Origin: Octopus vulgaris
Lineage: Eukaryota
Length of the DNA stretch: 64,000 nucleotides
NCBI GenBank assembly: GCA_951406725.2
Contig: OX597824.1
Location: 80,538,001 to 80,602,000 of the forward strand
Reading direction: 5' to 3'
Shown: positions 1-64,000 of the stretch, piece after piece
Position numbering within the stretch: position 1 is the stretch's first letter
Layout: each line of letters begins with the position of its first letter
Notes under the pieces: generated by a model
What the model was told of the DNA's origin: nothing
The model's database searches: none
What the model saw: the letters and a program-made list of their open reading frames with translations, nothing else
Translations under genes and position numbers: made by a program

Positions 1-585
1 AGGGCTGAGCACCCCAACAACAACAACAACAACAACAACACAAGTAACAATGACAATTACCAAAGTACCGACAATGACAGCCACTACAACAACAAATGCA
101 AAACAATATACTACTGAACATGCAGGAAGGTAAAATGCGATGGGCATGGCTGGAACGCCTTGGTTATAGGTTTGTTATGAACAAGGATGATCTAGGGCTG
201 AGCACCCCAACAACAACAACAACAACAACAACACAAGTAACAATGACAATTACTAAAGCACCGACAATGACAGCCACTACAACAACAAATGCAAAACAAT
301 ATACTACTGAACATGCAGGAAGGTAAAATGCGATGGGCATGGCTGGAACGCCTTGGTTATAGGTTTGTTATGAACAAGGATGATCTAGGGCTGAGCACCC
401 CGACAACAACAACAACACAAATAACAATGACAATTACTAAAGCACCGACAATGACAGCCACTACAACAACAAATGCAAAACAATATACTACTGAACATGC
501 AGGAAGGTAAAATGCGATGGGCATGGCTGGAACGGCTTGGTTATAGGTTTGTTATGAACAAGGATGATCTAGGGCTGAGCACCCC

Positions 586-616
<31 letters not shown>

Positions 617-865
617 CAAGTAACAATGACAATTACCAAAGCACCGACAATGACAGCCACTACAACAACAAATGCAAATCAATATACTACTGAACATGCA
701 GGAAGGTAAAATGCGATGGGCATGGCTGGAACGGCTTGGTTATAGGTTTGTTATGAACAAGGATGATCTAGGGCTGAGCACCCCAACAACAACAATAACA
801 CAAATAACAATGACAATTACTAAAGCACCGACAATGACAGCCACTACAACAACAAATGCAAAACA
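1..865 (+). repeat. Tandem array of ~184-199 bp units with an internal variable (CAA)n tract
   Basis: Unit starts (agggctgagcacccc) at 1, 194, 387, 571 and 770. Units are near-identical apart from CAA copy number. The array probably continues upstream of the window. Confidence 0.95.
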
Positions 866-1692
866 GACCCTTCTTTCAAAATGAAAAGTCGAGGGTGACA
901 TATAATGTAATTGCTTTAATGAATAAATAGTAAAAGAAAAAAAGACCCTAAAAAGACACCGCAATGATAGAGGAACTGAAATAATTCTATCGCGTTAACA
1001 ATGGCAGTCTAGCTTCAACATCAGCAACAACAATAAAGACATGTTACAACTGTAAACAGCTACAAGAACAACGACAGCGATTGCGATTTAACGACAAAAT
1101 CAGCCAACGATAACAACTTCGACGGACGACTATCACGACGATTAATCGGAACTAACTACAGCACCAATAACAAGATAATAAAAACCGACGGTAGAAAAAA
1201 CTGAGACGGACAGTGTTAGAAAAAAAAAAATAAAAAAATAAAAAAATGTATATATATATACATAATAATGATAATAAACAGGGAAAAAAGAGAAGATGCG
1301 AGTAAGGAAGTCGACAGTGAAGAAATAACAGAGCGGAGTTACAACAATAACATGAATAACAAATGGTTAGGAAAAAAAAAAAAAAAAAACACAAGCTAAC
1401 TCCAACAGTAAGACAATGATGAAAAGCAAAAAAACAAAAAACAAAAAAAACAAAGAAAAAACACAGAAGAGTAAAAAAAAAAATAAAAGAAAAAAAACTG
1501 TGATGATTAGTAATAACAATAATAAAGTCCTCAGAAGTGACAATGCCAATGACAACAACAACAACGACAACAATTAAATATAACAACTTGAAATGTGTAT
1601 AAATTGGAAACAATAATAAAAAAAAATAATGTTCTAGATATGGAAAAACATTCGCACAATAAACGCGACCAAAATAGACATTATAGTCAAGT

Positions 1693-1722
1693 GTAATAAT
1701 AATGATAATGATGATGATGATG

Positions 1723-1781
<59 letters not shown>

Positions 1782-1872
1782 TAGCAATAATACAAGCAAT
1801 AATACTAGCAATAATAGTAGTAGTAATAATAATAACAACGATAATAACAACAACAACAACAACAACAACAAC

Positions 1873-1914
<42 letters not shown>

Positions 1915-2230
1915 TAGCAATAATACAAGCAATAATACTAGCAATAATAGTAGTAGTAATAATAATAATAACGATAATAACAACAACAACAACAACAATA
2001 ATAATAATATTAATAATAGTAATAATAATAATAATAAAAATAAAAATAATAATAATAATAATAATAAGGAATATAATAATAAAAATAATAATATTAATAA
2101 TAATAGTAATAATAATAATAATAGTAATAATAATAATGATGATGACGATGATGTTGATGATGGTGATAATAACGGTAATAACAACAATAATGATAATAAT
2201 TGTAATAACAATATTAAGCATAGCAAGAAG
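1693..2230. repeat. Compound (AAT)n/(AAC)n microsatellite with a ~133 bp internal duplication
   Basis: ttagcaataatacaagcaataatactagcaataatagtagtag occurs at ~1781 and ~1914. Confidence 0.9.
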
Positions 2231-2894
2231 GATCAAAATTGTTGTTATTATTATGAAAGGAATGTGGAAATAATAAGACTAACAATATTAGGAAGAGAAA
2301 CAACAGCAATAATGATAATAATATTAATCATAATAATGATGCAGGATCTGTGAACTTAACACGTGTGCGTTGAGTAAAAGTCCTAGGCTAAAATAGCGAT
2401 CAAACGAAACGAAACCAGCAAAAATAAACAGAGAGTCAAAAAAAAAAAAACAAACAAAAAGCAAATTACACTGATGTTGATATTTTGCTATCAACAACCA
2501 CGACAACAACAAAAACCGGCAGCGAAAAATAAATGTAAACATCAACAACAACAACAACAACAACAACCAAAAAATTGAGTTGCAATGAAAAATAAAATAA
2601 AATAAAATAAAATGATAAATAAATGAAAGAATAAATAAATAAATAAATAAATAAGTAGGAAGAGAGGCGAAGTGAAGTGAATTGAAAAAAGTGCCGAAAA
2701 TGAAAGAACGATGAAAGCGCCATAAAGGAAAAAGAAGCTTGAATGGAAAGAAAGGGAGGTAACAATATATTTCAAATAAAACGAAGTAATTAATTACATC
2801 CAGTATGAAAGGAGAAGTGTATGTGTGTGGATATATATATATATAGTGTATGTGTATATATATATATATATATATGCACACGTATACATGTATA

Positions 2895-2931
<37 letters not shown>

Positions 2932-3196
2932 GCACACGTATACATGTACATACATATACACAAATTTATATACATATGCATATTTGTATATGCGTATATA
3001 TATATATAAATATATGTATGTATATATGTATATAGACATGTATGTATGGGTATATTTGTATATTTATATTTGTTTATACATATATATATACATTTATATA
3101 TATGTATATATGAATATATATACATATATATATATATATATATGAATGTATATACATACACACATACATAAGCATATATGTATATATGTATATATA

Positions 3197-3244
<48 letters not shown>

Positions 3245-3790
3245 CACACACACACATATATACGTATGTATACACACACGTACAGACGTACATGCAAGCT
3301 GACACCGAAATATCCTGAAATATAATTAGTCATTTGCACGGAATAACAATATTAATGTACATAATAAATGTGGTTATATTTATTATATAATTTATTACTG
3401 TATTATAATGATATTATAATGATATTACAGTATAATAATATATGCAGCTCGTAAAATTATAATAATTTATTAACGCTTTATAATAACCATATATTACATA
3501 TATATTTACTGCTGAAATCGGAATAACGATTGCTTGCACGATGCTATCGATAATTTCTGTTGGTGCCTTTGTACTCTCAAGTATGTCATTGACCCCCAAC
3601 ATGTCTTTCCCTCTCTTGACCTTGCAGAAATTATTTGCAGCTGCGTATATCGGGAGAACTTAAAATGACGGTTTTATATCACATATTCTCAGGAGCACAA
3701 CACGCCGCACTGTTCATGACTTGAAACCATTATCCTCTCTTTGCGAGTTCAGCACCCGTAACTACAGAGCCTTGCTCTTTGACATAGTTT

Positions 3791-3990
3791 CTCTTTTACT
3801 CTTTTACTTGTTTCAGTTATTTGACTGCGGCCATGCTGGGGCACCGCCTTTAGTCCAGCAAATCGACCCCGGGACTTATTCTTTGTAAGCCTAGTACTTA
3901 TTCTATCGGTCTCTTTTGCCGAACAGCTAAGTTACGGGGACGTAAACACACCAGCATCGGTTGTCAAGTGATGTTGGGGGACAAACACGC
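3791..3990 (-). mobile_element. SINE family B, 3' half
   Basis: Reverse complement of the family B tail (...gcagtcaaatgactgaaacaagtaaaagagtaaaagag). Confidence 0.85.
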
Positions 3991-4032
3991 ACACACACAC
4001 ACATATATATATATATACATATACACATATAC

Positions 4033-4266
4033 TATTTCTTTACTACCCACAAGGGGCTAAACACAGAGGGGGACGAACAAGGACAGAGAAACAGATTAAG
4101 TCGATTATATCGACCCCAGTGCGTAACTGGTACTTATTTAATCGACCCCGAAAGGATGAAAGGCAAAGTCGACCTCGGCGGAATTTGAACTCAGGACGTA
4201 GCGACAGACAAAATGCTGCTGAGCATTTCGCCCGGCGTGCTAACGTTTCTGCCGGCTCGCCGCCTT
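4033..4266 (-). mobile_element. SINE family A, full length (tRNA-like head, central gtcgactttgcctttcatcctttcggggtcgat domain)
   Basis: Matches copies at 45314 and 47946, with A/B-box-like motifs. It sits in the internal microsatellite of a family B copy. Confidence 0.9.
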
Positions 4267-4582
4267 AATATACACGTACACATATACATATACATACATG
4301 TGCGTGTGTGTGTGCATGTGTTATATGCTAGTGCTTCCGTTGGTATTTAAACTACTGTTTGTAATTTTAATAAACCAAAGCTATGTTACAGAGACAATTT
4401 ATACATGACACTTATAAACAATTTCTTGCAGCTTCCCATAAAAACCAAAGATTTATATTAAAACAGAATTGAGTATTTGTAATGTTGCATATATTGTAGG
4501 TATGCTTTGCATACCATGCATTATTGCCGGAAATCCCACTGGTATGCACGTTGGTATGCATGCATGCCCCCCCCCCACATAC

Positions 4583-4659
<77 letters not shown>

Positions 4660-4836
4660 AACATTTAATGTGGTTTTAGAGTCAAGTTTTGGCAGCTACT
4701 TTCAGCGTGGTGGTATCTCTTAGATACCGTAAATTATAATTTTAATAAGTATTACCTTAGCAGGTTTTTATTCCCATACTGGCCAGTCGATAAGATCGCT
4801 ATTTAAATAACGATCTTATTCTTATTTATATAAATA

Positions 4837-5230
4837 CTAGCAGTATCGCCCGGCGTTGCTCGGGTTTCTAAGGGAAATAACTATATAAGCATTTTTAGAG
4901 AGTTATAGCCAAAAAATAGCAAAAAAATGCATTAAAAATGGGAAAAAATGATGGTAAATTTTTTAAAAATCGTTGACTCATCGTAGACATTTTTAGAGAG
5001 TTACTTCCCTTATATAAGAGCGAAAAAAATGCATTCAAATGGAAAAAAATTATGGTAAATTTTTTTTTAAATCGTAGACTCATCGTAGACGCGCGCTAAT
5101 ACTCAGAAGGGCTCGATATGAATCACGACTATAAGATACGCGGCTTTGGTTAAACTGCACCGCAAAATGTGGGAGTAGTTAGGAATCTAAATCGTAGGAG
5201 ACAGACACACAACCTTACTTTTATATATAA

Positions 5231-5233
<3 letters not shown>
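4837..5233 (-). mobile_element. Non-autonomous Helitron
   Basis: On the minus strand: 5' TC, subterminal GC-rich hairpin cccgagcaacgccggg, 3' CTAG, inserted between A and T with no TSD. Near-identical copy at 44614-45000. Confidence 0.9.
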
Positions 5234-5273
<40 letters not shown>

Positions 5274-5681
5274 ACGTCCATAAGGCTTCCTTTTATCAAA
5301 TCCACTATCAAGGTACTTATCAGTCCGGAGCTAGCGTCGAGGACTATTACCGCGCAGTAGGACTAAACTTGAAACCACGGGGTTGCAAATCCCGCTTCTT
5401 TACATCACAACCATCAGTTACGCGCCTTCATTGGTTTATTTTTTTCTTCTTCATATAACGTTGGTAATTTCGAAATGAAGGGAAAGAAAGATCGCAAAAT
5501 ACCTTGCGGTGTTTAGTTTTTAGTCTATGATTTCAAATCACGCGTGATCAAGCTTACCTATGACGTTTCTATTGTTAAAATGTGAGCAACATTGTATTCA
5601 GTAGATGTAGACTTGTGTTATAATACTTCTGTTCTGCTTTGTTATTCCTTGTGACTTCAGTGTTTCACTTGTAAGTTGTTT

Positions 5682-6102
5682 GTTGTTGTTGGCATCCCTT
5701 TGTCTTGGGAGACAATGGATTTCGCATAAACTAATCCAGTCTGGTTTTTACATTTCATGTCCTCTCCAGTTTTGCACATGCCTGGGGATAGATGTAAGAA
5801 AAACCTGGGTAGCCCAATCGTCAGGATTCCTCTCTCGACCTTGCTGACGTAGTCCAAAGGAGTGCAGGGCGTTACGTTTGGCACCAGCTTGGTTGCATGA
5901 GCTGCCGGAAGAATGTTGAGTCGAATACTAAACAACCAACGAGGCTCCACTCCGGATTTCTTTGAAGGTTGTCTCCTTTCCGTAACCCTGGATAGGGGCC
6001 CATACAAGGTACTGTCAGCCGGAGCAAGCAGAGCCTAGGACTCGTATCAGGCAGGGTCGTCATTCCCTGAAGTAGTGAAGAAAATCGCTACCCACTACCT
6101 TG
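5682..6102 (-). mobile_element. Non-autonomous RTE-derived bipartite element (RTE-like 5' UTR fused to RTE-like 3' end)
   Basis: The minus strand ends ccattgtctcccaagacaaagggatgcc(aac)n, an RTE-type tail. The body resembles RTE 5' UTRs (from memory). Candidate 12 bp TSD tgtaagttgttt (5670) / tgtgagttgttt (6103). Confidence 0.65.
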
Positions 6103-6999
6103 TGTGAGTTGTTTAGGGCTTGTGTAATGCAACTCGCGATATTTTGTCAAGCGGTGATAAAAATAAATACTTTCGTTTATGTTACGTCATATGTTATGTT
6201 ACGTCATCTGGTTGTAATTGTATAGCCTATGTACTGTGTTGTCTGTATTATTATGGGTGGTGAGTTTATCGAGTGTGCTCTGTTGTTCTGTTCTGTGTTT
6301 TACACTTCTAATTGTTAAGCGTCGAAGTTGACAAAATTCTTGTCATTTCTTATATTCTATCCTTGTATTTGCTGTCGTCACACCCATCTATCAATTACAG
6401 TTGAAACACTAACAAGATTAAAGCCTTTCACAACACATTTTATCTAATATGACAAATACTGAGCGACTGTGCTATGCGACTTGGACTCACTAATTATCAA
6501 ATAATATAATTATTAAGCAATTAAAGACGAAAATGCTAATCATGTATCTTACCAATTTAAAAGCAATTACCTACTTACCAAAAGCTGTATCACATTAACT
6601 CCCAAAAGGGGTCAGGTTTAATTTGTGTTCGGGCGTCTGAAATAACTCTTGTCTTTATGTCATCTTATGATCTGTGGTATCGCAGCCATGACGTGGTATA
6701 TGGTCCACTCTAGATTTCGTAGAACTTGAGGAGATTCATGTAGTTAAACAGATATAAGTTCAGGCATATGATTTATGAGAATTATTGAGTATGTTGTTAT
6801 TATTATGAATTTCATGTAACGAAATCCCTTATTACAGTGGGCATTAATAATAGAAGTAAATTGTGAACGGCGCAGTAATAGATGTAAATATTGCGATGTT
6901 TCATATCTTGGCTCTAAAATTATTTATTGAAAGAAAAGAAAAGAAAAAAATTTAAATAGCTTAGAGAGAGGGAGAGAGCTGATACTGTTGCTTGTCATT

Positions 7000-8450
7000 A
7001 ATTAAACAATGTTTCAGCAAGACCCAAGATTTTATCGGGTGTATACATTTCACTCAGTAGGGATTTAAATATTTTGAACTGTTCAGAAGTTTGAAAATTT
7101 ATCTAGGATATCGTATGTGCTGCAATTTTTTTTTATCAGACTGGTAAGAAACTATAGAGGACTTGAAACAATTTTCAGGTCATTTGAAAATTGCTTGTTT
7201 AAAGCAACTTTTTAAAAGTTTTCGCTCCTGAGTTTCTGGCGTTTCCAGATCAATTTCATTTTTCATAAAGAATAATAGAAAAGTGTTTCTGTAAATACTT
7301 TGAGAGTAAAACAATTTCATGCTACGTTTATTACATTCATTCAGATTAAGTCACATTTATTTTAAAATTTGTCTCTTCAATAGATCTTCATGAAATTATT
7401 TTACAATTGTTTCATCCTTCATAATTGCATATTGAAAATGAAGACAAATTGTTTCATAATTTTGTCACACTGTGACGAAACTGTACGAGATACGAGTTAG
7501 ATACACACCTCTGCTCTGCCCCACAAATATTCTATTTGACAAATTTGTTGTTCTAATTGAGAGGAGCATTCAGACAGTTCCTTTTGATTCATAGACAATC
7601 TGCTGCTAGCGAAGTACAATTTATTCATCAATTATTGAAAAGGGTTAATTCCATGAACTTTTTTCACTGAGTCACCTATTGCAGCTTTTAATCTGTGATT
7701 AATACAGTGTAAAATTATCACACCAGAGTAATATACTTTGAGAAGTGTTTCAACATCAGATCTGACACCAAATATTATGTTCGCTACATTACTAGCAAGC
7801 GCTACAAAGGTCTGTTTCAAGTAAGCTTTTGATGAGACAGCTCAATCTCTGCTTAGCGATAGCTACAGCTTCCTAATCAGGCGGGCGGTTCAATTAGGTT
7901 TAAAAACATAAAATGGGGATCCCAGTTCAATTAGGTCTAAAAATATGAATTAAGGATCACCTTCTTTATAACTTTCATATTTGAAACGAACGATAAAGGC
8001 GGGCTTATTACTCGCCTTGTTGATTCATCAGTGAGAACAAGAATTTTCCTATTCATCTGTGAGATACGCTGGCAAATGTTGATTTTCATTTAATGGCTAC
8101 GTGATTAATTATATCAGAAGCACTTGTACGGCTATGTCATCTCGTCCCAATATCTGTACCATTTTTCTTTTGAAGTTAGAGTAAACCGAAGTGAACGCAT
8201 AAGGACCTGTCATTCAGAGCTAAATAATACGAAGAACGAAATATTGAATAACATGCCTTCAGATGCCAACCAATCATGGTGTCACATAATTTCCCAAGAG
8301 CATCTTCATTAGTTCTGTTTTCACCTCTGGGGCACTAGTTTAGGTTTTTGATTGTTTGTGATCAGTAATTTATTTTCTACGAGACAACCAGCTCGTACAT
8401 CAATGGGTTCCATAGAAGGGTACTAAGTGCATCAGCCAATTATTCGGCGG
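7000..8450 (-). pseudogene. Decayed hAT-superfamily transposase (ZNF862/KIAA1586-like)
   Basis: Minus-strand fragments read ILVLTDESTR (catalytic DE motif region) and LASNVANIIFGVRSDVETLLK...LHCINHRLKAAIGD (CxxH motif), with many stops and frameshifts. Boundaries are approximate. Confidence 0.65.
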
Positions 8451-8896
8451 TGACAAACCGTTAGAAGTGAAAAGTTTCAGATCGCTTATGATTATACCCA
8501 AGCATATCGACTTGTTCAGTCCAAACGCCTCAAATACGATGCAAATCTGACTTCGAAGCATCATTACTACCAGAACTTCGTATGGCCCCGGCTACAACAC
8601 ACGAACTATGAATAGGCAAAACGAATCTTTTGTCACCTTCGCTGTTATCAATTAGTTTATTTGACGTTAGTCTTGCTTCATTCTTCACCTCATTCATTCA
8701 TTCATTCATTCATTCATTCATTCATTCAAGAAACAAAGAAAGAAAGAAGCCAACTTTGTCTGCTTAAGAGCCATGATGTTGTCTGATAATTTGATTTGAT
8801 AGATAAATAAAAAGTAAAAAGTGAAAATAAAAGGTCTCTGCGTTTGATTTATCATCCTCAGCGTGTGTGTATGTCACATAACATACACACAAAGAT

Positions 8897-9225
8897 ACTT
8901 TTATCTTTTACTTGCATCAGTCATTAGAATGCGGCCATGCTGGGGCATCGCCTTGAAGAATTTCAGTCGAACGAATCGACTCATTCTTTTTAGAGCCTGG
9001 CACTTATACTATCGGTCTCTTTTACAGAACGCCAAGTAACGGGGACATAAACATACCAGCACCGGTTTTCAAGCGGTGGTGGGGATATTCACAATGAAAC
9101 ACACATACACACACATTCACACACACACACACACACATGCACACACACATACACACACACACAGACCACAAGCCTCTTTCAGATTCCGTCTACCAAATCA
9201 TATCACAAGGCTATGGTCAGCCCGA
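8897..9225 (-). mobile_element. SINE family B, diverged
   Basis: Degenerate match to family B with an internal (CA)n tract. Confidence 0.7.
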
Positions 9226-9273
9226 GACTCTAGCTCGTACGCATGTATCTACGAATAAAAGAAAACCTCTCTT

Positions 9274-9470
9274 TCTTTCTTTTACTTGTTTCAGTCATTT
9301 GACTGCGGCCATGCTGGAGCACCGCTTATTAGTCGAGCAAATCGACCCCGGGACTTATTCTTTGTAAGCCCAGTACTTAATCTATCGGTCTCTTTTGCCG
9401 AACGGCTAAGTGACGGGGACGTAAACACACCAGCATCGGTTGTCAAGCAATGTCAGGGGGACAAACACAG

Positions 9471-9518
<48 letters not shown>

Positions 9519-9938
9519 CAATCGTACTGACTTTCATGGGAAGCATGTATTTTCGTGGTTGAAACCTTTTGGATTAACTGGTGCTAGAGTGAGCAATATA
9601 ATGACCACTCTCTTATATTTATTTTGTAAAAATATTATAATATGTTATAAAATATTATAATAATCCAGGTTTCTCGGAGCACTAGGCCACTTGGTGTTGA
9701 ATAAATATACTATTAAATTAGTATCTAATTCTCTCACCCTTATTAATTAATTATATATATATATACATATATACGACAGGCTTCTTTCAGTTTCCGTCTA
9801 CCAAATCCACTCACAAGGCATTGGTCGGCCCGGGGCTATAGCAGAAGACACTTGCCCAAGAAGCCACGCAGTGGGACTGAACCCGGAACCATGTGGTTGG
9901 TTAGCAAGCTACTTACCACACAGCCACTCCTGCGCCTA
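9274..9938 (-). mobile_element. SINE family B, full length, with a ~235 bp insert (9517-9750) in its internal (TA)n
   Basis: Head ggcgcaggagtggctgtgtgg...ggttcagtccc (A/B boxes), CORE-like cttgggcaagtgtctt and the family tail are all present. Confidence 0.9.
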
Positions 9939-10017
9939 TTTGTATTTTGCTTGTTTTATATGTTGTAAGTGATGTTGTCTATTTATCACTTTCAGATGTG
10001 TGTCCAGCGAAATGCCT

Positions 10018-10244
10018 TACTCTACTCTTTTACTCTTTTATTTGTTTCATTCATATGACTGTGGCCATGCTGGAGCACCGCCTTTAGTCGAGCAAATCGG
10101 CCCCAGGACTTATTCTTTGTAAGCCTAGTACTTATTATATCGGTCTCTTTTGTCGAACCGCTAATTTACGGGGACGTAAACACACCAGAATCGGTTGTCA
10201 AGCGATGTTGCAGACACAGACACAGACACACACACATACACACA

Positions 10245-10286
<42 letters not shown>

Positions 10287-10447
10287 TATATACTACGGGA
10301 TTCTTTCAGTTTCCGTCTACCAAATCCATTCACAAGGCTTTGGTCGGCCCGAGAAGACACTTGCCCATGGTGCCACGCAATGGGACTGAACCCGTAACCA
10401 TGTGGATTGTAAGCAAGCTACTTACTACACAGCCACTCCTAAGCCTA
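10018..10447 (-). mobile_element. SINE family B, full length
   Basis: Head, internal microsatellite and tail as in other copies. Confidence 0.88.
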
Positions 10448-10601
10448 TCAGGTTCTAATAGGTTTGTTTAGCATCTTTAGACTGTGCTATACTGATGATG
10501 CCTCATACACGGAAACATTTGATCATAATTGTTTTGTCACAGTAGGCAAAGATAAGACTGCCTTTTACCTAAGTATGAATATTATTACTTCGAGATATGC
10601 T

Positions 10602-10925
10602 TTGGGTTGTCCGGAAAGTTCGTGCCGATTTATCGTAGCTTAGCTTTCGACTTATTTTAGAACATGGTTAAGTCCATAAAATAAGATTTGTCTACACCTC
10701 CGTTTAGAGCACAGTTAAGCTATCTTTTCGTGGAAGAAGGTTTATGTTCCTATAACCTTAATTTAATTCTGTAACCCTTTAAAATGGAAGATAAGAAAGT
10801 TCATTTTCGGCTCTTGAGGCTTTGGGAACCAGACAAAAATTGCTGCAGCTCGGCTGGGATGTGTTACTAGATACTGCTCCTTCGAATTTCCACCTATTCA
10901 GGTATCTGCAGAATAGTCTTAGTGG

Positions 10926-10926
<1 letters not shown>
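10602..10926 (+). mobile_element. Internally deleted mariner transposon remnant (mellifera-subfamily-like)
   Basis: TIR-like ttgggttgtccggaaagttcgtgccgattt. ATG at 10784 reads MEDKKVHFR, then jumps to [33 protein letters not shown] (the mariner YSPDLAPSDxHLF region). Truncated by (CTAT)n. Confidence 0.85.
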
Positions 10927-11006
<80 letters not shown>

Positions 11007-11071
11007 GTTTGTCTGTCTATCTGCTTATCAGTCTGTCTGTCTCTCCGTCTGTCTGTCTGTCTGTCTTTCTG

Positions 11072-11121
<50 letters not shown>

Positions 11122-11125
<4 letters not shown>

Positions 11126-11287
11126 CTTTCACACAGTTTCCGTCTACCAGCTTCGGTCCCAAAGCATCGATCGGCTCGAGTCTATAGCAGAAGGCATTTA
11201 CCAAAAGGTGCTGCACAGTAGGACTGAACCCAGAACCAAGTGGTTGCAAGGTAAGCTTCTTAAAAACACAGCCATTGCAGCGCCTAT
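11122..11287 (-). mobile_element. SINE family B, diverged 5' half
   Basis: Degenerate head and body match. Confidence 0.7.
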
Positions 11288-12700
11288 AATCACATATTTT
11301 TTAAGATACAATTCAAATGAAAGACACACATTTGCACACACGCACAAACACACACATAGGCGCGCGCGCACAGATAAAAAAGACAAAACAAAACAAAATA
11401 TCACGGCATAGAGCAGGAACAGTTTTGAATAAGGGTTCGCTCTCTTTGTCTATGCAATCAAGTACCAGTCAATTACTGTGGTCGATTTAATATTCCTATA
11501 AAGCATCGTAGACCAGAAAGGAAATATAATAGATTAAGACTGTTAAAGCTGACCTTAACCGAACAACAACAACAACAACAAAAACAGCAACAACAACAAC
11601 AACAACATTCTCTGAGGGTCGGGGTTCTTTTTCAGTCTGCTGTCCTCCCCACCAGTTCCTTCCCCTTCAATATTCTTTGTTTTTTTTTGTAAGATTTGTA
11701 GCCTTGTGGCCGATATGAAAAATGCTTAATGTGGTCGGTTGATCGGTTAATTTTAAGCAGATACACACAGTAAATAATTGTTCATCAAATTGCCTCTTAA
11801 TAAGAAACATTTTCAGCTCAGCCAGACAAATATATAACAAAAGAGGCAGCAAACAAGCAAAAAAAAACAACACAAACCACCCCCCCCAAAAAAAACATGT
11901 CTGTTTCTTTATTTATTTAACTCACTTGCCAAACAAGGTGTAGTTCCTTGCCTTTGCGAAAATGCATACATACATTCATATATACATATGTACATACATG
12001 CATATAAATATATGTATATATGCTCGTGTGTGTATGTATGCATGTGAGTGTGTGTATTCATGTATATATGTTTGTGTGCACACATATACATAATAGCATA
12101 TATGTTTACGCTTGTGTATGTGTGTTAGTATATGCGTATTTGGTGTCTGTTTTTACCAGCAAGAACGGTAATGATTTTTAGCAGTGATAATAGGAATCAA
12201 GCATGAGCCAGATCATGTATTGTCCGTAATAGGTGAATTGATGATGCGGGTAGAATTAACGAGCTTCATCAGCAGGCGAATAAATGAAGCAAAAACAAAT
12301 AAACAAATGTAAATAAACATGAAATAAATGAAGAAATAATTGTAGAAAGACAGATGAAATAAAAAAAGAATAAAGATAAAATACGTTATAAAAATACATA
12401 AAAAAAAAGGAAATATAAATTAAACAAAATAAAAACTGATGAAAAATAGATAAATAGATATATAAATATATAACTAAATAAAACGAGGGAGAATGAATAA
12501 ATAAAGAAATCATGAGATAAAGCAAAGAGGAGAAAAATTGGCCTGATACTTCCTCTGTCTGTCGACACTGAAGCCATTCTCCCATTGTCCCCCTTAAGCT
12601 CCACCTATTATGATGTTGATAATTGTGTCTTCATTTATCTATTTCACTTAATTTGTCTTCATGACCGCCATTGACTACATTTTATTAATTGCTACTTTAT

Positions 12701-12926
12701 AAGGTGGCGATTTGGCAGAATAGTTAGCGAGTCGTATAAAATGCTTAGCAGCGTTTCTTCCGACTTTACGTTCAGAGTTCAAATGCCACCGAAGCAGACA
12801 TAAGCTTAATTCTTTTCGTGGGGGGGGGGAGACGTATGATAAAATAAATAACAGTCAAGTACTGGGTCGATGTAATCAACTTGCCCCCTCCCTCTAAAAT
12901 GTTGGCTTTCTACAAAAATTTGAAAC
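12701..12926 (+). mobile_element. SINE family A, diverged, with alternative tail
   Basis: Head aaggtggcgatttggcagaatagttagc and B-box agttcaaat. A similar old copy lies at 13356-13560. Confidence 0.7.
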
Positions 12927-12927
12927 A

Positions 12928-13348
12928 AGGCGTAGGAGTGGCTGTGTGGTAAGTAGCTTACTTACCAGCCACATGATTCTGGGTTCAGTCCCACTGCGTG
13001 GCACCTTGGGCAAGTGTCTTCTACTATTGCCTCGAGCCGACCAAAGCCTTGTGAATGGATCTGGTAGACGGAAACTGAAAGAAGCCCGTCTTATATATGT
13101 ATATATACGTATATGTGTATGTGTGTGTATATGTTTGTGTGTCTGTGTTTGTCCGCCCAACATCGCTTGACAACCGATGCTGGTGTGTTTACGTCCCCTT
13201 AACTTAGCGGTTCGGCAAAAAAGACCAATAGAATAAGTACTAGGCTTACAAAGAATAAGTCTTGGGGTCGATTTGCTCCACTAAAGGTGGTGCTCCAGTA
13301 TAGCCACAATTAATTGACTGAAACAAGTAAAAGAGTAAAAGAGAGTAA
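12928..13348 (+). mobile_element. SINE family B, full length
   Basis: Runs aggcgtaggagtggctgtgtggtaagtagc ... gaaacaagtaaaagagtaaaagagag. Confidence 0.92.
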
Positions 13349-13597
13349 ATTCTTGTTGAAATTCGCTAGCCTGTCAGACAACATGCTCAACAGCATTTCT
13401 TCTGCTCTTTACGTTACGGGTTCAAATCACACCTAGGTCAAATTTGTCTTTCATTCTTTCGAGCCGATAAAATAAAAGACTAGTCAAGTACTGAGGTCGA
13501 TTACACCGACTATCACTCTCTCCTTAAATTGCTGGCCTAGTGAAAAAATTAGAAAAATGTTATTCATCACTTTAACAAGAGGGTCCAGCGAAATGCC

Positions 13598-14172
<575 letters not shown>

Positions 14173-14618
14173 GTGCTCAAATGCATCCTTATCTACGTTC
14201 CTGTGTTACATTAACTACAGCTTCAGAATATAAATCAGCGTATCTTTTTCTATGCAATTCTTTCAGTGAAAGGTGATTTGTATGTGTTGCAGAATTTTCT
14301 CTTAGGGTTTTCTCGAATTTTAATAGAGATGTCAGTATAACCGAAAGCCACCCCATTGAAAATTATCAACACAAAAGCAAAAAACGTTTCCGCATACTGT
14401 ATCAGAGGCTGAGACAGACTGGAAGAGTCAGTAAAGATTTATGCGGGAAAATTATCGCTTCAAGCAATTTGTAAAGGTATAATACACGGATACGATTCTT
14501 GAAGAAAGAAAAGATAAAATTAGAAAGGATTCGTGCTTTAATATTTGTATAAATACGTATCTCATGATGAAGATGCGTTAAATTCATTCTTCATCTTATT
14601 TAGATTACTCATATATAA

Positions 14619-14649
<31 letters not shown>

Positions 14650-14960
14650 CTCTTTCGCGCTTTTATTTGTTTCAGTCATTTCACAGCAGCCATCCTGAGT
14701 ACTACATTTAAAGGTTCTAGTCGAACAAAACCTCCTCAGGACTTAGTTTTTAAGCCTAGTACTTATTCTATCCGTCTGTTTTGCCGAACCGTTAAGTTGC
14801 GGGGGACTTAATCTCACCAACGCTACATGTAAAGCGGTGATGGAGGGGCCAAACACAGACACCAAGACACCCACATAGATATATACATACATACATACAC
14901 ACACTCCTACATACATACATGCATATATAAATACACACGCACACACACACACACACACAT

Positions 14961-15009
<49 letters not shown>

Positions 15010-15135
15010 AATATATATATACGACGGGTTTCTTTCAGCTTCCATCTCCCATGGCCTTAATCGGCCCGAGGCTGTAGTAAGAGACTGAACCTGGAAGCAT
15101 ATGGCTGGTCATCAAGCGTCTTACCACACAGCCAG
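14650..15135 (-). mobile_element. SINE family B, diverged
   Basis: Degenerate tail and head around a compound microsatellite. Confidence 0.7.
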
Positions 15136-15168
15136 ACAAACACACACACATATATACATATGAATATG

Positions 15169-15216
<48 letters not shown>

Positions 15217-15218
<2 letters not shown>

Positions 15219-15375
15219 AAGGGAAAGTTTACGAAAATACACAAAAGACGAAGACAGGTGGTGTACAAAGCAAACAGATGTATTAGTATAGCGCTCAGGA
15301 ATAGAAAAAGTATTTTACGTTTCGAGCCTACGCTCTTCTACAGAAAGGAACACAGAAAAAACAAGGAGAGAAACA
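15217..15375 (-). mobile_element. Short microsatellite-embedded repeat with a hammerhead-like motif (Penelope pLTR-like)
   Basis: The same sequence (gggaaagtttacgaaaa...ttttacgtttcgagcctacgctcttc) recurs at 29681, 34511 and 42620. Confidence 0.7.
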
Positions 15376-15513
15376 TATATGTATATATATATATATACAT
15401 ACATACAAAGATAGATAGATAGATAGGTAAATAGACAGACAGATAGATAGAGAAAGAGACAGACAGACAGATAAAAATTAGCACACAAAGACACACAAAT
15501 ATACACACACATG

Positions 15514-15548
<35 letters not shown>

Positions 15549-15652
15549 ATATATATAGACTTATATGTGTGTGCAAATTTTGCATATTCATACCTACGCC
15601 CAAGTACACATATACACGTTATATGTCATATATATAATATTTGTACATCATA

Positions 15653-15682
<30 letters not shown>

Positions 15683-15683
<1 letters not shown>

Positions 15684-15993
15684 TCTTTTACTTGTTTCAG
15701 TCATTTGACTGCGGCCATGCTGGAGCACCGCCTTTAATCGAGCAACTCGACCCCGGGACTTATTCTTTGTAAGCTTGGGGGACAAACACAGACACACAAA
15801 CACACAAACATACATATACATATACATATATACGACGGGATTCTTTCAGTTTCCGTCTACCAAATCCACTCACAAGGCTTTGGTCGGCCCGAGGCTATAG
15901 TAGAAGACACTTGCCCTAGGTGCCACGCAGTGGGACTGAACCCGTAACCATGTGGTTGGTAAACAAGCTACTTACCACACAGCCACTCCTACG

Positions 15994-15996
<3 letters not shown>
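15683..15996 (-). mobile_element. SINE family B with an internal deletion
   Basis: The tail joins directly to ggggacaaacac; the head is intact. Confidence 0.88.
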
Positions 15997-16065
<69 letters not shown>

Positions 16066-16066
16066 C

Positions 16067-16126
<60 letters not shown>

Positions 16127-16805
16127 CAAGCGTAAAAACACGCCTAGCTAGCTAATGGCACAAAATAACAGCTTCTGCTTACATATCTTAAGCAAGAAAC
16201 CATACTCATAAAATGAGCATAAAGACGTAATCTCCTGATTCCCATTAAATAAAATGAGGAAATGTAATAATGCTGTTGATGGAGCCGGAAGGTGGAAAGG
16301 AATTTCCTTATAAAAATAATTCTTTCTTTATATATGACAATGAAAATTTTTACGAGTGTTGGCTTCCAAGACTTTTTGCTTTTTGCTGCAACTATATACA
16401 TACATACATGCATGCATGCATGCATACATACATACATGCATACATACATACATACATACATACATACATACATACATACATACATGCATGCATACATACA
16501 TGCATACATGGATACATGCATACATGCATACATACATACATGCATACATACATGCATACATGCATACATACATACATACATATACACATACATGCATGCA
16601 TACATACATACATATATACATGGTTGCATACATGCGTACGTATATATATGTATATATACATTTATATATATATGCACATATATACATATATTTGTATATG
16701 TATATATATATATGTATATATTTATATATATTTATACATGTATACATATATGTATTATATTTATACATATATATATGTATTATATATATATGTATTATAT
16801 TTATG

Positions 16806-16853
<48 letters not shown>

Positions 16854-16896
16854 TTAAAAGCTATGCATATACGTATGCGCTAGTATATTCACGTAA

Positions 16897-16935
<39 letters not shown>

Positions 16936-17234
16936 CATATACATATACATATGTATAGATCCACACTAGACTAGTAAATAATGTTACTCGGAAGATAATG
17001 AACCTAGCTGGTGGTAAATTTGTTGAATAACAATCATTAAAATTCGGCATAAATTTATCATTTCTAACACAATGTGCATATTATTTGTCATGAATGCGTA
17101 CATTTCCCTTTTTATTTCTTGAAATATTTCTCAATATTTTTCAATAACCTACTTTCCTACTGTAATAAAAACCAACACAATGCCATGGCAGACCTGATAA
17201 TCATATTCTAATATGTATGTATGTATACATACAT

Positions 17235-17270
<36 letters not shown>

Positions 17271-18092
17271 GCATATGAAATTTTTATTGATATATCATAT
17301 ATTACGAAATATATGGATAATGTGGATGAGGTGTGCTATAAGCACCCCTCCCTCGTACCATTTTAATTTTCAATATTTTTAGAATTTTTTTTCGGTTCTA
17401 CGTTTCAAATATTGCAGATTACCATTGCGTGCAGAAAAACGAAATGAAATTCACAAATTCAATTATTTTTTCAATTACTTCTCCTCTGAGTTAGTTTTCA
17501 ACCAAATCTACATCTTGTAACCCTAAAAGCCTAACCTTATACCCTACATTACACCTTAAACCTAACCCTAAGCCTAAACCCTTAAACCTTACCGCAAATA
17601 GAATTACTCCTTACAGGATAGTATAATCTCATTTTTTATGCATTCAATTAAAAAAATAGAGAAAAAAATACTGAAAACAAAAAATTTATTTCTGGTTTTG
17701 TATTCCAAAAGTAAATTTATAAAATTATTTTTTGAGAACCACAAAAAAGTTTTCTCCAAAGACAAAAATAAATGAGTTAGGCAGGTGGGGGTTCATACAA
17801 CTACATAATATATCTATGTAGTTAAATTCATATATAATTTATCTAAAATACACATTGTTTAATAAAGGAGTTGAAATGTTTGTGCCGTTTCTAACCACGA
17901 AGTTCCAAGTTCTATCCATTTGACATCGTCGGAAACGCTTATACAACATCACGATCAACCATCTACAAGATGCCCTCCTTGTTTCCAGACATTGCCTTCC
18001 AATGATTCTCTAATTATTACGGTTCTCTGCCACATGCATACAATCAGCCAAATTCATGTTTCCAGTTCAATCCTAGATGTATACATTTGACC

Positions 18093-18481
18093 GTGGAGGT
18101 GCAATGGCCCAGTGGTTAGGGCAGCGGACTCGCGGTCATAGGATCGCGGTTTCGATTCACAGACCGGGCGTTGTGAGTGTTTATTGATGGAAAAACATCT
18201 AAAAGCTCCACGAGGCTCCGGCAGGGGATGGTGGTGATCCTTGCTGCACTCTTTCACCACAACTTTCTCTCACTCTTACTTCCTGTTTCTGTTGTGCCTG
18301 TATTTCAAGGGGCCGGCTTTGTCACTCTCTGTGTCACGCTGAATATCCCCGAGAACGACGTTAAGGGTACACGTGTCTGTGGAGTGCTCAGCCACTTACA
18401 CGCTAATTTCACGAGCAGGCTGTTCCGTTGATTCGGATCAACCGGAACCCTCATCGTCGTAACCGACGGAGTGCTTCCACC
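18093..18481 (+). mobile_element. SINE family C (tRNA-like head), full length
   Basis: A box tggcccagtgg, B box ggtttcgattc, and a 12 bp TSD atacatttgacc (18081, 18482). Confidence 0.93.
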
Positions 18482-18711
18482 ATACATTTGACCAAACTAG
18501 AATTACTTACAATGTATTTAGTGAGTAATGAGTGTAACTGAGGTTTTTAGTAACAAAGACGTATTACTCAAATATGGAAAATCTTGCCTTTCACAATATG
18601 GAAACGTTTCTCGTCTTTCCGCAAACAACTTTGACAGCTTTTTACTTTCTTCCTCTCAACAATTCATGTCAGAAGGCTTCTTTGGCAGTGATTTGTATTG
18701 CCTTGAAAAAG

Positions 18712-19014
18712 TACCTAGATCTGCACATATCACAAATCTCCCATAAGTATAAGACTTTCAGAAATGGAATGACAAATGAGGTCACTATATAGAGGTATCT
18801 ATATATCATTGAAGTACGGTGAGAAACGCTTGTACAACACGAGTATCGTTCTCTCAATCCCCGTGATTAGTACCTAGGGGTAAGCAGACGTGAGAGGAAC
18901 AGTAATCACATTAAACCATGGTGTCCCTCTCCTAGAACGAAGCTACGGTTTCTGTGTAAGATTTTAAAGTGCATCCATTAGCGGGGCCTCGTTCGTGAGT
19001 TCCACCTTTTAAAG
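18712..19014. repeat. ~300 bp dispersed repeat, second copy at ~21375-21685
   Basis: agatctgcacat...ttcgtgag.tccaccttttaaag aligns in both places in the same orientation. Confidence 0.8.
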
Positions 19015-19577
19015 TGCTATGTGGACTTGATCCTCGACAACAGATGTCTTTGGACTTTCGGCTTTTCTTGTACTGTAAAATACGTCATCCTGCCTTTGCA
19101 GATTATCTTACTAATCTGCGAAAGATTCACATCTCAAAGGCTTCAGTTCCTTCATAGCTGTGCATATCATCCAGGTGTCAGTACCGTAAAGGCACTTGAC
19201 ATAATATAACAGCTTACAAGCCTCAATTTTAGATGGCCGTGTTAGTTTTTGAGGTGAAGATCTGTTTCATTCTCATAAATGTTGTTTTAACCTTATATAT
19301 TCTAAGCAACTTCTTAACAGCAATCTTTCCGATTTATCATTTCTCCAACATATTTCAGATTGCTTTTGGTTCAAGCTTCTATTCATCTGCCTTTAATATT
19401 TGTTTCTTTTGTTCTGTCTTTCTTTTGCGTTCATACTTAGATCTTTCTTATTATGTCACTTTGCTATCTTCCAATAACGCTGAATCATCAGCTTATCTCA
19501 CAATGTTTATGTGCATGCAATTGACGGTAACTCCTTTGATATCTAACTCTGAATATATTCTATGTATAGATATTAAA

Positions 19578-19620
<43 letters not shown>

Positions 19621-20140
19621 CTGAAGTTGTCTGTGCGTGGCAGGTTTGGTTGCCTTCAACTAACACTATCTCCTCGAAGACCCTGCGACGCAAGTTGACC
19701 AAAATTGAAAGTATGATAGAAGAAGGCTTGCTCTTTCTTTCGTAGAAGATAAAATTCAAATCGAACCAGGTTAAGACCAAAAATTATTTACATCAAACAG
19801 GTGCTTTTTTCTCTAAAAATCCCTATTTTTTACGATTTTTTTGATAACTGTGTCGCCATTTTTCGGTGTATTTCAACCAGAAAAATGTTCATTTAAAGAG
19901 AATAATAAGCTACATGAGGCAACATTTTCACTTTTTAAAATTTCAATTCTAAAGGGTCGAAACAAACCCGAGCAACGCCGGGCGATACTGTTAGTATGAT
20001 GATAATACAGATCCTTCTTTGGCGTTTCATCGTTCCAGGAAAATGTTCGCTTGTCTCCTGGTTTACTTGATGTTTGGTTTGCACGGTGGCACTGAAGCAT
20101 GGCTTTGGTCGGAGTAAAATTACTATTATTTTTTCATCTG
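19000..20140 (-). pseudogene. Decayed RTE-clade LINE ORF (RT region), split by a Helitron
   Basis: Minus-strand fragments read GSVLSS..FNIYT*NIFR, DIKGVTVNCMHINIVR*ADDSALLEDS (the YADD region) and LYGTDTW...EAFEM. Confidence 0.75.
19578..19994 (+). mobile_element. Non-autonomous Helitron, second family
   Basis: A|TC start; ends caaacccgagcaacgccgggcgatactgTTAG|T, the same 3' hairpin as 44614-45000 but with a different interior. Confidence 0.85.
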
Positions 20141-20609
20141 AAATACTACTACATCTGTTCCTTTTCTCTTCTTTATTTTCCTTTCATTTTCCTTTCATTT
20201 CACTTCTTTTCTTCATGAGATACACTACACTCTACACTTACGCATCGGTTAGAATTATCTTTTTTAAATTCAGTTAAAACTTTTCGATATTGAATAATAG
20301 AATTTCAACTGTCATAAGAATCGATTCCCCTGGCAATGAAAATTAATATATTGAATCAATTTCAAAGTATAACTATTTTAAGAGCAAAATGGAATAGAAC
20401 TACGCAACAGTTTGAACAATATAAAGAAACGAAGACAAAATCAGAAACGGTACAAAATTTAGAATAATTTTATTTTAAAATACACAACATATATATGTAG
20501 TAACATTATGGAAACATTGGACAAAATTGTTTTAAAAGTAAGATAATGATATCATCGTACTATTTGATAAATCTCTTGTTACAACAGCATCCATATATCT
20601 ATATATATA

Positions 20610-20669
<60 letters not shown>

Positions 20670-20776
20670 GTATATAAATACAGTTTGGTGACGCAAAAAG
20701 GAAAAATACAACTCAAAGCACGAGTGTATATATATATGTGTGTGTGTGTGTGTATATATATATATGTATATATATG

Positions 20777-20823
<47 letters not shown>

Positions 20824-20890
20824 TTGTGTGTATATATATGTATATATATATAGGGTTAGGGCTAGGGTTATATATATATATATACATACA

Positions 20891-20960
<70 letters not shown>

Positions 20961-21029
20961 GATTTATTGATAGATAGATAGTTATATGCGTACATACACA
21001 CACACTCACATACACATATGGAGATTTCC

Positions 21030-21240
21030 CCATAATCACAGATCATTTCCGACTCTCTGGGCTTCTTGTTCTCAGTAACATTTCTGACTTTCCGTCCGTG
21101 ACCTCTCAGATGACAGTTAAATCCTGTTAAACATCTGCAGAATTTGAAGCATGAGTGAGAGACGGAAGGTTTAATCTCCACTGGAGGGATGTGACAGGAA
21201 ATGGCTTGTGAACCCTCTCTTGTACTTTTTAGAAATTTGG
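21030..21240 (-). pseudogene. Possible RTE-type ORF C-terminal fragment
   Basis: HSCFKFCRCLTGFNCHLRGH resembles the C-terminal zinc-finger motif of RTE ORFs. Confidence 0.4.
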
Positions 21241-21776
21241 ATGGGCAGTGCTCTCCCTGAAAAGGGCAGCTTAGTCACAAGAACATCTAACGGGGTTGAT
21301 CCCTGTCAACGATGCTAGTGGAAGAGTCCTGCTACCTATGTACACATTTTTAACTATTTGTTTTTTTACTGGTTAGATCTGCACATGTCACAACTCCCCC
21401 ATAAGTATAAGACTTGCAGAAATGGAATGACAAATGAGGTCACCATATAGAGATATCTGTATATCATTGTATTACGGTGAGAAGCGCTTGTACAACACGA
21501 GTATAACTCAGCCAGTCTCCGTAATTAGTATCTAGAGGTAAGCAGACGTGAGATGAACAGTAATCACATTAAACTATACTTGTTACAAGAGAGTGTCCCT
21601 CTCCCAGAACGAAGCTACGGTTTCTGGGTAAGATTTTAAAGTGCATCCAGTAGTAGAGCCTCGTTCGTGAGCTCCACCTTTTAAAGAACTTTAAATACAT
21701 GTACATACATGCGTATACACACACACCCACACTCACAAATACACACACACACACACACACACATACACTCACACAG

Positions 21777-22120
<344 letters not shown>

Positions 22121-22255
22121 AGGTGACAGTGATGTAATCTCAATTACTTATACGCCATAGAAAATTGGTTAATTTTCGGCACCATTGGTCTTGGGGCACA
22201 TGTAAGACCTAAGAATGGAGCGTTAATAGACAAGAGTTAATACGATGCAAAGCAA

Positions 22256-22490
22256 ATGCACGAGACAGTTATTTTTCTACAAAAATATGGCTTACATCGT
22301 ATTTCACTTTGTTCTACTTGTAGTGAAGTTGTAAAATTCAGCGAAAACCCGCACCCTGCAGATGGATACACGTGGAGATATCCCTGAAAGAATTTATTGC
22401 TGGAAGTTTTTATTGTGTATTTGTGGTTCCAAGGAAATTCGTCTCTTGTACAAGTTATTGAGTTCGTGTATTATTGAATGTGTGACATGA
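22256..22490 (+). pseudogene. Possible Merlin (IS1595/ISXO2-like) transposase N-terminal remnant
   Basis: Reads MHETVIFLQKYGLHRISLCSTCSEVVKFSENPHPADGYTWRYP*, then ..GSF..SLVQVIEFVYY*, fitting the FLQxxGL..CxxC..DGxxWRC pattern. Confidence 0.5.
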
Positions 22491-22504
22491 TGAACATTAA
22501 AATC

Positions 22505-22716
22505 CTTTATACTATAGGCACAACGCCTGAAATGTTTTTTATGGTGAGGGGCTAGTCAATTACATCGATCCCAGTGTGTAACTGGTACTTATTTCATCGA
22601 CCCCAAAAGGATAAAAAGTCGACCTCGGCACAGTTTGAACTCGGAACACAAGGACGGACGAAATGCTGCCGAGCATTTTGCCAGGCGTGCAAAATGATTC
22701 TGCCAGCTCGCTGCCG
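22505..22716 (-). mobile_element. SINE family A, diverged, with alternative tail
   Basis: Contains gtcgacctcggc..tttgaactc..tgccagctcgctgcc. Confidence 0.75.
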
Positions 22717-22731
22717 TATGAGCATTAAAAT

Positions 22732-23119
22732 GGATGGAAGCACTCCGTCGGTTACGACGACGAGGGTTCCGGTTGATCCGATCAACGGAACAGCCTGCTC
22801 GTGAAATTAATGTGTAAGTGGCTGAGCACTCCACAGACACGTGTACCCGTAACGTAGTTCTCGGGGATATTCAGCGTGACACAGAGAGTGACAAGGCCGG
22901 CCCTTTGAAATACAGGTACAACAGAAACAGGAAGTAAGAGTGAGAGAAAGATGTGGTGAAAGAGTACAGCAGGGATCACCACCATCCCCTGCCTGGAGCC
23001 TCGTGGAGCTTTAGGCGTTTTCGTTCAATAAACACTCACAACGCCCGGTCTGGGAATCGAAACCGCGATCCTACGACCGCGAGTCCGCTGTCCTAACCAC
23101 TGGGCCATTGCGTCTCCAC
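22732..23119 (-). mobile_element. SINE family C, full length
   Basis: Reverse complement of the 18093 copy, with a 12 bp TSD gagcattaaaat (22720, 23120). Confidence 0.93.
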
Positions 23120-24669
23120 GAGCATTAAAATAATAGCTCATTAAAATACTTTGACCTTTGTCGGCAAAGGAAAAATACGTTTATTTATCTATCTATTTAT
23201 TTTTTATTTGGAAAACCCCTACTTATTTCATATATCATATCGGGAAAGAAAAGGGGATGATCACTTCTAGAAGGTTTAGAAGAAAGTTGTGTTCTACGCT
23301 GGAGGATTTGGTGCAAGGTCATGCACAGCTTGGTACTGCGTCGACTCATATCCCCGTTGAAAAACCCCTGATATTAAAGTGTTAAACGTTTATGCTATGC
23401 AAATCAGTGACTCCCGTTTTCCCTAACTTCTTCCTGGATTTCTTGAGTATACAAACAGATTGTCTGCTTGTTTCTCAGGGATTGGTCTGTTTGATATAGA
23501 CAACTCTGATGAGAATGTAATAAGGCTCGAAAATCGAACAAGGCTGTCCATCTTTTTTTTCAATCTACAGAGAAATTGGTAGATTTGCCCTGTTCATGTA
23601 TCTACTACATAGGTTACATACATACATACACTCATACATACATACATAGATACATACATACATACATACATACATACATACATACATACATACATACATA
23701 CATTCAAGCATAGATACATACGAACATACGTGCGTACACACGTTTGAAAGGCTAGTTATAAATATGAAGCCACTCAAATTTAAGGACTTAAGATAGGTTA
23801 AACGCTATGAATAATATTTGAACGTATTAAGTTATAATATATGTGATTCGTTACAAATAGCCATATGTTTCGTTCTGTACAAGTCTTTAAACGAATCGTT
23901 TGAAAAATCGAAACATATGACCATCTGTAACGAATTACATTTATTTGGATGTAATATGTAATGAAAAACAAAGATACAAATAAGCAGATATATAATTGCG
24001 ACCTACTTGCTACATCAACCAGATCTCCATCTAATCACAGCTATCATCTTTATAAAAATGAAAGGAAGGACATACTTGATAAAGCAATCCTAAATATATC
24101 TGAAAAAAAAAAGAGATTTTTGTCATAGCTGGAACACATTGGATAATAGATCTGGTGAATCAGAACTGACCTTGAGGTTAAAGAACAACAACAATAATAA
24201 AATACGACTGAAACCAAGCTACTTCCTCTACAGTTCTGCTAGCTTACCACTACAGCTATTTATGATATCCTCCACTAACTTTGGTCAGGCATAAACAGAT
24301 GGGAACATTACATATTTTTACGAGGCCATAAAATGAAATCGCCTCCAATGGGAGGCGATGAAATTTTTCGAATGCAGATGGCGCAGCAAATTTTCATATC
24401 GTGTCGATTTTCTTTGAAGTCGAAGTACTTAATATCAATCATTACGGCAATTAATTAACCCTTTGCTCTCATAATGGCTGTTGATAGATGCTGGTTCAAT
24501 ACTATAAAGACAACTTACTGCCTTTGCATTTCTAGAAGTTTCCATCAATCACTTACTTGTTTTAATGTTTCTACATCATATCGCTTTAATATATTTCTCC
24601 CTTCTCCCTTTCTAATTTTCCCTGTTTCTTTCATTTTCATTCACCACCGCCATTTTCTCCCGCTTTCTA

Positions 24670-24710
<41 letters not shown>

Positions 24711-25403
24711 CATATATATATATGAATAGAGAGAAAGAGAGAGAGTAATGTATACGCACTTATACACATATACACACACATGAAATTTACAAAATTTATG
24801 ATTTTACTTTGAATACGCGTTTATGTGTTTAAGTGAATGAACATGTCACTCTCTCTTGCTTTCCTCCTCTTTCTCTCTCCTCCTCTTTTTGTCTTTATCT
24901 CTCCCTTTCACCCAGACAATCATACAAACATGTCTTCTCCCTCTCTTTCCCACCTTCCTCTCACACATGCACATGACATAAAAATTTATTTGCTAATAAC
25001 TAATATATATATAAATCATAAAAGTATATAAATTACATAATTCTAATTATATGAACGATAAACATAAATTATAAATTCTACATTTTCAGCCTCATATTCT
25101 TTGTTTAATCTGACATTATTAGATCAGAATATAAAACAAGAACGGAGGAAGGCGGGTGGTGAATTGGCAGACTCGTTAGCGCATCGGGTAAAATGAATTG
25201 TGGTGTTTAGTTATTGCTTTTTATGTTCGGAGTTCAAATGAAGCCCAGGTCGACTTGACGTATCATCACTCTGGGGTCAATAGAATAATTACCATTTGAG
25301 TACTGAGGTAGATATATTCTCGACTGGGTTTCCCAACACCAGAGTAAAATTTTAAGAAAGGCTTACTGAGATACTGCGGTGGCTACCATTAAAAACTGAA
25401 CGC

Positions 25404-25630
25404 ATTTCTTTATTACCCACAAGGGGCTAAATATAGAGGGGACAAACAAGGATAGGCATAGGTATTAAGTCGATTACATCGACCCCAGTGCGTAAATGGT
25501 ACTTAATTTATCGACCCCGAAAGGATGAAAGGCAGAGTCGACCTCGGCGGAATTTGAACTCACAACGTAACGATAGACGAAATACGGCTACGCATTTCGC
25601 CCGGCGTCCTAACGTTTCTGTCAGCTCGCC
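25404..25630 (-). mobile_element. SINE family A
   Basis: Complete body and tail. An older plus-strand copy lies at ~25150-25330. Confidence 0.88.
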
Positions 25631-26327
25631 TGAACGGTCGTACCAATTGACAGTGTGGTTAAGAATTTCGCTTCATAAGGACATAGCTCAAGGTTCGATA
25701 CACTTCAGTCTCCTTTTATTTTTATTAATTACTTACTAGGTCTAGTGGTTGTACTCATAGCCTTTACTGGTCCTCTGAGACCGGTGAGAATGACGCTATT
25801 AATGTGAAATTTGAATATTAATTATATTCAGCACGTACAAAAGACATGAGCTGTTAGGAGATTCCTGGGAGTCGGGCTTCTGAGAAGAACTGGGCGTAGG
25901 GAATAATGTGTTCGGAGAATTAGACATAACAGGAGTGATGAAAGGAGGAGAGAGGATTAGGACTAGGATGCTTGACTGGAGAAGGCATAAACCCAAACAT
26001 TTTCAAGCAGCACAGGCCATTAAAGAAGTAATATCCTGGTAAAGTATATTATATCCTAGCCTCGGCTCAATCTGATCCTTATGAGGGAAATTTTGTAGTC
26101 ATGGGCTGAGAGAGCTAATGACTCGATGAATGGAGTAATGGGATTCCAACAGATAGGTCAGTAGTTCGTGTCGGGTCTGCAGCACTACGTTGCGCTAGTA
26201 GCTTTAACAGCTAAATCACAGAACCACTCAGTACACCAGCCTGTAAATAGGTTTCGTGTTCGATTTGTCCCACAAGAAATCGATAGTTAACCACCTCTGG
26301 GATATACGAAGAAAATCAGGAGTAGAA

Positions 26328-26482
26328 AGGCAGGCCTGGCAGTGTGGTAAGAAGATTGCTTCTCAACCAGATTGTTCCGGGTTCAGTCCCACTATGTGAC
26401 ACCTTGTGTAAGTGTCTCCTACTTTAACCTCGGGTCAACCAAAGCCTCACGAATGGATTTGGGAACTGAAGGACGACCGTCG

Positions 26483-26554
<72 letters not shown>

Positions 26555-26569
26555 CATCTCTCTATCTCA

Positions 26570-26659
<90 letters not shown>

Positions 26660-26900
26660 GTCTGTCTGCCTGGCTGTCTGTCTGTCTTTATCTGTACCTA
26701 CGTTTGTCCCTCACCACTACTACTTGATAATCGGTGTTGGTGTGTTTGTATCCCCGTAACGTAGGCAAAAGAGATCGATAGAATAAGCGCTAGGCTTAAA
26801 AAGCAAGTACTGGGATCGATTCATTCGACTTCAAATTCTTCGAGGCATTGCTGCAGCAAGGCCAAAATCTAATGTCTGAATCAATGCAAAGAGAAAAGAC
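26328..26900 (+). mobile_element. SINE family B, diverged, with internal (CTAT)n
   Basis: Head ggttcagtcccac..accttgtgtaagtgtc and tail agagatcgatagaataag are recognisable. Confidence 0.7.
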
Positions 26901-27286
26901 CATCAACAATATAAAAGCTACCAACGAACAAACGCATGAATGGAAACCCAATGCATTGATTGAAGTTGTTGATTCCTCTCACTTGTGACGTCAATTTGTT
27001 TAACCAATAAAAAGAAAATAACGTTAAAAAAAAGACTTATTTATCTTATAGTTAAATCATAGTATGCAATAAGTTAACAGCGTTAACTGAAATTCACAGA
27101 CATTATTGTCAAGAATATGGTGTAATGTAATTTAAAGTTCAGAGAACGTAATCTAATATTGCAAATTAATGAATTGAAAGAATTACATTCTCCGTAATTA
27201 TTAAGTAAACGAATGTAATATCGAACTGCTTGTTCATTCGTAGGCATATACGGTATGTTGCTTCGCTGGGTATTGTTCGGATTCCT

Positions 27287-27680
27287 CGTGGAGGCGCAAT
27301 GGCACAATGGCCCAGTGGTTAGGGCAGCGGACTCGCGGTCGTAGGATCGCGGTTTCGATTCCCAGACCGGGCGTTGTGAGTGTTTATTGAGCGAAAACAC
27401 CTAAAGCTCCACGAGGCTCCGGCAGGGGATGGTGGTGATCCCTGCTGTACTCTTTCACCACAACTTTCTCTCACTCTTACTTCCTGTTTCTGTTGTACCT
27501 GTATTTCAAAGGGCCGGCCTTGTCACTCTCTGTGTCACGCTGAATATACCCGAGAACTACGTTAAGGGTACACGTGTCTGTGGAGTGCTCAGCCACTTAC
27601 ACGTTAATTTCACGAGCAGGCTGTTCTGTTGATCGGATCAACCGGAACCCTCGTCGTCGTAACCGACGGAGTGCTTCCTC
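27287..27680 (+). mobile_element. SINE family C flanked by 225 bp direct repeats
   Basis: Full SINE; flanks 27061-27285 and 27681-27905 are near-identical. Confidence 0.93.
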
Positions 27681-28887
27681 AGTATGCAATAATTTAACAG
27701 CGTTAACTGAAATTCACAGACGTTATTGTCAAGAATATGGTGTAATGAAATTTAAAGTTCAGAGAACGTAATCTAATATTGCAAATTAAGGAATTTAAAG
27801 AATTACATTCTCCGTAATTATTAAGTAAACGAATGTAATATCGAACTGCTTGTTCATTCGTCAGCATATACGGTATGTTGCTTCGCTGGGTATTGTTCGG
27901 ATTCCCAATATTAAAACAGTTACTTTGTAACTTCTGCTGATTGCAATATAATTTTTTCTTCTCTAGGCACAAGGCCCGAGATTTTGGAGGAGGGGGCCAG
28001 TCGATTAGATGGACTTAAGTAGGCAACTGGTGCTTAATTTATCGACCCCGAAAGGATGAAAGGCGCATATGGCCGATGTTATCCATAGTGTGTCTGGTAT
28101 TTGATGAACATTATTGATAATGAGTTGTGTTACCCTCTGGCCAAGGTAGCTGGGTATCATTGTTAGCTCATCTGAATGAAGAGTTAGCGTTGAGAATTGT
28201 TTTGCTAACTCTTCATTTTGATAAACTACCTGTACGTGGGCAAACTTGTTCGACCAAGTTACATACTCTTTGTATCCCCAGATGAGGCGAAGGCATTTTT
28301 CGATTTTGTCTGTGTTTGCTTTTTCTGGACTTTTAGTTGTGTTGTTTATTATTTTATATATAATTGTTTTCTGTTTTCGTCATCCAGTACGTGTTGTGGT
28401 ATGTATAATTGCGCTTTGCTGTTTTCTTTGGTGATTAGGGCTTTGGTATCTTGTATCTGCTGTGCAGTAAACGATACTATTGTCTTTTTTTCGTTTATCG
28501 CCTCGGCGACGTTTGTTGTTGTTTTGTTATTGTTGTTCATACTGGTGGTGGTGGTGTTGATGGCAAGGGTGAAGGCTGTGGGTATATTAGGTGTATGGTT
28601 GCTGATTATGCAACTAGCAAGGGGTGGAAAATTGTCTGCATAATTTGCCCTTGCGTTTGAGCAAATTTCGGCAATTCGTTTGGTAGTCGCAGCTTTTTCT
28701 TTCTCTCCTTCAGTTGTTGGTGGTGGAGGGAGCAATGGCTGAAGGGAATTGTTGTTGTTGTTATTGTTGTCATTGTCGTTCTTGGTGGCGGCGGTGGTGT
28801 TAGTGGCAAGGGAGGCAGCCGTAGTAGCAGATATTGAAGTGGTGGCATTGGTATTGACGACACGGTCTTTGGTGGCGGTAATGGTGA

Positions 28888-29092
28888 GCACTCCGGGCGA
28901 CATGCGTAGCCGCATGTCGTCTGCCGTTACGTTCTGAGTTCAAATTCCGCCGAGGCCGACTTTGCCTTTCATCCTTTCGGGGTTGATAAATTAAGTACCA
29001 GTTACGCACTGGGGTAGATGTAATCGACTTAATCCGTTTGTCTGTCCTTGTTTGTCCCCTCTGTGTTTAGCCCCTTGTGGGTAGTAAAGAAA
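28888..29092 (+). mobile_element. SINE family A, 5'-truncated
   Basis: Body and tail match; it lies in a GTT/GGT low-complexity tract. Confidence 0.85.
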
Positions 29093-29680
29093 TTGGCAAT
29101 GGTGATTGGTCTGGTGATCTTGGTTTTGTTGTTGTTGTTGGTAGTGGTAGCGTTAGCAGAGGTAGCAGTTGTAGCTGCCATGGTGGTGGTGTCGGTGTTG
29201 ATGGTGGAATCATTGGTGGCGGTGACGGTGCTTGGTCTTGCGACAGTTGTTTTGTAGCTGTTGCTGTTGTCGATGCTGATGGTGGTGGTGGTGGTGTTAG
29301 TAGCGTTCAAACTGTCAAGTTGAGCGTATGGTGACATGGAATCCTGCTCTTTTGTTTCGGCGTCACGCTTGACTTGTGCCTCGGCCTCGTGGTGACCAGT
29401 AGCCATTTTTGAAAATAAAAATGGCTAAAATAAAACCACGAAGCTTTTGAGAATTTTAAAAATTTTACCTACAAAGAGCGAAATTTTGTGTGGACGTTAA
29501 TGAAAGTATGTGTTGGGTGTTGTACACCTTTTAGACAAAAAATGTTTGACAATCAACAATTTTAAACGTAGAAAACTACTAACTTACTTGGAGCCCATTT
29601 GACTTGCGTCTGTCCAGAGATAGGATAGATAGAATGACATAGATAGAAAGATAGATAGATAGATAAATAGATAAATAGAT

Positions 29681-30105
29681 AACGGGAAAGTTTACGAAAA
29701 TAAACAAAAGACGAAGGCAGGTGGAGTACAAACAAACAAACGTATTAGTATATATTTCTTTACTACCCACAAGGGGCTAAAGACAGAGGGGACAAACAAG
29801 GACATACAAACGGATTAAGTCGATTACATCGACCCCAGTGCGTTACTGGTACTTAATTTATCGACCCCGAAAGGATGAAAGGCAAAGTCGACCTCGGCGG
29901 AATTTGAACTCAGAACGTAACGGCAGACGAAATACGGCTACGCATTTCACCTGGCGTGCTAACATTTCTGCCAAGCGTTCAGGAATAGAAATAGAAAAAG
30001 TCTTTTACGTTTCGAGCCTACGCTCTTCGACAGAAAGATACACAGAAAAAAAACAAGGAGAGAAACAAGGAGAGAAAAAAATGCGTGTAGGCGCTAACGA
30101 TCTAT
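29681..30105 (-). mobile_element. Hammerhead-bearing repeat (same family as 15217), interrupted by SINE A at 29753-29973
   Basis: Family sequence lies on both sides of the SINE and is flanked by (GATA)n. Confidence 0.75.
30001..30038 (-). ncRNA. Putative minimal hammerhead ribozyme variant
   Basis: Minus strand reads tcttt CTGTCGA a GAGC gtag GCTC GAAA cg TA aaaga: perfect stems I and II, palindromic ACGT stem III, core A6 replaced by U. Confidence 0.5.
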
Positions 30106-30125
30106 CATGGCGTCCTGATAGATAA

Positions 30126-30199
<74 letters not shown>

Positions 30200-30544
30200 T
30201 GATAGATAATTATATGACAGACACATTCATATGGCAATATTTATATAGCAGCGTACATACTCCCTCTATTGTATATTAGCAATTATGCAGTTTTAATGCT
30301 AATTTTTTACGCTTCCCTAGTTCCATCCACGCTCTCTGTGATTATCTTCTGTTATCTCTTAAATAGTGCCTTATCTCCCGTCTTTGTTGCACTTATCTTG
30401 GAGTGGCCATGCTTGCAGGCCTTGATCTTTTCATCTTTTGCTTCCTTCAACAATCCCTGGCTTTCATCAGATTTTCATTTTACAGTCTTCGCCCACATTC
30501 TCAAATCTCGCTTGATTTCTCTTCCGTCTCGTTTTCCTTTGTGT

Positions 30545-30960
<416 letters not shown>

Positions 30961-31468
30961 ATATTGTACAAGTATCTTCGTTGAAAATGGTAGCGGGTTC
31001 ATCCAAGTATTGTATAAAATTGATTAGATGGAAATTGTGCGGAAACCCGTAAGAGGCTTTATACTTGTAATTAAAGTGACCACCGATGACCACCGATTTC
31101 ACAAACAGTATCACACATATTCTAGCTAAGATTATACTCTCTAATCCAGTCTGGATTAGACGAGCAACCAAAATACTCATCGAAACTGACGGATATCCAT
31201 TTATATAAATATATTTTTTAGCATACTCACATTGATAGAAAGAAGCACACACACAGGCACACACAGTTTGTATGTGTGATTGTGTGTATGTGTGTGTTTG
31301 TATACATATGTATGTATGCATGCACGTATGTGCGTGTTTATATATGTATATATACATAAATACATACATAGATATTTATATATATGTAATACATGTATAT
31401 AAAAATTTGCATACATGCATATATGTGCGTGTGTACGTCTGTTTCTGTGTATGTTTATGTACGTACGT

Positions 31469-31599
<131 letters not shown>

Positions 31600-32175
31600 C
31601 AGAGAGAAAGAGAGAGAGATGTCAGTGAGAGATTTACGTGTATGTGTGTGTGTGTGTGTGCGTTTTTGTGTGTGCGCGTGTGTATATAATCACTTCTGTG
31701 TATCTGTGCGTCTCTTAACGTGTGTTGTGTGACTGGAAGGTTAGTCTCTGTGCCAAATCTTCCTCACTCCACACCCATTCTCTTTGAACTGTCCCATCAC
31801 CTCTCTTAAACATTTAAGATTGTCGTTTGTCATTTATAGGCAGCAGCATTTGTCAACTTTCGCTCCCGAACGTTCGCCCTCCACGGCACACACTCTCTAT
31901 AATTATAGCCTGTTTATAATGTGGCTATGCATGTGCTTAGCAGTGTGTGAATGTGATGATGTGCGGTGTGCATTGTGTTTTGAATACTGGGAGGAGTGTG
32001 TATGTGTGTGTGTGTGTGTGTGTGGATGAGAAGTGTCGCGTCAATGAGCCTCTGTGTTCATGCTGGTGGCGGCGGTGAGTGTAAGGAGAGAGATATGTTC
32101 TTATCAGAAAGAAGTTACTATGTGAGAAATTATATTGTACGTATGCACACATGTATGCATGAACATGTATATCTA

Positions 32176-32272
<97 letters not shown>

Positions 32273-32433
32273 GTGTGTGTGTGTATATATATATATAAAA
32301 TTTATATATTTATATATATATGTGTATATATATATATGTATATATATGTATATATATATATACATATATGTATGCATATGTTTATGCATATATATAAATA
32401 TATACAGATACATATATATATATATATATACAT

Positions 32434-32483
<50 letters not shown>

Positions 32484-33866
32484 ATATATATGTGTGTGTG
32501 TGTGTGCGTGTGTATGTATATATACGAAGGCATGTATGTAGTGAGGGAGAGCAGAAGGAGAAATACATATAGTAGTGGGAGTGAGAAGGGGGAAGAATGA
32601 GAGATAGGAGGGGATACATATGGAGAGAGAGAGATAGCGGATTGGTAAACACATATCAAAAGTTAAGGACAAATTGGAGTTGACATTTAGACAGAGTGAT
32701 AGGATTGCAGAGAGAGGGGGAATGAGAGTAAGATCTCACTTTAGAGAAAATGAGAGAAAGTAAGAGAGAATGCATGTAATAATAGATTGTGTTAGATTTG
32801 TTTATGAAGTTTGCAAATGTGTGAGAGTGAGTAGGTGTGAGACAGAGAGGGAGGGATAGAGAGGGAGAAAGAGGGAGAGAGGGAGGGATAGAGAGGGAGA
32901 AAGAGGGAGAAAGAGGGAGAGAGAGAGAGAGAGGGGGAGACAGAGGGAGTTATATTCGGAGGTTAATGGGCGTTGATTGGTTGATTGTGACGTAGGAGAG
33001 TGATGTAGTGGGAATGATTGAGAGAGAATGAAGGAGCGCAACAGTCGATAGATTGTGAGAAGAGAGGGAGAGAGTAAGAGGAAGGACAAAGATAGATTGA
33101 CAGAACAAAGAGCGGTAGACAGCGGGGCTAAAGAGGGAGTGAGAGGTACAGACACATGAGATAATGAGAGATATAGGCGGAGAGAGAGAGAGAGAGAGAG
33201 GAAAGGGGGAGAGAGAAGCAGAGATAGACAGCCAGGCAGAGTAATTATGTGTGTGTGAATATGTGTGTGTGTGTGTGTGTGAGTTAGACAAACATATTAG
33301 AACAGTCCAAGTTAGGCAGCTAATTAATTCAGAGACGCCATCTGCGTGAAAATGTGATCGTTAAGTTAGTGTTAACATATTTGATTCAGGGGGCCATTAA
33401 GGCTAACAAAGAATTAAATAGAAGATTCACCGTGAATGGGTATGCGGTGGGGTAGAGAGTTAATAACAGAGAGATACCTTCTGCATAAAGTACATAGAGT
33501 TAAGCGGGTAGATTACAATATTTATTAATTTATCAAAATTTTCACCAGTAGGGAAAAGAGAGAGAATCCAATAAATTTAATAATGAATTGTGGTTAGAGA
33601 GACAAGTCGAAAATTTGAATTTATTAACCATCGATTCTGAACAATGCAGTGAAGAGCACTTCTCATTTTTGTAAATAAAAGAAATGGCTCTCAGTACGTT
33701 CTATTCTTATGTAGACCTCATCAGTGAATTATAGATTTATTCGTATTTGCAAGGCCGTAAATAACTGAGAGATATAAAGACTTTATATGAATGACCATTG
33801 ATAGAAATGACAGTTTAAGAAAAGGATTGAGAGAAATTACGAAAAGAAATGTTGAAATAGAGTCAC

Positions 33867-34278
33867 AGGCGCAGGAGTGGCTGTGTGGTAAGTAGCTTGC
33901 TTACCAACCACATGGTTCCGGGTTCAGTCCCACTGCGTGGTACCTTGGGCAAGTGTCTTCTACTATAGCCTCGGGCCGACCAAAGCCTTGTGAGTGGATT
34001 TGGTAGACGGAAACTGAAAGAAGCCTGTCGTATATATGTATATATATGTGTGTGTGTGTGTGTATGTTTGTGTGCCTGTGTTTGTCCCCCAAGCATTGCA
34101 TGACAACCGATGCTGGTGAGTTGACGTCCCCGTCACTTAGCGGTTCGGCAAAAGAGACCGATAGAATAAGTACTGGGCTTACAAATAATAAGTCCCGGGG
34201 TCGAGTTGCTCGACTAAAGGCGGTGCTCCAGCATGGCCGCAGTCAAATGACTGAAACAAGTAAAAGAGAAAAGAGAGA
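33867..34278 (+). mobile_element. SINE family B, full length
   Basis: Head, internal TA/TG tract and tail are all intact. Confidence 0.93.
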
Positions 34279-34510
34279 ATGAGAAAGGTAAATATTCGGG
34301 TTATTATAAGTGATTACGATCTAATAAAACTCGCGCGCACATACACACACGCACCCACCGACACACACACACACACGTATGGTGAGAAAGATACATTGAT
34401 AGAGAGGGAAATATACGAAGAGTGTATAACAAGTTAAAATAAAATAAGCATGTGTTAGAACTGGCAAATAGAGAAAAGCAATAATAGATATTATATATAT
34501 ACATATATAT

Positions 34511-34705
34511 AACGGGAAGGTTTACGAAAACAAACAAAAGACGAAGGCAGGTGGAGTACAAACAAACAAATGTATTAGTATAGCGCTCAGGGATAGAAAA
34601 AGTCTTTTACGTTTCAAGCCTACGCTCTTCTACAGAAAGATACACAGATAAAAAGGAGGAGAGAAACAAGGAGAGAAAAAAATGCGTGTAGGTGCTAACG
34701 ATCTA
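34511..34705 (-). mobile_element. Hammerhead-bearing repeat (same family as 15217 and 29681)
   Basis: Runs aacgggaaggtttacgaaaa...aatgcgtgtaggtgctaacgatctat. Confidence 0.75.
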
Positions 34706-34754
34706 TTATATATTTATGGCCGATAGGTTGATAAAGTGATTAACAGATATATAT

Positions 34755-35128
34755 TCTTTTAATTTTTATTTGTTTCATGACTGCGGCTATGCTGAAACAC
34801 CGCTTTTAGTCGAACAAATCGACCCCAGGACTTATTCCTTGTAAGCCTAGTACTTATTCTATCTTCTCCTTTGCCAACTCGCTAAGTTATGGGGAGGTAA
34901 ACGCACCAAGATCGCTTGTCAAGCGATGGGGGGGGGGGGGCAAACAGAGACACAAATATATATATGTATATATATATATACACGAAGTTTCCGCCTACCA
35001 AACCCAATCACAAGGATTTGAACGGCCCGAGGCTATAGTAGAAGACACTTGCTCAAGGTAACACGCAGTGTTGCTGAACCCGGAATTATGTGGTTGGGAA
35101 GCAAGCTTCATATCACGTAACCACCCCT

Positions 35129-35132
<4 letters not shown>
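34755..35132 (-). mobile_element. SINE family B, diverged
   Basis: Tail and head are recognisable. Confidence 0.75.
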
Positions 35133-35171
<39 letters not shown>

Positions 35172-35240
35172 CATATATATATACATATATACATATTTAT
35201 ATTTATATAAATACATATATATAGATATATATAGATATAT

Positions 35241-35297
<57 letters not shown>

Positions 35298-35422
35298 TAT
35301 ATATATATAGAATTAATTAAGATTCAGTTGAATTACGTACTTAAGCTGAGGCCCGAAGTCAGTCCGATATTATCCGCACAGCTCGAAGTAATATAAATAT
35401 ATAGCAAATAAGTAACAACAGT

Positions 35423-35531
35423 GTCCAGGTATTAGTGCATTACGGCCGTTTCATGCGGCTCCATTTAATCGATCAAGCATTACATCAATTTGAAATACAC
35501 CACCTTCCTCGGATGCACTAATGCCTGGACA
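35423..35531 (-). ncRNA. Putative type I hammerhead ribozyme variant with a long stem I
   Basis: Minus strand reads tccaggcattagtgcat CCGAGGA aggtgg..(loop)..ccgcat GAAA cggccg TA atgcactaatacctgga. Confidence 0.55.
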
Positions 35532-35719
35532 TCCTTATTACTTATATGCTTTATATATAGATAGACAGTTTTCAATAAAGGCAACGAACTGACATAATGC
35601 AGCACTTTTTTTCTAAAATGGCCCAACCAAGTTACTATGGACGTCCAACGATAGGTATATAGATGTGCTTGTGTTAATACATGTCATCGGCTGTCTATCG
35701 CCGGTGGACATTGAATATT

Positions 35720-36025
35720 CTTTTTCAGCAATCGTCTCTGTTCTTGATTTGCAAAAGCGATAACATCTGCAGGAGATGAAGCCACTTGACGCAACAGAAA
35801 TGTGATACCTCTCATGTGCCCTTTTGTACTCCCGCTGTTGTTTCTCCCCCAGTGGCTGGAATTACGAACTTCAGAGATCGGCGCGAATCATCGCCCGGCA
35901 CAGCTTTCTCTTCTTCCTGGGTGCCTGGGTAGATGCCGGAGTTGTTCAAATATCTCTTCAGCACATCCCTGTATCGCAACATCTGGCTACCACGGCATCT
36001 CCTAACGTAGAAAATTGCCTTTGGA
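35720..36025 (-). pseudogene. Decayed RTE-type LINE C-terminus
   Basis: Minus strand reads GRCRGSQMLRYRDVLKRYL...REYKRAHERYH...CRCYRFCKSR. Confidence 0.6.
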
Positions 36026-36029
36026 AGCC

Positions 36030-36284
36030 CTTAGGAGTTAACATACGTAACTTGTTTGTCCTCTCTGTGTTTAGCTCCTTCTGGGTAATAAAAAGAAATA
36101 GGTATTTCGTCTGTCGTTACGTTCTGGGTTCAAATTCCGCCGAAGTCGACTTTGCCTTTCATCCTTTCGGGGTCGATAAATAAAGTACCAGTTTCCAACT
36201 GGGGTCGATGTAATCGACTTAATCCCTTTGTCTGTCCTTGTTTGTCCCCTCTATGCTTAGCCCCTTGTGGGCAGTAAAGAAATA
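36030..36284 (+). mobile_element. SINE family A, tail plus tandem body unit (no head)
   Basis: Junction aaagaaataggtatttcg at ~36100. Confidence 0.85.
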
Positions 36285-36497
36285 CGTAACATGGTGAAAT
36301 ATATGGATAATTCAAAAATATATATTTGTGTGGTGTGACCGATAGAGAGATAAGTAAATATATATTTGTCATATATTCAATAAATAAGATATTACAAAGA
36401 TAACTGAAAATAAATATGATGCGCGATAAATATATAGAGAGATGTATGAGTTGTTAACATATAGGCGCAGGAATGGTTGTGTGGTAAGTAGCTTGCT

Positions 36498-38709
36498 AAT
36501 AGTTGCTTCTGCGCATGTGCGAGTCAGTGTTGTGTTTGGCACTGAAGCGGTGAAGACGTGCTTTTGAAGCCGTCTTGAATTGAAAATTTTGGAAGCCCCA
36601 TGTAAGGTAAGATTCTGTTTTCTGGGTCCAGTGGGAGTTTTTGTTGAGGATTGTTTTTTACAGGCAGGAAGTCCTACTGGATTCAGAATTCTGATTCTGC
36701 CGACATGTGGCAAATATATTTTTCTCGCTGAATTGTGAAAATTTTTGGGGGGCGTATCCGTCTTCGATAAATTGAGTGAATATTTTTCTCGCCTAATTAT
36801 GAGAATTGTATTGTGCTGTGACGAACTTTAAGAATTGTGAAAACTGTTATATAGGAGAGTGTTTTGCCTCCGAAGTTTGAACAATTTTTACCAATTTTAC
36901 ACCAATTTTTGCGGAAGTTGTGTTCCAGTTGCGGCGTTCCGGGTTCAATGTAGGCCGGGAGTACCGAATGGCCAGAAGGTTTTTGCTGTGTTATTGACTT
37001 TCTTTTTAACTTTATTTGACTTTCTTTTTAACTTTATTTGACTTTCTCCCCTTTTCACCGTGACTTTCTTCTGATTTCCTTTTCTTCTCGTTTTTTAATT
37101 TTATTTTGAATACATTTAAAAAAACCCAAAAAAAACAAAAAAAAAACAAAAAAAAAAACATGGCAATGAAAAATAACAAACTTTTGGAATGGGAGATCAT
37201 ACCGCCTAAAAAGTGGTTAAAAGACCGTGAAGATAGGACGGTGGTGTTGAGAACCTACTCCAAGGCACTCGACACCATCGCCCTATTCGAAAAGACGGCA
37301 ATTGAAAAGGAGTTGGAAGAGTATTTGCCAACAATTAAATTCAGTTCCAGGGGTGTCAAATATGCAACGGTGTGGTTGCTATTTGACACCCCTGAAAGGC
37401 TTGCAAATTTGCTAGCAAACCCCTGGAGGGTAAGGAAATCTTATTCCTGCCCACGTACAAAAAAAAGAAATTGATGAAAGCTTGGATTTGCGGGCTGCCA
37501 CCCGACATAGAACCCGAGTGGATAGAGGAGACTATCCGCCGGGGTCTGGGTGGCAGCGAAACTAAGATCCTTAATGTAAAAGTTCTTCCTGCGGCTGCTT
37601 GGGTTAGGTCAAAAGCAATTTTGACCCTGTGGACCCAATCAGCCAATCTGGTTCTTCCAGAGTTTTTGAAAATGGCCGGGTGCAGGTACCCGGTGATGCT
37701 TGAGTCGCCCCCCTAAGTGTCATCGGTGCTTGGAGTCCGGCCACATAAAGAAGAACTGTCCCCGGGAACAAAATAGGATCCCGGAACAGTTAAGTAAAAC
37801 CCCTCTAGAAGAGGGAATGACAACGGCCGAGAAAGCAGAGGACTCCTCAAACAGAGGCCGAAAGAGGAAGGTGAGCAAAAATGGGTGCTCACCAAAGGAT
37901 AATAGGGATGAGGAGAGGAAGGCGAATCTTCCGGCCAGGGAGGAGACGCACCCTCCCTCAGTTGAAAAGGGGAAAAAAAAAAAGAGGAAGAAAAACGGGA
38001 CATTGCCGGCTGTCGGTGACATAGCACCGGAATGTCCCGGAACTACGTCGGTTGGGGTTGTGCCACCGACACGAGAAGAATACCGTTGGCGGGAACTGTG
38101 CCGCCAACGAAAGAACTGAAGGTATTGGTCCTCTTCTATAGAGGAGGTGAAATTGAAAAGGTGATGGAAGAGTACCACAAGGGAGCACCTTTAGCCTTCA
38201 CACAGGACCCCGAATGGCCTCCGCAGGTAGCTGTGGAGGCCGTGGCGTTCGACGTAACGCTTGGGCTAAAGGAGCTCAATGAAGATTATAACTTGGTCCC
38301 GGGCGACGCAAACTCGGAACTTGATTACGTTCTGAGGGAGGCGTGGTTGATGGTGGAGGGCGCGGGCACAAGCTATTTCGAGGACGATATGTAATTATTG
38401 AACTGTTATTATTAGTAATGGACTGCTAAGTCCAAAAATTGAAACATTGTAAGAGGTTTAATACCTCGTTTTGTAATAATGGACTGCTAAGTCCAAAAAT
38501 TGGAAAAATTGTAAGAGGTTTAATACCTCGTTTTGTGTTTATCTTTAAAAAGAACAATGTTTTAGAGAAGCGAAAGTCGGCGGGCGCTTTTTGTCTTCTC
38601 CCATCCTTATCATCTTTCTTTCATTATCATTCACTTCATTAATGTCCTCGTCCAGCCCGCAAAGCTAACTTAATCTGTGTACTGCCTTTATGGCAAATGT
38701 TTTGAAATA
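36498..38709 (+). mobile_element. ORF1-only non-autonomous non-LTR retroelement (HAL1-like, L1/Tx1 type)
   Basis: Perfect 12 bp TSD aagtagcttgct (36486, 38710). The 5' end has tcagt..gacgtg (Inr/DPE-like) and the 3' end is aataaa. Encodes a CCHC-knuckle protein only. Confidence 0.8.
37160..38394 (+). pseudogene. Gag-like ORF1 (CX2CX4HX4C zinc knuckle), ~412 aa if three small frameshifts are corrected
   Basis: MAMKNNK..DRTVVLRTYS..TPE / ACKFASKPLEGKEILFLPTY..AWICGLPPDIEPEW..YPVMLE / RPPKCHRCLESGHIKKNCP..basic region.. / IPLAGTVPPTKELK..FEDDM*. Confidence 0.8.
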
Positions 38710-39344
38710 AAGTAGCTTGCTTACCAGCTACATGGTTCCGGGTTCAGTCCCACTGCGTGGCACCCTGGGCAAGTGTCTTCTACTATAGCCTCGGGCCGAC
38801 CAAGTCCTTGAGAGTGAATTTCGTAGACGAAAACTGAAAGAATATATATATATATATCGCTTGACAACTGATGCTGGTGTGTTTACGTCCCCGTAACTTA
38901 GAGGTTAGGCAAAAGTGACCGATAGAATAAGTACTAGGCTTACAAAGAATAAGTCCTGGTGTTGATTTGCGCGACTAAAGGCGGCGCTCCAGCATGGTAA
39001 CAATCAAATGACTGAAACAAGTAAAAGAGAGTAAAAGAGTATATTTAATGCAGGGAACAAGAATATTGTTGTAATTCGGGACGGTCATATTTTTTTCCAA
39101 ATAAACACACGCACTTTATATTCGTTCTTCACTCGTTCATTACTGCTCTTATCTTAACTCATATCTATTGCGCAGAGATTCCAAGACGATGGATATGAGT
39201 TGAAATAAGGACAGTAATAAATGAATGCAGAACGAATGTATAGTGCGTATTATTATTTGGCAAATAATAATAATAATTATAATAATAATAATAATAATGA
39301 TAACAACAGCAACAGCAACAACAACAGCAACAACAACAATAATG

Positions 39345-39404
<60 letters not shown>

Positions 39405-39430
39405 TTAATGATGATAATAATAATAATTAT

Positions 39431-40050
39431 AGGGCTACAGCAAATATTCTGCTTAATACCACAGATTTGCTTGTCAGTTGTTTGTGCCCTGATGCCGTAC
39501 CAGGCAGTGGCTCTCATGGTTTCTGACCTTAACTGATTGGAAATGTTATCATGTACATTGTTTTGTCTTGATATAAAAGATGGGCTACAGCAAATATTCT
39601 GCTCAATACCACAGATTTGTTTGTCAGTTGTTTGACGTTAACCAGCTGACCATGTCCCTTAGTGGCTGATATGTGCATCTCTGATCATGAGCGGAAGTAG
39701 TGGGGGAGCATCATAGCCATGTGTTGAGAGGGATTCTTTGGGGCCTGGATAATTCACCTCTGGAAACATGGCTGTTTCGTTCAACATCCTTAAACAACCC
39801 TTATTCAGGGAGCTTTTGAGCGGGATGGGTTACTCGACCAGAAGAAAATTCTAAGTGGGCCCCACCTGCAAGGTCATGTGCTGTTTATCTTGATAGGAGA
39901 TCACCATGTCGCACACATATGGTTGTGATGCATGTGCCTGGTGTACCCTAATCAGACGGGTAGTCATGATGGGTATACTGGGCTTCGTATATTTTATCCC
40001 AGTGTCACTTTGATGGCATGCACTGCTCTCTCACCCAATAATAATAATAA
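39431..40050 (+). mobile_element. ~600 bp repeat-like element embedded in (AAT)n, probable retroelement 3' end
   Basis: (AAT)n on both sides and a ~52 bp internal duplication (gggctacagcaaatattctgc at 39432 and 39582). Family unassigned. Confidence 0.5.
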
Positions 40051-40194
40051 TTATCATCTGGAAATACAAAAATGTTTCATCACACGGTTTCACATCAGGA
40101 ATATTGCACTCCAATTCATAAACTTAAGAACATAAAAATACTAACTATTAATAATTATGTTTAGAGAAACAATAATTAAGTAAGAGCACGAGAC

Positions 40195-40240
40195 AACACC
40201 TGACATATTTCGATATAACTGTGACTTCATCAGGGAGGTA
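40195..40240 (-). ncRNA. Degenerate hammerhead motif
   Basis: Minus strand reads cc CTGATGA agtcacagttatatc GAAA tatg TC agg: canonical core with decayed stems. Confidence 0.35.
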
Positions 40241-40863
40241 GGGAAGCAGGAGTTGGTCTATGACAATACGGAGAAGGAAGAATGAGGAAATAAACATAGG
40301 AAAGTTAATGAGAAGGAAAGGGGAGAAAAAAATATGGAAAGTGATAAGGGAAAAAAATAAAAAGACTGGAGCGATGATAGGAAAATGTATGGAAACATTG
40401 ATCGACTCGAGTTTTTGGTTTTGCTTGTTTTCAAACAACGTTCTAGGATTATAATGTCCAATGAGCGCGTTTTATTTTATAAAGCGTTACAGTAGAGAAC
40501 GGGGAATGGTTAGGGAATCTGTGACAAAAGAGATCAGATTTTGCGATAAAAGAGAGAAGAATTTTCTGGAATTTATAGAAATGAAATTTCACACCCAACC
40601 TCTTGAAAGAAAAAAAAAAAGAAAAAAAATGAAATAATATATCTTGAAAACAATAAATAAAAAGAGATATTAATAAAGAATAATTATCTACCCATGACAG
40701 CTGGCTGTTCTCTGAAATTGGCGCTCTCTTGTTAGAGGAGGTCAATAATAGAGTGGAAGGATTAGGAAGGTAGGGAAGGAAGGGGAAGGTAAGATCAATG
40801 GTGCAAAAGAGGATGAAGAGGAGGAACTAATGGAAGAAGGAGAAAAAGAATAGGGCAACAAGA

Positions 40864-40936
<73 letters not shown>

Positions 40937-40941
40937 CCTAC

Positions 40942-40996
<55 letters not shown>

Positions 40997-41001
40997 CCTA
41001 C

Positions 41002-41092
<91 letters not shown>

Positions 41093-41108
41093 CCTACCTA
41101 CCTATCTA
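40864..41108. repeat. (TATC)n microsatellite
   Basis: Directly visible. Confidence 0.95.
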
Positions 41109-41677
41109 CTTCTGGTTATGTCTCATTTTGTTTCTTCTATTTTTCTTGTCGCGCCTGGGAGTAACAGAAGATGTGAAAAAGAGGATAACAATTTAGTGGG
41201 CACAAAGAGGGAAAAAGGTAGAGGATGAGGAATACAAGTATAATGAAGTAATTGAAAGCAAAGAATGAGAACGAAAAGACGAAGGAAAAATAGACTACGA
41301 TATCGTTGATGGAGAAAGAGTTTGAGGGCAAAGAGGGAAGGAAAGATAGAGAGCGGGGAATCTTGTGGAAGAAAAGGAACAAAAGAAGAAAATAAGGAGA
41401 AATGGGAGCAGAAGAGAAGGAAAAATTGATATACCAGACAGAGAGGAGGGATGAGAAAGGAGAGAATAAGATAGAATCGAGAAGGAAATTATTGTTTATA
41501 GTTTTGGCACACGGCCAGAGGTTTTATTTCGACCCCAGTTCTTGACTGGTACTTTTATTTTGTTAACCTCTATAGGATGAAAGGCAAAGTTGCCCCCGGC
41601 GTGGTTTGAAATAAGAAAGTAAAGAGCCGGGGAGAATTGTGCAAGGCATATTATCCGTTGATATAGTAACTAACTCC

Positions 41678-41968
41678 AAGGCGGTGAGCTGGCAGAAACG
41701 TTAGCACGCCGGGCGAAATGCTTAGAAGTATTTCGTTACGTTCTGAGTTCAAATTCCGCCGAGGTCGACTTTGCCTTTCATCCTTTCAGGGTCGATTAAA
41801 TAAGTACCAATTATGCACTGGGGTCGATGCAATCGAGTTAATCCGTTTGTCTGTCCTTGTTTGTCTCTGTGTTTAGCCCCTAGTGGGTAGTAAAGAAATA
41901 GGTATACCTTGTGGGTAGTAAAGAAATAGGTATACCTATTTCTTTACTATCCACAAGGGGCTAAACAC
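41678..41968 (+). mobile_element. SINE family A with a duplicated and inverted 3' end
   Basis: gtgggtagtaaagaaataggtatacct occurs twice, followed by the inverted atttctttactatccacaaggggctaaacac. Confidence 0.85.
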
Positions 41969-42241
41969 TATTCAATGACACTTCCTTGTGCTGGGGTGAG
42001 AGTAATAGTAGGCATAGAGTGAGAGGGAGTATGTGAGAGGAAGAGGGAGTTGATGTACAACTTTTTTCGATAGAAGTTTCTGTGGCTGGCATAATCAACC
42101 AACTACTGAAAATACGTTAATTTTTAATTTTAATAATTATTATTGAAGGTTATTTTTTCTATGCTGACCACTTGATAGGTTCGTTATTTTATTTTAAATT
42201 AACGATCTTATCCTTATTTATATACATACATACATTTTATA

Positions 42242-42276
<35 letters not shown>

Positions 42277-42279
<3 letters not shown>

Positions 42280-42565
42280 CGTGATCACTGTGATCGACCA
42301 GGCTATCAGATGTTGCTACATATCGCTGGTCATAAGGCGCTTAGCATTTTTTTAGCCTTCATATGATGCCACCCCGCTGGCTAAGCGAGCAGGCCAACAG
42401 ACGAAAGAGTGAGAGAAAGTTGTGGCGAAAGAGTACAGCAGGGATCGCCACCACCCCTTGCCGGAGCCTCGTGGAACGTTTTGGTGTTTTCGTTCAATAA
42501 ACACTCACAACGCCCGGTCTGGGAATCGAAACCACAATCCTACGACCGCGAGTTCGCTGCCCTAA

Positions 42566-42568
<3 letters not shown>
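42277..42568 (-). mobile_element. SINE family C head and body with a different 3' tail
   Basis: Matches family C up to ctttctctcactctt, then carries an unrelated tail ending gatcacagtgatcacggtga. Confidence 0.8.
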
Positions 42569-42623
<55 letters not shown>

Positions 42624-42723
42624 AAAGTTTACGAAAATAAACAAAAGACGAAGGCAGGTGGTGTACAAACAAACAGATGTATTAGTATAGCGCTCAGGAA
42701 TATATATATATATATATATATAC

Positions 42724-43140
42724 ACAAGAAAAAAGCAACAAGAATGGATTAATTTTTCAGTACAATTGTTTCATACGAAGAACAGCTTTATTAAAAGCTG
42801 CAAATATTGTAGCAAATACAAGTGTCCCGTACTCATCAGCCAAAACACATATGAGTTCTCCAAGCATCCTAGGGGGGGAAGCTACACTCATGAAGTATCG
42901 AAGATAGTTCTATAAAAAGCAAATTTAGATTGTATTTGCTGCAATATTTGCAGCTTTTAATAAAGCTGTTCTTCGTATGAAACAATTGTACTGAAAAACT
43001 AATCCTTTCTTCTTGCTTTTTTCTTGTTTATAATCACCCCACATTATTTTATGGTGAATACCATATAGATTTCTGGTGCATCTAAGTTAAGTACCGCATT
43101 CATGTGAATTCAATAGAACTCACTTGAATCTTAATTGCTT
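42724..43140. mobile_element. Fold-back element in (TA)n with ~97 bp inverted arms, Penelope pLTR-like
   Basis: 42724-42821 and 42930-43027 are near-perfect reverse complements. Confidence 0.7.
42754..42846 (-). ncRNA. Putative type I hammerhead ribozyme with a canonical core
   Basis: Minus strand reads ttttgg CTGATGA gtacg..(loop)..cgtat GAAA caattg TA ctgaaa. Confidence 0.6.
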
Positions 43141-43143
43141 TTA

Positions 43144-43183
<40 letters not shown>

Positions 43184-43890
43184 CAAATACAAAATGGGAC
43201 AAGAACGCAAAACATTCAAATAGACGATACCAAAAACACGGACAGGTCATTCTAAGCCTCTAATCTACAGTCAAGAACCGGATCATCCTCGCAATTTCGG
43301 CTGATATATATATTGCGCATGTATCTCTCTCCATACATATGTGTGCGTGCGTTCGTGTGTGCGTGTGTGTGTGTGCACTCATTTGCACACATTTACATGT
43401 ATGAATATATGCAGAGTCATATCAGTCAATTTTTTGGCCACCCTTTGAAATAAAAATTGTAAGAAGGCTTTTTTCGGCTGCTTATCTTCAGGATCGAACC
43501 GAATGCTTCCATCGTTATTTAACTATTCATAAATATCATCTTGCCTCTGATTTCCAAGATGGCGAAACTATTTAAATAGCGAAATATATACTCATTAACA
43601 TGTAAACGTATATATGCCTGGAAACAAACAAATTTTCTTTAAACACTTGCAATTTACAACTTAAATGTGTTTAATCGCAAATATAAAACTGTTTTTCTTT
43701 TCGCATATTCCCCCCCCCCCCCTTAGTTTACACGTAAGTATATAAGTAGAGACGTGTGCATATTTGTCGGAAAACGGTCCTCATTTATCAACTGAACGAT
43801 CACAAACACACAACAACACACACACACATACACACACACACAATACATATATAAGTGTATATATGTACATTACATATATGTATGTATATA

Positions 43891-43949
<59 letters not shown>

Positions 43950-44059
43950 GTATATATATATATATTATATATTACATATATGTATGTATATATATATATA
44001 TGTATATTATGTATATATTTATATGTATACACACACACATATATATGTATATATATATG

Positions 44060-44147
<88 letters not shown>

Positions 44148-44352
44148 AGCTGTGATATCGTTATAAGAGTATGTTTATAAAGAATCAAATAATACATGAC
44201 AGACAGAAAGAAAAGAATATAACAGAAACCATAATTTGATATCTTAACGTATTCAAATAGGAAATGTTTCGGTTGTTTGTTTTTTTTTTTTGCATAAAAT
44301 GTTTTTAGTTGATGATGTTGCTCTTGTTTTTGTCCAACACTGCTTCTTTTAT

Positions 44353-44389
<37 letters not shown>

Positions 44390-44613
44390 AATACCCCCCC
44401 ACACACACACACGCACAAAAACACCACGCACTCACACACATACACACACCAAGTGACGTCTATTTTCTTCTTGCTAAAACATCTGCCGAGCTCTCTTATT
44501 AATCATAATCGTAGTGACAACCTCTATTTTGGATATGTTTTAAACTACACACCAAATAAGGAAATACACTGTTGCAAAGAAACAGCAGTCATTTTATCGA
44601 ATATATTTCATAA

Positions 44614-45000
44614 TCTTTATATATAAAAGTAAGGTTGTGTGTCTGTCTCCTACGATTTAGATTCCTAACTACTCCCACATTTTGCGGTGCAGTTTAACCA
44701 AAACCGGGTATCTTATAGTTGTGATTCATATCGAGCCCTTCTGGGTATTAGCGCGCGTCTACGATGAGTCTACGATTTTAAAAATAATTTACCATTATTT
44801 TTTCCATTTTAATGCATATTTTTTAAAAGGGAAGTAACTCTCTAAAAATGTCTACGATGAGTCAACGATTTAAAAAAAAATTACCATAATTTTTTTCCAT
44901 TTTTAATGCATTTTTTTGCTATTGTTTGGCTATAACTCTCTAAAAATGCTTTATAGTTATTTCCCTTACAAACCCGAGCAACGCCGGGCGATACTGCTAG
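44614..45000 (+). mobile_element. Non-autonomous Helitron
   Basis: A|TC...hairpin...CTAG|T; sister copy of 4837-5233. Confidence 0.92.
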
Positions 45001-45313
45001 TTTCTTATAAATTTGTTACTGTCGTTCTTTAGACCTAGGCTCACGCTCTTCCAAGAGATCTACAATCATAAGCATTTTATTGTGACCACCCTGTCTCTTG
45101 TATACTAATATTTTTTGAGAATATATTATCCAATGTATTCCCCTAGTAATTTTTAAACGTAATAGAATGGGATTTGAAGAGGTTTGGCAGTTATTTCCAA
45201 CACGGGGAGTGGCCATGCAGTAGCTCATGCGTTAGATTGATAATCTGATCGATCCGTTGTTCGTGTCACGTCCTACGTCACCTTTGACGGAATAGGTTCG
45301 TGTTACACAGATA

Positions 45314-45546
45314 TATTTCTTTACTACCCACAAGGGGCTAAACACAGAGGGGATAAACAAGGACAGACAAACGGATTAAGTCGATTACATCGACCCCAGT
45401 GCGTAACAGGTACTTAATTTATCGACCCCGAAAGGATGAAAGGCAAAGTCGACCTCGGCGGAATTTGAACTCAGAATGTAACGGCAGACGAAATACGGCT
45501 TCGCATTTCGCCCGGCGTGCTAACGTTTCTGCCAGCTCGCCGCCTT
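45314..45546 (-). mobile_element. SINE family A, full length
   Basis: Complete copy; tcgtgttacacagata is repeated on both sides (45298, 45550), a TSD candidate. Confidence 0.92.
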
Positions 45547-45906
45547 ATCTCGTGTTACACAGATAGTCGGCCAAATCACCAGTCAGGTTTGGTTCACAGA
45601 TTCACAAAGCCTTTACGTAAGATACACAAAGCCTGCTCGTAACTGAGGACCTCATTGTATATTGAGCCCTTGCAGTGATGAATATCAATGAGATTTAGCA
45701 TCAGGTTGAAAACGTTGCGTGAAGATATGTCGTTGGTTGTATTTGACACACATTTAAATGCTGGCAGGGTACCTTTTCATCGATTTTGACGAATAAGTTC
45801 TAGTTGTTAGATCAGCGATTGTATTAACGTATATGTGACCGTAGCCTGTCGTTTATGTATGTATGTATGTATGTATGTATGTATGTATGTATGTATGTAT
45901 GTATGT

Positions 45907-46740
45907 TAGGAGTGGCTGTGTGGTAAGTAGCTTGCTTACCAACCACATGGTTCTGGGTTCAGTTCTACTGCATGGCATCTCGGACAAATGTCTTCTACTA
46001 TAGCCTAGGTCCGACCAAAGCCTTGTGAGTAGATTTGGTAAACGGAAACTGAAAGAAGCCCGTCGTATATATGTATATATATATATATATATGTGTGTAT
46101 GTGTGTGTGTGTGTGTGTATGTGTGTGTGTATGTTTATGGTGTCTGTGTTTGTCCCCCCAACATCGCTTGACAACCGATGCTGGTGTGTTTACGTCCCCG
46201 TAACTTAGCGGTTCGGTAAAAGAGATCGATAGAATAAGTACTAGACTTGCAAAGAATAAAGTCCTGGGGTAGATTTGCTCGACTAAAGGCGGTGCTTCAG
46301 CATGGCCACAGTCACATGACTAAAACAAGTAAAAGAGTATGTATGTATGTATGTATGTATATAAGTCTTTGTTTGTCCTCCAGTACCACTTGGCAACCGG
46401 AGTTGGTGTGTTTAGGACCCCGTAACGTAGCGGTTCGGCAAAAGTGATCGATAGAATAAGTACTAGACTTGCAAGGAATAAGTCCTGGGGTCGATTTGCT
46501 CGACTAAAGGCGGTGCTTCAGCATGGCCACAGTCACATGACTAAAACAAGTAAAAGAGTATGAATGTATGTATATAAGTCTTTGTTTGTCCTCCAGTACC
46601 ACTTGGCAACCGGAGTTGGTGTGTTTACGACCCCGTAACTTAACGGTAAAAGGTCAACTCATTTGACTAAATAAATTTTTTTCCAGGTGGAGCCCCAGCA
46701 TGGTCAAACTCCAATGACTAAAAAAATTGAAAATTAAATG
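45907..46740 (+). mobile_element. SINE family B with a ~222 bp tandem duplication of its 3' part
   Basis: gatcgatagaataagtactagacttgcaa occurs at ~46224 and ~46446. Confidence 0.85.
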
Positions 46741-46804
46741 AACGCCAAGTCAACTTTTCTGCTCTGCAGAGTTTACGTTGTTTGACGTCATCCTCTTTTG
46801 CGTT

Positions 46805-47696
46805 TACTCTTTTACTCTTTTTTTTTTTTTTTTTTTTTTTTAATTGTTTCAGTCATTTGACTGCGGCCATGGAGCACCGCCAGTACTTATTCTATCGGTC
46901 TCTTTTGCCGAACCGCTAATTGACGGGGACGTAAACACACCAGCATCTGTTGTCAACCAATGCTAGGGGGACAAACACAGACACAAACACATACACACAC
47001 ATATATATACATATATACGACGGGCTTCTTTCAGTTTCCGTCTACCAAATCCACTCACAAGGCTTTGGTCGGCCCGAGGCTATAGTAGAAGACACTTGCC
47101 CAAGATGCCACGCAGTGGGACTGAACCCGGAACCATGTGGTTGATTAGCAAGCTACTTACCACACAGCCACTAATAACAAAATATTATTAGATGAGATCT
47201 GTGCGGTGTATGAGCCATTGTTCGTTTCTCTTCTTCGTTCCTAGACGTGGATTCATGTTAAAGGTAGGAATTTCCATCTCTCATCATATACTCTCTTTTA
47301 CTTGTTTCAGTCATTTGACTGCGGCCATGCTGGAGCACCGCCTTTAGTCGAGCAAATCGACCCCGGGACTTATTCTTTTGTAAGCCCAGTACTTATTCAT
47401 CAGTCTCTTTTTGCCGAACCGCTAAGTGACGGGGACGTAAACACACCAGCATCGGTTGTCAAGCAATGCTAGGAGGACAAACACACACACACAAACACAT
47501 ACACACATATATATATATATATATACATATATACGACAGGCTTCTTTCAGTTTCCGTCTACCAAATCCACTCACAAGGCATTGGTCGGCCCGGGGCTATA
47601 GCAGAAGACACTTGCCCAAGATGCCACGCAGTGGGACTGAACCCGGAACCATGTGGTTGGTTAGCAAGCTACTTACCACACAGCCGCTCCTGCGCC
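46805..47696 (-). mobile_element. Two SINE family B copies (46805-47172, 47291-47696)
   Basis: Both have head and tail; the first has an internal deletion. Confidence 0.88.
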
Positions 47697-47945
47697 TCTT
47701 TTGTCTCTGTGTACACTATCTGTGTGTGTCTTTGTGTCTGTGTCTGTCTCTCGATCAATGCTTGATAAGCGGCGTTGGTGTGTTTACGCGCCGTAACGAT
47801 ATAATAAGTATTAAGCTAAAAAAAAATGTTCTGAGGCCGATTCGTTCGGCTAAATCATTTGAAGGCTGTGCTCCAGCATGGTCAAAGCAAAATTGCTGAA
47901 ACAAGTAAAAGAATGAAAGAATACTCTCTCTCTCTCTCTCTCTTT

Positions 47946-48364
47946 AAGGCGGCGAGCTGGCAGAAACGTTAGCACGACGGACGAAATGCTCAGTGGTATT
48001 TCGTCTGCCGCTACGTTCTGAGTTCAAATTCCGCCGAGGTCGACATTGCCTTTCATCCTTTCAGGGTCGATAAATTAAGTACCAGCTACGCACTGGGGTC
48101 GATATAATCGACTTAATCCCTTTGTCTGTCCTTGTTTGTCCCTTCTATGTTTAGCCCCTTGTGGGTAGTAAAGAAATAGGTATTTCGTCTGTCTTTACGT
48201 TCTGAGTTCAAATTCCGCCGAGGTCGACTTTGCCTTTCATACTTTCGGGGTCGATTAAGTAAGTACCAGTTACGCACTGGGGTCAATGTAATCGACTTAA
48301 TCCGTTTGTCTGTCCTTGTTTATCCCCTCTATGTTTAGCCCCTTGTGGGCAATAAAGAAATAAG

Positions 48365-48365
<1 letters not shown>
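47946..48365 (+). mobile_element. SINE family A, one head plus two tandem 184 bp body units
   Basis: Units start ggtatttcg at ~47995 and ~48179. Confidence 0.9.
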
Positions 48366-48395
<30 letters not shown>

Positions 48396-48398
48396 CCC

Positions 48399-48429
<31 letters not shown>

Positions 48430-48437
48430 CCCCTCTG

Positions 48438-48471
<34 letters not shown>

Positions 48472-49229
48472 ACACACACTTGTATAGTCGCTGAGTTGTA
48501 GATAGTGCTAGGGGCCCAGATTACCTACTCCGCAGTGTTGAACATGAAGCGCTGAGCATCGTACTTCTGCGTTCAAATCAAGCCATTTATAGAGAAGACA
48601 TAACTATTTATTAATAACCGTCATGTTCTTGATGCTCTTCAATAACACAACTTTATACACGAACGCTTAGAATTAATAGCCCTGTGTCAAAACTAGATAT
48701 TAATTTCTTTAAAAATTCTTTTCCGTGTTTATTTTTTTCCTTGAACATTCAAGACAAGCACACAGCATCTTTTGCATCTCTCATCTGTTATCATTCCTCC
48801 TTCATCGCATCTAATTTCCACCTCTCCCTTCTCCCCTATCTCTCTCTCTGTCTGTCTCGCTCTTTCTCTCTCGCTCTTTCTCTCTCGCTTCCTTTTGTTT
48901 CTCATTGTCACTTTACTTTCACTTTCTGTTTCTCTCTATTGTATGTAATTATATCAACGATTTTTGATTTTGATATTTTGAAGTAAGTTCCACATACATC
49001 TTAACATCTTTTCAATTGACCTTTCAAACATTGTTTGTTTGTGTACGGTTGTGTGTGTTTGGGGGTATGTGTGTGAGTGTGCACGTACGTATGTATGTAT
49101 GTATGTATGTATGTATGTATGTATGTATGTATGTATGTATGTATGTATGTATGTATGCATGCAAACATTTATGTATGTATGTAAATATGTATATACATAT
49201 ATACATATGTATGTGTGCATATATGTGTA

Positions 49230-49269
<40 letters not shown>

Positions 49270-49334
49270 TGATAGATAGATAGATACATAGATAGATATG
49301 TAGATAAATATCTGCATATGTACATATATATCTG

Positions 49335-49422
<88 letters not shown>

Positions 49423-49617
49423 CACACATATATATATAAATATATGTATATATGCATATATATATGTATACACACACATATAGATATATCTTATATATGT
49501 TTGTAAACGTATATGCACACATATATATGTACTTTTGCTCATATTCGTGTGTGTTTCTATGTATATATATGTACACACACACAAATACAAACACACACAC
49601 ACACACACACACAAATA

Positions 49618-49655
<38 letters not shown>

Positions 49656-50533
49656 CATACATATGCTTGCAGATGTACATACGTATACAAACATAGATGG
49701 AGATATATAATTTCTGATCAACCCTACACCCGCTCTCTCAACTTCTCTAATTCCGCGTAACTATTCTGAACATCTTTCTAACTTCCATCCACAGGAAGTT
49801 GTATCATCTGACGAATATTTATTTCACTTCATCTTTGCATATACAGCTCATATTTCTCGAAGCCGCTCTTTATTCTGACATAGAAATAAAACTCTCCGAT
49901 CAAGAAAGAAAGTATGAAATACAAAAGAATATATTTTTGTAGAAAACGAAAGAAAAAAAATTTGCAAGAAAAAATAACAAATAAAGTTTTTTGAAAAGAA
50001 GTTGTTTTTTTTTTTGTGTTTTATACGCATATAATTGTGTTTGGATATTTATACATATACTGCCAGGCACATACACGTACATACACATGACACACACGTT
50101 CGAACACACTGCGTGCGCGCACATACATATGCACGTATATATGCGTGTGTGTGTGTGTGTGTGTGTGTGCATGTTGTGTATGTACGCAAAATCCACACAC
50201 CGATATGTTTCTCACACTCACAGACATACATATATACATACACACACATACATATTACACACACATATATATATATAGGAACATAAATATATAATCAAAC
50301 ATGTACAGATACAGAATCTCTCATAGATTTATATATGTATATATACATACATATTGAAAGCACAATCGTAACTGGCACATTTACACACATACACACACAC
50401 CTACACATACGCACGCACACATACGCGCAAACACACATATGTGCATGCATACATACATACGTACATACGAACATACATACTTATTTCACACTCTCCCTTG
50501 ACTACCTTGTCCTTCACTCTTCCTGACCGCCTA

Positions 50534-50605
<72 letters not shown>

Positions 50606-50638
50606 TATATATAGATAGATAGATAGATACATACATAC

Positions 50639-50695
<57 letters not shown>

Positions 50696-50858
50696 CCGAC
50701 AGACAGAGAGACAAACATACTTATATGTAAATATATGCGTATATATGTACACAAAGACACCAAATTGCATACATATAGCACATACAAGACAGTGGACCCA
50801 TAAACATATATACAAATATATATATATGCATACGTACATGTATACACAAATACACACA

Positions 50859-50906
<48 letters not shown>

Positions 50907-51484
50907 GCATGTGTACACATGTGTTTGTGCGTATGTAGACAGATAGACAAACTTATATACGTGTGTGCATGCATCTGTGCGTTTATTATATATTTAACAT
51001 TCAAATATTCAACCTTAATTCTTCCGTTATCTTTTCTCGATACCTTGTTTGACATCTTTATGCGTTTTCCAGAATCGTATTCCCATATCAGGGATTGGAG
51101 GCGGTAGGGAAGCTGCGCTCCCTACCACTCCAGAGGGTTAAAAACAGAAGAAAAAAATGTACGTATTTTATGTCGTCGCGATGTCTAGGAATATGGCAAG
51201 TTGAAGATAATCACTTCAGAATTCTCTGAATGTAACCCAACACCAATGGTCGCCTGTTTACACGGATAATTGCTCATTAATTGTACCTCTACCAACAGAA
51301 GAGTTCCGCTTTCGACCGCGTAGAAATAAATCTTCATAAAGCGTTTGAGATTCCGTCTATTGCCATGCGTTATCTCGTTGACTCGCTTATGCGCATGTCT
51401 CCTATTCCCTCTCTTTCTCTCTCTCTCTCTCTGTTTGTCTCTCTTCCTTCTCTTTCTCGCACTTTTGTTTTTTTCCTGTATATA

Positions 51485-51531
<47 letters not shown>

Positions 51532-51767
51532 GTATGAATATATATGCATGAGTATATATGTATATATATATGTATATATATATATATATATACATACATA
51601 TATTAATATATACACATACACACATATAAATATACACACATATAAATATATTTATATGTGTGTATGTGTGTATATATATATTTATATGTGTGTGTATGCG
51701 TATATATATATATATGTATGCATAAAATATAAATATATATATATACGCATGCAAACACACACACACA

Positions 51768-51815
<48 letters not shown>

Positions 51816-51952
51816 ATTACTAACCTACACAGAGACACAGACATAAATTTAAGTATATGTATATATATATTTGTACGTATATATATATATATACATATAT
51901 ATATATACATATATACATATATATACATATATACTCATGCATATATATTCAT

Positions 51953-52045
<93 letters not shown>

Positions 52046-52561
52046 CATATATACATACATACATATACATATATATATATGTTTCTGTGCGTGTTTTCCG
52101 TGTATGGATTACGTCTTTCAACTTTAGTATATGTATATGTACGCATATATACATGTATGTATATGTATGTGTATGTGTGTGTTTGTGTGTTGCGCGTAAG
52201 AAAAATACAAAATCAAAACATCTACACTAGCAACAGTAAAACATCACAGACCCATCAACGTATATTTCAGATAATTTACCCGCCAAAAAACAAACAAGAA
52301 AAATGAAAAACAAAATCAAAAGAGAACGAAAACAAAGAAACGATTAATTGTCTTTAAAGACCAGAAATACGTATAGTCGTACAGTTTGTCTACCATAAAC
52401 TATGAAAGTGCCAATCTTAGTGAAATAAATTAGTCACTTTGAAATATGAATGGTTAAAAAAGTGTTCTCCTGCATGCATGAAAAGTGTGTCATATTATAT
52501 TTATGCGTATGTGTATGTATGTATATAGATATGAATATATATAGGTATGTGCATGTGTATG

Positions 52562-52595
<34 letters not shown>

Positions 52596-52726
52596 GGTAT
52601 GTGCATATGTATGTGTAGGTGCGCGCACATGTGTGTTTTGTTCGCGTTCTTGTGCGTATATGCATCTAGCAATGGGTGTGTATGTATATAAGTATATCTT
52701 TATATATATGTATGTATGTATATATA

Positions 52727-52777
<51 letters not shown>

Positions 52778-52780
<3 letters not shown>

Positions 52781-54130
52781 TAAACTTAGATAAACTTACA
52801 TATGTTTCGACCAAAGATTGGTCCAGGCCATGTCTAACATAATAGTCCCACCTGATAGAATTACCTAATTTCTTTTTAAGTCAAGTTTTGTGGTATCATG
52901 GTCCATTCAAGTAGTGAGTTCTTGTTGAGTAAGTTGTATCGAGGTATAGGTCGCTTATCGGGTGTTCTTTGAAGAAATTTGACCAGACTCCGTTTAAATG
53001 TGATGGGATCCTTTCCTTCTTTGATCAGTTTTGGGACAATGTTAAAATGGGCAGGGCCTGTTGCGGAAAAGATATTGTGTCGCAGTGTACCTGAATTGGG
53101 CAGTGGACGTATGGCCCGTGGTCCCAGCCTTGGATTAACCTTGAAGCTAATGTTCAAGTCGTTTGTGAAATGCTGGCGGTATATTCTCCACATCGTGCAA
53201 TTGAGGTACCGCTCACGGCGACGCTGGAGAGAGTAGAGTTTCAAGGTTTTAAGGCGGTCCCAGTAATCGAGATCAGTGATGCCCTTAATTCTTTAAGTGA
53301 ATGCCCTCTGGGGTGATTCAATTTTCGAGATGTTTTGTTTTGTATGGGGAGACCACAGGGGGCAGCATTATGCGAGGTGTGGCCGTACAAAGGAAGAGAA
53401 AATTGGAATGATGACACCTTGTTGTCTAGACCGAAAGGTTCTTAAGATCAAAGAGCTCATCCTACGAGCTATATTGACCTTATTGTTTATGTGGGCACTC
53501 CAACTGAGATAGTTATTAACAAATACTCCTAGGCCTCTGATATTATTAGATGCAGTGAGCGGTTTCCCTGAAGGAAGAGAGGATGGCTGTTTTAATATAG
53601 TCTTTTTTCCAAAATGCATCAGTTCAAATTTTCCCTCATTCTGTTGCATTTTGTTTTATTCCGCCTATAGACACAAAGCTGAGTACGGTCTTCTTCATTA
53701 ATGATTTGCTGGAGATTAGTGTCATCAGCAAATATTATCACTTTGCAGTGTTTTACGACGCTGGAAAGGTTGTTTATGAAGATTATAAATAGGAGCGGGC
53801 CTAAGACTGGTGACTTTTGCTGGGCTTGACTGGACTCCATCGACCACAACATGTTGTCTTCTATTCGCCAGGAATTACGCAATCCAGTGTAGAAGTTTTC
53901 CATGGATTCCAACATTTGCCAATTTAGAGAGTAAGATATGGTCAACCCTGTCGAACGATTTACTGAAGTCAAGATATATGACACTGGAGTTCGAACCTGT
54001 TCCCAAGGCTTTACGCATGTGCTCTATGTGGCGTAAGAGCTGTGTTAGACAGTCCTTGCCGCAGCGAAAGCCATGCTGATTTGCATTTAGGAGTTTGTGG
54101 ATCTCCAGGAAGCCAGTAAATGACGAGCTT
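52778..54130 (-). pseudogene. 5'-truncated CR1/L2-group LINE (RT, C-terminus and 3' UTR)
   Basis: Reads NQHGFRCGKDCLTQLL, VIYLDFSKSFDRVDH, VLGPLLFIIFINNL..IFADDT, LYSLQRRRERY..FKRSLVKFL, with frameshifts. Confidence 0.9.
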
Positions 54131-54741
54131 CTGTACCGCTTCCATATACCAAATTCACGTTGTCGGCTTGAAAATATTTACGGATATGTCATTGGTTTCA
54201 ATCTCAGCGCAGAGTGGGTTTGAATCTAAGACTACATAATTGCAAATGAAATTTCTTAATAATTTAGCCATACCCACGTCTGTTTGTGAGTACAAGTAAT
54301 TCTTCTTCATCCGGTGTATTTTAAAGTTTTTAAAACTCATACATGATAAAACGGCCGAAGCAACATGAATTTACGTTGCGTGTTTAAAATTTAAACGAAG
54401 GCATTTTGTTTTAATTATGTAATGCGTGTTATAGAAGCGTTTCTATCGGAATATTTTAGGGTTTATTCTGATAAATGTTCATATGTTAATCTGCCATGTA
54501 TATAAGTTTGTGAAAGTTGCATAATTTTGTTTTACAAATGAATATTATTAATAGGAAAGCATTATTCTGAAACCATGTGCTCAGTCCCTCAAGAATATTC
54601 ATCCGTGTATCTTCCAGATCACGAGCCACAATTACAGGAACTGCAAGTATATTGGCATGTACGGATCAAATTGCTATAACGATGCCAGAAACCAACGAGA
54701 TCGGGATGATAAGAATAATAGTAAGAATAATAGTAAAGGCC

Positions 54742-55010
54742 GAAAATGACGCTAGAAGCTGGGATCACCAAGCGTAGATTGGGATATTTCGGTCATATTA
54801 TGCGGAGAGAATCCCTGGAGAAGGACATCATGCTCGGAATGGTCAGTGGCAAGAGAGGAAGAGGCCGACCAAGAACCCGCTGGCTTGACACCATCAGGAG
54901 TGATACCGGAATGGACATGGCCAGTCTGAAGGAAGCGGCCCAGGATAGAACTGACATGAGGACACTGATCCAACGAGTGACCGAGAGTTGACTTCGACTG
55001 AGCGGATAGA
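54742..55010 (+). mobile_element. RTE (BovB-like) LINE 3' fragment
   Basis: LEAGITKRRLGYFGHIMRRESLEKDIMLGMVSGKRGRGRPRTRWLD..AAQDR is the typical RTE C-terminus. Confidence 0.9.
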
Positions 55011-55729
55011 GAAAGACGAACGAGCTCGTCCAAAGAGCAAAACTAAATGAAAAGTCAGTGGGTTTTTGGGTTTGTAGGTATTGAGCAAATCCATGCTTCC
55101 GGGCACTATGATGGGGACACTAAAACAGTCGCTTTTGTTTAGTTGCTGTATGTTTCGTTCTTGTAGGATCTCCAGGTAGATAAAAAATACGCCGAGGTTA
55201 TCAGTACCATTCAGTAATTGGCCCAAGTGGAAGCAAACCCCGAAAGGTCGGGCAGAGACGGTGAATTCATACATCGCTTCCGTCGTATACAACTACTCTC
55301 TTGTACCTGTTTTGTTGTAACTAGATTTGAGATATAAAGGACACGTCTCACCGTTACAGCGGTCCATCTACTGCTAACATCCTCTGTGTGGAAGCCTCTG
55401 TTAGCTATGTTTAATGACACCCATGCACTGATTCTGTGGCACTTTCAGAGATTACTAGACCGTAAGCAGGTTTAGTCAACATTTTCTCAAGCACTGTTTC
55501 TAGTTCGTGTTGTCGATAAGGCAACAGTCATAGGTAGAGCGAAGAGGAAGACTGCCTAGCTTATGGAATATCACGCCTTTACGTCCTTCTACTAGTCAGC
55601 TTTGTGGCCGATGGAGCTTACAGGTATGATTCTATAGAAGTTCTGGGAATATTAAAAAAAACGTTATTTGGGTAATTCTTCTAGTGCATTCCAAATGATT
55701 TATCAATCTGGGTTATGTATGTAACTTCC

Positions 55730-56380
55730 TGTAGAGGCGTGTGGCTTAGTGGTTAGGGTGTCAGCATCATGATCGTTAAATTGTGGTTTCGATTCCTGGA
55801 CCGGGTGACGCGTTGTGTTCTTGAGCAAAACACTTCTGAAGACGCTCGACCTTTATTCTCTAGAAAAACGACGACGCCGTGGTGATCTCATTCTTGCTCA
55901 CAACATCATAAGCGGAAAGTATAACCTCTCGAAAGAGCTGTTCTTCACTCCTGCTTTAGAGCGTCGGCTGCGGGGTCACTCCGAAAAGTTCTATCTGCGA
56001 CGATTTCATCCCAATCGAAAGAGAGGGGCTTTCTCTGTCCGGGTTGCGGATCCGTGGAATAAGCTGCCGGACGAGATAGTGAAGATGCCGACGACCGCTC
56101 GGTTCAAAGTCTCTCTTGACCAGAAATGGCCTGAACTCTTTGCATGAACACCCTCCTTGTACATAACTCCATGTCTCCCTACATGGCCTTGCTTTTTGCT
56201 TTTTGAGCCAAAAACTTAACTTAACTTAACTTCATTTCACGTTGCTCCAGTCCCTTCAGCTGGCAAAAATGAGTGATCCTGTGACAGACCAACGCCTCTT
56301 CCAAGTGGGGAATATATATGCCATAAAACCAGGAAACCAGCCCTTACGAGTCGGTGCAACACGAGAAAGTAACTTTTTAC
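55730..56380 (+). mobile_element. tRNA-headed SINE (family D), split by a CR1 fragment
   Basis: A box tggcttagtgg, B box ggtttcgattcc; TSD candidate tatgtaacttcc (55718) / tatataacttcc (56381). Confidence 0.75.
55836..56232 (+). mobile_element. CR1-type LINE 3' fragment with an (AACTT)n tail
   Basis: LDLYSLEKRRRRGDLI..RGHSEK..FSVRVADPWNKLP..FKVSLD, then a short UTR and aactt repeats. Confidence 0.9.
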
Positions 56381-56715
56381 TATATAACTTCCAGGCATCG
56401 ATAGCCAGCTGTACTAATGGAGCCATTTTCTTATCCAAACGGACTCTAGAGGCGGCATGAGATGGACTCAGGGTGACAAGACTATTCTGTGCGTATTTGT
56501 TCAATGTAAAAGCATTGTCGACTTGTGGAGTTATGTCGAACAAAACTCGTTGAGTAGGATGTGGACGACTACCTGCCAAGTCCGACACAAAGGACGTTCC
56601 AAGGTCCTCCTTCACCAGGAAGACCAAACAGATTCCATCAGAGGTGAATATGGAGATTAGACACAACTGAAAGGTCAGAGTTGAGATATTTTGTCTCCAC
56701 CTTTTCGAAGTTCCA

Positions 56716-56958
56716 TCATCATCATCATTGTTCGACCGTGGTCGAGACAATGGAATTTACCATGTTACGCCAGACTTCAAGGTCCATCATGGCATTACGG
56801 AGGTCCTGTTGCTGGATGCCTGTATCCCTGGAGATTACATCAGGGTAGGAGAGTGTGCGCCCTCTGGTATTGCGAGTAGATGGCTTCCAGAGGAGAAGAG
56901 TAGAAATTATTTCTTTTTCAGCTCTACAACAATGTCCAGCAAACTGGACTCTCCTACC
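56716..56958 (-). mobile_element. RTE/RTEX-type LINE 3' fragment with a (TGA)n tail
   Basis: RRVQFAGHCCR..LLLWKP..YPDVISRDTG..AMMDLEVWR, with a 13 bp TSD tttcgaagttcca (56703, 56959). Confidence 0.88.
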
Positions 56959-58073
56959 TTTCGAAGTTCCAGTTATAGAATACGTTTTGGGCAGATAGAG
57001 AAGAACACACCCTAGTAAATTTGCCGAGATCTGGGCAAGTGTTGCAAGAATGGTACGTCTGAATGTATCTAATCTCATGTACACACCTAGTAGACCAGAT
57101 CAGGGATTAAAAGTGGCAGAAAAATCTCTTGCTAGTCATAGTAATCTTTGATTAATCCTAATTGGATTCCTCCTCTATTGGGGGAGATTTTCTTGTTAAT
57201 ATATTATTGTTATATAGTGTTATTTTTTTTATTACACCTAAGCCCCCAGCTCTCACTGTTTTGATATTCTGTCCTTGTAACGTCCCCTAACGTCCCCTAA
57301 CGTCCCCAACCACTTGGGCTTCAGGGACCAATAAATGAAATTATTGTCAAATTTTTGTTTTGAATTTCAAGTGGAATTTTATATTGATAGAAAAAGACCC
57401 GACAAAAGTCACGAATAAATTAGTTGGAGTTAGTATTAATTTCCCTAGTAATTAATTAATTGCCTAAAGGTTTGTCCCTTGCTATTAATTTTATTCTTGT
57501 CTTCCTTTCTTGTCATCGTTCTTTAATGAGACTCTGTTATCATTTCTGGCTTTCTTTCTCATTTCTCCTTCTCTCTCATTCACCTCCTTTCACTTTATTT
57601 CTTCCTCTCTCTCTCTCTCACTTTATCACTCTCACGCACTGGCACATGCACACGCATACATACACGCATACACATATACATCCATCTACTCACTCTCCTC
57701 CACCTACACTCACACGTTAACTCACAGGTACTCTCGAATGTCATTTTAAAAACCCTATCATATATCTTCACATATTTTCCAAAACGTCTCTTTTCTTTAT
57801 CCGACTTTCTGTCTCCGACATATACACATAACCAAACATAAACATAAACAGATCACAGAAATACATACACATATATAAACACATAAACATTAAGTTATAA
57901 TCTGTTAGATTTTGCGATCAAATCCCACCACTGTCAGCTTTTCCTGTTAGCCTTCATGGGATAATAAAATTTTTATTGGCTAATTTTGTAGGGCAGATGT
58001 AATTGACTATGCTCTTCCTTTAATGCTCGCCACAGTGCAAAACTCTTAGATTTCATTATTAACTCTATTAACA

Positions 58074-58678
58074 AGGCGGTGAACTGGCAGAAACGTTAGC
58101 ACGCCGGACGAAATGCTTAGCGGTATTTTGTCTGCCGTTACGTTGTGAGTTCAAATTCCGCCGAGGTCGACTTTGCCTTTCATCCTTTCGGGGTCGATTA
58201 AATAAGTACCAGTTACGCACTGGGGTCGATATAATCGACTTAATACCTATTTCTGTCCTTGTTTGTCCCCTCTGTGTTTAGCCCCTTGTGGGTAATAAAG
58301 AAATAGGTATTTTGTCTGCCGTTACGTTGTGAGTTCAAATTCCGCCGAGGTCGACTTTGCCTTTCATCCTTTCGGGGTCGATAAATTAAGTACCAGTTGC
58401 GCATTGGGGTCGATGTAATTGACTTAATACCTATGTCTGTTCTTGTTTGTCCCCTCTGTGTTTAGCCCCTTGTGGGTAATAAAGAAATAGGTATTTTGTC
58501 TGCCGTTACGTTGTGAGTTCAAATTCCGCCGAGGTCGACTTTGCCTTTCATCCTTTCGGGGTCGATAAATTAAGTACCAGTTACGCATTGGGGTCGATGT
58601 AATCGACTTAATACCTATGTCTGTCCTTGTTTGTTTGTCCCCTCTATATTTAGCCCCTTGTGGGTAATAAAGAAATAA
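58074..58678 (+). mobile_element. SINE family A, one head plus three tandem 184 bp units
   Basis: Units start at 58122, 58306 and 58490. Confidence 0.92.
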
Positions 58679-58838
58679 GTACTTCGTACTTATAAGAAAT
58701 AAGTACTTCGTACATTCTGAGTTAAATTTCCTCCAAGGTCGACTTTGCCTTTCATCCTTCCGGGGTTAATAAAATTAAGTACATTTGGGTATTCATAAAT
58801 TATTGGGAATTCTTAAAAACAAGATGTTGTGTAAGACA

Positions 58839-59033
58839 AAGTTAATCCAAACAAGAAAGCACAAAAAAAAAAACACAACGCGAGGACGTGGAACAAATAT
58901 AGTATTATTGGACGGTCAGGAAAGAAGGAAAGAAGGAGTGTTATAACGTTTCGAGCGGAGTTCTTCGTCGGAAACATAGGAGAAGGAAAGATCCAGAGAA
59001 GGGAAGACACACGTGGTCACATTTTGAAAAAAA
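58839..59033 (-). mobile_element. Short insertion with a hammerhead-like motif and a 15 bp direct repeat
   Basis: atgttgtgtaagaca at 58824 and 59034. Minus strand reads CCGACGA a gaactccgctc GAAA cg TT at ~58944-58971. Confidence 0.6.
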
Positions 59034-59329
59034 ATGTTGTGTAAGACAGTTCGGTATTCTCTCGCATTGCACAAAAACCGTTTTAAGGGCTACATACTTT
59101 ATATTGCTGTTATTGGATTAGCGAAGAGATAAACCCTGCTTTCACGGAAATTACTGGGTACGTCAGCTAGTAAAGGAATATTTCGAAATTCCTAGAATGT
59201 CACCAAATGTTATAGGTATCTGGATAGTTCCAGAGGGAAAAAGAAACGAAACGTTATGACTAAAGCGCACTAGATGAGGACACTTATGCTTTTGTGGTGT
59301 AGAAAATTATGGTTTGGTAATCTCTAGAT

Positions 59330-59644
59330 CATTGATTTCCAGCCGGGGACGGTACTGCGCCCCAGGGTCCATATAAGATTTTTAAATATCCATGAATGCA
59401 ATATATAGTAAACTGGGGGTTCATAGCTTTTTCCAGGGGCTTTCAAAAAAACCAGTAAGGTTTATGCGCAATATATCGCTTATACTTCTACAATACACAA
59501 AATATTTTCTCATATAATTCCTAATAATATTAAAATTATAAAAAAATACAATAGGATTTTTAAATATCAAATGGCTAGGAGGATCCATCCCGGTAAAACA
59601 GGAACCAAAAGGGTCCATAGGTAAAAAATGGTTTAGAACCCATG
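59330..59644. mobile_element. hAT (Charlie-like) MITE, diverged
   Basis: Ends cattgatttccagcc / ggtttagaacccatg resemble CAGTGGTTCCCAACC-type TIRs. The 8 bp flanks are ctctagat / ctctaagt. Confidence 0.55.
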
Positions 59645-59859
59645 CTCTAAGTAAACCGTTGCAAGCTTTATTGGTCTTCATGAAACTTGTGAAACGGTCC
59701 GTCAGTGGATGCTGCCGTCTTTGTCTGCACCTCTATAGTAGAGAAGGAATGTGTCGTTTAATTCAAGTATGGTTCATTATTACAGCTAAGGGCTTTTTGA
59801 TAATTATATTTCGGCACTTCTGATTCACAGTGCATTATGCAAAATATATATGTGTCTGC

Positions 59860-60037
<178 letters not shown>

Positions 60038-60555
60038 AAATAACCCATTTATTTTCCTAAATTATTTGGTATAAATCAAATTGTGTATGCTTATTTCTTA
60101 GTATTGAACTATTAGAATTTTTTTGTAATTTATCCAGTACAGCACTTACATAAGTAAATAGTATTTTCCTAAACAATAGATCCACTTACTTCGGTTAGTG
60201 ACTTATTCACGAATATACCAACACTAGCGCCGCTCAGGGTAATAATCTCTGGAAACGCACAAAATAATCTCTGGGAACCCCCGCTGTACTCTTTCACCAC
60301 AACTTTCTCTCACTCTTTTTCCCTAGTTTTGCCACAAAGCAAAGGAAACATGGTGTAATCCACTATGGTGTGGTAAACTTTCAGACCCTAGTCTAGATCG
60401 CGAATCTTCTGTACCCCAGGATGGTCCAGCTCTCCACCCGTTAAAAGCCACCATTTACGGAATGAAGATAACAACGTAGCTTTCGTGCCCGTGCAACCAC
60501 CAGTCTATGGGGTGTGGTGATTATTCTTTGTGACTAATGGCGTGAGTCCTGATTG

Positions 60556-60886
60556 GAAGAAGTAGAAGAAGAAGAAGAAGAAGAAGAAGAAGAAGAAGAA
60601 GAAGAAGAAGAAGAAGAAGAAGGAGAAGGAGGAGGAGGAGAAGGAGAAGAAGAAGAAGAAGAAAAAGAAGAAGAAGAAGGAGAAGAAGAAGGAGAAGAAG
60701 AAGGAGAAGAAGAAGAAAAAGAAGAAGGAGAAGGAGAAGAAGAAGGAGAAGGAGAAGGAGAAGAAGGAGAAGGAGAAGAAGAAGAAGAAGGAGGAGAAGG
60801 AGGAGAAGATGAAGAAGAAGGGGAAGGAGAAGAAGAAGAAGAAGGAGAAGGAGGAGAATGATAATAATAATAATAATAATAATAAC

Positions 60887-60951
<65 letters not shown>

Positions 60952-60967
60952 GAAGAAGAAGAAGAAG
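60556..60967. repeat. (GAA/GGA)n followed by (AAT)n
   Basis: Directly visible. Confidence 0.95.
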
Positions 60968-61624
60968 CAACAATATTGACACATCAACAGAATATAAAAT
61001 AAACAAACCAACAAGACAATTGTACAAAAAACAGGTAAAAAATTTCAACAAAAAATAAAGCAAAATATAATTTAAAGTATGCAATAATGTTAAATAAATA
61101 TACAGAACAAATTAAGATTCAAACACACACACAAAAAAAAAACCCAGCGAAAAAGAAAAAATGAAAAATGAGTGAAAAAAGGCAGAAAAATAAAAAAAAT
61201 AAAAAGCGCATATTATAGATTTCAAAACAAAATAATAAAAAATATAATGAAGAGCGAAAATTCCAAAATCAAAGAATTGCAAATAGAATATTTGTGAATT
61301 GTATTCGGTTAAATTTCAGTTTGAATTTATTGCAGTCAGTTTTGGAGAAAATGCAATTAAATAATGACATAGAGGCGGTGGGGAGGAAGGAAAGGATCAG
61401 GGATAGATAGATAGCTACTTAGCACGAAACAATATATCAATTAGGCATGAAAGAACGGTCGTTTTAAAAGTGCGACTTGAGGTCGGTATATAGAGTGTAA
61501 AGTCAGAAATGAAAAAAACAAAACTAGTGGAAGAAGAAAAGAAGGAACGATGAAGCGAAGGAAAATATAGAACGAACTCACAAACTGACAAACCGTGGTG
61601 CTTAGTACTCTTTCTTTCATCCAT

Positions 61625-62471
61625 CTCCTTTTTCTCCTCCTCCTCCTCCTTCTTCTTCTTCTTCTTCTTCTTCTTCTTCTTCTTCTTCTTCTTCTTCTTC
61701 TTCTTCTTCTTCATTCTTCTTCTTCTCCTACTTCATCATCATCATCATCATCATCATCATCTTCTTCTCCTCCTTCTTATCATTCTTCTTCTTCTTCTTC
61801 TTCTTCTTCTTCTTCTTCTCCTTCTCCTTCTCCTTCTCCTTCTTCTCATTCTTCTTCTTCTCCTTCCTCTCCTTCTTCTTCTTCTTCTTCTTCTTCTTCT
61901 TCTTCTCATTCTTCTTCTTCTTCTCATTCTTCTTCTTCTTCTTCTTCTTCTTCTACTTCTCCTCCTCCTCCTCCTTCTTCTTCTCCTACTTCATCATCAT
62001 CATCATCATCATCTTCTTCTTCTTCACCTTCTTCTTCTTCTCCTCCTCCTCATTCTCCTTCTTCTTCTTCTTCTTCTTCTTCTTCTCCTCCTCATTCTCC
62101 TTCTTCTCCTTCTTCCTCTTCTTCTTCTTCTTCTCCTTCTTCTCCTCCTTCTTCTTCTCCTCCTCATTCTCCTTCTTCTTCTTTTTCTTCTTCTTTTTCT
62201 TCCTCTTCTTTTTCTTCTTCTTCTTCTTCTTCTTCTTCTTCTTCTTCTTCTTCTTCTGCGTTGTCGTCCGTAGTCGTAGTGTCTTCATCGTTATGATCTT
62301 CATTCTCAAACCCCCCACAGCTGTCGTCGGCACCAGCGGCAGCAGCATCAGAAGCACCAGCAGCAGAACCAGTAGCAGCACCACCACCACTGACATCACC
62401 ACTGCCAGCACCACCACAATCCCAGCCACCAACATCACCAACATCACCGCCACTACCGCCATCATACAAAT

Positions 62472-62503
<32 letters not shown>

Positions 62504-62540
62504 GCAGCACCACAACCACCACCACCACCACCACCACCAG
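61625..62540. repeat. (TTC/TCC/ATC)n tract followed by (CAG/CAC)n low-complexity sequence
   Basis: Directly visible. Confidence 0.95.
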
Positions 62541-62659
62541 TAAAAGTACATTTACTATGAAGATCAAAAAGCAAGTACAGTACTACAGCTGAGTGAAGGA
62601 ATTTCGCTTTACACCTGCCGACCAATGCATCTTAATTTCTTAATATTTACATTACACTA

Positions 62660-63535
62660 AAGCAGCGAGCTGGCAGAATCGTTAGCACGCCGGGCAAAAT
62701 GCTTAGCGGTATTTTGTCGTTACGTTCTGAGTTCAAATTCCGCCGAGGTCGACTTTGCCTTTCATCCTTTCAGGGTTGAGAAATTAAGTACCAGTTACGA
62801 ACTGGGATCAATGTTTGTCTGTCCTTGTTTCTCCTCTCTGTTTAGCCCCTTGTGGGTAATAAAGAAATAGGTATTTCATCTGCTGTTACGTTCTGAGTTC
62901 AAATTCCGCCGAGGTCGACTTTGCCTTTCGTCCTTTCAGGGTTCAGAAATTAAGTACCAGTTACGAACTGGGATCAATGTTTGTCTGTCCTTGTTTCTCC
63001 TCTCTGTTTAGCTCCTTGTGGGTAATAAAGAAATAGGTATTTCATCAGCCGTTACGTTCTGAGTTCAAATTCCGCCGAGGTCGACTTTGCCTTTCATCCT
63101 TTCGGGGTCGAGAAATAAGTACCAGTTACGAACTGGGGTCAATGTTTGTCTGTCCTTGTTTCTCCTCTCTGTTTAGCTCCTTGTGGGTAATAAAGAAATA
63201 GGTATTTCATCTGCTGTTACGTTCTGAGTTCAAATTCCGCCGAGGTCGACTTTGCCTTTCATCCTTTCGGGGTCGAGAAATAAGTACCAGTTACGAACTG
63301 GGGTCAATGTTTGTCTGTCCTTGTTTGTCCTCTCTGTTTAGCCCCTTGCGGGTAATAAAGAAATAGGTATTTCATCTGCCGTTACGTTCTGAGTTCAAAT
63401 TCCGCTGAGGTTGACTTTACTTTCATCCTTTCGAGGTCGATTAAATAAGTAACAGCTACGCACTGGTTTCGATCTAATCGACTGCCCCCACCCCGCCCAA
63501 GTCTCGGGCCTTATGCCAAGAGTAGAAAAGAATAT
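62660..63535 (+). mobile_element. SINE family A, one head plus five tandem ~165 bp units
   Basis: Units start at ~62708, 62870, 63036, 63201 and 63366; the last unit carries the alternative tail. Confidence 0.9.
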
Positions 63536-63945
63536 TGCCTTTCAAAAAAAGGAGGCGAGCTGGTAGAAACCTGGCCACGTCGGGTGAAACGCCTTGCGGT
63601 ATTTCGTCTCTCTTTACGTTCTGAGTTCAAATTCTGCCGAGAGTCGATAAATTGAGTACCAGTTGCGTACTGGGGTCGATCTAATCGACTGGCCCTCTCC
63701 CCTCAAATTTCGGGCCTTATGCCTAGAGTAGAAAAGAATATTGCCTTTCAAAAAAAGGAGGCGAGCTGGTAGAAACCTGGCCACGTCGGGTGAAACGCCT
63801 TGCGGTATTTCGTCTCTCTTTACGTTCTGAGTTCAAATTCCGCCGAGAGCCGATAAATTAAGTACCTGTTGCGTACTGGGGTCGATCTAATCGACTGGCC
63901 CTCTCCCCACAAATTTCGGGCCTTGTGCCTGGAGTAGAAAAGAAA
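63531..63945 (+). repeat. 206 bp tandem duplication of an internally deleted SINE A variant
   Basis: aatattgcctttcaaaaaaaggaggcgagc occurs at 63531 and 63737. Confidence 0.88.
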
Positions 63946-64000
63946 ATTCACGTCACTCTTCATAGGCGACTTTTTTTCTCCTTTTTTCTCTAACGTAGCA

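Follow-up and report, generated by a model that had tools for sequence, protein, structure and literature searches.

What is the 2.2 kb segment that interrupts a SINE in this stretch of the Octopus vulgaris genome, and how did it come to be there? An initial annotation of the window (the whole 64,000 nucleotides analysed) had read it as an ORF1-only retroelement that moved as a unit, splitting a SINE between perfect 12 bp target site duplications (TSDs). The insert is 2212 bp long (forward strand, 36498..38709), and the SINE that it splits is also present in the window in empty form, at about 33869-34270: deleting the insert and one copy of AAGTAGCTTGCT regenerates the SINE as it stands there. 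Both copies of AAGTAGCTTGCT are in place (forward strand, 36486..36497 and 38710..38721), but 12 bp is inexact as a TSD length across the family, because the 5' junction bears element-specific, target-like bases. On the same strand, the empty copy defines the 5' part of the host SINE, its head (36464..36485), with a motif that we take, by eye and against a consensus, to be A-box-like; the remainder (38722..39039, the end being approximate) holds one at 38741-38751 that we take in the same way to be B-box-like. The SINE head had no tRNA match in Rfam.

Within the insert, all on the forward strand, a 662 bp 5' UTR (36498..37159), one of at least four types on the same ORF1 body, is followed by ORF1 (37160..38394), with a CCHC zinc knuckle at 37718..37759, and by a 315 bp 3' UTR (38395..38709). 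This anatomy agrees well with what had first been proposed: a 5' UTR of about 660 bp with Inr- and DPE-like motifs, both of which are present; one gag-like ORF with a CCHC knuckle; and neither endonuclease nor reverse transcriptase (RT). A Pfam search of the insert gave neither enzyme, and its sole match was zf-CCHC, below the cut-off (E 0.0034 for the insert, E 0.0076 for an intact 413 aa ORF). The 3' UTR has the proposed length of about 315 bp and contains a 61-62 bp internal duplication (about 38413-38536), but it does not itself end in AATAAA; that motif spans 38706-38711, and its last two A are supplied by the TSD. No poly(A) tail was found at the 3' end of the insert, and an LTR or DNA transposon is ruled out by the lack of long terminal or inverted terminal repeats in it. 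ORF1 is 413-414 aa long in intact natural copies and is broken here. Relative to L004, a natural copy with an intact 413 aa ORF1 that is 97.8% identical to the window copy, the frame breaks after 37396, 37704 and 38078, and 3 nt are missing after 37980. A presumed-RNA run, its RNA nature being a guess, covered 8 of 30 bins of the window stretch, mostly in SINEs, which says nothing for or against expression; runs labelled as two other organisms covered 30 and 29 of the 30. Joints skipping the window insertion were seen, and these may derive from other SINE copies.

The insert is one of hundreds of copies, itself dead and frameshifted. A DNA search of the 2.8 Gb genome with the element gave 3328 candidates, and the 40 that were scored included 9 other end-to-end copies at 93-98%, as expected of a multi-copy family of about 2.2 kb with the same ends; many of the 40 carry other 5' UTRs. 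Searching with ORF1 gave at least 150 matches, all those listed having at least 84% identity. Fifty-two distinct loci of the family to which the insert belongs (family A) have a length of about 2.13-2.28 kb wherever both junctions could be located; the copies analysed are the best-scoring ones rather than a random draw. None of the 52 has ORF2 inside the element (two ORF2 matches at L011 and L073 fall in the flanks), and at 30 loci of older subfamilies a search out to 1.5 kb from the match found no ORF2; in 24 of the 30 a 3' junction was called (3 of these apparently spuriously). With ORF2 inside 0 of 82 ORF1-only loci, the possibility that all other copies contain it and that the window copy is a one-off deletion is ruled out. 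The family-A frame is intact (413-414 aa) in 9 of the 52 copies. Among named proteins the closest, at 64% identity, is from Octopus sinensis and is uncharacterized. In that species a 281 aa relative (P0002) is annotated as the host gene LOC115225585, which is probably a copy of the ORF1-only family. Separately, a 94 bp element at L035:1400-1530, at the same SINE site, consists of nothing but the 5' start and the 3' tail of the family; it is possibly an ORF-less derivative.

ORF1 has been under purifying selection in the source lineages. Across 51 copies, with changes present in exactly two copies left out, those common to at least three comprise 45 synonymous and 23 nonsynonymous changes (dN/dS about 0.15), against 72 and 188 among singletons (dN/dS 0.75; Fisher p 1e-8 for shared versus singleton changes). 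The dN/dS comparison proposed with the initial annotation thus bears out a selected ORF. Comparisons with other ORF1-only copies gave values of 0.08-0.28 in 11 of 11 cases, and the nine of these made with copies of diverged ORF1-only subfamilies gave 0.09-0.28 at dS 0.9-2.3. Marks of A-to-I editing were not seen in family A (singletons A>G 26, T>C 26). These results bear on whether the insert could instead be an internally deleted full LINE, a decayed LTR element or a host gene. The window copy is indeed frameshifted, its CCHC knuckle resembles retroviral nucleocapsid motifs and a relative is annotated as an uncharacterized gene in O. sinensis; nevertheless, hundreds of copies have the same length, ORF1 is selected although no ORF2 accompanies it, neither long terminal nor inverted terminal repeats are present, and homology to a LINE ORF1 is clear (E 5e-17), so that we give such origins a negligible probability.

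The ORF1 layout comprises predicted tandem RRMs, the CCHC knuckle, a basic linker and an acidic C-terminal part. An AlphaFold model of residues 1-215 (pLDDT 77) best matched tandem-RRM proteins such as hnRNP A1 UP1 (E 6e-5, with a low TM-score of about 0.3), and the knuckle follows the RRM-like units; ORF1p is predicted to be an RNA-binding protein with two RRMs and a CCHC. Among PDB structures, L1 ORF1p was unmatched up to E 5. Mammalian L1-type ORF1p has a coiled coil, one RRM and a CTD, and the L1-type tail is poly(A). The octopus family is therefore HAL1-like in the broad sense, with ORF1 but no endonuclease or RT at 52 + 30 loci, with copies that have spread with constant ends between target duplications, and with an ORF1 homologous to LINE ORF1 and kept by selection; in the strict sense of an L1-type ORF1p plus a poly(A) tail it is not, having two RRM-like units and a CCHC, and no poly(A).

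Every copy lies in the same SINE context, as it would if a single insertion had spread as a SINE composite or by segmental duplication. We compared elements and hosts in 50 copies, 2 of the 52 being excluded for a missing junction. The host SINE halves (mean p-distance 0.085) are somewhat less diverged than empty control SINEs (0.125), in keeping with such spread, but they do not track the tree of the elements, which themselves differ by 0.025 on average: by a Mantel test the two sets of distances are uncorrelated (r -0.03, p 0.66). Among element pairs, the 20 closest are 0.07-0.4% apart, whereas their host SINEs differ by 3-13%, and by 30-33% in pairs that include the truncated host L089. Near-identical copies in SINEs this far apart are therefore independent insertions. 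Moreover, the site is shared by 5' UTR types unrelated to one another, by subfamilies separated by a dS of more than 1 and by full LINEs, no SINE head lies between stacked units, and the 5'-truncated copies L053 and L059 retain the SINE head. Because the host SINEs do not follow the element tree, we reject composite SINE-plus-insert spread, and we consider spread of a single insertion by any such route very improbable. The claim of an ORF1-only family that moves as a unit stands, with many fixed-end copies, independent insertions and selection on ORF1.

One prediction failed. Copies had been expected to share their ends and to differ in their TSDs, and the TSDs are instead near-identical, because every copy occupies the same SINE site. 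This single-base target specificity, overlooked in the initial annotation, is the more unusual feature of the family. The same SINE base is found at the 3' end of all 30 of the best loci. A pattern of the last 18 bases of the element, with no target sequence in it, matched 221 family-A 3' ends; of the 100 listed, all run into the SINE site. The exact junction, including 26 SINE bases, occurs at least 476 times and the exact empty site at least 59,332 times, an occupancy of about 0.8%, both counts being lower bounds; within the window the target site has 10 matches against 0 expected. Private SINE variants are present in duplicate, on both sides of the element, in L069 and L089. Where the first 12 junction bases match, base 13 is A/A in 26 copies, A/T in 4, T/T in 2 and T/A in 0, and the 5' junction tends toward the element's own version of the target. 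In L064 a 16 bp duplication is followed by a second, element-borne target copy. Such junctions suggest that the element RNA starts with target-like bases, which would aid second-strand joining.

An element that encodes no endonuclease or RT raises the question of whose it uses. Thirty junction loci on one contig, sorted by eye, comprised 20 ORF1-only tails, 9 tails of a second type and 1 of neither, and ORF2 sequence was found at 8 of the 9 second-type loci. The second type is a LINE of 5.43-5.46 kb, with an ORF1 of 466-467 aa and an ORF2 of 1133 aa that contains Exo_endo_phos, RVT_1 and zf-RVT domains and has human L1 ORF2p as its best solved relative (E 1e-66). Both frames are intact in 3 of the 8 young copies examined (L171, L173 and L177). 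Its 3' end gave 114 matches, of which 98 of the 100 listed lie at the SINE site, and its 5' flanks (n=30) include 26 SINE heads and 3 element ends. This LINE has two features of the Tx1 clade: an ORF2 with an APE endonuclease, an RT and, at its C-terminus, the zinc finger of the L1 group, and sequence-specific insertion into a multicopy repeat. No named Tx1 reference is among 113 homologues. An older-looking variant of the SINE, AAGAAGCTTGCTTCC, hosts older members of both the ORF1-only and the autonomous kind (L189, L190, L209-L211, L215 and L218). A head-to-tail array of full LINEs lies at G000:C9:2664543-2675451, where three autonomous 3' ends follow one another at intervals of 5.42-5.45 kb. 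The evidence supports an ORF1-only, multi-copy, non-autonomous family with a conserved ORF1 and an autonomous relative of L1/Tx1 type.

The relationship between the two is not close. Over 195 residues the partner ORF1 and the ORF1-only protein share only about 29% identity (the E 5e-17 match above), and a tree of 17 ORF1 rows splits ORF1-only from autonomous lineages with 100/100 support. The ORF1-only lineage therefore predates the radiation of the autonomous lineages sampled; its direct ancestor is unfound, and an unseen LINE could be the helper. Indeed, several autonomous lineages whose ORF1 is 50-75% identical to that of L091 use the same site, and except for its last 40-60 bases the ORF1-only 3' UTR is unlike that of any of them. 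A helper other than the young 5.45 kb family, whether a diverged L1/Tx1-type LINE at the same site or an unsampled one, nevertheless seems unlikely to us: the young family has intact copies whose ORFs are 97-99% identical, and its youth matches that of ORF1-only copies that are 0.07-0.4% apart; one further lineage has an intact ORF2 (L179). We thus favor the 5.45 kb LINE as the partner.

The two kinds of element share a 3' end structure. Both end in a hairpin with a 4-bp stem and a 5-nt loop, 14-16 bases before the junction (38683..38695, forward strand, in the window). In an alignment of 10 hand-picked rows, with a stem of only 4 bp, both sides change in 3 of the 4 pairs and 95% of cells are paired (2 of 40 break pairing), a level reached in 0 of 500 shuffles; the commonest form occurs in 33 of 44 distinct tails. 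The hairpin is likely to be the recognition signal for ORF2p. It does not set the target, because a second SINE without the target of family A has the same hairpin. This second, abundant SINE (window positions 36051-36099, 36210-36288, 48148-48362, 58275-58680 and 62839-63365) has a tail like that of the autonomous LINE, with the same pyrimidine stretch, 4-bp hairpin and GAAATA end (38 tails were listed); it is often joined head-to-tail to its own head region, and in L025 it occupies the site that the first SINE offers as target. A related LINE of L1/Tx1 type, less strict in its target, probably mobilises it.

Elements of both kinds also stack. Mixed stacks of ORF1-only and autonomous units at a rebuilt site were found at L110, L174, L179 and L181, the SINE head being absent between units. 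An element lies directly upstream in 4 of 52 and 3 of 29 copies, which, set against an exact-match occupancy of 0.8%, gives p about 0.001, but p 0.06-0.07 if the true occupancy is 3%, so that stacking above chance is only suggestive. The element lying upstream has, in 6 of 7 stacks, a tail of one ORF1-only subfamily or one very like it (5' flanks with such neighbours are those of L010, L083, L086, L160, L167 and L075), a pattern that hints at an order of arrival or a subfamily preference for occupied sites. HeT-A likewise forms head-to-tail arrays at a restricted target, a habit that the octopus family shares.

The 5' ends point to how the RNA might begin. In the window 5' UTR, TCAGT (36524-36528) and AGACG (36554-36558) are motifs that we take to be Inr-like and DPE-like. 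In 7 of the 7 listed 5' ends that hold both motifs, which represent about two independent types, the distance from the A of TCAGT or TTAGT to the first base of RGACG is 28 bases. The Drosophila Inr-DPE spacing is one base shorter, and the spacing here would fit an Inr-DPE promoter. In L040, L098 and L102 the duplication starts 29-30 bases away from RGACG, and TAAGT of the target could serve as the initiator. In the window type the Inr-like motif is about 40 bases inside the junction, and a predicted start within the element does not explain how the first bases would be copied. At least four distinct 5' UTRs occur on nearly the same ORF1 body (5' ends L001-L090), which suggests frequent promoter swapping, perhaps within stacks.

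Overall, we are confident that the window insert is a dead member of an ORF1-only family which is old but has spread recently, occupies one SINE base and is likely copied by the endonuclease and RT of the 5.45 kb LINE. Borrowing of ORF2 in trans is suggested by the shared target, the hairpin and the stacks. The element would be transcribed by Pol II from its own promoter, and its RNA would be packaged by ORF1p, with its two predicted RRMs and CCHC. The partner's ORF2p would then bind the 3' hairpin, nick the SINE just 5' of AAGTAGCTT and prime reverse transcription, and the target-like bases at the RNA 5' end would help second-strand joining, rebuilding the site and making stacking possible. 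By separating the A- and B-box-like motifs by 2.2 kb, insertion would inactivate the host SINE promoter and silence that copy. A broader picture, which we hold with slightly more doubt than belief, is an undescribed three-tier system in which a LINE uses the SINE promoter region as a safe harbour and carries an ancient ORF1-only rider. Both would follow the turnover of SINE subfamilies; in some 5' types the target would supply the initiator, so that the RNA would start at the nick, carry the target and rebuild it, while the SINE is switched off copy by copy. As far as shown, none of this bears on octopus host biology. For targeted insertion, an endonuclease this faithful to a single site (98-100%) is of interest. 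Whether a non-autonomous element retains ORF1 for cis packaging of its own RNA or as a service to its partner, as proposed for HeT-A, would become directly testable in this system, in which young copies of the helper as well as of the passenger are intact and the target is a single defined one.

Finally, we compared these elements with known systems. Non-autonomous LINEs that keep ORF1 are HeT-A (Jockey), HAL1 (L1) and Ag-Sponge (CR1) (Kojima 2018, PMC5786205; also PMC5753468), and those named in the consulted sections of PMC5786205 include no Tx1-derived member. As these three are described there, the octopus family resembles them in having ORF1 only, LINE-type ends, many copies, selection on ORF1 and a presumed autonomous partner. 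Unlike them, it has a mollusc host, a strict single-base target within a SINE, an L1/Tx1-type partner, and a hairpin tail without poly(A). If this is right, ORF1-only LINEs would have arisen a fourth time, in neither vertebrates nor insects.

Targets within the Tx1 clade include Tx1D for Xenopus Tx1, U2 for Keno and microsatellites for Kibi and Koshi (Kojima 2015, PMC4494074). In crocodilians, Tx1-Mar, with SINEU passengers, inserts into Mariner-N4_AMi, Tx1-8_Crp and Tx1-4_AMi into LTR elements, and Tx1-9_AMi into Harbinger (PMC4494074). The consulted sections of that paper list no SINE among Tx1 targets, and a SINE would join the list of retrotransposon targets. As far as those sections go, the octopus system shares with the clade an APE-RT-zinc finger ORF2, a CCHC ORF1, a multicopy-repeat target and non-autonomous passengers at the same target. 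It differs in inserting into a SINE head, in having a half-LINE that codes for a protein as its passenger and in a specificity for one base of 98-100%. Thirteen recently active L1-Tx1 families with 421 insertions have been reported in O. vulgaris (PMC13282606), and the elements described here may be among them; the main text of that report, in the parts consulted, makes no mention of target, nested, ORF1 or non-autonomous. Neither a SINE-targeting LINE nor a mollusc ORF1-only LINE was found in the literature consulted, including the relevant parts of PMC13282606, PMC12988792, PMC11203168, PMC4758252, PMC5035012, PMC3747384 and PMC5753468. The O. vulgaris repeat library may already hold both families unnamed. 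ORF1-only LINEs and transposon-targeting Tx1 LINEs are each known; the system described here is real and well supported, and its combination of both kinds is probably new.
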